The notes under the pieces: model-generated
The model's input: the letters and a program-made list of their open reading frames with translations, nothing else
Told to the model about the DNA's origin: nothing
Database searches by the model: none
Shown: in pieces, positions 1-64,000 of the stretch
How the letters are laid out: the number at the start of each line of letters is the position of its first letter
Numbering within the stretch: position 1 is the first letter of the stretch
NCBI RefSeq assembly: GCF_963921235.1
Contig: NC_086108.1
Coordinates: 18,600,001 to 18,664,000, forward strand
Reading direction: 5' to 3'
From: Mobula hypostoma
Lineage: Eukaryota
Length of the DNA stretch: 64,000 nucleotides
Translations under genes and position numbers: made by a program

Positions 1-85
1 AGGATCAGTCATGATAGAATGGTGGAGCAGACTCAATGGGCCAGATGGCCTAATTCTTCTCCTATGTCTTATGGTCTTATGTTTT
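1..85 (+). mobile_element. CR1 LINE 3' UTR/tail fragment
   Basis: Matches the 3' end of the full-length CR1 (7915-7998) and ends in (TCTTATGG)n-like tail. Confidence 0.85.
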
Positions 86-147
86 ATGGCATTTTTCTCT
101 CTCCCTTACCTCCACCTTTCAAATATACTCCTCAGCTTTTTTTTCTC

Positions 148-280
148 CAGTCCTGTCAAAGGGTTTCGGTCTGAAACGTCGACTGTAGTTTATTCCATAG
201 ATGTTGTCTGGTCTGCTGAGTTCCTCTAGCATTTTGTGTGCATTGCTCAGATTTCCAGCATCTGCAGATTTTCTTTTGTT
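148..280 (+). mobile_element. Penelope-like terminal repeat remnant with degenerate hammerhead (148-185)
   Basis: CAGTC-CTGTCAA-AGGGTTTCGGTCT-GAAA-CGTC-GACTG; core CTGANGA mutated; downstream sequence matches the Penelope termini at 33150-33250. Confidence 0.8.
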
Positions 281-319
281 TTTAAGTTTATGAAGATATA
301 CTCCTTTGCAAAAAGTTAA

Positions 320-790
320 AAACAAGTATCAGTGGAGAATCAATCTACAACGAGCTGAAAATGTATATTGAAGATAAAAGTGTTCCAATTAAGAACATGA
401 CTTTTCTGCAACAGGTAGAGCACCACATATGACAGGTCACCATGCTGGTTTAGTGGCATTTATGAAAAAAGAAATTCCAAGTCTGTTTACAATTCATTGT
501 GTAACTCATCATCAATATCTTGCCGCCAAAAACTTCACCAGTGACTTTTTTCAAGCATAACTCCCGTAACATCTGATATCAACAAAATTAGAGCTCATCC
601 ATTAAATGGCAGAATATTTTCCCAGTTATGCCAAGGTAATGATTAAGACTTTGAATGCTTGCTTCTTCACACTGAAGTGTATTAGCTGTAAAGGAGGAAG
701 AACAGGATGAGAGCTTGCAAGAAGAAATTATCAAAATTCAGAATGATGAAGAAGCAAAAATGCTTTTTACTATGTCAGTTTTTTGTGATA
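320..790 (+). mobile_element. hAT (Charlie/Buster-like) transposase remnant
   Basis: Translated fragments AGLVAFMKKEIPSLFTIHCVTHHQYLAAK (CxxH motif) and DFECLLLHTEVY*L (cf. LLLHTEVRWL); broken by stops and deletions. Confidence 0.8.
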
Positions 791-1453
791 TCGACCATAA
801 GACTATAAGACATAGGAGTAGAATTAGGCCACTTGGCCCATCAAATCTGCTCCACCATTCATTCATGGCTGATTTTTCCCCTCCTCAGCCCCACTCCACA
901 GCATTCTCCCTGTAACCTTTGAACAGTGACCAATCAAGAACCTGTGAAGCTCTGCCTTAAATACACCCAATGACCTGGCCTCCACTGCTGCCTCTAGTAA
1001 CAAATTCTACAAATTCACCACCCTCCAGCTAAAGAAATTTCTCTGCATCTCTGTTTTAAATGTACGCCCCTCTATCCTACTGTGCCCTCTTTTCCTAGAC
1101 TCCTCCACATGGGAAACATAGAAACATAGGAACAACAGACAGGTAGTGACATTGGAGAAGGATTGTTTAAACCAAAGATCTACATTACTGCTCACTGTTT
1201 CTTTAACAGTCCCCATCAACTACTCTTTCCTATTTCTGTAACTCACAACCGTTCCTTAGGGGCAGATGAAAGACCAAAAGCAATGTATTGATGGATTTAG
1301 TTGAGGAGTTAAATTAGAGCTTTTCCGAGGAAGGAGATTCTGCAGCATCACAGCAAAAGAAGATGTAGAGGAGTGTTAGAAAGGCCAAATGCATTGGGAC
1401 AGACACCTGGGCCAAATGAGATAGATTCTCAGGTGTTGAACAAGATGAGGAGT

Positions 1454-3020
1454 TAGAAATATAGAAACATAGAAAACCTACAGCTCAATACACGCCCTTC
1501 GGCCCACAGAGTTGTACTGAACATATCCCTACCTTAGAAATTACTGGGCTTACCCATAGCCCTCTATTTTACTAAGCTCCATATACCTATCTAAAAGTTT
1601 CTTAAAAGACCCTATCATATCCGCATCCACCCGTCATGATCCGGTCCATGAAATCCGCATTCCGGTTCACGGTCCAGTCCATGTTTCTTATTCCAGGTTT
1701 TCCAGTTTTCCCCAATTTCTGTTGAGGCAGCTGATTCTCGTTTGGCTGGCCTCACAAATAGCGGCCTTTCTTCCCCACTTCCCTTGCTTCCTTGTCACGC
1801 CTAGCCCTGTTCCTAGTACTTCAGTGTCTGTGTCTTGCATTTGAATCCGCTCTTGCCCCACACTATGGCAGAACAGTCCAGACATGAAGTACCCAAGCCA
1901 TGATATATCCTCGCCTAGTTCCGGGGTCCAAGTCCGAATCAAAACCCAGGTTCTGGGTCCTTGTCCAGTCTCTGGTTCGGAGTCCAAGCCCAGGCTCCTA
2001 GTTCCACGTTCCATGTCCTAGTTCCACTATCCTTGTCAAGTCCTAGCCCAGGCCCTGTATCCTTGTCTCGTCCTAGCCCAGGCCCTGTATCCTTGTCTCG
2101 TCCAGGGCCTGTGTCATGTCCAGTGTCCTTTAGTCCCCATTTTCCTTGCCTCCTTGTCACGCTTAGCCCTGTTCCTAGTACTTCAGTGTCTGTGTCTTGC
2201 ATTTGGGTCCGCTCTCACCCCACCCTATGACACCACCACCGTTGCCAGCAGCCCATTCCATGCACTCACCACTCTCTGAGTAAAAAACTTACCCCTGACA
2301 TCTCCTCTGTACCTAATCCCCAGCACTTTAAACCTGTGTCCTCTCATGGCAACCATTTCAGCCTTGGGAAAAAGCCTCTGACTATCCATACAATCAATGC
2401 CTCTCATCGTCTTATACACCTCTATCAGGTCACCTCTCATCCTCCATTGCTCAAAGGAGAAAAGGCCGAGTTCACTCAACCTATTCTCATAAGGCATGCT
2501 CCCCAATCCAGGCAACATCCTTGTAAATCTCCTTTGCACCGTTTCTATGGTTTCCACATCCTTCCTGTAGTGAGGCAACCAGAACTGAGCACAGTACTCC
2601 AAGTGTGGTCTGACCAGGGTCCTATATAGCTGCAACATTACCTGTCAGCTCCTAAATTCAATTCCACGATTGACGAAGGCCAATACACCATAGGCCTCCT
2701 TAACCACAGAGCCAACCTGCGCAGCTGCTTTGAGTGTCCTATGGACTCAAACCCCAAGATCCCTCTGATCCCCCACACTGCCAAGAGTCTTACCATTAAT
2801 ACTATATTCTGCTATCATATTTGACTGACCAAAATGAACCACTTCACACTTATCTGGGTTGAACTTCATCTGCCACTTCTTAGCTCAGTTTTGCATCCCA
2901 TCAATGTCCCGCTGTAACCTCCGACAGTCCTCCACACTATCCACAACACCTCCAACCTTTGTGTCATCAGCAAACTTACTAACCCATCCCTCCACTTCCT
3001 CATCCAGGTCATTTATAACA
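1454..3020 (-). mobile_element. 5'-truncated CR1 LINE (second subfamily)
   Basis: Tail (TAGAAACA)n at 1454; ORF 2225-2638 LYRTLVRPHLEYC; KFADDTK in ORF 2885-3085. Confidence 0.9.
1632..2232. mobile_element. Solo LTR (Gypsy-like) with internal direct and tandem repeats
   Basis: Termini CGTCATG...TATGACA; 5-bp TSD CCACC (1627-1631, 2233-2237); exact 30-bp tandem 2041-2100; ~90-bp direct repeat at about 1772-1860 and 2133-2220. Confidence 0.75.
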
Positions 3021-3455
3021 ATCATCCTGTCCACACCTACTCTGTCTAGGCCTTTCAACATTTGAAAGGTTTCAATGAGAACCAAAGCCCATCCTTCTAA
3101 ATCCCAGAGCTATCAAATGTTCCTCGTATGATAACCCTTTCATTCCTGGAATCATCCTTGTGAACCTCCTCTGGACCCTCTTTGCCAGCATATCTTTTCT
3201 GAGATGAGGAACCCAAAAGTATTTACTGTTTCAAATTGAGGCCTCACCACTGCCTTATAAAACCTCAGCATCACATCCCTGCTCTTGTATCTTAGAGCCC
3301 TTGAAATGAAGTCTAACATTGCATTTGCCTTCCTCACCACCAACTCAATCTGCAAGTTAACCTTTTAGGTGTTCTGCACAAAGACTCCCAGTACAGTGAC
3401 TTTAGAGATGGACTTCCAGATGCATTAAAGGTCAGGCTTGTAAGTGGCATGTATA

Positions 3456-3695
3456 ACTTCTTCGAGCGCAAGAAGGACGAGACTGCACAGGCGTGTGACG
3501 TCAACAGGACAGCGCAGAGAGTTTAAAAAGGAAGGTTGCTACCAACGGCTGTCTTTTGGATCGGGACTACAGAGCGTCATGGGAGCTGAATTCTGAAGGA
3601 AGGCAGTTTTATAAAAAAACTTCTTCGAGTGCAAGAAGGACGAGACTGCGCAGGCACATGACGTCAACAGGACAGCGTGGAGAGTTTAAAAGGGA
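3456..3695 (+). promoter_or_regulatory. Putative CR1 internal promoter made of two tandem monomers
   Basis: ~75-bp block at 3456 repeated at 3619; each has an NRF1-like TGC(A/G)CAGGC, a perfect CRE TGACGTCA and TTTAAAA. Confidence 0.55.
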
Positions 3696-3988
3696 GACCA
3701 CCCTATACAGCGGGCAGCTGTCAGAACGGGCAGCGGAGTAAGTGGGAGCAGAGTGTAGGGCTTTGGCTTCAACGGGCTTTGGTGGTAAACGGGAAGAGGC
3801 GAGAGCGAAGCACCAACTCTTTTTTTTTCTCCCCCACCCCCTTTCGTGAATCAGCCCGGACAGACAGGAACAGCAGGGCTCTCACAGCTAATGGTACAAC
3901 CTAACGGTTTAAAAAGTTCATTTGTTTGGCGAGGTAAGTGGGTGAGTAGACTTATTTTTCCTGTTTCATTCCTGTAGAATTAGATAGC

Positions 3989-4924
3989 ATGCCTGCAGGG
4001 TTAGTGCTTTATTCAGGGTGTCAGATGTGGGAATCCTGGGAGACCTCCAGCCCCCCTGATGGCCACATCTGCGCCAGGTGCACCGAGATGCAGCTCCTCA
4101 GAGACTGTGTTAGGGATCTGGAGCTGCAGCTTGATGACCTACTGCTTATCAGGGAAAGTGAAGAGGTGATAGACAGAAGCTACAGGGAGGTAGTCATCCC
4201 TAGGCTACAGGGGTCAGAAAACTGGGTCACTGTCAAGAGAGGGAAGGGAAATGCCCAGATAGTGGAGAGCACACCTACGGCTGTCCCCCTCAGCAACAAA
4301 TATCTTGTTCTGGATGCTGTTGAGGGGGATGACCTGATAGGGGATGCCCACGGTGACCAGGTCTCTGGCAATGAGCCTGGCGCTGTTGAGCAGGAGAGAA
4401 GGAGGGAGAAGAGAAATGTGGTAGTCGTAGGGGATTCCATAGTCAGGGGAACAGACAGGAGATTCTGTGAGCCTGATAGAGACATCCGCATGGTGTGTTG
4501 CCTCCCAGGTGCCAGGGTATGGGATGTCTCGGATCGGGTCCTGAATATTCTGAAGGGGGAGGGTGAGCAGCCAGTTGTCTTGGTACATGTTGGTACCAAT
4601 GACATAGATAGGACAAAGGAGGAGGTCCAGAAGAGAGATTTCTGGGAGTTAGGAAGGAAGCTGAGAAGCAGGACCTCCAGGGTAGAAATTTCAGTATTGC
4701 TACCTGTGCCACGTGCTAGCGAGGGCAAGAGTAGTAGGATCAGGCAGATGAATGCGTGGCTGAGAGACTGGTGCAGGGGACAGGGCTTCAGATTCTTGGA
4801 TAATTGGGATCTCTTCTGGAGGAAGTATGACCTGTTCAAAAAGGACAGGTTACACCTGAACCCGAAGGAGACAAATATCCTGGCGGGAAGGTTTAATAGA
4901 GCTGTTAGGGAGGGTTTAATCTAA
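3989..4924 (+). CDS. CR1 ORF1 protein (zinc finger/leucine zipper plus SGNH esterase-like domain), intact reading frame
   Basis: 311 aa; HICARC then heptad Leu repeat; VVGDSIVRG, VHVGTNDI, DRLHLN esterase blocks. Confidence 0.9.
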   Translation: MPAGLVLYSGCQMWESWETSSPPDGHICARCTEMQLLRDCVRDLELQLDDLLLIRESEEVIDRSYREVVIPRLQGSENWVTVKRGKGNAQIVESTPTAVPLSNKYLVLDAVEGDDLIGDAHGDQVSGNEPGAVEQERRREKRNVVVVGDSIVRGTDRRFCEPDRDIRMVCCLPGARVWDVSDRVLNILKGEGEQPVVLVHVGTNDIDRTKEEVQKRDFWELGRKLRSRTSRVEISVLLPVPRASEGKSSRIRQMNAWLRDWCRGQGFRFLDNWDLFWRKYDLFKKDRLHLNPKETNILAGRFNRAVREGLI

Positions 4925-7907
4925 TTTGGCAGGGGGATGGGAACCGGAATGACAGAGCGGAGAAAGGGGTAAACAGAAATAAATCTAAGATAGTGAACAG
5001 TAAAGATGTCAGGAAAGACAGGCAGGTGATGGGGCAAATTTGTAGCCATTGGGATGAGTTGCAGTGCAATACAGTCGCAGTGAAATCAAAGGGAAAAGTA
5101 CCAAATACTGGTCTTAAGGTGTTATACTTAAATGCACGCAGCATAAGGAATAAAGTGGATGATCTTGTCGTACAGCTACAGATTGGCAGGTATGATATTG
5201 TGGCCATCACTGAGACATGGCTAAAGGATGCATGTCTCTGAGAGCTGAACGTCCAAGGATACACGGTGTATCAGAAGGATAGGAAGGTAGGCCAAGGGGG
5301 AGGTGTGGCTTTATTGGTAAGAAATGATAGTAAATCGTTAGAAAGAGGTGATATAGGATCGGACGGTGCAGAATCTTTATGGGTTGAGCTAAGAAATTGC
5401 AGGGGTAAAGGGACCCTGATGGCAGTTATTTATAGGCCTCCAAACAGCTGCAGGGATGTGGACTACAAATTAAAACAGGAAATAGAAAAGGCTTGTTAGA
5501 AAGGCAGTGTTATGATAATTGTGGGGGATTTTAACATGCGAGTGGATTGGGAAAATCAGGTCGGCACTGGATCTCAAGAGAGAGAATTTGTAGAATGTCT
5601 GCGAGATGGTTTTTTAGAACAGCTTGTTGTTGAACCCACTAGGGGATCGGCTGTACTGGATTGGGTATTGTGTAAGGAACCAGAGGTGATTAGAGAGATT
5701 GAGGTGAAGGAACCCTTAGGAGGCAGTGATCATAACAAGATTGAGTTCACTGTGAAATTTGAAAAAGAGAAGCCGAAATCTGATGTCGCTATTTCAATGG
5801 AGTAAAGGAAATTACAGTGGCATGAGAGAGGAACTGGCCAAAGTTGACTGGAAAGAGACACTGGCGGGAAAGACGGCAGAGCAGCAGTGGCTGCAGTTTA
5901 TGTGAGAAGTGAGGAAGGTGCAAGACAGGTATATTCCAAAAAAGAAGAAATTTTCAAATGGAAAAAGGATGCAACCGTGGTTTGACAAGAGAAGTCAAAG
6001 CCAAAGTTAAAGCAAAGGAGAGGGCATACAAGGAAGCAAAAATTAGTGGGAAGACAGAGGATTGGGAAGTTTTTAAAACCTTACAAAAGGAAACCAAGAA
6101 GGTCATTAAGAGGGAAAAGATTAACTATGAAAGAAAGCTAGCAAATAATATCAAAGAGGATACTAAAAGCTTTTTCAAGTATATAAAGGATAAAAGACAG
6201 GTGAGAGTAGATATAGGACTGATAGAAAATGATGCTGGAGAAATTGTAATGGGATATAAGGAGATGGCCGAGGAACTGAAAGAGTATTTTGCATCAGTCT
6301 TCACTGAGGAAGACAGCAGGATACCGGACACTCAAGGGTGGCAGGGAAGAGAAGTGTGCAAAGTCACAATTACGACAGAGGAAGTACTCAGGAAGCTGAA
6401 TAGTCTAAAGGTAGATAAATCTCCCGGACCAGATGGAATGCACCTACGTGTTCCGAAGGAAGTAGCTGTGGAGATTGCAGAGGCATTAGCGATGATCTTT
6501 CAAAAGTCAATAGATTCTGGCATGGTTCCGGAGGACTGGAAGATTGCAAATGTCACTCTGCTATCTAAGAAGCGGGCAAGGAAGCAAAAAGGAAATTATA
6601 GACCTGTTAGCTTGACATCGGTGGTTGGGAAGTTGTTGGAGTCGATTGTCAAGGATGAGGTTACAGAGTACCTGGAGGCATATGACAAGATAGGCAGAAC
6701 TCAGCATGGATTCCTTAAAGGAAAATCCTGCCTGACAAACCTATTACAATTTTTTGAGGAAATTACCAGTAGGCTAGACAAGGGAGATGCAGTGGATGTT
6801 GTATATTTGGATTTTCAGAAGGCATTTGACAAGGTGCCACACATGAGGCTACTTAACAAGATAAGAGCCCATGGAATTATGGGAAGGTTGCATATGTGGA
6901 TAGAGCATTGGCTGATTGGCAGGAAACAGAGAGTGGGAATAAAGGGATCCTATTCTGATTGGCTGCCGGTTACCAGTGGTTTTCAACAGGAGTCCGTGTT
7001 GGGGCCGCTTCCTTTTACATTGTACACCAACGATTTGGATTATGGAATTGATGGCTTTGTGGCTAAGTTCGCTGACGATACGAAAATAGGTGGAGGGGCC
7101 GGTAGTGCTGAGGAAATGGAGAGTCTGCAGAGAGACTTGGATAGATTGGAAGAATGGGCAGAGAAGTGGCAAATGAAGTACAATGTTGGAAAGTGTATGG
7201 TTATGCACTTTGGCAGAAATAATAAATGGGCAGACTATTATTTAAATGGGGAAAGAATTCAAAGTTCAGAGATGCAATGGGACTTGGGAGTCCTCATACA
7301 GGATACCCTTAAGGTTAACCTCCAAGTTGAGTTGGTAGAGAAGAAGGCGAATGCAATGTTGGCATTCATTTCTAGAGGAATAGAGTATAGGAGCAGGGAT
7401 GTGATGTTGAGGCTGTATAAGGCACTGGTGAGACCTCACTTGGAGTACTGTAGGCAGTTTTGGTCTCCTTATTTAAGAAAGGATGTGCTGACATTGGAGA
7501 GGGTACAGAGAAGATTCACTAGAATGATTCCGGGAATGAGAGGGTTAACATATGAGGAACTTTTGTCCGCTCTTGGACTGTATTCCTTGGAGTTTAGAAG
7601 AATGAGGGGAGACCTCATAGAAAGATTTCGAATGTTGAAAGGCATGGACAGAGTGGATGTGGCAAAGTTGTTTCCCATGATGGGGGAGTCTAGTACGAGA
7701 GGGCATGACTTAGGGATTGAAGGGCGCCCATTCAGAACAGAAATGCGAAGAAATTTTTTTGGCCAGAGGGTGGTGAATCTATGGAATTTGTTGCCACGGG
7801 CAGCAGTGGAGGCCAAGTCATTGGGTGTATTTAAGGCAGAGATTGACGGGTATCTGAGTAGCCAGGGCATCAAGGGTTATGGTGAGAAGGCGGGGGAGTG
7901 GGACTAA
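4909..7907 (+). pseudogene. CR1 ORF2 (APE endonuclease plus reverse transcriptase), disrupted in the 5' third
   Basis: YLNARSIRNK, ITETWL, YRPP, GDFN, SDH motifs; 649-aa open RT segment 5958-7907 with DFQKAFDKV and FADDTK; stops near 5239, 5497, 5903 and frameshifts near 5790 and 5970. Confidence 0.92.
4915..4921 (+). promoter_or_regulatory. Candidate -1 frameshift heptamer (T_TTA_ATC, one change from T_TTA_AAC) at the ORF1/ORF2 junction
   Basis: In phase with ORF1 and directly before TAA; the -1 frame opens at 4909 after TAG and runs LIWQGDG... into the endonuclease. Confidence 0.55.
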
Positions 7908-10151
7908 ATGGGAGAATGGATCAGCTCATGATAAAATGGTGGAGCAGACTCGATGGTCCTAGTGGCCGACTTCTGCTCCTTTGTCTTATGGTCTTATGGT
8001 ATAGTCAAAACACTCAAAAGAAGCTATTATTGGAAAGAGGCCGACCTTAAAATGGGCATTGGATACAGCAGAACTACAGAAAAGGAGGTTAGAAATTGAA
8101 ATGCACAAAATATCCCTGAATGGTGCAAAAAGCCAAAGATGTTATCGATGTGGCAAATTCTTCCATAGTGTAAATAACTGTTGGTTCAAAGAAAAAGTCT
8201 GCAGAAAGAGCCACAGACAAGGTCACAGGGAGAGAATGAGCAAGGCAAACAGAAAGCACAACCGAGTAAAAAGTCTCAAACACAAAACTAAGCAAATGCA
8301 TAAAGTAACCAAATGTAAAACAGAATCAGACACCATAGAGTCTGACGAAGGTGAACTGGTATGCCTAGAATCGCATAGTACAACTGAAGCAGAATACAAG
8401 ATCATCTGGATCACAATAGATGTGTCCAGTGTAAAACTGAAAATGGAGCTGGACACAGCGTCAGCTTTGTCTATAATTTTAGAGGCTGACTACAACAGAT
8501 TGTTTTCTAAGCTACATCAGAGAAGACCTCAGTGATGCTAAAGACCCACACAGGTTGAAAAGTGTCTCCCAAATACAAACTGAAGGTATATTTAATATAT
8601 GGAGGCCAAACACAGAAGTTAGAGCTTTACGTATTGAAAAGCGACAGTAATTTGTGGACAAGAGTGGTTGAGAAAAATCCAACTAGACTGGCACTCAGTA
8701 AAAGCTGTCAGTGTGTTATCAACAGGCAAAGGCAACCCAAATGGTAGTACTAACCAAAGGCTGTCACAGCGGCTTAATGCTAATCACCTGTTTAGAAGAT
8801 GTTTGAGAAGTGAATAGATAAACAGATCGAAGACTTGGCCAAAAGCTGTTCGGAATGCCAAAAAGTTCGAAATGCACCTCCCTGGCTCTGTTACACCCAA
8901 GGGTGTGGCCTTCTTCACCATTGCAAAGAGCACATATTAACTTTACTGGGCCATCCATGGACTCCATGTTTCTGATTGTTGTGGATGCTCATTCAAAGTG
9001 GCTGGAGGTTATACCAATGAAATCAACCAACTCAGCAGAGACTGTCTCCGCTCTGAGGATTATCTTCACCAGAAACGGCTTATCAGAAGAAATTATGAGT
9101 GAGTGACAATGGACCACAATACACATCAGAAGAATTTTGACTGTTCATGAAGAAAAATGGCACCAGACATTTCAAGTCAGTTCCTCACCACCCAGCAATG
9201 AATGGGTTAGCTGAAAGGTATATCCAAACCTTCAGGTAGTCTATTAAAGTGATGGACAAGGAGGATGTTTCTCTACAGCATAAGGTGGACAACTTCCTTT
9301 CTGTATATCGGAACTCTGTTCATGTAATGACAAATCAAACACCTGCAATGCTGCTCATGATCAGGAATCTGAGACCTTGCATAAAGCTCCTGGATCTAGA
9401 CCTCCAGAGGGAAGTGTAGAATAAACAGTTCAGCTAGTTGCCAGGTGAAGCGGCGAGGAGCTTCTGGACTGGACCAGAAATCCTAGCACATGATTACCAA
9501 GAAGACAAGTGGACACCCGGTAGGATAGCTAGAAGAACTGGACCACTGGTGTACACAGCGGATGTTGGAGATCCGACATGGAGACATCATGTGGACCAGG
9601 TACTGGATGCTCAACCAAAAGACACACCTGAGTCAACTGCATCCAACACGATGGACACATTGCAGTCACTGGGACTTACCCCTCAGTGATGATGTCACTC
9701 ACAGCAAGGTGACACCGGAAACCAAGAACGTTGTATCTGACAAGACACCTACCAAACCCAATGCCACTCCACAGGTCCAGAGGCACCATCCTGAAAGAAA
9801 CAGAGCACCACCCAAAAGACTGAACCTTTGGAACTGTGAAGATGGTTGTGGACTGTTATTATGAAAGCATGTTTGTTTGAAATATGAGTTGATGAAAGGG
9901 AAACCAAATGTTTTGTACATATACAGCTTTATGTTGCATTAATCTAAAGGGGGAGGAAGTGTAGTGTATTAATCTATTTCTTTTAGAGCAATGACCCCAC
10001 CTGCCCCCCCAGCACTATGTATTGATCTGTTGTCTATATATGTGCTTTGTTCTCTTTCTCTCTCTCACTGCAATGTGAGTACACTAGTTAAAGCTATCTC
10101 CCGCATCTGTGCTTTTATTTAATCAATATGTAGTTGTGCACAGACACAACA

Positions 10152-11235
10152 ATGCCTTCCCCAGAAGATATCCCAATGATCTGAAAATCTGTAATCCTGC
10201 CCCCTGCACCACTTCCTCAGCCACTCATTCATCTGTACTCACTGTGCACTCCTTCCCCTTTGTACCTATACATTTGTGCCAACGTGCACCACAAACTCTG
10301 GCTGCTTACTTTCTTGAGAATCTTTTCAGCCACTCTGAGACAGCTTAGACCCGAGCACCTGTAAGGCAACACAGCATTGAGGCTTTTCTTCAGTGGCCAC
10401 AGAATCTGTCTCCCTAAGTACTGAATCTTTTAACACCACTGCTCTATCAGACTTTACCTTTCCCTTCTAAGCCTTAGAACTAGCTACAGTGTCATTGGCC
10501 TGGCTGCTGCTGTGCTCTGATAGATCATATTGACCAGCAGTACTCAAAGGGGTACACTTGTTGCTGAATGGAATGGTCACAGGGTAACCCTGCAATGACT
10601 GCATACTCCCCTTACTTCTCCTGATCGTCATGCATCCACTACTTGAAGCCTGCCCTCTGGATGTGCTATCTCAGTAAAAGACTCACCCATGAAGTTTTCA
10701 GCCTACCAGATGGTCCTGAGTGCATCTATTTCCAGCTCCTGTTGCTTGATCTTGCCAGTCAGGAGCTGAAGTTGGGTGCACTTTTTGCAAATGTAGTCAT
10801 CAGGAAGACTGCTAGGTACCCTGAGTTATCACTTCCCACAAGTGCCAGATCTGCCATCCTGACTACACTTGTTATGCCTCTAACATCTCAAACTTAAGTT
10901 CAAGCCTCTGCCTGTTCTTCTCAAAGCCTGTCGAGCCAAAGCCGGACCACTTCAACACTGGCCCATTCTAACAATGACAGCTCCACTTAAACCTCATTTC
11001 TTCTAATTGGCTCTTGCTATGTTATTTTAACCCAAGAAACCTCCTGCTCTGTAGACTAGTTCCAAGAGGCCTCACTCACTTTTTAAAACTGGTGTGCGAA
11101 GTCCACAAGGAACTGTCTCCAACTCACTCCGTGATCTTCCACTCTGCAGACGTCTCAACAGGCCACACTTTCTTTTTATATCTAGTTCCATCTCCCGAGC
11201 AGATTGGAGAGAGGCCAAAAAGTGGTAGTAGGTAG
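10152..11235 (-). mobile_element. Old CR1 ORF1/5' UTR remnant
   Basis: Reverse strand reads RFSDHWDIFWG and resembles the esterase region of 3989-4924; heavily decayed. Confidence 0.6.
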
Positions 11236-11239
11236 TTAC

Positions 11240-12222
11240 CTCTCTGAGTGACTAGTAGTATGCCTCAGAGATCGGTGCGGGGTCCATTGTTATTTGTCAT
11301 CTGTATCAATGCTCTGAATGATAATGTGGTAAACTGGATCACCAAGGTAGTGAACAGTAAGGGAAACTTTCAAAACTTGCAGGAGGATCTGGACTAGCTG
11401 GAAAAGAGGGTTGAAAAATGGCGAATAGAATTTAGTATAGACAAGTGAGAAGTGTTACAGCTTGGGAGGAGGAACCAGGGTAGGACTTACATGGTGAGTG
11501 GTTGGGCACTAAGGAGTCTGGTAAAACAGAGGGATATGGGAATACAGATACATAATTCCTTGAAAGTGGCATCACGGGTAGGTAGGGTCATAATGAAAGC
11601 TTTTAGCACATTGGCCTTCATAAATCAAAGTACTGAATACAGGAGTTGGGACGTTATGTTGAATTTGTATAAGACATTGGTGAGGTTTTATATGTACAGT
11701 TTTGGTCACATACCTGGAAGAAAGATGTCAATAAGATTGAAAGAGTACAGTAAAAATTTGCAAGGATGTTGCCAGGACTTGAGGGCCTGAGTTATGAGGA
11801 AAAGTTGAATTGGTTAATTTTATTCCCAACAGTGCAGAAGAATGAGGGAAGATTTGATGGAGGTATACAAAATAATGAGGGGTATGGGTAGAATAAATGG
11901 AAGCAGGACTTTTCCACTAAGCTTCATTGAGACTAGAACTAGAGGTCATGGGTTGAGGGTGAAAGGTGAAATGTTTAAAGGGAACATGAGGGGGAATTCT
12001 TCACTGAAAGTGTGGAACGAGTTGCCAGCAGAAGTGGTGGATGTGAACTAGGTTTCAGCATTTAAGAGAAATTTGGATAGGTACATGAATGGGAGGGATA
12101 TGGAGGGAAGTGATTTGGGTGCAATTTGATGGGACTAGGCTAATTAATAGTTCAGCACAGACTAGATGGGCTGAAGGGTTTGCTTCTGTGCTGTAGTGTT
12201 CTACAACTCTATCTATGACTAT
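11240..12222 (+). mobile_element. CR1 3' fragment
   Basis: RT C-terminal pieces in ORFs 11452-11790 and 11842-12051, followed by 3' UTR. Confidence 0.85.
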
Positions 12223-12579
12223 TTCTCAGTATCTGGGGAAGGCAGCCAATGTTAATAATGACCCATCCTACATTTCCTGCACTCTCCAATCAGGAAGAAG
12301 ATAAAAAAGTTTGAGAACACACCACCAGACTCAAGGATAACTTATATCCATTGCAATCAGACAGTTGAATGCACCTCTTGTGCAATAAAGCCAAACTCTT
12401 GTTTCTGCAGTCTACAACATCATGGGTCTTGCACTTTATTGTTTACCTGTCACTGTATTCTATATTCTCCTGCTGCCTTTGTATTATCTCAATGTACTTA
12501 TGTATGGAATGATCTGTTTAATTGGCATGCAAAACAAAAGTTTTTCACTGCATCTCAGTATATGTGACAACAATAAACC

Positions 12580-13215
12580 AATGTTAGCATGCATTTCAAG
12601 AGGACTAGAGTATAAAAGCAAGGATGTAATGTTGAAATTTTATAAAGCACTGGTGAGGCCGCAATTGGAGCATTGTGAGCAGGTTTGGGCCTCTTATGTT
12701 AGAAAGGATGTGCTGAAACTGGAGAGGGATCAAAAAAGATTCACGAAAATGATTCCAGGATTGAATGGCTTGTCATATGAAGAGCATTTGATGGCTCTGT
12801 GCCTGTATTCTCTGGAATTCAGAAGAATGAGGGGTGACCTCATTGAAACCTATCAAATGGTGAAAGGCCTCGATAGAGTGGACGTAGAGAGGATGTGTCT
12901 TATGGTGGGAGGGTCTAAGACCAGAAGACACAGCCTCAGAATAGAGGGGCATCCTTTTAGAATGGAGTTGAGGAGGAATTTCTTTTGCCAGAGAGTGGTG
13001 AAACTGTGGAATTCCTTGCCACAAGCAGCTCTGGAGGCCAAGTCCTTATGTATATTTAAGGTAAAGGCTGATAAATTCTTGACTGGTCAAGGCATAAAGG
13101 GATATGGGGAGAAGGCAGGAGATTAGGGCTGAGGAAAATTGGATCAGCCATGATTAAATGGCAGATTGGACCATGTGCCAACTGGCCTAATTCTGCTCCT
13201 ACATCTTATATCTTT
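12580..13215 (+). mobile_element. CR1 3' fragment
   Basis: ISRGLEYKSK...IKGYGEKAGD in ORF 12422-13126, then 3' UTR. Confidence 0.9.
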
Positions 13216-13621
13216 TGACCAGTTACCAGTGCTACACTCTGCATCATTCAGACAGTGGGAGTGTTTGTACATTTGTACAGTTCTATGGATGCCATGCTAA
13301 CTGGATGGTTGCCATGCCATCTTGATGCTCTCTATGCATGTTGGCAGGCTAAGGTGGTGGATCTAAATCAATCTGGTTATTACAACTGATTCCCATATGT
13401 CTTTTGTGTGATGCTGATGGATTTCACCAGTCAAGCTAGTGGTGTTCTACAGCCATGATTGCTGGGCGTAAACATAATATTCAAGGAACACTCCAGGTGA
13501 AGTGATGCTCTAGGGACATGGAGTTACACAGCACAGAAACAGGCCCCTCATCCCACTTTATCTGCGCCAACCAAGCTGATCCAGTCTCATTAGCCTATGT
13601 TTGAACAATAGCCCTCTAAAT

Positions 13622-13701
13622 CAGGGGTTCCCAACCTTTTTTATGCCATGGACCAATACTATTAAGCAAAGGACCCATCGACCCTGGGTTGGGAACCCTT
13701 G
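13622..13701. mobile_element. 80-bp hAT-type MITE
   Basis: TIRs CAGGGGTTCCCAACC / GGTTGGGAACCCTTG; 8-bp TSD CTCTAAAT / CTCTGAAT. Confidence 0.85.
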
Positions 13702-13889
13702 CTCTGAATCTTTCCAGTCCGTATACTTGTCTTTTAAATTTATCAATGTACCTCTCTTCTACTTTCTCTGGCAGCTTCTTCTGTATATCAACCATCTACT
13801 CTGTAAGAAACGTACTCCTCATTTCCTATTTAAATTTTATCCTTCTTAATTTAAATTTATTGTATCTTGTTTTTGACTCCCCTACCCTG

Positions 13890-14285
13890 GGATACGGTGG
13901 CAGGGTAGAGACACGTCTCTACCAAAGGAGGTGTAAAGTGCTCCTTTCCTCTACTAGTCTGCAAGTCACCCTTCGGCAAGGGTTATCACCTAATTAGCAC
14001 TCCACCCACCCCCAATCAGGGTTACGTGAATCTATGGGAGCAGGTGGTGGATGGTCATATGAGCAGCTGGCACTTATCACAAGTCCTGGCTATGCGACCA
14101 CTGATACCAGGCAGACAATCTCTGAAAACTATTGATAATGGCTGAGGTCACCCATCTTGTACAGACTTTGCCCAGAAGAAAGCAATGGCAAACGACTTCT
14201 GTAGAAGAAATTGCCAAGATCATTCATGGTCATGGAAAGACCATGAGTCCCCATGTTATACATACAGTACATAATGAATTAATGA
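13890..14285 (+). mobile_element. RTE-related SINE or non-autonomous element inserted in an old CR1(-) fragment
   Basis: GAAAGCAATGGCAAACGACTTC resembles the RTE-derived motif of bipartite SINEs; hairpin CATGGTC..GACCATG near the 3' end. Confidence 0.5.
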
Positions 14286-15702
14286 ACACTGGGATAAAGA
14301 CCATGACCATCCACTTTATTTATGAATCTGACTATTGTATAAACCTCTATCAGGTCACCCTCAGTCTCCTTCATTCTCAAGAAAACAATCCCAGCCTACC
14401 CAATCTCCCCTTATATATCAAGCCCTCCAGACCCATTTACAATCCCTGTGAATCTTTTCTGAGCCCTTTACATCTTATTTACATCCTACCTATAGCTGAT
14501 TGATCAGAAATGGTGAGCTCAGCCTTCCCCTATAAATCTACTTTTTCCTAACTGCTTAAAAAAGTACCTTTTGAAGAAAATCCTAGTACCCTCATTGGTG
14601 ATCTTATTATTGTGAACAGAATAAACAGTCAAGATTGCAAAAACTTTTGATGTTGTGTTAGCCCTTGAATCTGTAGAGATCCATCTCCTGAAGTGTTCTG
14701 CTTTCCTTTATCCCCATTTAGATTTGTTAATGCTGTGTATTTAATATTTCAGTAATATTTGAGAAATATTGTAAATATGTTGTTTGATTAAGCATTCTTT
14801 GTTTGTTTAAATAATTCATTGCGGGTTATATTTAAAAGTATAATGGCATATGTCATTGCACCACCATATCATAGGCACGCGCTTCGGTTAAAATTAAAAA
14901 CGAAGTCTACATGCATCTCTTGGACTCCCTTGTTTTTCTTTCAATTAGTTTTATGTTTTGGAGTTACAAACCACAACAGTGGTCGTAAGTTTTGAAGTGA
15001 GTCCAAGATGACTACCTGCCTGTTCTTCACAAACTGTGAGAGTGAGACGGCTGTGTAAAAAATAAAGCACGGCATGTGCCTCTTCAAAAATGAGAGAAAG
15101 AGGTGATCGAATTAAAAATAATCAGCAAACAGATAAATTCGTGGGTTTATAAAATGGGCGAGTACTGATTGATAATAGTCATAAATTTTAAAAAAGCAGA
15201 AATGGCTGGCGACATCAACAAGACAGATGCATTTGATTTCACAAGAGATAACTGGTTAATGTATACTGAGCTAATTGAACAGTATTTTGACGCAAATGAA
15301 ATAGCCAATGCCAATTTTGCTGAGTGCTATTGGTGGGAAAACATACAGGTTTGCTTAGAAATTTGACAGCTCTAACCAAACCAGCCAAAATGAGCTTTGC
15401 TGATATTGTAAAAATAATGCAGGAACATTTAGAACCAAAACCATTGATGATTGCAGGACACTTTATGTTTCATAAAGAAAATCAAAAAGAAGGGGAGTCC
15501 ATTTCAGCTTATATAGCTGAATTAACATTGTCTGCACATTGTCTGCTCGATGATGGGCTTAATGATACACTAAGAGATCTTTAAGTTTGTGGAATCTTAC
15601 AAGAAAGCATTCAATGGCGGCTCATAACTGAAGCACAGCTATATTGAAGATATTCAACTATAACTCCTGTGGAAATGACATTTGTGACAGTGAAATACAG
15701 CA

Positions 15703-16751
15703 ATAGTCATAGTCATACTTTATTGATCCTGGGGGAAATTGGTTTTCGTTACAGTTTCACCATAAATAATTAAATAGTAATAAAACCATAAATAGTTAAA
15801 TAGTAATATGTAAATTATGCCAGGAAATAAGTCCAGGACTAGCCTATTGGCTCAGGGTGTCTGACCCTCCAAGGGAGGAGTTGTAAAGTTTGATGGCCAC
15901 AGGCAGGAATGACTTCCTATGACACTCTGTGTTGCATCTCGGTGGAATGAGACTCTAGCTGAATGTGCTCTGTGCCCAACCAGTACATTATGTAGTGGAT
16001 TGGAGACACTGTCCAAGATGGCATGCAACTTGGACAGCATCCTCTTTTCAGACACCACCGTCAGGGAGTCCAGTTCCATCCCCACAACACCACTGGCCTG
16101 ATGAATGAGTTTGTTGATTCTGTTGGTGTCTGCTACCCTCAGCCTGCTGCCCCAGCACACGACAGCAAACATGATCGCACTGGCCATCACAGACTTGTAG
16201 AACATCCTCAGCATCGTTCGGCAGATGTTAAAGGACCTCAGTCTCCTCGGGAAATAGAGACGGCTCTGACCTTTCTTGTAGACAGCCTCAGTGTTCTTTG
16301 ACCAGTCCAGTTTATTGTCAATTCATATCCCCAGGTATTTGTAATCCTCCACCATGTCCACACTGACCCCCTGGATGGAAACAGGGGTCACCGGTACCTT
16401 AGCTCTCCTCAGGTCTACCACCAGCTCCTTAGTCTTTTTCACATTAAGCTGCAGTTAATTCTGCTCACACCATGTGACAAAGTTTCCTACCGTAGCCCTG
16501 TACTCAGCCTTATCTCCCTTGCTGATGCATCCAACTATGGCAGAGTCATCAGAAAACTTCTGAAGATGACAACACTCTGTGCAGTAGTTGAAGTCCGAGG
16601 TGTAAATGGTGAAGAGAAAGGGAGACAAGACAGTCCCCTGTGGAGCCCCAGTGCTGCTGATCACTGTGTCGGACACACAGTGTTGCAAACACACGTACTG
16701 TGGTCTGCCGGTCAGGTAATCAAGGATCCATGACACCAGGAAAGCATCCAC
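15703..16751 (-). mobile_element. Rex1/Babar LINE 3' fragment
   Basis: WILDYLTGRPQYV, GAPQGTVLSPFLF, KFSDDSAIVG; AATAAA plus (ATGACT)n tail. Confidence 0.9.
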
Positions 16752-18710
16752 CAAGCCACATTGGGCTTGCATGTGGTAAAAACAGGAGATCCAGCTTTGT
16801 GGGGTCATGATTGGCTGAGACAACTACAACTTGACTGGAGATCCATCCACAATTTGCTTGCCACACCCCCTGCAAGAGTCAACTGAACACAAATTGAGAA
16901 AGGTATTTGATGACGCCACAGCAGTGTTCAGAAGTGGCATTGGAAAACTGAAGGGTAAAATAGTGTTAAACGAAAATGTCACACCAAAGTTCCTTACACC
17001 ATCCACAATAAAGTAGGCAGTGAGCTAGATTGCATGGAGGCCGAGGAATTCTTTCCAAGTTTGAGTAGAGCCCATTGGCAATGCCAGTGGCCCTAGTAGC
17101 CAAGAAGGATGGGTCTGTCAGGATCTGTGGTGAGTTTAAGGTCACCGCCAACCCAATACTGAAAGAGGATCAATACCTGTTGCCCAGGTTAGCAGATATC
17201 TTTGCAAACCTTTCTGGAGGAAAACACTTCAGCAAAGTTGACTTAGCTGAGGCCTACCTACAGATGGAAGAACAGTCCAAAGTGTTTCTCACCATAATCA
17301 CCCAAAAGGGCTTTATCACTATAACAGGCTGGAGTAGCACCTGCACCTGCACTCTGGCAGAAAGCTATGGACTAGGTGCTGCACGACCATCCAGGTACTC
17401 AGTGCTTGTTACCTGGATAACATCATTGTGAACGGTACTATAATATTACTATAATAGATTCCTGCCAAACCTGACTACTTTGTTGCGCCCCTTGAACTCA
17501 TTACCACAGATTGGGAAGAAATGGTGATGGACAAAGCAGTGTGAGGTTGCTTTCAGAAAGGTAAAGAAAGCTGTGACATCAGACACTGTACTTACGCATT
17601 ATGATCCACACCATCCAGTGAAGTTTACCTGTGACATCCTGCCTAATGGTATAAATGCAGTCGTATCGTATGAGTGCTGGGAGTGAACACATTGCATTAT
17701 GTTCCCTTACTGCTGCAGAGAAAAAAATTGTGCATAAATTGACAAAGAGGCCTTGAGTCTGGTTTGGGGTGTCAAACATTTCAGCCAGTACTTGCATTAG
17801 AGAGAGCTTACCCTCATTACTGATCGTCAACCACTAGTGTCCATTTTCAATCCACAGAAGGGTGGTCCACTAACAGCAGCAGCACAAATGCAGAGATGGG
17901 CTCTTATTCTGGGAGGACACAATTTCAAGATCGAATTCAATAGGACAACTAATTATGGAAGTGTTGATGAATTGTCCTTTTTACCCTTGGAAAAGGAAAT
18001 ACTTGAAAAATTACAAAGAGGGCACTCCTCTTGATGTATTCTCCCTGATGCAAATCTAACATTTCCCTATTACAGCAGAGATTATCCAAAGGGAAACCAG
18101 AAAATACCCACACTGTCTTAGGTCTACATGATGGCTCAAAATGGCTAGAATGTGCAGCAGGAATTCCAGTTCCTCCATTTTTACCAGCACCGGGATTAAC
18201 TTGCCCTTGATGAATGCTGCCTTAGTTAGGGTTTGAGAATTGTACCATCCAAGCTATAAGTAAAGTGCTGGTGGATCATCTAGGCATGGTCAAAATGAAA
18301 ACGTTGGTTCAAAGATTTGTCTGGAGCCTGGGGTAGATCATCAGACTGAGCAGATTTCATGCACTGTTTGAGATGCCAACACATCCAGAAGATGCCAACA
18401 GCAGTGCTTCTCCATTCTTGGGAATCGCCTATGTTGCCCTGGCAGAGGATTCATGTGGATTTTGCTGGACCATTCATGGACAAACAGTTCTTAGTAGTAG
18501 TGGATGCAGCTACAAAGAGACCAGAAGTGCTCTCAATATCCTCTAATAAAGCCTCACACACTGTTGATATGTTGATAACCCTCTTCTTAAGGACTAGTGT
18601 TCCAGAACACTTAGTCAGTAACAACGGACCACAACTTATAGGAGAACACTTTCAGTCATTCCAGAAAATGAATGGAATAAGACATATTACATCTGCACTG
18701 TACCATTCAG

Positions 18711-19506
18711 TTACAAGGATGTTGCCTGGATTGGAGGGCATACATTATGAGAATAGGTTGAGCCCTTTCTCCTTGAAGCAACAGAGGATAAGAAGTGACC
18801 TGATAGAGGTGTGTATAAGATGATGAGGGGCATTGATCATAGAACATAGAACATAGAATAGTACAGCACAGTACAGGCCCTTCAGCCCACAATGTTGTGC
18901 CGACCCTTAAGCCCTGCCTCCCATATAAGCCCCCACCTTAAATTCCTCCATATACCTGTCTAGTAGTCTCTAAAACTTCACCAGTGTATCTGCCTCCACC
19001 ACTGACTCAGGCAGTGCATTCCACGCACCAACCACTCTCTGAGTAAAAAACCTTCCTCTAATATCCCCCTTGAACTTCCCACCCCTTACCTTAAAGCCAT
19101 GTCCTCTTGTATTGAGCAGTGGTGCCCTGGGGAAGAGGCGCTGGCTATCCACTCTATCTATTCCTCTTATTATCTTGTACTCATGTGGATAGCCAGGGCT
19201 GAAATGTCTAACACAAGGGGGCATAGTTTTAAGGTGCTTGGAGAAAGGTACCAAGGAAGTGTCAGAGGTAAGTTATTCACACAGAGAGTGGTGGGTGCGT
19301 GAAATGTACTGCCAGCAGCGGTGGTGGAAGTGGATACAATGGGGTCTTTTAAGAGCCTCTTAGATAGGTACATGGAGCTTAGAAAAATATAGGGCTATGC
19401 GCTAGGGAAATTCTCGGCAGTCTCTAGAGTAGGTTACATGGTCAGCACAACATTGTGGACCAAAGGGCCTGTAATGTGCTGTAAGTTTCTATCTTCTTAT
19501 GTTCTA
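18711..19506 (+). mobile_element. CR1 3' fragment containing a nested CR1(-) 3' fragment at 18841-19180
   Basis: TRMLPGLEG; nested piece has (AGAACAT)n tail and TSD TCAT. Confidence 0.85.
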
Positions 19507-20094
19507 AATAGCTTGGCAGAAAAATTTGTCCAGAGTCTAAAGATTGCACTGTGAGCAATATCAGCAGAGTACAGTACAATGACACTGAATCAGAAGCTTG
19601 CCTTCATAATGCAACACATTCCACAACCAAAACATCACCAGTTATGCTGTCCCTTGCATTCGTGTCTGGATCACCTCAAACCCAATCTCAGAAGTATGGA
19701 GGACGAACAGCTGAGGCAAATAGAAGGCTCCTCAAACAAGGAGGTTCAATGCTTCATTCCTGGACAAACAGGCCTGGCAAGAGACTACAGAAGTGAATGA
19801 ATGTAGATATTTGGAAAGATTAAAGACAAAATTGGACCCCTCTCCTACATAGTGGAGATTGCAGCTGATGTCATTGGGAGCACATCGATCAGTTGAGGAG
19901 AGCAAAAATTGTTAGAGAAGAAAAGTGTCTAGAGCTGTCAGAACCACTTCCTGCAGTCCCAGAGTTGACTCCTCAAACCACCACAGAGGATGCCTCAGAA
20001 CCTGAGATTATTTCACAGCCACAAGTCTCACCTGCAAGGCAGAGGGACCCCACCCCTTCTTTTATATACATAGATGTTGAAATGCCCATACAGT

Positions 20095-20530
20095 TAGAAA
20101 CTTCAAAGCAAGTGGTCATGGTAGAACTGAAATTGCCTTGTGAAGATTGGATTGAGGAGGTGCTTGAGCATAAGAAAGCCAAATACCAGGAGCTGGTAGG
20201 GGAGTGCCAGAGACAGGGGTGAAGGGCATGATGCGAGTCTATAGAGCTAAAGTGTAGAGGTTTTGCTGGCTGCTCACTTTACAGAGCTTACTTTCTCCTT
20301 GGCATTATAGGGACTGTAAAGAAAAGAGCCATCAGGACCATCACAGAGGCTGCTGAGCGAGTCTCCAGATGGCTATGGACCATTATTGTTGCAACACAAG
20401 CCACAGCCTGATCAGCCTTGGCTAGGTCACCTGGGTGAGGGTGTTTGATATCGCAAGACCTGAAACACCCAATGACTCCAGGTTACATCACTGATGATGT
20501 GCCCCAGTGCATTCTAGGATATATCTCAGC
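20095..20530 (+). mobile_element. HERO/R2-group non-LTR retrotransposon 3' fragment (restriction-like endonuclease)
   Basis: SKQVVMVELKLPCEDWIEEVLEHKKAKYQELVGECQRQG..IELKCRGFAG fits the RLE pattern ELxxPxE...KxxKY...CRGF. Confidence 0.75.
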
Positions 20531-20869
20531 ACCGAAATGTATTCTATATTGACTTGGTGTCTACAGATAAGCAAGGTGGAGTGTTTAATATTTCAATAGC
20601 ATTTGAGTAATATTGTAAATATATTGATTAAGCATTCTTTGTTCATTTAAATAATTCATTATCGATTGTATGTAAAAGTATGTGAATGGCATACGTCATT
20701 ACGCCACCATATCAGTTGCATGCACCTCACTTAAAAGTGAAAAAACATCTCTTGGGCTTCCTTATTTTTCTTTTGAAGTTTTATGTTTTGGAGTTACAAA
20801 ACACAACGGCTAGTTTGACGTTATAGCTTCATGACTAACTCCAGATACCTAAGCCCTCACCTTAATATC

Positions 20870-21075
20870 CTTGGGCTGAGGGAGTGCTGTAGTATTGGAG
20901 CTGTGCATTAACAGGATTTTAAACTGAGAATGTAGCAAGCCAGTTTGGTACATGTTAAAGATAAACTGCCATTATGTCAGCAAGGACATTCTGCTGAAAA
21001 GATGATTGTCTCCTATATTTTGTTTATGGTCTGTGTAAATTTGCTGTACACAAATTGCTTGCTATAATTGATGTC
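20870..21075 (+). mobile_element. Possible Deu-domain SINE (SacSINE1/AmnSINE1-like) remnant
   Basis: CTGAGGGAGTGCTG...TTAAACTGAG...TTGCTGTACACAAATTG resemble the Deu domain as I recall it; highly diverged. Confidence 0.45.
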
Positions 21076-23099
21076 AGAGATGACATTTTGTCATTACAGA
21101 GATTGAGTCCAGCCTATAAGTTACAGAATGCTTTGCTTCCAATTGAACTACATCTGTATCTTGTTTTACGGCGGTTGGCATCCAGCTTAATGGTGCATTA
21201 CCACATTTAACTACATCATTATACTTCTTCACTAAAATAGACCAACAAATCAGGCCTTACTGTGTGTGACTTCCCTCACCCTCACCCCATGCATTTCTCA
21301 GGCTGTACATTCCTTTTAAGCTCGGTGGGACTGATCAATCTGGAGGTTAGGGTTTGGCAGACATCCCATCATACAGAGAAGAACACGAACTTGAGCTCAG
21401 GTGGTGGACATTTAGGGTCAGTCCCTGTAATGCCCTGATGACCCATTGACAGCTCATACTACTAAGTGATTCTAATTCTACTTAATTGCCACAGAGTTTT
21501 AAAATGGCTCAAGCACATTAAAAGCAATTCACATTATTAGCAGTTCACAGTTTAAAAGATTAATTTACTTAGCATTGCCAACTATTAGGCAAATTTTAAA
21601 AAATAGTAATGTCACCCCTTTCTTCAAGGATGGTGGTTCTAGAAAGCAGTTGTGGCAAGAATAAGGTGGAGGTCTCAGGAGCAAAGTGGTAATTGATTGC
21701 CACATGTACCAAGGTCAAAATCTGCAAACCAAATTAATTTGAATGCTATGCTGACAGATTATTTCAAAACATATGCACCAAAGAATGTACAAAGGGAAAA
21801 GTAATAACAGAAGGCAAAATATAGTTTTACATTTGGAAAGAAAGTGCAATGCAGGTACACAATAGTGTGCAAATGCCATGATGAATTAAATCATGTGGTC
21901 AACAGTCCCTCTTTCCCATACAAGAGGTCTGTTCAAGAGTCTTATAAGAGTGGGGTAAAAGCTGTCTTTCACCCAGTGGCACGTGTTTTTAAGCTTTTGT
22001 ATCTTCTGCCCAATGGAAAGGGGGAGAAGAGAGAATTCGAGGGTAAGCGCTTGCCCCAACCAAATGCATTCAAGTTGCTTAACTCCAGATATCGGTGTCT
22101 CATTGTTGGATGCTGTTCAGAGGCAGATGGGAGGTCAGTTGTACCAACATCTCACCTCTTGCTTGATCCTGACTCTGTGCTTTTCAGGCAGCTGGGGAAG
22201 TCAACAATGATTGAATTTAGGAGAAGTGAACTGTGTGTGATACCTTCAGTTGACCTCCTTTTATTACCAGGACAAATACAGCAAATCTTGAATGTCTGGG
22301 GGTGCTCTGAGGCACTGTATAATGCCACATGTCAATACGTATGTGACTGTGTCTGTCTGTCTCTCTCTCTCTCTCTCCTCCCCCCCCCCCCTCCCCTTTA
22401 AGCATCTCATGTTGGGGCAAAAATCAGAAATTCCAGCACAGGCAGAGATAACATCTATATTCCAAACTACATCAAATGTCTGACACAGAAATTAAGTTAT
22501 GTTGTCTGGGTCAACAAGCAGATGGCAATGAATCTGTTTTAAATACAGTATTCTTAACAGTAGAAAAACTTAAATTCAGGTAAAATACCATGAACATGTA
22601 ACTTAAGATGTATATTGATGCTTCATCTAAATGAAAAGCTGAGGTACATGAATACCATCAGACATTGTCAGGCAGATGGTGGTAACACACTGCAATCTTT
22701 CATTGCAAGGATATAGTTTATGGGATGTTTGGAATCTGGATTCCTGCTTTAACTGCTGCTCTGGTGAAGGTTCTCCCACAGTGTTATAGGGGAGTGAGAC
22801 CCAGGATTTAGATCCAGCAATGAAGAACCAGTCAGGGTCGGCATGTGTTCGGAAGGGAACATGCAGATGGTGGTGTTACCTATTACCAACTTGATAGTAG
22901 AGTTTCAAGGTTTGAGATGTGCTGGTGGAGTAGTGGTCAATAAAGGTCACAGTGCTAGACTTGGGCCACAATGATTAATTCTGATGTCACTGACTATGAT
23001 CACACTGGTTCACGTGGGGTAACTTGATCTTGACTGTCAGTTGGTGGTTTAATGAACATCACTGTGAAAATATTCAGGATTGGGTTGCCAAGTCGTAAA

Positions 23100-23700
23100 G
23101 AACATCTGTGACTCAGCAATGCCAAATATCTAATGACCATTTCCAACAAGAGAAAGCTATTCCTTAACACTCAGTGGCATCATTAGTGCTGGGTTCCACA
23201 GGGTTCTCTGATGGTCACCACAATGTCTGAGTCCCTGATGGTCACCACAATTATCAATTAGACCAGCCACATAAATACTGTGTCTATATCGTCAAGTCAG
23301 AGGATTCGTGTCTTTTGGTGAGTGACTCACCTCCATAATTGAGAAAGCACAAATTAAGATTATGATGAGACATTCTCCTTCCTGCCTGCCTAGATGAGTG
23401 CATTGCCAATAACTCATCAGAAGCTTCAACCCCGTTCAGAACAAAGCCGACTTGATTGTCAGGAACACAACCATCTAGGAACACCACTACCCAGAGTTAA
23501 ACAGCATTCTGACTGGGAAGTAACCTCTCTGGTTCTCCATTGGGTTTGGGTCTGAACCCTGGAACTCCCTCTCCTACAACTCCAGAGGAACACCTTCATC
23601 AGAAGAACTGCAGTGGTTCAAGATGGAAGCTCACTACCACCTTCTTAAGAGTCGTTACAGATGGGCAGTAGAGGCTGGCCTTGTCAAAATACTAAAATGT
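23100..23700 (+). mobile_element. Old LINE (CR1/L2 group) 3' remnant
   Basis: Ends CTGCAGTGGTTCAAGATGGAAGCTCACTACCACCTTCTTAAG...GATGGGCA, a recognisable LINE 3' end; no open frame. Confidence 0.5.
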
Positions 23701-25152
23701 GAATAAATTTTGAAGAATTATCTCCTATAAGACATTTGTCAAAATCAAGTTTATTGTCACATGTACATGTATGCACAGGTACAATGAAAAACTAACTTCC
23801 AGAACATTCCATTCACAAGAAGAACATAAATTAAATAATCAATTATACAAATTTTTTACAAGAAAGAACATTATTTGAAAGAAGTCCATTTTAGTGCAAA
23901 GTGATTGAAGGGATCATAGCATTTCTAAACTCTAGTGATTAAGATTGCATTAGGTTTAAGAATTTTCTTTTAAGCCCATCACCTCTACTGGGGCATAGGC
24001 CATTGTCAGCAGTTTACCAGAGTCATCTGTCCTGGTTGAGTCTTTCAAGTTGTCTCCATGCTTGGTGTATCCTTCCACCCCCAGGGGTGAGGTCTTTGGA
24101 TCTTCTGTTGGCATTTCTGTAGCTCTGGGTTTTACAGGTTTGGGTTGCTAGCCCTGTGCCCAACCCTCCTCCTTTTGCAGACGGACTTGGGACCATCCAT
24201 GGTGGAGTGAGGTTCAAGAATGTGATGGGTTTATCAGCAATAATCTGATAATTTCATTGTTAGTTGTAGGTTTTGTTAAGTTTCTGCTGTAGGATTAGAA
24301 CAGTTGTTTTGGATGAATGTGACTACAGGAAGGTAGCCACTCTGCTTTTGCACATCTGTAATAATAATAGTAATGATGGTCATGGGAGGTATAGTAATGT
24401 TAATCATGATGTTGGTGGTGATGCTGCAGGTTAGCATTTATGGTGATTGCAATGCAGATAGGAGAGAAACCCAACCCTGCCGTCTACCATATTTATCGTA
24501 CTACTAGGCAAATAAAATTGAAAATTGTTTTTTTTCTACAGAGTATATTACGAGACAAGGAAAAGCACAAGTTAACGTAAGCTTAAATGAGTATAAATTA
24601 TTTACATCTGCGAAACTAGCTCACAATCAAATAAAGCTTTTCTTTTCAGAAGATTACTGCAAATATTTCAGAATGAATCCTTGGGGATTCACGCTGGAAT
24701 GCCCTCCCTGGCTCACTGGTAAAGTTTTTACCAGTGAGCCAAAGCTTACAAAATTTCTTCCCACTCAGTCACAATTGAGTTCCAACTGCACACAGCAGCA
24801 CAGATTGACTGATGTGATACTGTTTATTATATATTCGACACACTATATTCAATAAAATAGAGTTTCAGCCAGTCCTCTGTGAGCACTTCCTGCTACCCAC
24901 CCAATGCCAGGGCAGGTTTCCCTGGCGCAAGGTCTGTATTGGAACATGAAAATGGGAGCAAGAGGAGGCCACTGGGTCTCTTGAGCTTCATCTGTCATTC
25001 AATAAGATCCTAGCTCATAGAGATATGGAGAGATACCGTTTATACTTTATACTTTATTAGATACAGCACTAAAAGAAGCCCTTTGGCCCACTAAATATGC
25101 ACTAAACACCACCATTTACTTTCATTCTAACTTAATCCTTTTTTTTTTAAAA

Positions 25153-25300
25153 AGACAACTGCTTCTGCAGATGCTGGAAATCCAGAGTAACACAACACAA
25201 AATACTAGCGGAACTTAGCAGTTTAGATCAGTCCTGATGAAGGGTTTCTACCATAAATGTCATCTATTTATTTTTCTCCATAGTTGCTGTTTACGTGTGT
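25153..25300. mobile_element. Short Penelope-like remnant: inverted terminus plus degenerate hammerhead (25229-25266)
   Basis: TCTGCAGATGCTGGAAATC (reverse terminus) joined to CAGTCCTGATGAAGGGTTTC. Confidence 0.65.
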
Positions 25301-25379
25301 TTTACTCCCATTTTTTATCCTCCTCGTGTTCCCATCAACTCTCCCCCCCACATTCCCATCACTCACACATACCTTGGGG

Positions 25380-25530
25380 ATAATTTACAGAAGCCAATTA
25401 ACCACCAATCTGCATGTCTTTGGGGTGTGGGAGAAAACTGGAGCACCTGAGCTATAGCCACGTGGTGCAGATTCCACACATGGACAGCAGCAGAGGACTG
25501 GGTTGAATCTGAGTCACTTGTGCCGATAAT
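25380..25530 (-). mobile_element. tRNA-derived V-SINE/HE1-like remnant
   Basis: GCATGTCTTTGGGGTGTGGGAGAAAACTGGAGCACC (reverse V-domain-like core) and reverse B-box-like GGTTGAATC. Confidence 0.55.
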
Positions 25531-25930
25531 ACATAGAACATAGAATATAGAATAGTACAGCACACTACAGGCCCTTCAGCCCACAATGTTGTGCCGACCC
25601 TTAAACCCTGCCTTCCATATAACTCCCACCTTAAATTCCTCCATATACCTGTCTAGTAGTCTCTTAAATTTCACTAGTATATCTGCTTCCACCACTGACT
25701 CAGGTAGTGCATTCCACGCACCAACCTCTCTCTGAGTGAAAAACCTTCCTCTAATATCCCCTTTGAACTTCCCACCCCTTACTTTAAAGCCATGTCCTCT
25801 TGTATTGAGCAGTGGTGCCCTGAGGAAGAGGCGCTGGCTGTCCACTATATCTATTCCTCTTAATATCTTGTATACCTCTATCGTGTTTCCTCTCATCCCC
25901 CTTCTCTCCAAAGAATAAAGCCCTAGCTTT
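25531..25930 (-). mobile_element. CR1 3' fragment
   Basis: ORF 25576-25941; same subfamily tail as 18841 and 40843. Confidence 0.9.
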
Positions 25931-26052
25931 GTCAAATGCACAGAATACTATCGATAACTGATCCAGTCTTGGGCACAATCTACTTTACCATTCACCTCTT
26001 GATTCCCATGTCAAATCAATGCCTATCAAACTCCACCGTGGATGATTTAAAA

Positions 26053-26641
26053 CTATAGAAACCACAGAAACTACAGCACAGAAACAGGCCTTTTGGCCCT
26101 TCTTGGCTGTGCCGAACCATTTTCTGCCTAGTCCCACTGACCTGCACACGGACCATATCCCTCCATACACCTCCCATCCATATATCTGTCCAATTTATTC
26201 TTAAATATTAAAAAAGAACCCGCATTTACCACTTCGTCTGTCAGCTCATTCCATACTCCCACCACTCTCCGTGTGAAGAAGCCCCCCCTAATGTTTCCTT
26301 TAAACTTTTCCCCCCTCACCCTAAACCCATGTCCTCTGGTTTTTTTCTCCCCTTGCCTCAGTGGAAAAAGCCTGCTTGCATTCACTCTATCTATACCCAT
26401 CATAATTTTATATAACTCTATCAAATCTCCCCTCATTCTTCTACGCTCCAGGGAATAAAGTCCCAACCTATTCAACCTTTCTCTGTAACTGAGTTTCTCA
26501 AGTCCCGGCAACATCCTTGTAAACCTTCTCTGCACTCTTTCAACCTTATTTATATCCTTCCTGTAATTTGGTGACCAAAACTGAACACAATACTCCAGAT
26601 TCGGCCTCACCAATGCCTTATACAACCTCATCATAACATTT
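26053..26641 (-). mobile_element. CR1 3' fragment
   Basis: ORF 26128-26634 LYKALVRPNLEYC...GYGPCAGQWD. Confidence 0.9.
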
Positions 26642-26666
26642 CAATGTCTTCACCTCCACAACTCTC

Positions 26667-27920
26667 TGGAGTACTTGGAGGCACATAATAAAATAGGCCA
26701 AAGCCAGCATGGTTTACTTAACAGGAAATCTTGCCTGACAAAGATGTTAGAATTCTTTGAGGAAATATCAGACAGGATAGGCAAAGGAGAGACAGCGGAT
26801 GTTGTTAACTTAGATTTTTGGAAGGCCTTTCACAAGGTGCTGTGCATGAGGCTGCTAAGCAAGAGCCCATGGTATTACAGGAAATATACCAGGATAGTTA
26901 GAAGAATGGCTAACTGACAGGAGGCAAAGAGTGGAAATGAAGGGGGCCCTTTCTAGTTGGCTGCCAGTAACTAGTGGTGTTCCATAAGTGTCAATGATTT
27001 GGAAGACAAATTTGATGGCTTTGTGGATGACACAAAGATAGGCAGTAGGGTAGGTAGTGTTGAGGAAGCAGGGAGTCTGAAGAAGGACTTAGACAGATTA
27101 GGAGAATGGGCAATGAAGAGGCAGATGGAACAGTGTCGGAAAGTGTATGGTCATGCACTCTATTAGAAGGAATAAAGTCGCAGACCATTTTCTAAATGGA
27201 GAGAAAATTCAGAAATTAGAGGTGCAAAGGGACTGGAAGTCCTTGTGCAGAATTCCCTAAAGGTTCATTTGCAGGGTGACTCAGTGAAAAGGAAGGCAAA
27301 TGCAACGTTTGTGTTCATTTTGAGAGGATTGGAATATAAAAGCAAGAGTGTCATGCTGAGGCTTAATAAGACATTGGTCAGATCATGCTTGAAGTATTGT
27401 GAGCAGTTTTGGGTCCCTTATCTAAGAAAGGATGTGTTGACATTGGAGAGGGTCTAGAGAAGGTTCAAAAGAATGATCCCAGGAATGAAAGGACTTGAGG
27501 AGAATTTGATGGCCCTGGGCCTGTACTCACTGTAGTTTAGGTTGGATATCACTGAAACCTATCAGGCATAGAAAGGTCTACATACTGTGGTCATGCAGAG
27601 GATGTTTCCTATACTGGGGGAGACTAGGATCAGAGGGCACAGCCTCAAAATAAAAGGACATCCCTTTAGAACAGAGATGAGGAGGAATTTCTTTAATCAG
27701 AGAGTGGTGAATTTTTGTATTTCATTGCCACAGAGGACTGTGGAGGTCAAGTCATTGGGTATATTTAATGCGAAGGTTGATAGGTTCTTGATTAGTAAGG
27801 GCATCAAAGGTTACAGGGAGAAGGCAAGGAGAATTGGGTTCAAAGGGATAATATGGAATGGCAGAGCAGACTCGATGGGCTGAATGGCCTAATTCTGCTT
27901 TTCTGTCTTATGGTCTTACG
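26667..27920 (+). mobile_element. Decayed CR1 RT/3' fragment
   Basis: SQHGLLNRKSCLT, DFWKAFHKV, C-terminal IKGYREKA, 3' tail. Confidence 0.9.
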
Positions 27921-29369
27921 GTTAGAGAATTCCAAAGCTTCACCACCATCTGAAAGGAGAAATTCCAGCTCAGCTCTCTCATAAGTGGATGACCCATTTC
28001 ATAAACTGACACACGTCTTTAGATAGCCTCACGGAAAGAGGAGCACCTTCTCAGCACTGGCCTGTAAATGCCCCTTTAGTAAGCAGGTCAGATGATGCAG
28101 AGGTAACAACCCTATAAAGACTGGACTTGGCTGAGCTGGGTTAGGTCAGACGGCAAGCGAACATAGGTGAGAGCTGACTGGAAGCAGTTGGATAGGTTGA
28201 CTGGGTGCAACGTGTTGCAACTTCCCCTTTGCACTCTAGTTTGCTTCGAACAGAGCCTGAGAGCAGTGCTCCAGATAGCACGGCTTCCACAGCCTGTATA
28301 TTTCTGTGTGTTCTACAGAATCCCTCGGCTGCTTTTTCCTTTGATTTTTGGCTCAGGCAATTGTTAACCCTTCACCAGTCGGCTTAAGCCCTTAAACACC
28401 AGGTGTATTGCTCAAGCTCAGTAGTTGCTCTTCAAGTCCAGAGAGAGAAAGGTGGCTTAAAATGAACCTATCTACCAAAACACAGGGAGGGGAGTGCATT
28501 CCCAGGATTTTGCTTCCCTCTGCCTGCTGTGGTGTGCTTTTGAAACATTCCTCTGAAAGCTGATCACACAAAGATAACCTCCTGGATATTCACCATTGAT
28601 TGTGCTCAACTTATCAGGAACTTGGATTGTGTTTCTGGCATATAAAGTGGAAGTTATCTCATTGTTGCCTGTCCTCATTCATGGAAGATTGCATGACAAA
28701 ATTCATTTTATTGAATAAACATGATACTGAGAGAGTAGGTTGTTATGAGGACTTTCTTCCATAGTGCTTTAGTTTATGTACTCATGTAGAGTGTGTATAC
28801 CATGTTGTGAAAGGAACTGATCAACAGAACTTTCATTAGTGACCAGAGACACTGACTGGACTACAGGGTTCTAGAAGTTCAGGCCACAGTTTTCCACACT
28901 AGTGTCCTGCTGGAGGTGGGGAGCATCATCAGAGGGGTGGAAGAGTCCAGCCAGTAGAACAGAATGTTGACTGAAAGCTTTGTGCCAATCACTATAGCAG
29001 CAAGAACAGGTCAGTGCTGGGATCTCAGCCTCCTCCTCCAATGAGTAGTTTGGCACAATAGATGTCCCTTCAGGATCTGGTGAATGACCCTTTCTCTCTT
29101 TGCTGCAACTTCAACTACAATATTTGGGATTCACCAAGAGACCTGTTGTAAATTAGGGAACTGCTCTGTCAAGAGACCCGACATAAATTGGGGTAACACG
29201 GTGTGTGTTGGCAATATTGGAACCCAGGACTCCAATATAGAGACAGTGATGAGAGTTTATTCATAATAATTCCAAAAGGACATCAGCAGCTCGGCTGAGC
29301 AACACCACAAGAAGTAACATTGTCAAAATTAGGACCAAGTGATTAGAGCTAATCAGGCATCTCCTAAAA

Positions 29370-31119
29370 ATAATACAAGTAATACAGAAGACATTACTTC
29401 CTACAAAGCGAAACCTAACAGTATGAATGGCAGCGATGCTTCACTACCAGATGAATTCAACACCTCCTATGCACACTTTGAAAGGGAGAACACAACTACA
29501 GCTGTGAAGATCCCTGCTGCACCTGATGACCCTGTGATCTCCATCTCAGAGGTCGATGTTAGACTGTCTTTAAAGAGCATGAAGGCAGAAGGTCCCGATG
29601 GAGTATCTGGTAAGGATCTACAAACCTGTACCAACCAACTAGCGGGAGTATTCAAGGGCATTTTCAACCTCTCACTGCTACGGGCGGAAGTTCCCACTTG
29701 TTTCAAAAAGGTAACAATTGTACCAGTGCCTAAGAAGAATAATGTGGGCTGCCTTAATGACTATCGCCCAGTAGCACTCACATCGACAGTGATGAAATAC
29801 TTTGAGAGGTTGGTTATGAGTAGACTGAACTCCTGCTTCAGCAAGGACCTAGACCCATTGCAATTTGTCAATTGCCACAATAGGTCAACGGCAGACATAA
29901 TCTCAATGGCTCTCCACACGGCTTCAGACCACCTAGACAACACTTACGTCAGGATGCTGTTCATCGACTATAGCACAGCATTTAATACCATCCTTCCCAC
30001 AATCCTGATTGAGAAATTGCAGAAATTACCTCTGTAACTCCCTCTACAATTGGATCCTCGACTTACTAATCGGAAGACCACAGTCTGTGCGGATTGATGA
30101 TAACATATCCTCCTCGCTGACGAGCAACACTGGCACACTTCAGGGGTGTGTGCTTAGCCCACTGCTCTACTCTCTGTATACACATGATTGTGAGGTTAGG
30201 CATAGCTCAAGTACCTTCTATAAATTTGCTGACAATACAATCATTGTTCATAAAATCTCAGGTGGTGACGAGAGGGCGTACGGGAGTGAGATATGCCAAC
30301 TAGTGGAATGGTGCCGCAGCAACAACCTGGCACTCAACATCAGTAAGACCAAAGGGCTGATTATGGACTTCAGGAAAGGTTAGATGAAGGAACACATACC
30401 AATCTTCATAAAGGGATCAGAAGTGGAGAGAGTGAGCAGCTTCAAGATCTCTGAGGATCTATGCTGGTCCCAAAATATCGATGTAGTTATAAAGAAAGGA
30501 AGACAGCAGTTATACTTTATTAGGAGTTTGAAGAGATTTGGTATGTCAACAAATACTCTCAAAAACTTCTATAGTTGTATGGTGGAGAGCATTCTGAAAG
30601 GCTGCATTACTGTCTGGCATGGAGGGGCTACTGCACAGGACGGAAAGAAGCTGCAGAAGGTTGTAAATCTAGTCAGCTCCACTTTGGGCACTAGCTTACA
30701 AAGTACCCAAGACATCTTTAGGGAGCGGTGTCTCAGAAAGGCAGCGTCCACTAGTAAGGACCTCCAGCATCCAGGGCATGCCCTTTTCTCACTGTTTCCA
30801 TCAGGTAGGAGGTACAGAAGCCTGAAGGCACACACTCAACAATTCAGGAACAGCCTCTTCCCCTCTGCCACCCGATTCCTAAATAGACATTGAAGCTTTG
30901 GACACTACCTCACTTTTTTAATATACAGTTTTTGCACATTTTTAAAAAATCTATTCAATATACATAATTGATTTACTTGTTTACTTATTATGTTTTATTT
31001 AATTTATTTTTTCTCTCTCTCTGCTAGATTATGTATCGCATTGAATTACTGCTGCTAAATTAACAAATTTCACATCACATGCCGGTGATAATAAACCTGA
31101 TTCTGATTCTGATTCTGAT
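29370..31119 (+). mobile_element. 5'-truncated Rex1/Babar LINE (disrupted RT)
   Basis: [53 protein letters not shown] plus (GATTCT)n tail. Confidence 0.92.
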
Positions 31120-31324
31120 TTTGAATCCCCAAGCCTATCAAAGTAAACTTAGCCAGCTTAAACAGAAAGCACCAGGAGACTACATTACAAAGAGGATGTC
31201 ACTTGAGGAAAACACAAGGAACTCTAAACAATTAAGGATTCTCACTAAACAACAATTAACCAATTCTGGTGCTCTAAAAACTTTGGAGCTCAATGCTGTC
31301 TGGCACCCCACACAGGGCTGAAGA

Positions 31325-31630
31325 GCTCATTATACTGGGGATTGCTTTGTCAAGCAACTCCACTCCATCCACCAGAAATGGAACTTCCCAGTAGTCCAAC
31401 GTTTAGTTCTAATTCCCATTCTCATTGTCGGTCCATAGCCTCATCCTGCTCCGCAATGAGGCCACTCTCAGGGTGGAGGAGCAACACCTCATATCCTGTC
31501 TGAAGAAGGGTCTTAGCCCGAAACATTGACTGCTTGTTTATTTCCATAGATGCTGTCTGACCTGCCGAGGACTCAAGCATCTAATGTGTGTTGTTTTGGA
31601 TTTCCAGCATCTACAGAATTTCTTGTGTTT
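31325..31630 (+). mobile_element. Penelope-like remnant (GIY-YIG C-terminus plus degenerate hammerhead 31500-31532)
   Basis: EATLRVEEQHLI; CTGAAGA-AGGGTCTTAGCCC-GAAA-CATT-GACTG. Confidence 0.75.
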
Positions 31631-33042
31631 ACAGTACTTAGGTACATTTTTCTTCATTTGCAGCAACTTCAATCCAAAAAAAAAGTTTGGTGTCTGGAAT
31701 TTATCTGGTGCTCAGAGGTTTAGAGGTAGCTGGGGTGAAGTGGGATTTAAAAAGAGAAACAAGGGGATATTTATGCTCCTTCATGACAGCAGTGCGCACA
31801 GCCTTCAAGTAGATCCTGGATGATCTTCTTGTCTGAGGCAAGGGTGCAGAGCTCTGGCTCCCATTACTGTCTTTAACTCCCCAGGAGCTCTAAAAATACT
31901 GAGAGGGCTACTTGCAGAAGCATTGTCCCCCTATTGACTGTTCATTAAAGTGCTCAGAACTTTGACCTCTGTCTAAAGGTTATTCCATGTTACCTTTCGT
32001 GAGATCCTCTGGTTAAATTACTCTAAATTGCATCAAAGTCAAGGACTGGACAATGCTTGAGAATGCTTTTAGCCTACACAAGATACTAACTCGGCAGGAG
32101 AAATCAGATGGCACTTAAATCTATTTGAGCACTTGCTATTAATCCTATGAGGTTTTAGACAGAAAGCATCACACTAAAGATGTCAACGTTGGTGTGTATA
32201 AAATAGTGTCTTTCCCACCAACAGACATGCCCTCCCTGTACACCAACCAACCATACTGTCACTGGGAGACTACATGTGCTTTTGTCCACTGTCAGTGTAA
32301 AACATCAAGTACCTATGTGAGGGAATCCAGGAGTGCCCTATTAACTGTTTGAAGAGAGAGAGAGAGAGACATTTATCATTGATGGTTTGTTTGAAAAAGA
32401 GAGAGAGACAAAGATTGACGGTTGGACTGACACGGGAGTTAACTTTGGAGTTTTACTTTGGAGGTCAAAACTGAGCAGCTCGAAGGTTGTTATGGCGACC
32501 AACAGGACATTATTGATGTTACTTCCAAGGACTTGTTGCCTGCTCGCATTCCTTTACAGACTAAGGAAGGAGGGACTCTTTGGATGACAGGTGATGCTCA
32601 GCCTGGTGAGATAAATAGGAGGTCAGATGGTACAGACCTCAGACACATGATCTGGACACTGAATGAGCATTGTTGTGCCCGCACAGAAAAAGGGTTTTGG
32701 AGGATCGATCAGGCGGATTGATCCAAGTGCTCTGCCCGTGAAAATTCAAAGGCAAGACCAGTGGGGAGTTGTCCATGTGTCCGACCCTGGCCTGGGTAGA
32801 CAGCTCAACCACACCAAAGTATGGTCCCCTTTGTTGTTAAAGTCAGAGTCGGTGACTTGTGAAGGATTTCGGAGGATGACGAGGAAATCGACGGCAACAG
32901 CTCACCTGAAGACTCAACTCAATCTCTCTCACTCTCCACCGCCATTCAACTAAATACCACGAACTGAACTGAACTGAACTTTACTCAACATCGTAAGACT
33001 GTATCTCTTTACCCCTAGACTTAAAGAAGCTTGGTTTTCATA

Positions 33043-33252
33043 TCAAAGTTGCTGGTGAACGCAGCAGGCCAGGCAGCATCTCTAGGAAGAGCTTGATCTC
33101 TTACTAGCTCTTCCTTCAGTTAGTCCTGACGAAGGGTCTCGGCCTGAAACGTCGACTGTACCTCTTCCTAGAGATGCTGCCTAGCATCTGCGTTCACCAG
33201 CAACTTTGATGTGTGTTGCTTGAATTTCCAGCATCTGCAGAATTCCTCGTGT
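33043..33252 (+). mobile_element. 210-bp Penelope-like mini-insertion with inverted 5' segment
   Basis: 12-bp TSD TTGGTTTTCATA (33031-33042, 33253-33264); 33043-33091 is the reverse complement of about 33162-33209. Confidence 0.9.
33122..33157 (+). ncRNA. Minimal type I hammerhead ribozyme motif
   Basis: AGTC-CTGACGA-AGGGTCTCGGCCT-GAAA-CGTC-GACT: stem I AGUC/GACU, intact core, palindromic ACGU in place of stem III, GUC cleavage triplet. Confidence 0.8.
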
Positions 33253-33585
33253 TTGGTTTTCATACATATTTCTCCACCCTTACTGATTTTCTTACATATA
33301 TATATATAATTCTTGCTAACCTGTTTGATTTATCTTCACTTAGTTTACTGTATTACGTAGTTATTAATAAATATTAATAGTTTATAGCAATACTAGACTC
33401 CAAAGTGCTTTCTATTTCTGCTGCTTTCTTTATTCCCGTCACAGGGTACGTGACACCTATTAACATTAATGCTCCATTAAATCCACTCCCTACTCCCCAT
33501 ATTCCCATCAACTCCAAGCACAAAGAAGCCCTGCCCAACAGCCATCTCATCAGTGAGCAATTAGAGCAAAAAAAAGCAATTTGCA

Positions 33586-33990
33586 CATTCAGTGACCACT
33601 TTTTTAGGTACCTCCTGTTCCTAATAATGTGGCCACTGATTGTAAGTTTGTGGTCTTTTGCTACTGTAGCCCATTCACTTCGAGGTTCAACATGTTGTGT
33701 TTTCAGAGATGCTCTTCTGCACACTACTGTTCCAATATGTGGTTATTTGAGTTACTCTCACTTTTCTGTCAGTTTGAACCAGTCTGGCCATTTTCCTCTG
33801 AACTCTCTCATTAATATGGCATTTTCACCCACAGAACTGCTGCTCACTGGATATTTTTTTGTTTTTTGCACCAATCTCTTGACCATGTCTGCATGCTTTT
33901 ATGCATTGAGTTGCTACCACATGTTTGGCTGATTAGATACTTGCATAAATGAGCAGGTGTACATGTGTACCTAATAAAGTGGCCACTAAG
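33586..33990. mobile_element. Tc1/mariner-type non-autonomous element
   Basis: TIRs CAGTGACCACTTTTTTAGGTAC / GTACCTAATAAAGTGGCCACT; same family as 40605-44560. Confidence 0.7.
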
Positions 33991-35507
33991 GTGGACAGTG
34001 AGGTCCAGATGGAACACAGCTTGGACAGGTCCTGTGGAAATCATTTGTAAGGCCAGAACTTCCTTCACAAAGATATGTGCTACTTCCAACACACAACATC
34101 AGCCGGCTCCTTTCCTCAAGGGCAGATGTCAGTGCAGGAGGTTTAAAGAGGCAGGTGTCAGCATGCCATGTGACACTCCTGCATTGGCCTAGTGCAATGC
34201 ATCATGTCACTAATTTTTTTTTACAAGATCACATTATGGGCATAGGTTACAACATAGAACTTAGAACACAGAGGTCATAGAGTGCTGTAGATTTGGTTCT
34301 GGTTCTGTTGTTATCACCTGTCTTAATGATCTAGATGGTAATGTGGCAAACTGGATGAGCAAATCTGTGGACTCCACCAAGATTGGGTGTGTAGTGGACA
34401 GCGAGGAAGATGATCAGAGCTTGCAGCAGAATCTGGACCAGCTGGACAAATGGGCTGAAAAATACCAGATGGAATTTAATGAAGTAAGTGTGAGGTGTTT
34501 TACTTTGGAAGGACCAATCAGGGTAGGTCTTATAAGTGGTAGGGCACTGAGGAGTGTGGTAGAACAGTGGGATCCGGGAATAATCCATAATTCCTTAAAA
34601 GTGATGTCACATGTAAATAGGGTCATAAAGAGAGCTTTTGTTACATTAGAAACGTAGAAACATAGAAAATCTACAGTACATTGCAAGCCATTCAGCCCAC
34701 AATGTTGTGCTGATCATGTAACCTATTCTAGAAGCTGCCTAGAATTTCCCTACTGCATAGCCCTCTAAGATTCATGTACCTATCTAAGAGTTTCTTAAGC
34801 GAGCCTATTGCATCCGCCTCTACCACCTTTGCTGGCAGTGCATTCCACGTTAGCTCTTTCAGCCCTGGGAAAAGGCCATTGGCTATCCACATGATCGATG
34901 CTTCTCATCATCTTATACACCTCTATCAGGTCACCCCTCATCCTCCATCGCTCCAAGAAGAAAAAGCCAAGTTCACTTAATCTATTCTCATAAAGGCATG
35001 CTCTTAAATCCAGGTAACATCCTTGTATATTGCCTCTGCATTCTCTCTATAGCATCCACATCCTTCCTGTAATGAGGTGACCTGAACTGAACACAGTACG
35101 CCAAGTGGGGTCTATCTAAGGCCTTCTATAGCTGTGACATTACCGCATGGCTCTTGAACTCAATCTTATGACTGAAGAAGGCCAACACGCCATATGCCTT
35201 CTTAACAACACTGTCGACCTGAGCCTCAGCTTTGAATGTCCTATGGACATGGACCGCAAGATCTCGCTGATCCTCCACACTGCCAAGAGTTATACCATTA
35301 ATATTATATTTTGTCTTCAAATTTGACCTACCAAAATGAAACACTTCACACTTATTTGGGTTGAACTCCATATGCCACTTCTTAGCCCAGTTCTGCATCC
35401 TATTGATGTCCCACTGTAACCTCTGACAACCCTCCCAACTATCCACAACACCCCCAACTTTTGCATCATCAGCAGACTTACTAACCTACTTTTCTACTTT
35501 CTCAGTT

Positions 35508-35543
35508 AGTCCTGACGAAGGGTCTCGGCCTGAAACGTCGACT
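35508..35543 (+). ncRNA. Minimal hammerhead ribozyme motif within a 98-bp insertion (35505-35602)
   Basis: Identical to the 33122-33157 motif; 14-bp TSD TTTCTACTTTCTCA (35491-35504, 35603-35616). Confidence 0.8.
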
Positions 35544-35657
35544 GCACCTCTTCCTAGAGATGCTACCTGGCCTGCCATGTTCACCAGCAACTTTTAAGTG
35601 TGTTTCTACTTTCTCATCCAGGTCATTTATAAAAATCACAAAGAGGAGGGGTCCCAG

Positions 35658-36857
35658 AGGGCTTCTATAGATGTACCGTGGAGAGCATTCTGACAGGCTG
35701 CATCACTGTCTGGTATAGGGGGGTGTATCCAGAGAGCTGTGCCAGTCACGGCTCAGCACTGCCCTCTACCTGGTCAGAAGGCACACCACATGCCAGTCAA
35801 CATTTCACCCCTCCCAACTAATTAATGCACACTTAACCATTGGCCACCTTAATTGGATTAACCCGTCTAGCACCAAGCTGTTGGCTCCCTGGTGAATCAC
35901 CTGGGCTGGACGCTCCAGCCCCCTTACCTATAAAGGGTGCTACATGTGCTTGGCTCGCTCTCTTTTTTTTTGCCATCCTCGAGGGACCACCCTGCTTCAC
36001 TCCAGGCTGAAGACTGCAGAACAGCGCTGGAGACACGTGGTGAGCTATGCATTGAATAGGGTTTTGGGAGCGTTTATTGTTGTCCCTGTAGCAAAGAGCC
36101 ATGCCTGCCCATTGTCAAGGGGTGGCAAGTATCGTAGTTACTTTTCCCTTGCTTGTATATGTACCTGTACTCTGTCCCCACACCGTTTTTCCATGTATTG
36201 TACTGCCGACCTGACTTTTCCCACGCTCGTCTATTCTAAGTGCGTTTGTGCGAATATTGTAGCCACTTGTGATGTCCCCAAGCTCTTCTCCCCTTGTAAA
36301 TAAACTCCTTATTGTTAAAACTGTGTGTCCAGAATCCTTGCCTTTGAGACCCAAAGAATCTGTCCATTTCCATCACAACAGGGGGTTACTGCACAGGACC
36401 GAACAAAGCTATAGAGAGTTGTAAATTTAGTCATCTCCATCTTGGGTACTAGACTACAAAGTACCCAGGTCATCCTCAAGGAGCAGTGTCTCAAGAAGGC
36501 AACATCAATTATTAAGGACCTTCAGCACCCAGGGCATGTCCTTTTCTCACTTTTACTATCAGGTGGGAAATACAGAAGCCTGAAGGCACACATCCAGCGA
36601 TTCAGGAACAACCTCTTCCCCTCTGCCATCTGATTCCTAAATCGACATTGAACCTTTGAACACTACCTCACTTTTTTGATATATATTATTTGTTTTTTTA
36701 CACAATTTTTAATTCAGTCGATATACGTATACTGTAATGGATTTACTTATTTATTTATTGTTATTTTTTTCCTTCTATATTATGTACTGCATTGAACTGC
36801 TGCTGCTAATTTAACAAATTTCACATGATATAAACCCGATTCTGTTTCTGATTCTGA
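35658..36857 (+). mobile_element. Rex1/Babar 3' fragment split by a solo LTR
   Basis: Homologous to 30565-31119; GATTCT tail. Confidence 0.85.
35724..36380 (+). mobile_element. Solo LTR (Gypsy-like)
   Basis: TGT...CACAACA termini; 5-bp TSD GGGGG; TATAAA near 35929 and AATAAA near 36299. Confidence 0.85.
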
Positions 36858-39479
36858 ACAGATCCCTACGGAACACCACTAGTCACTGTCCTCCATGCAG
36901 AATATGAACTATCCACAACCACCCTTCGTTTTCTGTGGTCATGCCAATTCTGGATCTACAAAACAAGGTTTCCTTGGATCCCATGCTTCATTACTTTCTG
37001 TATGAGCTTTATCAAATGCCTTATTGAAATCCATATACACTACATCCACTGCTCTACCTTCATCATTAGACTTCAAAAATCAAAGTATTGAGCACAGGAG
37101 CTAGGATGTTATGTTGATGATGTATAAGACATTGGTGAGGCTTAATTTGGGGTATTGTGTGCAGTTCTGGTCACCTATCTACAAAAAAGGTATCAATAAG
37201 ATTGAAAGAGTACAGAGAAACTTTACAAGAATATTGCCAGGAATTGAGGACCTGAGTTGTAGGGAAATTTTGACTAGGTAGGACTTTATTCCCTCCAGTG
37301 TAGGAGAGTGAGGGTAGATTTGATAAAGGATATATTAAATCATCCATGTTATAAATAGGGTAAATGGAAGCAGGCTTTTTACACTGAGGTTAAAGAAACT
37401 ACAATTAGAGGCCATGGGTTAAGGTGAAAGGTGAAATATTTAAGGGAAACCTTAGGGGAACTTGTTCGCTCAGAGGGTAGTGAGAGTGTGGAATGATCAT
37501 CTAGCAGAAGTGGTGGATGCAGGTTTGATTTCAACATTTAAGAGAAGTTTGGCTAAGTAAGTAGATGAGAAGGGGTATGGAGGGCTATGGTCAAGGTACA
37601 AGTCAATGGAATGAGGCTAAATAATATTTTAGCATGGACTAGATGGGTCAAATAGCCTGTTTCTGTGCTTTATGACTCTATAGATCAGTACAGGACAGTG
37701 CAGACCCTTCAGTTCATGATTTATTCCACAAGTTTAACCTTAGCCATCCCACAGAGCCCATAACCTTCCATTTTTTACATCCTTCTGCCTGAGTCTTTTA
37801 AATGCCCCTATTGTATTAAGAGTTTTAAATTGCCCTACAGTTGTGAGTTGAAATGCCAGTGTATTATTCTGCTAGAAGCTAGAACAGGTTTAGAGGAAGC
37901 TCCCTTATACTGTACCTCCCTTACTGATACACTATGAGTGTCCAAATATCAAAGGGTCCCTTGACAAACCTGTGTAGACCATTCTGGGACTACACCAGCT
38001 CCAATAGTGAATGCAGAGCTGGGGGTGGCCACATCTGCTTCCCATTCTGGTGTTAGAGGCTCACTGCATGACTATTACTTTAGCCATGGAATGATCGTTG
38101 GTGCCAGAAAGGGTGGTTTGAGTATTTCAGAAACTGCTGATATCCTGGGACTTTCAAATCGCCATACATTGCTAGAGTGGCATGCAGAAGAGTAGAATTA
38201 GATCATTTGATCCATCAACTCTGCTCATTCGATCATGGTTGACTTATTTTCCCACTCACCTTATTCCTTCTTCACCCCTCTTTCATCAGGCAGAAGATAC
38301 AAAAGCTTGAAAATACAAACCACAAGACTTAAGGACAGCTAATATCATCTGTTATAAGACTCTTGAACTGACCACTTGTACAATAAAGACAAACTCTTGA
38401 TCTCACAGAATACCTCATTATGGCTCATGCATCTTACAGTCTACCTGCACTGCACTTTCCCTTTGCTCTACCGTGATGTAGGAATGATCCGTATGGATAA
38501 CACACAAACAAAGTTTGTCACTGTAGCTTGGTACATAAAGAGGTTAGTCTTACTTGTCATGTACATTGAAACATACAGTGAAATTTGTAGTTTGCATCAA
38601 TTCAGATCAGTGATGATGTGCTGGGGGCCATCACGCTTCTGGTACCAACACTGCATGCCCACAACTTCCTAACCCTATCCCCAGTGGTTCAATGGGCTAA
38701 AGAGCCTGCTTCCATGGTATATGACTTTATTTTCAGCCAGAAGTCTGATCTGTTCTGCAAACTGGGAGTTTAGTTTTCCTGTCTGCTGACAACGGACGGA
38801 GGTCCCAGTTGTTTGTGCTCAGCACATCAACGCTACGATCCTTCCATTCCAATGTCGCTCAGCTCCAACACACTTCAGAATGCCCTGAGACTGCAATGAA
38901 TGTGGAATAAATGTCAGTCATTCCCTAGAAAGAGCCTTACCTGGCAAAATTCGGAGTTCTCAAGAGGCTCACAGTTCTTTACACAGGTGGTGTCGAAGTT
39001 TAATGAGCCGGGCCGTTGCAGTACCCAGCAGCAAGAAGTATAGTTAAACTTCACTATGCCTTCCTATTATACCCCAACCCTTCTCAACCTCTCACAGAGG
39101 GCAAGGAGTGTGTAAAGTGCATGGGGCAATGTCCACATTCAAAATTGTTAATCTGTGGTTATGTGGAGCACGGAGTTTTCTTGTGGCTATGGGCACATAG
39201 GTATGCCATTCCAAACAATAGACTACATCAAATCCTGCAGCTACCCTGGCCCAACACCCAAAGCCAACAATCCACAGTAAGTGCCCTTTCCACACCCCAA
39301 TCTAATTTAAAGACTCAGCAGTATTCTCTCCCACCCCTGACCCCTTCAGAATCTTAATGGTGCAGAAATCTTTGTCTTCCAGGGTGTTCCTGGTTACCTG
39401 TGCCAATCTGTACCACATTCATATCTATCCATCACCAGATAGCTATCTTGGTCATTCTTGAAAGTTACATCAACACAAG

Positions 39480-40064
39480 TGTAATGCTCTGGTTCACATT
39501 TTCACTGCTATGCTGTAGGTATTTCATTTAGCAGTTCTGTAAGAGCAGTCTGTTCTGCTTTCAGCTGTTTGGGTTATTGTTGAAGTTAAGGGCTGATGAA
39601 GAATGTGTGCTATCCAATTAGGTCAGTGGAACTGGGGGGAGGTTTTTCTGGTGAGGGACACTAAGGCTGGTTTCAGGGATTTTGCTCGATGAGAGATGAA
39701 GAGAGAAGACGCTGGAGAAAGCAGGTTGTAGGATTTGATGAAGCCAGGTCTTGAGATCGATGAAGGATCGATGAGTATGCTGAAATGTTGAGCTCCAACT
39801 TGTGTACATTTGACTGTTTAGTTAAAATGGGCCCTTTTCTTTTTGTTTTTCTTTACTAACCATTTAGTTAAGATTCATAAATATAATTCCCGTAATTGTA
39901 TGCAGCGTACTGTCTGCTATTTTGTGGCACTAATTTGTAACAGGGTAGCAAATTACACAAATCGGCGTTTGGGGTGGGAGAGCCATCTCAATCTCATGGG
40001 TTTGGCGGGACCGGAGAGTGTCTTCCCTAGACTCACGCAGCCAAGGAAACCAAGGGCTTTCACA
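39480..40064 (+). mobile_element. Probable solo LTR
   Basis: TGTAA...TTTCACA termini and LTR-like composition; no clear TSD. Confidence 0.45.
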
Positions 40065-40199
40065 GGATTATATTCCACAGATAAACGACTGCTCTGGAAA
40101 AGGAAATCACTTTAATCTCTATTTATGCTTGAGGCTCACTTATTTTGTATTTCGATCTTTTACCTCTATAATCACAGCTAATTATGACAAGCTACTTAC

Positions 40200-40286
40200 A
40201 AATACATTATACATGCCCTTCATTGTTTCAAAGAGCTGCATCAGTGTTGACAAGAAGCCATCCACTTCAAAGTAATTCATTTTTCT
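40200..40286 (-). CDS. Candidate host exon of unknown gene (RKMNYFEVDGFLSTLMQLFETMKGMYNVF)
   Basis: TCTTTACAG acceptor, GTAAGT donor, 87 nt with a single open frame (phase 0/0), in non-repeat sequence. Confidence 0.3.
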
Positions 40287-40842
40287 CTGTAAAGACTCAG
40301 TACGGGTCTGCGCTAAGCAATGAGGTGTAGGAAAGAGTGGTCCCACAGATAGAGCCAAGCTGGCCTGAATGCTTTAAAATATGATCCATAGTAGAGGCAC
40401 AGTTGGCTGCCTCAAACCACCCTGGTTCAATCTTGATGTCTTGAGTTGTCTGTATAAAGTTTTCATATGGTCCCTCTTGGACTTCCTGTTTCCTCACACA
40501 TCTCAAAAGGGGGCAGGTTGGAAAGTTAATCAGTACTGTGAATTACCCATAGTGTGAGGGTAAGTGGTAGAAATGATGGAATTGTGATGATAATGGTACT
40601 TATAGTCAGTGGCCATTTTATTAGGTACACCTGTGCACCTGCTCATTAACACAAACATCTAGTCAACCAATCATGTGGCAGCAATTCAATGCATAAAAGC
40701 ATGAAGGCATAGTCAAGCAGTTCAAGTGTTGTTCAGAACAAACATCAGAATAGGAAAGAAATGTGATCTCAGTGACTTTGTCCATGGAATGATTGTTGGT
40801 GCCAAACGGGATGATTTGAGTATCTCAGAAACTGCTGATCTC

Positions 40843-43800
40843 ATAGAACAGAGAACATAGAAAAGTACAGCACAGTACAGGCCTTTCAGCCCACAATGCT
40901 GTGCCCACCCTCAAACCCTGCCTCCCATATAAGCCCCCAACTTAAATACCTCCATATACCTGTCTAGTAGTCTCTTAAATATCATGAGTGTATCTGCCTC
41001 CACCACTGACTCAAGCAGTGCATTCCACACACCAACCACTCTCTGAGTAAAAAACCTTCCTCTAATATCCCCCTTGAACTTCCCACCCCTTACCTTAAAG
41101 CCATGTCCTCTTGTACTGAGCAGTGGTGCCCTGGGGAAGAGGCGCTGGCTATCCACTATCTATTCCTCTTATTATCTTGTACACCTCTATCATGTCTCCT
41201 CTCATCCTCCTTCTCTCCAAAGAGTAAAGCCCTAGCTCCCTTAATCTCTGATCATAATGCATACTCTCTAAACCAGGCAGCATCCTGGTAAATCTCCTCT
41301 GTACCCTTTCCAATGCTTCCACATCCTTCCTATAGTGAGGCGACCAGAACTGGACACAGTACTCCAATTGTGGCATAACCAGAGTTTTATAGAGCTGCAT
41401 CATTACATCGCGACTCTTAATCTCTATCCCTCGACTTATGAAAGCTAACACCCCATAAGCTTTCTTAACTACCCTATCTACCTCTGAGGCAACTTTCAGG
41501 GATCTGTGGACATGTACCCCCAGATCCCTCTGCTCCTCCACACCACCAAGTATCCTGCCATTTACTTTGTACTCTGCCTTGGAGTTTGTCCTTCCAAAGT
41601 GTCCCACCTCACAATTCTCCAGGTTGAACTCCATCTGCCACTTCTCAGCCCACTTCTGCATCCTATCAATGTCTCTCTGCAATCTCTGACAATCCTCTAC
41701 ACTATCTACAACACCACCAACCTTTGTGTCATCTGTAAACTTGCCAACCCACCCTTCTGCCCCCACATCCAGGTCGTTGATAAAAATCACGAAAAGTAGA
41801 GGTCCTAGAACAGATCCTTGTGGGACACCACTAGTCACAATCCTCCAATCTGAATGTACTCCCTCCATCATGACCCTCTGCCTTCTGCAGACAAGCCAAT
41901 TCTGAATCCACCTGGCCAAACTTCCCTGCATCCCATGCCTTCTGACTTTCTGAATAAGCCTACCATGTGGAACCTTGTCAAATGCCTTACTAAAATCCAT
42001 ATAGATCACATCCACTGCACTACCCTCATCTATGTGCCTGGTCACCTACTCAAAAATCTATCAGGCTTGTTAGACATGGTCTTCCCTTCACAAAGCCATG
42101 CTGACTGTCCCTGATCAGACCATGATTCTCTAAATGTCCAGAGATCCTATCTCTAAGAATCTTTTCCAACAGCTTTCCCATCACAGACGTAAGGCTCACT
42201 GGTCTATAATTACCCGGACTATCCCTACTACCTTTTTTGAATAAGGGGACAACATTCACCTCGCTCCAGTCCTCTGGTACCATTCCCGTGGACAACGAGG
42301 ACATTAAGATCCTAGCCAGAGGCTCAGCAATCTCTTGCCTCGCCTCGTGGAGCAGCCTGGGGAATATTCCGTCAGGCCCCGGGGACTTATCTGTCCTAAT
42401 GTATTTTAACAACTCCAACACCTCCTCTCCCTTAATATCAACATGCTCCAGAACATCAACCTCACTCATATTGTCCTCACCATCATCAAGTTCCCTCTCA
42501 TTGGTGAATACCAAAGAGAAGTATTCATTGAGGACCTCGCTCACTTCCATAGCCTCCAGGTACATCTTCCCACCTTTATCTCTAATCAGTCCTGCCTTCA
42601 CTCCTGTCATCCTTTTTTTCTTCACCTAATTGAAGAATGCCTTGGGGTTTTCCTTTACCCTATTTGCCAAGGCCTTCTCATGCCCCCTTCTGGCTCTTCT
42701 CAGCCCCTTCTTAAGCTCCTTTCTTGCTTCCCTATATTCCTCAATAGACCCATCTGATCCCTGCTTCCTAAACCTCATGTATGCTGCCGTTTTCCACCTG
42801 ACTAGATTTTCCACCTCACTTGTCACCCATGGTTTCTTCACCCTACCATTCTTTACCTTCCTCACCGGGACAAATTTATCCCTAACATCCTTCAAGAGAT
42901 CTCTAAACATCGATCACATGTCCATAGCACATTTCCCTGCAAAAACATTATCACAATTCACACCCGCAAGTTCTAGCCTTATAGCCTCATAATTTCCCCT
43001 TCCCCAATTAAAAATTTTCCTGTCCTCTCTGATTCTATCCTTTCCCATAATTCTAAAGACCAGGGAGCGGTGGTCACTGTCCCCCAGATGCTCACCCACT
43101 GAGAGATCTGTGACCTGACCCAGTTCATTACATAGTACTAGATCTAGTATGGCATTCCCCTGAGTCAGCCTGTCCACATACTGTGACAGGAATCCATCCT
43201 GGACACACTTAACAAACTCTGCCCCATCTAAACCCTTGAAACTAATCAGGTGCCAATCAATATTAGGGAAGTTAAAGTCACCCATGATAACAACCCTATT
43301 ATTTTTGTACCTTTCCAAAATCTGCCTCCCAATCTGCTCCTCTGTATCTCTGCTACTACCAGGGGGCCTATAGAATACCCCCAATAGAGTAACTGCTCCC
43401 TTCCTGTTCCTGACTTCCACCCATACTGACTCAAAGGAGGTTCCTGCTACATTACCCATGCTTTCTGTAGCTGTAATAGTATCCCTGACCAGTAATGCCA
43501 CCCCTCCTCCCCTTTTTCCGCCCTCTCTATCCCTTTTAAAGCACTGAAATCCAGGAATATTGAGAATCCATTCCTGCCCTGGTGCCAGCCAAGACACTGT
43601 AATGGCCACTACATCATAATTCCATGCATGTATCCAAGCTGTCAGTTCATCACCTTTGTTCCTGATGCTTCTTGCATTGAGGTACACACATTTCAGCCCT
43701 TCTACCTTACTGTCTTTACACTGTTTGTTCTGCTTCTCTTTCCTCAAAGCCTCTCTATATGTTAGATCTGGCTTATGTTAGATCTGGCTTTACTCCATGC

Positions 43801-44297
43801 ACTTCTTTCACTGCTCTATCACTCTGGGTCCCATCCCCCTCGCAAATTAGTTTAAACCCTCCCGAACCATGCCAGCTAACCTACCTGCAAGGATATTGCT
43901 CCCCCTCGAGTTCAGGTTCAACCCATCCAATCTGTACAGGTCCCACCTTCCCCAGAAGAGATCCCAATGATCCAAAAACCTAAAACCCTGCTCCCTGCAC
44001 CAACGCCTCAGCCACACATTCAACTGCCATCTCCTCCAATTCTTATCATCTCTGTCACGTAGCACTGGCAGCAATCCTGAGAACGTCACCCTTGAGGTCC
44101 TGTTCTTCAGCCTTCTGCCTGGTTCCCGAAACTCACACTTCAGGACCTCATCCCTCTTCCTGCCTATGTCGTTGGTCCCAACATGTATCATGACTTCTGA
44201 TTGCTTTCCCTCTTGTACCAGGATGTCGTGCACCCAGAGACATCCCGGACCCTGGCACCCGGGAGGCAACAAACCATGCGGGTGTCCTTCTCACGAC
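40843..44297 (-). mobile_element. CR1 LINE truncated within ORF1, ORF2 near-complete but disrupted
   Basis: ORF1 end 43847-44272 (HVGTNDIG..EGLN*); endonuclease 42914-43747; RT 41149-42625 (DFSKAFDKV, GVPQGSVLGP, FTDDTK); tail at 40843. Confidence 0.95.
43850..43856 (-). promoter_or_regulatory. Candidate -1 ribosomal frameshift heptamer U_UUA_AAC at the ORF1/ORF2 junction
   Basis: Minus strand GAG GGT TTA AAC TAA; X_XXY_YYZ in correct phase; -1 frame leads into the endonuclease with no AUG once a 16-bp duplication is removed. Confidence 0.65.
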
Positions 44298-44889
44298 CTG
44301 GGATTTTCACACACAACAATCTCGAGTTTACAGAGAATGGTGTGACAAACAAACATGCAGAGAGCAGCAGTTCTGTGGGTGAAAATGTGTTATTATGAGA
44401 GAGGTCAGGGGAGAAGAACAGGCTGTTTCAAGCTGACAGAAAGGTGACAGTAACAACAGCAGTATGCAGAAGAGCACAACACATTGAACCTTGAAGTGGA
44501 TGCAGCAGCAGAAGACCACGAACTTCCAAAAATACACTCAGTGCCCACTTTATGAGGCAGAGGAGGCACCCAATAAGAGCGTATGTGGGATTAATGTAGA
44601 TGGATGCTCGGTGTTCATCAAGGAATCAATGATCCAAAGGGCATGTTTCCAAGCTGCATGTGTCTATGATTCTATAACTCCCATTGGAGATCAAAACTTA
44701 GTCAGCTCATGGGCATACATATACATGCCAGGGATATTTGGGGAAATAGGATCAAAGGGATTGCTCAATGGGCCAAATGTCTCCTTCTTCTGTCACAAGG
44801 GAATATAAGGAACATTAGATTGAAACAGTAAAAGTTCTGTAAGCTCTTGCCACTCTGTTATCCAGGGTTCTGATTTCCTCACTCCTTAC

Positions 44890-47370
44890 TCTTGTCATTA
44901 GTGCAATCTATTTGCTGAAAAATAAACATCCAAATAATATGCTGATGATATAGCTTTACTAAAGCAATTCTAATAAATGTTTTTTTTCCCCACATTGGTT
45001 AATCCCAATTTTCTCTTCTCCACAACCTCCTGATCCACTTCCCCATCTCAGGAAATCAAAGTACCTCTCTCTATGCAGGTCACTCTATAACAGCCCACCT
45101 TCCACTTGCCTCTGATCAGTATTGAGTATCTTGGCCAGCTTCTATAGCAGTCAATGCTGGTACGTGCTCATTGATAGAGTTCTTGTTCTTTAGCCACAAG
45201 AAAAAGCTGAAAGAGCAGGAGGGAGAAGCACCAAGCAAGGTGGGAGGGAGGGCAGAAAGAGATAAAAAGAACAATAGAAAGGAGTGAGAGAGAGTGAAGT
45301 AAGAGAGAGAAGGAAGGACAAGGGAGGTCAAAAACAAAAGAGCATAGCAAAAATTAGTGGGAAGCTAGAGGAAATTTGAAGAAGCCTTTAAAAAAAAACT
45401 AAAAAAGAAGCAATGAGGAGAAAGATAGCTTACAATATAGTAGAGTTTTTTCCCAGATATATGAAGAGTGAAAGAGAGATGAAAGTGAATATCGGACCGC
45501 TGGAAATTACGTTGGAGTGGTTGTACTGTGAAACAAAGAAATGGAGGACAAACTCAGTAAGAATTTTGTGTCAGTCTTCACTGAGGAAGATACCAACAGT
45601 ATGCCAGAAAGTTGAGAATATCAAGGGGCAGAAGTGTGTGTAGTGGTACTACTAAGGTGAAGATGCTTGGGAAGCTGAAAGGTCTGAAAGTAGATAAGTC
45701 ACTTGGACCCGATGGACTACACCCCAGGGTTCTGAAAGAGGTAGCTGAAGAGATTTGGGATGCATTAGTAGTGATCATTCAAGAATCACCAGACTGTGGA
45801 ATAGTTCCGCAGGACTGGAAAATTGCAAAAGTCATTCCACTCTTTAAGAAAGGAGCAAGGCAAAAGACTGGAAATTATAGACCAGTTTGCCTGACTTCAG
45901 TGATTGGAAAGATGCTGGAGTCAAGTTCAAGTTTAATCATCATTTGGGGCCCTCAGTGGTGGTGAAGGAGTAAGTTAGTGGGTAGATGTAGCATTTCTTT
46001 TGTTTGTAGGGATAAGCACCAGAAGGAAGATTAATGGGGAGGGATGAATGGACAAGGGAGGGTGTGATCCCTGCGGAAAGTAGGGAGTTGGGGTAAGTAA
46101 AGATGTGCTTGGTGGTAGGAACCCATTGAAGATGGCGGAATTTGTGGAGAATGATGTGTTGGATCCAGAGGCTCATGGAGTGGGAGGTGAAGACAAGAGG
46201 AACTCTATCCCTGTTAAGGAGGTAGGAAGATGGGATGAATATGGATGTCCGGGAAATGGAGGAGATGCAGATAGAGCAGTATCAATGGTGGTGGAAAGGA
46301 AACCCTGTCCTTTGAAAAGCATCAATGGTAAAGCAAGAGAAACCCTATTCTTTGAACAGCATCAGATTAGGAGAAAGGGCAAAGAAGTCAATGGAGATGG
46401 TCCAGGGGAGGTTCTCTAGAATGATCCCAAGAATGAAAAGTGTTTGATCACTCTGGACCTGAACTCACAGGAGTTTTGAAGAATGAGGGGCGATCTCATT
46501 GAAACCCACCAAATATTGAAAGGTCTTGACAGAATGGATGAGGAGAGTATGATTACTATCGTGGGTGAGTCTAGAACCAAGGGGCACAGCTCATTTAGAA
46601 CAGAGATGAGAAGAAATTTTGTTATCCAGAAAGTAGTGAGTAAGTGGAATTCATTGCCACAGAGGATCTGGAGGCAAGGTCATTGAGTATATTTAAAGCA
46701 GAGGTTGATAGGTTCTTGTTTATTAAGGGCATCAGAGGTTATGGAGAGAAGGCAGGAGAATAGGTTGAGAGGGATAATAAATAGACATGATGAAATGGTG
46801 GAGCAGACTTGATGTGCCAAATGGACTAATTCTGCTCCTATGATTTATGGTCTTTAGGGAAGAAAAGATAAAAGAAACAAAGAAATTGTGCCTACAATGC
46901 CAAACCCATGGTGTAATCATCTCACACAGAAAGCTCTTAACATGCCAGCTTTTTGGAAACTAGGTAGCACAACAAAGGTAACATTGGACAAATTTGGGCA
47001 AGCTTTGAATCTTCATATTACCCTTGATTTACACCCACATAGAGGCAGCAGTTGCTACAGAATGTGAACTTTTAGTGCAATCAACCAAGGATGTGCTTTA
47101 CCCAACACCAAGTGCAAGGCCACGGTAACCCAGCAGAAACTGGCCCAACTGTACCAAACAGAGGTAAATAGAAAGTAGTGTGTTATAGAATGACTTACAG
47201 AGAGGGATAAACTTTGATTTCTTGAGATGAGGAAGTAGATCAGGAAGTCATGGGGAAGAGAAAGTTGGGATTAAGCAGCATACAGGCAAATTTGTGAGTT
47301 GCTTTAATGTAGCCGAATAATTGGCACATTACTTGAATGGTTTTTGACTAAATATATTAAGCTAAAGAGC
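44890..47370. repeat. Diverged long inverted repeat pair (about 44890-45145 and 47135-47370)
   Basis: TTAATCCCAATTTTCTCTTCTCCAC...GAAATCAAAGT...CTATAACA at 44999-45092 is a diverged reverse complement of 47180-47274. Confidence 0.7.
45355..46856 (+). mobile_element. Decayed CR1 fragment with Penelope-like(-) fragment at about 45945-46420
   Basis: DKSLGPDGLHPRVLKE..NYRPVCLTS; reverse QHIILHKFRHLQWVPTTKHIF matches the Penelope at 50168-50698. Confidence 0.8.
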
Positions 47371-47480
47371 CATCTATTCCAGCTCAGACTCCTAGATCCT
47401 GACCAGTCTTTTCAATTGTATTCCAGGGCATCTATTTTGAGGCTGTGCCCTCTTGGTCCTAGACTCTCCTCCACTATTGG

Positions 47481-48165
47481 AGGGGAGGAGAAGATGGCGC
47501 CGCGACGCAGCACACGTGACCACTCTGAATGATATCTGTTTTTGTTAAGTAGGATGCCGTGCATAATGCTGATTTGATGGAGACAGACATGGGAAGCACG
47601 GAGGAACATTTGGAGAAACTTCTGAAATGCCCGCTTCGCTGCCGCTGCTACTGTGCGACCGAGAATCTCTGGAGGGGAAGGCCCCAAATCCTCAGCTTTT
47701 CCTTTTGCTTGGCCGCCGGGGCCAGGGTCAAAGCGTTTGGCAGAGATGGTGGTCAGTGCTCAGTGTCTGAGGGCTGGTCGGAGGCTTGAAGTTTTTGGAC
47801 GGACTCAAGAGTCGGCTGTGGTCAAGTGCTTCCAGGGTGCTGTATCGGCAAGTTTGCGGCGCTGGAGGTTCATGGCAGGGAGAGTTTTTCTTCCTTCTGC
47901 CGTCTACATGAGATACTGGGGCTATAGGGACTTTGAGACTTTTTTTTTTTACCAAGCCCATGGTCTGCTCTTTATCAAATTACAATATTGCTTGGCACTG
48001 TTGTAACTATATGTTAGAATTATGTGGTTTTTGTCAGTTTTTCAGTCTTGGTCTGTCTTGTGTTTCTGTGATATCATACTGGAGGAACATTGTATCATTT
48101 CTTAATATATGTATTACTAAATAACAATAAAAGAGGACTGTGTGTCCTCATAATCTAATCTAATC
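47481..48165 (+). mobile_element. Non-autonomous LINE-derived element with YY1-type head
   Basis: Starts AAGATGGCG in a CpG-rich head; ends AATAAA plus (TAATC)n. Confidence 0.55.
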
Positions 48166-49334
48166 AATATCAGTCCCACTTCACTGGACATTACACTCAT
48201 TCTATTCTACATATGAGCCCCACCTAGCACTGATTGCACAGTTCTAGTTTATCCAAAACCACTCATAGCACCGTCCACCCTGGAGAGAGCAGGTACTTCT
48301 TGGGAATGGCAGTGAACTCCAGTTACTTTACAACTCTCAGGCATGAAGTCCTGACAATAACTGGCATGACAGCACACATAGTTGTCAAATATGCAGAGAT
48401 GGGGTCCATTGATGGACTTCAGTTATCTAGCACACGCAGCAAATGAACGATCATTTGTGCATCATGACCATATTAAATAAAGATATGTTAACAGCTCAAG
48501 TCGACAAGGTACTGCAGGGCAAAGGCTCCTCTGTAAAGGGTGCTCACTTTATATCACAGAACTAGTTCAGCCTGGTGAGAAAGATAGGGGAAAGATAATC
48601 ATTTTCATTTCATTGTATAACATTAAGTTGTGCAACACAAGTGGATTCAGAGGAAAAATTGGCCAAATAGATAGTGGAGTCAGAACAACAGTGAGAAGTT
48701 GTATTGGGGTGCAGAGGGAGGGCTGTTCAGTCAGTCACAGAATGTGGACACTGCTGGCTTTTATTGTCCTCTAGGAAAGGGCACCCACATTGATCTGACA
48801 TTGCCCACATCCTTTGCACATCCAGCAAGTGTTAAGGATAGAACATTTCTTCTCTAGAAGGGTATAAAAATAGATGTAGGATATTACAATCATCTACCTG
48901 TTTCACAGTTATTGTTGTTGAGGGCAGGTTTACCTGATTAGTAAATCCCTGGAAGCCATACATGGATTTAAACTCATGTCTTTTGATCATTGGTCAGGGA
49001 CTTTGCAATAAGCAGAAGATACAAAAGCCAGAAAGTACATATGAACAGGCTCAAGGACTACATCTACCCTGCTGTTATATTACTATTGAGTGGTCCTCTG
49101 TTACCATGGATGGATACTTGGCCTCACAATCTATTGCATTATAATTTTGCACTTTCTCTATAATTATAACACTTTATTCTACATTCTGTTATCATTTTCC
49201 CTTGTACTACCTCAACATACTGATGTGATGAAACAATCTCACGAGGAAATCTGCTGATTCTGGAATTTCAAGCAACACACATAAAAGTTGCTGGTGAATG
49301 CAGCAGGCCAGGCAGCATCTCGAGGAAGAGGTAC

Positions 49335-49370
49335 AGCCGATATTTCGGGCCGAGACCCTTCATCAGGACT
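49335..49370 (-). ncRNA. Hammerhead ribozyme motif (stem III palindrome decayed)
   Basis: AGTC-CTGATGA-AGGGTCTCGGCCC-GAAA-TATC-GGCT. Confidence 0.7.
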
Positions 49371-51331
49371 AACTGAAAGAAGAGCTAGTAAGAGATTTGA
49401 AAGTGGGAGGTGGGAGGGGGAAGGGGAGATCCAAAGTGATAGAAGACAGGAGGGGGAGGGATCTAGCCAAGAGCTGGACAGTTGATTGGCAAAAAGGATA
49501 TGAGAGGATCATGGGACAGGAGACCTAGGGAGAAAGAAAAGGGGGAGGGGGGAAAGCCCAGAGGATGGGCAAGGGGTATAGTGAGGGGGACAGAGGGAGA
49601 AAAAGGAGAGAGAGAGAGAGAAAAAGAATGTGTGTGTATATAAATAAATAACAAATGGGGTATGAGGGGGAGGTGGGGCATTAGCAGAAATTTGAGAAGT
49701 CAATGTTCATGCCATCAAGTTGGAGGCTACCCAGACGGAATATAAGGTGTTGTTCCTCCAACCTGAGTGTGGCTTCATCCTTACAGTAGAGGAGGCCGTG
49801 TATAGACATATCAGAATGGGAATGGGACGTGGAATTAAAATGTGTGGCCACCAGGAAATCCTGCTTTCTCTGGTGGCCAGAGCATAGGTGTTCAGTGAAA
49901 TAGTATCCCAGTCTGTGTCGGGTCTTGCCAATATATAGAAGGCCACATCGGGAGCACCGGACACAGTATGTCACCCCAGCAGACTCACAGGTGAAGTGTC
50001 ACCTCACCTGGAAGGACTGACTTCATTAACTTTGCCTCCAACTTTCACCCTGCCCTCAAGTTTACCTGGTCCATTTCTGACACCTCCCTCCCCTTTCTAG
50101 ATCTTTCTGTCTCTATCTCTGGAGACAGCTTATCTACTTAACCAATTTCCCCCAGGATCAATAAAGTATGACTATGACTGCTGTCTACAATAAGCCTACT
50201 GACTCTCACAGCTATCTGGACTATTCCTCTTCTCACCCTGTCTCTTGCAAAAATGCCATCCCCTTCTCGCAATTCCTCCGTCTCCACCACATCTGCTCTC
50301 AGGATGAGGCTTTTCATTCCAGGACGAAGGAGATGTCCTCCTTTTTTAAAGAAAGGGGCTTCCCTTCCTCCACTATCAACTCTGCTCTCAAATGCATCTC
50401 CCCCATTTCACGCACATCCGCTCTCACTCCATCCTCCCGCCACCCCACTAGGAAAAGGGTACCCCTTGTCCTCACCTACCACCCCACCAGCCTCCGGGTC
50501 CAACATATAATTCTCCGTAACTTCCACCACCTCCAACGGGATCCCACCACTAAGCACATCTTTCCCTCCACCCCCCCCCCCCCCCGGCTTTCCACAGGGA
50601 TTGCTCCCTACGCGACTCCCTTGTCCATTTGTCCCCCAATCCCTCTGCACCGATCTCCCTCACTACCATTCAGGGCCCCAGACAGTCCTTCCAGGTGAGG
50701 CAAAACTTCACCTGTGAGTCGGCTGGGGTGATATAGTGCGTCCAGTGCTCCTGATGTGGCCTTCTATATATTGGCGAGACCCGACGCAGACTGGGAGATC
50801 GTTTCGCTGAACATCTATGCTCTATCCACCAAAGAAAGCAGGATCTCCCAGTGGCCACACATTTTAATTCCACGTTCCATTCCCATTCTGATATGTCTAT
50901 CCATGGCCTCCTCTACTGTAAAGATGAAGCCATACTCAGGTTGGAGGAACAACACCTTATATTCCATCTGGATAGCCTCCAAACTGATGGCATGAACAAG
51001 GACTTCTCAAACTTCCGCTAATACCCCACCTCCCCCTCGTACCCCATCCGTTATTTATTTATATACACACACATTCTTTTTCACTCTCTCCTTTTTCTCC
51101 CCCTGTCCCCCTCACTATACCCCTCACTATACCCCTTGCCCATCCTCTAGGCTTCCCCCCCCCCCTTTCCTTTCTCCCTGGGCCTCCTGTCCCATGATCC
51201 TCTCATATCCCTTTTGCCAATCAACTGTCCAGCTCTTGGCTCCATCCCTCCCCCTCCTGTCTTCTCCTATCATTTCGGATCTCCCCCTCTCCCTCTCACT
51301 TTCAAATCTCTTATTAGCTCTTCTTTCAGTT

Positions 51332-51367
51332 AGTTCTGACGAAGGGTCCCGGCCTGAAACGTCGACT
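51332..51367 (+). ncRNA. Minimal hammerhead ribozyme motif
   Basis: AGTT-CTGACGA-AGGGTCCCGGCCT-GAAA-CGTC-GACT. Confidence 0.75.
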
Positions 51368-51789
51368 GTACCTCTTCCTAGAGATGCTGCCTGGCCTGCT
51401 GCATTCGCCAGCAACTTTTATATTTGATGGAATGATCTGTATGGATGGCATGCAGTACAAAGTTTTTCACTGCCTACTGTGACAATAATAAACAAATTTA
51501 CCCATCTACCAAAATCTTGGTCTCCTATATTAAGCAGCAAACATCATTGCCCTCTGGCCTGCAGTATATCCATTATTCTGATGGTGTCCTTGTTCCACTT
51601 TTTATAGACATTGTCTGACATACTGCATCATATCATTTTATTTCATTGAAAGGTGGATAAGATTTTTAATTGTGTTGTAAGTTACTCACAAAGCTTGCCC
51701 ATTTTTCTTCATTTCCCTTCCAAATAATATGATAGAGTTCATCCTGCAGCTTGAGAGGGGATGCTAAAATCAAATATAACAGTATTACA

Positions 51790-54700
51790 GTGAATTAAAG
51801 GGAATTACAAAGGCATGTGTTACGTACCCCGTAACTGGGTTGCCAAACCAGCAGAAATGGATCACTCAGTTGGAGTCCGGATTACTAGAACTAAGAAAGT
51901 TTTATTAAAGAAACAAGCAACACAGTACTCTAATCAAAAGGATAATGAATGCAACAGTTCAGCAATGATAAACATACATGTACACAGAATTAAGATAACA
52001 GGATCAATCAAGCTCTATCGTTGTCTAGGGGTAAACGACCAGTTTCAAAGTGATGCAAATTTCAGTTCAATTTAGTTCAGTTCAGTTCGCAGTAATCACT
52101 GCCGTGGCGATGGACAATGGGGGGAAGGAGAGAGAGAGAGAGCAAAACGAATGAATATTCAAAACGACTTCCACACAGACCTTCGCAGTCAGCTTTCGGG
52201 CGAGTCCTTTGTGATGTCATCTGAGGTCACCGACCGTGACCCCTCCGTTTCCAGATACGATCGTTTCTCTGCAGTGAATCCAGCACCCAGGCAAGGGTGG
52301 ACACACACCAGGTTCCCGCCGATCGTGCCTTTCCACCCTGAGCGTCTATGGCTTGATCCCGCGATCAGCCGTCCAAAAGCTTCCCACCGATTTGTGAGAG
52401 GCGCACCGCTTCCAGAGTCTCGTTACCTCGGGTGTCGTGTGTGTCGCCTTAGCGAACCTGTCCCTTTTTATCCCCCTACTGGGGTATCGCCTGTCCATCA
52501 CTTCAAACAGTTCGGGGTTCAAAGGGTGAGCCGCTCTTGACAGCTCTCCTTCCTTCATTAACATCTCCAAATGCTGCTTCATTGTTTTCCTTATCTCTCT
52601 CTCTCCTGAAGACAGGTGGCAGACCAACTGCTGATTCCACTGGTGCCAGCCCAGGCCAGCTACATCTTAACCTATGTGTATTCTTGTCACACATGAAAGA
52701 GGAGCTTGCCAAAGTTGATTGCAAGGAGACAATGGCAGAGATGTTGCCAGAGCGGTAATGGCTGGTGTATCTGGGAGCAATTTGGAAGGCACAGATGCAT
52801 CCTAAAGATGAAGAAATATTCCAAAAGGAGGATAAGGCAATAGTGGCTGACAAAGGAAGTCAAGTACAGCATAAGAGCAAAAGAGAAGGTATATAATATA
52901 GAAATATTTATTGGGAAGCTACAGGATTGAAAAACTTTTAAAAACCAACAGAAGGCAACTAAACCAATAAGGAGAGGAAAAAATGGAATATAGACACTAG
53001 CCAATAATATGAAAGAGTATACCAAAAGACTTTTCAGACATACAGGTATAAAGAGTAGAAGAGAAGCAAGAGTGGATACTGGACAACTGGAAAAAGATGC
53101 CGGTGAGGTCGTAAAGGGGGACAAAGAAATAGCGAAAAACCCAGTAAGTATTTTGCGTCAGTCTTCAATGTAGAAGACACCAACAGAATGCCAAAAATTC
53201 AAGAATTATCAGGGGATAGAAGTGAATGCAGTTGCTATTACTAAGGAGAAGGAGCAAGGGACACTGAAAGATCTGAGGTTAGATAAGTCAACTTAACCAG
53301 ATGGACTACATCCCAGGGTTTTGAAAGAGGTAGCTGAAAGAGATTGTGGCGGCATTAGTCTTTCAAGAATCACTAGATTCTTGGATGGTTCCTGAAGATT
53401 GGAAAACTGCAAATGCCACTCCATTCTTTAAGAGGAGATGGAGGCAGAAGACAGGAAAATATAGGCCAATTAGCCTGACTTCAATGGTTGGTAAGGTGTT
53501 GGAGTCCATTATTAAGGATAGGTTTTGTTCAAAGTTAGCATGTTTTCCTGAAGGGGATAAACAAAGGAGAGTCTGTGGATGCTGTGTACTTGATCTTCAG
53601 AGGGCCTTAGACTAGGTGCCGCACATGAGACTACAAAAAAGATAAGATCCCATGGTATAGCCAGAAAGGTACAGAAAAGGGAGCCATTTCTGGGTAGCTG
53701 CTAGTGACTAGAGGTGTTCCACAGGAGTTGATGTTTGAACTGCTATATGTCATGTAATAATGTGAATTATTTGGATGTGAAATTAATGGCTTTGTGGCTA
53801 AGTCTGTGGATGATATGAAGATAAGTGGAGGGGTAGGTAGTGTTGAGAAAACAGGGAGTCTACTGAAGAACAGATAGATTAGGAGAATGGGAAAAGAAGT
53901 GAAGATGGAATATAGTGTCAGAAAGTGCGTGGTAGAAGGAATAAAGGCATAGACTATTTTCTAAACAGGGAGAAAATTCAGAAATCAGAGGTGCAAAGGG
54001 ACTTGGGATTCCTTGTGCAGGATTCATTTTGGTAGAACTAATCAAAATAGGACATACATGGTAACCGGTAGGGCATTAAAGAATGCTTTAGAACAGAGGG
54101 ATCTAGGAGTAATGGTGCATAGTTCCCTGAAGATTGAATCCAATGTGGATAGGGCGGTGAAGAAAGCTTTTGCTTTGCTGGCCTTTATTAATCAGAGCAT
54201 TGAGTATAGGAGTTGGGATGTAATGTTGAATTTGTATAAGGCATTGGTAAGGCCAAATCTGGAGTATTGGGTACAGTTCTGGTCACCGAATTATAGGAAG
54301 AATGTCAATAAAATTGAGAGGGTACAGAGGAGGTTTACTAAAATGTTGCCTGGGTTTCATCCCCTAAGTTACAGAGGAAGGTTGAACAAGTTAAGTCTTT
54401 ATTCTTTGGAGCGTAGAAGGTCGAGGGGAGACTTGATAAAGGTGATTAAAATTATAAGGGGGATTCATAGAGTTGATGTGGTTAGACTTTTTCCATTGAG
54501 AGTGGGGAAGATTCAAACAAGAGGGCATGGGTTGAGAATTAGAGGACAAAAGTTTAGGGGTAACATCAGGGGGAACTTCTTTACTCAGAGAGTGGTGGCT
54601 GTGTGGAATGAGCTTCCAGCAGAAGTGGTTGAGGCAGGTTCTATGTTGTCGTTTAAAGTTAAATTGGATAGATATATGGACAGAAAAGGAATGGAGGGTT

Positions 54701-55505
54701 ATGGGCTGAGTGCAGGTCAGTGGAAATAGGATAGGATAAGAGTTCGGCATGGACTATAAAGGCCAAGATGGCCTGTTTCCATGCTGTAATTGTTATATGG
54801 TTATATATGATTCCCTAAAGATTAACTTGCAGGTTGAGTTGGTGGTGTGGAAGGCAAATGCGATGTTCCCATTCATTTCAAGAAGATTGAAATACAGAAG
54901 CAAGGATATAATGCTGAAGCTTTATAAGACATTGGTCAGACCGCAGTTCAAATATTATGAGCAATTTTGAACATTTTATCTATGAAAGGATGTGCTGGCA
55001 TTGGAGAGGATCTAAAGGAGTTTCGCGAGAATGATTCTATGAATGATATGGTTAATATATGAGGAGCATTTGATGGCTCTGGGCCTGTACTCACTGGAGT
55101 TTAGACGAATGAGGGGAGATTTCATGGAAACTTATTAAATATTGAAAGGCTGAGATAGAGTGGATGTGGAGTATTTTTCCTACAGTGTGGGAGTCTAGGA
55201 CCAGAGGGCACAAACTCAAAATAGAAGGTCTTCCATTTAGAACAGAGATGAGGAGGAATTACTTTAATCAAGTGGCAATGATTCTGTGAAATTAATTGCC
55301 ACAGATGGCTGTGGAGGCCAAATCATTTATATATTTAAAGTAGAGGTTGATAGATTCTTGATTAGTCAGGGTGTCAAAGATCATGGGAAGAAGGTGGGAG
55401 AATGGGGTTGAGAGGAATAATAAATCAGCCATGATGTAATGGTGGAGCAAACTCGATGAATTACATGGCCTAATTCTGCTCCTATGTCTTAAGGTCTGAT
55501 GGTCT
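51790..55505 (+). mobile_element. Old CR1 ORF2 remnant with nested solo LTR and nested younger CR1(+) 54026-54808
   Basis: YRPISLTSMVGKVLE; nested ORF 54013-54729; TSD GATTC (54021-54025, 54809-54813). Confidence 0.85.
51818..52691 (-). mobile_element. Solo LTR
   Basis: TG...CA termini; 4-bp TSD CATG (51814-51817, 52692-52695); reverse end GGGTACGTAACA resembles the end of 32316-33455. Confidence 0.9.
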
Positions 55506-56149
55506 ATTATACAGAAGACCAACCTAGGAAAATTTATCAGTCAGCTCTGAAGGGACTTAAAATGCTTCACCCCAATTTTGCTCATCTATTGAAGAGTCTC
55601 TCTCCCTGGAGATGGACACTATTGCATCACAGCACTTCAGCCTAAATCTTGGCATTTTTATGGCAGTTTGCCATTTGGGAATCACGGGTGTAAATATGTG
55701 TAAAATTTCCCTGTTACCACTTTGAAAGCAGTGAAGCAGTTAATTTAGATTGGTTTTGTCTCATTGGTACAAAAACACAAATAGGAATTTAAATGAAGCA
55801 TATTCTGGTCAACTTTAAGGAATTGATACTTAACCATCACCACTGTAATTACAATTCATTTTTCAGCAACCCCCAATAGTGCCACAATCTGTAAAAATGC
55901 ATAAGAATCACAAGAGAATTATATACAGTATATATATCAGAAGAACAAAACCTACAGAAGGGAAAGGTCAAGATTAAAGTGTTGCTCTGTTTTAAAACAT
56001 AGTGTGTACTGATTTAAAATCATAAGAAATATGGGGAGAAATTGCCCATCTGGCTCACTGTTGCTGCTCATTCATCAGGACTGTGGTTTCTCTTTGATCT
56101 GGGCTTTATATTCCTGCATTGTCCTCATATCCCTTTACAGAGAACAAAT

Positions 56150-58760
56150 AATGTAGAACAGTACAGCATAGTACTGGCCTTTTGGCCCACTATGTTGTGC
56201 CGACCACGTCCTTGATAAACTTACTCCATGATCGTCTAACTCTTCCCTTGCATAACCCTCTATTTCCCTATATCCATGCATCTATCTAAGTCTTGTAAAT
56301 GTTCCTTTTGTTATAGATTCTACCACCACAATTGGCAGTGCATTCCAGGCACCCACCCCTATCTGTGTAAAAAACCTACCTCTGACATCTCCCATCTCCA
56401 CTTAACTTAAACAAGTGTCTTCTGGGAGAAAATTCAGAAATCAGAGGTACAAAGGGACTATTAGAAAAAGGTGTTGACTATCCACTCCATCAGTTTATCT
56501 CATTACCTTGTGCACCTCTAACAAGTTGCCTCTCCACTCCAAAGAGAATAGCTCTAGCCCTAGCTTACTCAACTTTTCCTTATAAGACACGCTCTCTAAT
56601 CCAGGCAGCATCCTGGTAAATCTCCTCTGCGTCCTCTCTAAAGTGTCCACATCCTACCTAAAATAAGACCATAAGACATAGGAACAGAAATAGGCCAGTC
56701 CACCCATCGTTTGCTCTAGAATTCCATCATGAATCTTCTCAACACCATTTTCCTGCCTTCTACCTATAAACTTTTATGCCCTGATTAACCAAGAACTTAT
56801 CAATCTCTGCCTTACATATACCCAATGACTTGGCCTGTATAGCTGTCCATGGCAATGAATTCTACAGATTCACCACTATAGAGAAATTTTTCCTCATCTC
56901 TGTTCTAGATAGACGTCCCTGAATTCTGAGGCTGTGCCCTCTGGTCCTAGACTCCCCCACATTTAGGAAGCATCCTCTCCATATTGATTATATGGAGGCC
57001 TTTCAATATTTCATAGGTTTCAAAGAGATCCCCCTTCAGTTTTTTAAACTCTAACGAGTACAGGCCCAGAGCCATCAAACTCCCCTTATATGTTAACCCT
57101 TTCCTTCATGGGATCATTCTCGTGAAACCTCCTCTGCACTATCTCCAACGCCAGCACATCTTTTCATTGATAACAGCACAAAACTGTGCTCATAATTCTC
57201 CAAGTGCAGTCTGTCCAGTGCCTTATAAAACTTCAGCATTAAATCTTTGCTTTTGTATTCTAATCCTCTCAAAATGAAGGCTAACATTGTATTTGCCTTC
57301 CTTACACCAACTCAACCTGCATATTAACCTTTAGGGAATCCTGCACAAGGTCTCTCAAGTCTCTCTGCACCTCTAATTTTTGAATTGTATCCTATTTACA
57401 AAATAGTCCCCGCCTTTATCCCTTCTGCCAAAGCGCATGACCATGCACTTCCCTGCACTTCTTTGCCCATTCCTCCAATCTGTCTGTCCTTCTGCAGACT
57501 CCCTATTTCCCCAACACTACCTTCCCCTCCACCTATCTTCGTATTGTCTGCAAACTTGGCCCCAAAGCCATCAGTTCCTTCATCGAAATCATTGACATAT
57601 AACGGGGCAAGCAGAAGTGAACACAATGCTCTAAATGTTGTCTAACCAGAGTTTATCAAACTGCAGTATTATCCCATGGCTTTTGAACTCACTGACCCCT
57701 GACTTACTGAAGGCAAACATACCTTTTTAACCACCCTATAAACTTGCATAGCAGCTTTGAGGGATCTATAGACATGGACTCCAAGATCGCCATTCCCCCC
57801 ACCTGGCCAAGAATCCTGCCATTTGCCTTCCAAGTTTGATCTTCTGAAGTGTATCGCTTCACACTTTTCTGGATTGAACTCCATCTACCACTTTTCTACC
57901 CATCTTTGCATCCTTTCTATAACCTATTGTAACCAACAACAACATTCTGCACCTACAAACTTCTGAACCAACCCTTCCACTTCCTCATCCAAGTCATTAA
58001 TCAAAATCACAAAAAGCCAGAGTTCCTGAACAGATTGCTGTGGAACTCTACTAGTCACAGATCTCCAGGCAGAAGATACTGTACCCTCAAGAACCCTCTA
58101 GCTTCTCTGGGCAAGCCAGTTCTGAATCCACACAATCAAGTTCCCATGGACTTATGACTTTCAAATAATCCATATACACCTACATTCACCATCATACCTT
58201 CATTTTGTCACCTGTTCAGAAAATCTAGTTAGGCTAGTGAGGCACAACCTGCCACCCACAAAGCTACGCTGACTATTCCAAATAAGACTATGCTTCTCCA
58301 AATGCATATAAATCACATCCCTAAGAATCCTCTCGAATAGTTTACCCACCACTGATGTAAAACTCACTAGTCTATAATTCCCAGGATTATTCCTTTTCCC
58401 TTTCTTGAGCAACAGAGCAAAATTTGCCATCCTCCAATACCACTCCTTTGGCCAGAAAAGATGCAAAGATTATCGTTAATTCCTCAGCTATCTCCTCGAT
58501 AGTAACCTGGGGTATATCCCATCTGGCCCTGGGAACTTACTTATCTTAATATTTTCCAGAAAAACTAACACTACTTCTTTTTTAACCTTAACTAGCCTGT
58601 TCTATGCTGACCTCACATTCCTCAAAGTCCCTCTCTCCGGTGAACACTGAAGGAAAGTATTCATTAAGGACCTCCTCTCCCTCCTCCATCTCAAGCACGT
58701 TTCCCCTTTTATCCTTGAGTGATCCTACCCTCACTCTAGTTATCCTTGTGTTTTTCATCT
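56150..58760 (-). mobile_element. Decayed CR1(-) with nested CR1(-) at about 56663-57605
   Basis: Tails at about 56152 and 56663; KFADNTKIGG and NPGNYRLVSFTS on the minus strand. Confidence 0.85.
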
Positions 58761-58799
58761 AATGCGCAGTAATTCATTGATTTCTGTTGATGCAGTCTA

Positions 58800-59990
58800 T
58801 AAGAAGCATCCACTGCAGTCCAGAGTAGTGCATTCCAAAGGCTGATGACCCTCATGCGTGAAGAAATCTCTCCACATCTCAGTTATACATAAATAGTTTA
58901 CTTGTTATTCCAAGACTGTGACTCTGATTTTAGCCTTCTTAGCCATCCTCCCCACTTCCACCTTACCAAACCTACTAAGGATTTGCATACCATAATGAGA
59001 TCTCCTCTTATTCCTCTGAAATTAAGCAAATACAGGTTATTTAATGTTCATTCATAAGGAAATCCCACCACCCCAAGATAATCCTTGCTGCCCCACCCCC
59101 AGTGCAAATATGTTCTTTTTTAAGTGAAACCGTTAATATAACCCACAATACTTTGAGTATTTCTGAACAGCAACCAATTAAATGGAGTGAGACATCTTTA
59201 TTCTCGTGATTAAAGCATTGAACAATAGATGCCAGCATGCTGTACCATTTGTTATCCTAACTGTGTAATGAGTTGTGCACAAGGAAATTCCTAGAACATC
59301 AGCATTTCACAATCTCTCGCCAATTAGCAAGTAGTCATCAAGTTGTATAGCATAGAAACAGGCCCTTCCAATTGATCCATTCCAAACATAATTCCCATCT
59401 AAACTAGTCTTCCTTGCACACATTTCAAAGGGTTTGGAGTACATTTATTATCAAAGTATGCATGCAGTCACAACTGAGATTTGTCTTCCCGACAGACAGT
59501 CACAAAGCAAAGAAAACCATGGAACCCGTTCAGAGAAAAACATCAACAAACCCCACCTCCCAGCAAAAAAAATCATGCAAACGGCAATTAAAGAGGGAAA
59601 AACACAGAATATAAAAGACAAAATTGAAAGATCCCATATCCTCTGGACCTTTCCTATCCCTGTACCTGTTGAAGTAATTTCTAAACACCATTAATATACC
59701 TACATCAACCACTTCATCTGGCTCTTCAGTCCATGTACAGACCACCCTCTGAGTGAAGAGTTGTCCCTTAGATTCCTATTAAATCTGTCCTCTCTAATCC
59801 TCGACACCAAGAAAAGGGTTGTACTATCTATGCCCCTCATAATGTTATGTACCTTTGTAAGATTGCCCCTCATTATGCTAAGCTCCATTGAAAAAGGTTC
59901 CAAACTGCTAACTCTCTCCATAACTCAGTTCCTCAAGTGCCAGCAACAACCTTGTAAATCTGCTCTGCACCCTTTCCAACTCAACATGTC
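58800..59990 (-). mobile_element. Highly decayed CR1 3' fragments
   Basis: ORF 59700-59921 MRGNLTKVHNIMRGID and similar pieces. Confidence 0.65.
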
Positions 59991-60143
59991 AGTGTTTTTA
60001 ACCAGAGGAGTACCTTGCATTTTCCCAAACTCCACCCACCATGTTTTTGACATTCACTAAACTTGTTTGTATCTCCTTGAAGCAACACATATCAAATTTG
60101 CTGGTGAACGCAGCAGGCCAGGCAGCATCTCTAGGAAGAGGTA

Positions 60144-60179
60144 CAGTCGAAGTTTCGGGCCGAGACCCTTCATCAGGAC
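60144..60179 (-). ncRNA. Hammerhead ribozyme motif within a 105-bp insertion (60084-60188)
   Basis: GTC-CTGATGA-AGGGTCTCGGCCC-GAAA-CTTC-GACTG; 15-bp TSD GTATCTCCTTGAAGC (60069-60083, 60189-60203). Confidence 0.75.
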
Positions 60180-60631
60180 ACTTCATCAGTATCTCCTTGA
60201 AGCCTCTTTACATCATACCATAATCTGTATGGATGGTATGCAAAACAAAATCCTTTTATTGTATTTCATTACAAGTGACAATAATAAAGTAATAAAATAC
60301 AGTGTGTAATTAGCTAAATTGAAAACATTGTAATTGATCCACTTGACAAGATTGTTCACACAGATTGTCACTAATTGGGACAGCACCCGAATCCCTGTGG
60401 CACCCAAATAGTCTAAGCCTGCATCCCAAGAAGAACCTGCGTATCTCCCTGTAGTATGGTTCTATTAGTTTTTCCATCCCTTATATTAAGCTGCCCTATG
60501 TATAATTCCCAGGGCATGTTCCATTCTTTATCTCAGATCTCCATATACAATGGCCATCTACTGGTCTTCTGAAACTGTCCCAATTTTTTCAGGTAATAAC
60601 TGTTCTTCTGGAAAATATAATCAAGTCTCTG

Positions 60632-61404
60632 TCTCTGACCACTCTTCGCTGAACATTGATGACTCCTCCAGAGAGATCATTAAGAGCACCAAATTTCTTG
60701 GTGTTCACCTAGCGGAAAATCTCACCTGGTCCCTCAACACCAGCTCCATAGCAAAAAAAGCCCAGCAGCGTCTCTACTTTCTGCGGAGGCTGAGAAAAGT
60801 CCATCTCCCACACCCCATCCTCACCATATTCTACAGGGGTTGTATTGAGAGGATCCTGAGCAGCTGCATCACTGCCTGGTTCGGAAATTACACTATCTCG
60901 GATTGCAAGACCCTGCAGCAGATAGTGACGTCAGCTGAGAAGATCATCTCTTCCCACCATTACAGACATTTACACCACACGCTGTATCTGCAAAGCAAAC
61001 AGCATTATGAAGGACCGCACACACCCCTCATACAAACTCTTCTCCCTCCTGCCATCTGGCAGCAGGCACCGAAGTATTGGGGCTCTCACGACCAGACTAT
61101 GTAACAGTTTCTTCCCCCAAGTCATCAGACTCCTCAATACCCAGAGCCTGGACTGACACCAACCCACTGCCCTCTACTGTGCCTATTGTCTTGTTTATTA
61201 TTGATTGTAATGCCTGCACTGTTTTGTGCACTTTATGCAGTCCTGGGTAGGTCTGTAGTATAGTTTAGTTTTTGTGTTGTTTTATGTAGTTCAGTGTAGT
61301 TTTTGTATTGTTTGGGCCTGAACAACATTGGTCACTATGGTCTCCTGAAAAACGTTGTCTCGTTTTTACTGTGTACTGTACCAGCAGTTATGGTCGAAAT
61401 GACA
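60632..61404 (+). mobile_element. Rex1/Babar 3' fragment
   Basis: [35 protein letters not shown] plus (GACTT)n tail. Confidence 0.9.
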
Positions 61405-61481
61405 ATAAAAAGTGACTTGACTTGTTAGCACTTTCCCTGCTATTTCTGAATCTGCAGTTCATTCAGATCACACTTACTTAC

Positions 61482-61622
61482 CTTTGTTGAGGTTGGTTAG
61501 TTTGCTTAATCCTTCCATGTTCGTTTTAAATGCAGCTACATCATTTTTATTTTCACCTTCCGCTCCTGATCCCTGCTCAACACCGGAGGAGAAGGAATAT
61601 TGTGTCATATCCCTTGCCACTG
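61482..61622 (-). CDS. Candidate host exon of unknown gene (VARDMTQYSFSSGVEQGSGAEGENKNDVAAFKTNMEGLSKLTNLNK)
   Basis: TTTTCAG acceptor, AAG|GTAAGT donor, 141 nt symmetric phase 1/1 open frame. Confidence 0.25.
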
Positions 61623-62429
61623 CTGAAAATTTTAGTCTGACTGATGTCTTTTATCTTTTCCTGAGTGCTTAAAGAATGTTTACAACACCTCCTTGTTACC
61701 ACTGGCCTACGATCAATGGATCTATGTACTCTCCATGTAAACTGTGTGTAACTGGGAGTGATGGGAAACGTGCACATACCCCAACACTCTCCTATAGTGT
61801 CTGATCAACACTATCGGCCTTGAGACAAATTGCATTTGAATGCTTTGTGCTGGAAAGTAAATGCACAGAGCCCTTGGTACCTGCTGATTTACAACCCGCA
61901 TGAGATCCACCACTTCAGACTTGTTCCAGTGCGGATAGGGTAGCAATCGAGGTACTCAAGAGGTCGGGCTGTATTTGCAAATGGAACTGATTGGAGTGTG
62001 GCTGGAGCTTAGACTGGGGTCAGAGCCGAGTTTGCAGAAACCAGGGGGAGGGAACATGGGTGTGTTCAGCAGCTGCAGCTGGGATCTGGAATCAATCTAA
62101 ACTTCAGTTCATTTTGACAAGCGGAGACTTACATAGAACTTGTTCTGTCCAACGAAGAGTTGACCACCGTGTGGCGTTACAACCACAGTGTCATTGCCAG
62201 CATACATAGTAGAATCTGCATTTTCTTGTTAACCAAGGAACTCTTTGCCTTCACAAATAATGAGCGAGAACTTGGTGCAAATAGTTAGCTTCAAGTTGGT
62301 GGTGTGACAGAGACGGTCTGCCACAAGAATTTCTTCCCCTCCCCCCGAAATAATAATATTTTCATTATCCCTGTCTAGCAGAGCTGACATTGGGTGCATG
62401 TACGAAGCTAACATGCAGCATGAACTTAC

Positions 62430-62572
62430 AGACTTGCACACTGCAGGGCAGTAAGGTTCTTTGACACGACCTGAGTGATGGGTGGGAGTCTTTAAAAAGG
62501 TGCCCAATTGTGGTGGTCAGTGCTGGCTCAGTGGAAGAGTTGATTTTCAGGGATGAGCCAAAGTGCTGGCTC
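62430..62572 (-). CDS. Candidate host exon of unknown gene (SQHFGSSLKINSSTEPALTTTIGHLFKDSHPSLRSCQRTLLPCSVQV)
   Basis: CTAAC branch-like motif plus CATTTTCCAG acceptor, GTAAGT donor, one open frame, phase-compatible with 61482-61622. Confidence 0.22.
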
Positions 62573-64000
62573 CTGGAAAATGGTTAGTTATTGAATGATT
62601 TTGGTTGTGAAATATCATTGTGAGCTTATCATAATGCATGTACTTGTGGACATTTATGATTGTGAAGAAGGATGTGAATTTCTGTGTTTTGGTCTTTGTG
62701 TATTTGTTCAGACTCATGATAACTCCCCCTACCGCATTCCAAAGAATGGGCCATCCCTTATCTCCTTAAGGAGGCGATCCTGAAAGGCTCGTTTTGGTGT
62801 GAGAGAAGGAGAGAGGGTGTGGTAGGGTGGTCTGTATTACTTCACTCGAGACCTAAAGGTTGGATAGTATATGTCTGTATTTTCTCTTTTGTCATTTTGC
62901 CAATTTTTTTGCACTGTAAATATTTTTTTTACTTGTGACACACAATAAACACCTTTGCACTGAATGTGCCTACCATCTGTTCTTTAAGGTCCACACCTTC
63001 ATAAAGGCACGCAACCCTCACCAAAACCCGATGCTGTGACACATAGTTCCCCTTTCTCTTCCGCGTGTTTTAAAGACACCTTCCCTAACCTTACTGTATT
63101 CTTCCTTACCGTATACTGCTGAATGGTTATTGAATGAGTAGCGCTCTCTTCACCATCTTTCTGTCTTCAGTTTCCAAGCCCCAACCAACAAAAATGAGCT
63201 CTCTTACTGATCAACACTGGTGCATTTTCTGTGTACTTTTGCAATGGAGACTCAGACTTAGCCTGTCAAGGTGATAGACACGACAGGCGGATGGCTTTGA
63301 TGCTGACATCAACTGGTTATATGACTTCTGCTCCCTCACTGCCACCCTAAGGAGACCACCCTCTGGACCTCACTCAGAGGCTGGGCAGGCTGTCAATCAT
63401 AAATGAGCATTACACAACTATTGACTGATAACCCGTTCCCCGGATAACTAGTGTGGCTGCTGCTGGCTTAATGGACCAGTCATGGAAATGAAAAGGAAGC
63501 TCTAGCTCTGTCTACACGTTGCCCCATGTCACACGGGGAACAAGCTAATAACTGCACTGTCATCCCAACCCACGGCTTACTGTGTTACCCAATGTCTACA
63601 CCACTAAGCAAGCCTGCTGAAAGTTCCACTGGAACCCCCATAGGATAATTGGATAGTTCCATTAAATTTCTAAGTAACTCATTGAGAGATTAGCCTACTG
63701 GAAAAGGGTTATCAAAGAACAGACATTTCAGACCACAGTGGCTATTAACTAGCCATGTACGGCAATGCCACCATCCCTTTTATTCCCCTCAGATTCTCAT
63801 CAATGGCCCTCAAAATTCTACCATTCACCTCAACACTGGGGGCAATTTATAGCAGGTAATTACCCTCCCGGGGTAACAGTGCACCCAAAGGAAACACATG
63901 TAGTCCCAAGGTAAATTAAACATACACTCAAAAGCAGGTCTCCGGAGCTGTTTGACAGCAGCCTTACTGCATCACTCCAGTAGTGTGCAGTTTAGCTTGG

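Follow-up and report, generated by a model that had tools for sequence, protein, structure and literature searches.

Vertebrate CR1 LINEs with an esterase ORF1 probably make an ORF1-ORF2 fusion by programmed -1 frameshifting, judging from the nucleotides at the junction of the two reading frames. At this junction the heptamer U_UUA_AAC is followed directly by the ORF1 stop codon, ORF2 lies in the -1 frame, a G run starts 11 nt past the heptamer, and the linker and any methionine within it vary. The window, a 64,000-nt stretch of the Mobula hypostoma genome, contains two copies of such an element, copy A on the forward strand and copy B on the reverse strand.

Copy A has the two-ORF plan, with an SGNH esterase ORF1 followed by an APE endonuclease and a reverse transcriptase (RT) in ORF2. 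Two 78-nt direct repeats that are 90% identical (3455–3532 and 3618–3695), each with a TGACGTCA site, mark a probable 5' leader or promoter (3455–3695). ORF1 (3989–4924, 311 aa) starts with the ATG at 3989 and matches a Hypanus sabinus protein at 83%. Its C-terminal SGNH/GDSL esterase (about 4493–4867; PF13472, E 9e-12) matches the ZfL2-1 esterase structure 4c1b (E 1.5e-27); in a quick tree it falls outside the group of ZfL2-1-like rows. A variable linker (4925–5112), with 69 open codons of the -1 frame between the stop and the LNARS motif, leads to the APE endonuclease domain of ORF2 in the same -1 frame (5113–5790; PF03372, E 1.3e-13, scored with stops read as X), which is interrupted by stops at 5239 and 5497. 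The remaining ORF2 with the reverse transcriptase (5913–7907; PF00078, E 2.7e-26) is in a frame that differs from that of the endonuclease, and the element ends near 8000 at a short TCTTATGG repeat. An Rfam search of 3400–8100 gave no match. The putative assignment to CR1 draws on CR1-type motifs and on relatives of ORF1 from turtles, lizards and birds. Copy A is a decayed, non-functional copy, of value only as a witness of the family junction.

The ORF1 of copy A ends in GAG GGT TTA ATC TAA, and every letter is present as described in the earlier note, which had placed this end one substitution from TTTAAAC. The slippery heptamer, T_TTA_ATC in copy A and T_TTA_AAC in the family, occupies 4915–4921; an X_XXY_YYZ heptamer in the 0 frame is a canonical feature of -1 programmed frameshifting (PRF), and the family sequence has it. 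The ORF1 stop TAA (4922–4924) abuts the heptamer, with CTA (Leu) in the -1 frame; in relatives the stop is TAG or TGA. A second, overlapping X_XXY_YYZ heptamer, G_GGT_TTA (4912–4918), is preserved in copies A and B; the six tabulated loci from outside the window lack it and have GCT or TGT at that place. Upstream, a TAG at 4906–4908 closes the -1 frame, so the overlap of ORF1 and ORF2 is limited to 4909–4924. From 4909 the frame is open through LKVLYLNARS (5113–5142), again as claimed, and its first stop is the one at 5239. The G-rich motif (4932–4941) consists of GGGGG (4932–4936), AT and GGG (4939–4941); it starts at +11 from the heptamer and contains an out-of-frame ATG at 4937. The in-frame AUG that had been suggested near 5028 was found as an ATG at 5029–5031, ahead of the endonuclease. 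It overlaps a 0-frame TGA at 5027–5029 (TGATG, 5027–5031) and has a strong context, with G at -3 and +4. Over both strands of the whole window TTTAAAC occurs 17 times; two occurrences are followed by a stop, and one, in copy B, has GGGGG at +11.

The ATC of copy A is one of its many private changes. In DNA-type contigs from four runs, coded as four organisms, A is found at position 4920 in 93.8, 96.9, 96.6 and 95.5% of the contig depth. The family junction is therefore T_TTA_AAC followed by TAA, which agrees with the proposal that ATC is a private mutation of AAC; a family consensus with ATC, as considered in the earlier note, is contradicted. No variant at 5029–5031 is present among the 40 of 92 variant rows listed. 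The AUG is probably real in the subfamily of copy A and common to most of its copies; across other subfamilies it is not conserved.

Copy B has the same junction on the reverse strand (43835–43861): GAGGG, TTTAAAC at 43856–43850, TAA at 43849–43847 and GGGGG at 43839–43835. Its linker contains a 16-nt tandem duplication (43759–43790, reverse strand) that breaks the frame; with one duplication unit counted, the -1 frame has no stop and no methionine over 54 codons. The motif reported as common to both copies holds, with 31 of 35 nt matching from 4910. The rest of the linker had been called unalignable, which is correct only past about 4980 (12/35 and 7/35), as the next 35 nt after the motif still match at 22 positions. 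Eight ORF1 windows upstream of the junction already match at 23–28 of 35 nt, so the peak between copies A and B is modest by itself (binomial P ~0.013), and the strong evidence for selection on the junction comes from loci outside the window. The two copies had also been regarded as divergent subfamilies. This is true of the ORF2s, which are saturated at four-fold sites (10/38 and 17/61), but the esterases are not (15/26), and ORF1 and the junction may thus share a more recent ancestor. At the junction the copies are only partly independent.

Outside the window, 63 loci were picked by esterase similarity alone, blind to the junction. Twenty-eight of them were left out because the profile match ended before position 280 or the stored DNA had no stop, except that L001 and L030 were inspected by eye and kept in the counts. 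Seven of the 63 are vertebrate-type loci that reach the ORF1 end, some of them related (four-fold identity up to 32/62), and six have exact TTTAAAC (L001, L002, L004, L007, L009 and L030). In the seventh, L003, the heptamer is not exact and the G run is reduced to GGGG, at +12; L030 has the heptamer without the stop and the -1 frame. Both are read as decayed. Given the shares of the synonymous options (TTA 0.11 of Leu, AAC 0.42 of Asn, the preceding T3 0.18–0.30), TTTAAAC is expected by chance at about 0.01 per lineage. Four-fold sites of the ray and outside loci are at chance identity (7–12 of 29–39), yet all keep TTA AAC, the preceding T and GGG. The suggestion that selection acts on the junction is supported at the nucleotide level.

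The -1 frame leads without a stop into the endonuclease in copy A (linker of 69 codons), L001 (87), L002 (50), L007 (36) and L009 (60); in copy B and L030 this frame is broken. Linker methionines are absent from L009 and occupy unrelated positions in copy A, L001, L002 and L007. The N termini of predicted ORF2 proteins show no conserved start position, but these starts are choices of the gene caller and were kept outside the counts. The viral contigs and plasmids searched contained no relatives. The sole pattern match in viral contigs, L065, falls within an unrelated ORF and was discounted as a chance match, and one weak match in genome contigs, L064, is unrelated. Twenty long proteins were considered as natural in-frame esterase-endonuclease-RT elements; they resemble gene-model chimeras, and all were set aside.

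In both window copies and in five of six outside loci, a stretch of five or more G begins precisely 11 nt past the heptamer; this run is five or six long in copies A and B, L001, L002, L007, L009 and L030. The run covers a synonymous third base, a GGG glycine codon and the first base of an Asp, Glu or Gly codon. The residue ahead of this glycine is Gln, Glu, Lys or Ser, and GGG makes up 86 of 284 glycine codons. Amino acid constraint alone, which the earlier note had named as a possible cause, does not explain the run; a synonymous third base is included, and the flanking residues vary. The run is a candidate stimulator of the frameshift, at a little short of an even chance. No stable 3' structure was predicted in six junctions over 40–100 nt (z -2.0 to +1.2), in line with the earlier remark that no obvious hairpin is seen; the folding was done with ViennaRNA, which leaves pseudoknots outside its model, and on decayed copies, so weak structure could be missed. 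A G-quadruplex is predicted in one of the six junctions, that of copy A, and was rejected as a general mechanism. Long-range pairing of the G motif was rejected for now, as its best partners are pyrimidine-rich patches at non-homologous positions in each element. A calicivirus-type tether through UGGGA was rejected as well, since this motif is located 3' of the stop and the outside loci do not have it.

The ends of ORF1 proteins extend the comparison to more diverse esterases. From 150 ORF1 representatives, 36 that do not reach the esterase end were dropped. Among the 114 counted, 72 have an end that together with the stop is compatible with U_UUA_AAC (59), G_GGA_AAC (10) or A_AAA_AAC (3), and the same tripeptides occur internally at 158 of 18,880 positions (0.8%). 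The other 42 are not compatible, and such ends are the majority in 9 of the 19 clusters formed at 50%. Tails past DGLHL are 24 to 41 residues long. Of 85 unique tails, 83 have a residue compatible with NNT just before Leu-Asn; Gly-Asn ends are preceded by Gln or Ser, and Lys-Asn ends by Ser or Gly. The Gly-Asn and Lys-Asn cases are known from protein ends, and their slip heptamers are deduced from the residues. One clade of 22 members (SH-aLRT 99, quick tree) includes all three kinds of end. These three heptamers are among the four that a review names as shiftiest (PMC5009743).

Distant relatives carry a different signal. Of 30 non-vertebrate-type loci, 10 without a detected endonuclease motif were left out, and 16 of the other 20 have an in-frame UGA-C at the place of the junction; in several distant LINE relatives it reads UGA-CUA. 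The placement of a leaky-type UGA-C in frame at the junction suggests that the fusion itself is what is kept. Local structure at the readthrough-type loci has a z below -3 in only one of nine (L022). The L2 element ZfL2-1 of zebrafish has a homologous esterase ORF1 that ends without Leu-Asn (structure 4c1b). Kajikawa et al. reportedly proposed in 2012 that its ORF2 is expressed by suppression of the ORF1 stop, which would be readthrough in frame and not a -1 shift as read here for CR1.

In the mechanism we propose, most ribosomes would terminate at the abutting stop and release ORF1p. In a minority, with UUA in the P site and AAC in the A site, re-pairing on UUU and AAA would occur, CUA would be the next codon, and the shifted ribosomes would go on to make ORF1, linker, endonuclease and RT as a single fusion of the Gag-Pol kind. 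A structure is usual in canonical -1 signals, but no stable hairpin or pseudoknot is predicted at the CR1 junctions. A more speculative step is therefore that the pause would come from the abutting stop together with the G run, which would lie near the mRNA entry channel and may bind a protein or the ribosome. A broader model, which we offer tentatively, is that LINEs with an esterase ORF1, including CR1, make RT by recoding as a Gag-Pol-like fusion and switch among U_UUA_AAC, G_GGA_AAC, A_AAA_AAC and UGA-C. The CR1 stimulator would then be structure-free, consisting of the stop and G5 at 11 nt, and would bind a host protein, ORF1p or the entry channel.

Frameshifting may also occur with the G run kept for another RNA task, such as hnRNP-type binding, splicing control or packaging, and with the slip driven by the stop or by a long-range pairing that escaped detection. 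This alternative, a rival to the stimulator step of the preferred mechanism and to no other part of it, has a real if minority chance of being correct. It is favored by the lack of a conserved fold or G-quadruplex, by the non-homologous long-range partners and by the distance itself, which is beyond the usual spacer of 5–9 nt between slip site and structure; yet 7 of 8 junctions have a spacing of exactly 11 nt, against linkers of 36–87 codons, a rigidity typical, we infer, of a ribosome-coupled signal. A frame change at the RNA or DNA level, by splicing or by a polymerase that slips and adds a base, is extremely improbable. Effects of G-quadruplexes on transcriptional realignment have been raised as a possibility in a review (PMC5009743), but there is no homopolymer longer than 3 at the site, the motif fits the X_XXY_YYZ pattern of tRNA re-pairing, and no indel of at least 5% is listed at the junction in the four DNA-type runs, although RNAs with an inserted base would be copied into the genome.

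It is unlikely that ORF2 is a separate product started at a linker AUG, or at a near-cognate codon overlapping the stop, through termination-reinitiation or leaky scanning, with the heptamer a relic or otherwise used. The AUG at 5029, in frame, in strong context, overlapping a 0-frame TGA and invariant among the listed rows, speaks for this route, as do the AUGs just past the ORF1 stop in L001 and L002, two codons beyond the slip site, and the UAAUU at the stop, which resembles the stop-start UAAUG. Mammalian LINE ORF2 is also thought to use an unusual AUG-independent initiation (PMC5009743). Against it, methionines scatter among the linkers and are lacking in L009 and in copy B with one duplication unit counted; copies A and B, L007 and L009 have no AUG near the ORF1 stop, so that an AUG overlapping or adjoining it is not conserved; the codon overlapping the stop is ATT, GGT, GAT or AAG depending on the locus; and three out-of-frame AUGs (4937, 4949 and 5006) precede 5029. 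Nor would reinitiation lead one to expect that TTTAAAC is fixed at synonymous positions or that, as appears to be the case, it is exchanged for GGGAAAC and AAAAAAC. It is very unlikely that the nucleotides are inherited and unselected, with Leu-Asn kept as the end of the esterase helix and Gly-x-Gly as the start of ORF2. Copies A and B do agree at 56 of 90 third positions toward the end of ORF1, which makes the identity at the junction partly inherited, L170 is invariant in alignment A1, and the DNA sample is small. However, TTA AAC, T and GGG persist where four-fold sites of ray and outside loci are at chance, and xN-stop is reached at differing tail lengths. The solved ZfL2-1 esterase ends in RLLRTI, which means that Leu-Asn is not needed for the fold, and for Gly-x-Gly to be constrained ahead of any AUG, translation would have to run from the junction.

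If frameshifting is confirmed, these elements would produce RT in a fixed proportion, fused to the esterase and endonuclease; the annotation of ORF2 would change, RT would have a retrovirus-like route into the particle, and the elements would be exposed to host anti-frameshift factors. The junction signal is about 30 nt long. CR1-group elements are described as the dominant retrotransposons of most vertebrate species (PMC13343379), and ORF2 translation in LINEs other than mammalian L1 is a largely untested field. A G run that works without structure would add a new type to the natural stimulators of frameshifting; according to a review, natural G-quadruplex stimulators were not known, and the stimulator of PRRSV is a protein, nsp1beta with PCBP (PMC5009743).

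Vertebrate CR1 LINEs with the same two ORFs, an SGNH esterase ORF1 and an APE and RT ORF2, have been described (PMC13343379, PMC4316615). In the passages available from these two papers and from PMC4120745 and PMC3905857, a term search found no occurrence of 'frameshift', and the mode of ORF2 translation is not stated. Searches of the accessible literature found no report of this heptamer for CR1. The coronavirus U_UUA_AAC and retroviral gag-pol sites share the heptamer class, the short overlap and an enzyme ORF in the -1 frame (PMC5009743); the CR1 junction differs in having no predicted pseudoknot or hairpin, a stop that abuts the heptamer and a G run at a fixed distance. The Dictyostelium TRE5-A and TRE3-A elements are APE-type LINEs stated to require a -1 frameshift for ORF2 (PMC5911963), but they are amoebal, have an unrelated ORF1 and target tRNA genes. 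Two-ORF Penelope-like elements, in which a frameshift with a pseudoknot can set ORF1 apart (PMC8557442), belong to another retroelement class with a GIY-YIG nuclease, and no pseudoknot is predicted in CR1. The alphavirus type II readthrough context UGA-CUA (PMC13517186) matches several of the distant LINE relatives and not the junction in the window.

The CR1 LINE called copy A occupies 3989–7907 of the forward strand and is near full-length and decayed. Its ORF1 (3989–4924, 311 aa) carries a C-terminal SGNH esterase, a homologue of the ZfL2-1 esterase whose structure has been solved (4c1b). The best named match of the protein belongs to a stingray, Hypanus sabinus (83%), which makes a ray the probable host. 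An APE endonuclease and then a reverse transcriptase (RT) follow on the same strand. Copy A is dead, since its ORF2 contains stops at 5239, 5497 and 5803 and changes frame before 5913. The junction features that the earlier note had described for copy A, including the heptamer TTTAATC (4915–4921) and the −1 continuation past the adjacent ORF1 stop, were all found in the sequence. Copy B is a 5'-truncated second LINE copy on the minus strand (heptamer 43856–43850), and the third esterase ORF1 of the window, a fragment that has diverged further (10152–10813, minus strand), ends before reaching its junction.

Contigs from four public runs, which carry the codes of four organisms, were aligned to 4760–5200 at 80% likeness. 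The base at 4920 is A in 93.8, 96.9, 96.6 and 95.5% of depth, and with A dominating all four runs, ATC is a private change of copy A and not the family state, which was one of the checks proposed in the earlier note. In run X1, 10 of the 40 rows listed, out of 92, are near-fixed differences like that at 4920, so ATC is one among many private changes. Summed depth is maximal at 4910–4939 in three of the four runs, with both bins counted. Loose contig ends reveal a further abundant subfamily, which has the junction in common and diverges immediately 3' of it. The rows listed include no variant for 4925–4944 or for the AUG at 5029–5031, a missing row not being proof of invariance.

A search of metagenome contigs with the esterase alignment, using patterns distant from the junction, gave 63 loci. 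Seven vertebrate-type loci reach the end of ORF1, and six of them carry an exact TTTAAAC; the seventh, L003, is decayed. Of the six heptamers, four are followed by TAG and one by TGA, and L030 has lost its stop. Copy A, L001, L002, L007 and L009 have the endonuclease in the −1 frame behind a stop-free linker of 36–87 codons; a 16-nt duplication breaks the frame of copy B, and an indel that of L030.

At the protein level, 150 ORF1 representatives at 50% identity were considered, and the 114 that extend to the end of the esterase were counted. Their terminal tripeptides are compatible with U_UUA_AAC in 59, G_GGA_AAC in 10, A_AAA_AAC in 3 and none of these in 42, over a background of 158 compatible among 18,880 internal tripeptides. 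PMC5009743 places these three heptamers among the four shiftiest for mammalian ribosomes. A T-ending codon is possible for the residue before Leu-Asn in 83 of 85 unique tails, compared with 45 of 85 at position −4; the residue preceding Gly-Asn is Gln in nine and Ser in one. The tail after DGLHL is 24 to 41 residues long. After clustering at 50%, the majority is compatible in 10 of 19 clusters. One 22-member clade (SH-aLRT 99, quick tree) includes LN, GN and KN ends. In the clade of P0226, P0227, P0233–P0236, P0238, P0239, P0241, P0267, P0281, P0296 and P0302, the proteins end in QGN, SGN, SKN or FLN, which suggests, at the level of proteins, exchange among the three heptamers; some sister rows end in FFR. 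The GN and KN ends come from protein sequences, and some of these proteins may belong to Penelope-like or other elements.

Downstream of the heptamer, five or six G residues start at exactly +11 in copies A (4932–4936) and B and in L001, L002, L007, L009 and L030. L003 has GGGG from +12, and the sequence of L004 stops short of this position. In the −1 frame the run provides the third base of a Gln, Glu, Lys or Ser codon, a GGG glycine codon, and the first base of an Asp, Glu or Gly codon; GGG makes up 86 of the 284 Gly codons in these elements. With three independent outside lineages at 0.15 each, the chance of the run is roughly 0.003, which argues that it is conserved as nucleotides, and the proposal that amino-acid constraint does not explain it is borne out. 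This fixed-distance run, which survives the amino-acid test, is the part specific to the finding, with a candidate role only. Folding of 40–100 nt past the slip site revealed no stable 3' structure (z −2.0 to +1.2), a G-quadruplex was predicted at the junction of copy A only, and the search for long-range pairing partners of the G motif gave no homologous positions between elements.

The comparative picture is thus one of a heptamer, an abutting stop, a −1 continuation and a fixed G run, with no conserved start and no predicted structure. This comparison supports well the reading that programmed −1 slippage yields an ORF1-ORF2 fusion, which we consider probable. The tRNAs on UUA AAC would slip in tandem to UUU AAA, so that the stop would be bypassed and a minority of rounds would give the fusion. 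The stop and the G run might supply the pause, a speculative proposal to which we give slightly less than even weight. In rays, an overlapping G_GGU_UUA, intact even in copy A, could act as a second slip site. Copy A itself is ordinary; the family-level signal is the interesting part.

Production of ORF2 by reinitiation is unlikely in our estimate. The ATG at 5029 of copy A belongs to the −1 frame and is flanked by G at both −3 and +4. Whether this AUG is conserved was a question of the earlier note; it is probably the majority state within the copy A subfamily, but it is not shared across the other elements. Linkers are free of Met over 60 codons in L009 and over 54 in copy B (one duplication unit counted), and Met occurs at codons 20 and 22 in L007 and at codon 2 in L001 and L002. 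Three out-of-frame AUGs precede 5029 in copy A, the first within the G motif. The AUG may be an additional, subfamily-specific route to ORF2. A short 0-frame ORF from ATG 5006 has a terminal TGA that overlaps ATG 5029 (TGATG, a stop-start shape), maybe by chance. Conservation of the junction through protein constraint plus descent is more improbable still. The ZfL2-1 esterase ends in RLLRTI, so Leu-Asn is not required by the fold. TTA accounts for 0.11 of Leu codons and AAC for 0.42 of Asn codons, and T fills 0.18–0.30 of third positions, so that the heptamer is expected about once in 100 per lineage coding x-Leu-Asn. Four-fold sites of ray and outside loci are identical only at chance level. 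A frame change at the RNA level seems the least credible of the three.

Descent does bear on the two copies in the window. Copies A and B are identical at 31 of 35 nt at the junction; upstream ORF1 windows already reach 23–28 of 35, and 22 of 35 positions still match in the window that follows, so that the pair by itself gives only P ~0.013. Identity at four-fold sites is 10/38 in the endonuclease and 17/61 in the RT (saturated) versus 15/26 in the esterase (unsaturated). The 5' module and junction therefore seem closer kin than ORF2, making the copies only partly independent witnesses. Between 4540–4980 (plus strand) and 44230–43790 (minus strand), synonymous-site likeness is far higher in ORF1 than in ORF2. 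It is as though one ORF2 lineage had acquired the ORF1-plus-junction module of another, the breakpoint lying within the linker.

Thirty non-vertebrate-type loci reach a stop, and an endonuclease motif was detected in 20. In 18 of them the motif shares the ORF1 frame, and in 16 it does so after TGA-C (CTA, CCA, CCC, CCT, CAT). Same-frame arrangements across one such stop occur in L016 (TAG-G), L017, L022, L025, L026, L029, L031, L035, L040, L042, L049, L050, L056–L059 and L061. The linker is stop-free in 15 of the 18 (33–131 codons) and lacks Met for about 70 codons in L017, L026, L031 and L042; RT follows in several distant relatives. In L034 (420–470) the overlap is a −1 overlap: T_TTT_TTA sits where the esterase ends, and the linker runs for 61 codons without Met. 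Most of these loci form one family of roughly 50–100% identity, to which L016, L017 and L034 are unrelated. The in-frame junctions of these distant esterase-ORF1 LINEs are probably of readthrough type, UGA-CUA being the alphavirus readthrough context in PMC13517186. That these relatives carry a different recoding signal in the corresponding position favours the view that the fusion itself is under conservation.

Stop suppression was reportedly proposed for ZfL2-1 by Kajikawa in 2012, and early CR1 descriptions (Haas 1997; Kajikawa 1997) are said to show closely spaced or overlapping ORFs. A full-text literature search returned, in the text it covered, no report of a frameshift signal for CR1; an earlier mention in older papers is quite possible, and supplements or Repbase notes may have a bearing on it. 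In the portions available, PMC13343379, PMC4120745, PMC4316615 and PMC3905857 do not contain the term frameshift, PMC11835228 uses it for ALV-E only, and PMC5006619, PMC8226300, PMC5408684 and PMC3880073 give no information on the CR1 junction. There are precedents in other elements: TRE5-A and TRE3-A need a −1 shift (PMC5911963), and in Penelope-like elements a frameshift accompanied by a pseudoknot can set ORF1 apart (PMC8557442).

Two shark- or ray-type LINE ORF1 and ORF2 proteins, P0019 and P0122, carry bacterial database labels (Pseudomonas aeruginosa, Carnobacterium maltaromaticum), likely through host contamination of assemblies. In the leader of copy A (3455–3695) a 78-nt sequence is directly repeated at a distance of 163 nt, and both units contain a CRE-like TGACGTCA site. 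At 3735–3980, GTAAGT resembling a splice donor occurs near 3738 and again near 3935, and the sequence immediately 5' of the ORF1 ATG is a pyrimidine tract that finishes with CTGTAG; this part of the leader possibly holds an intron. Adjoining copy A on its 3' side (8005–9400), an open frame at 8005–8535 and the sequence downstream resemble, when read by eye, a decayed LTR-type protease/integrase fragment.
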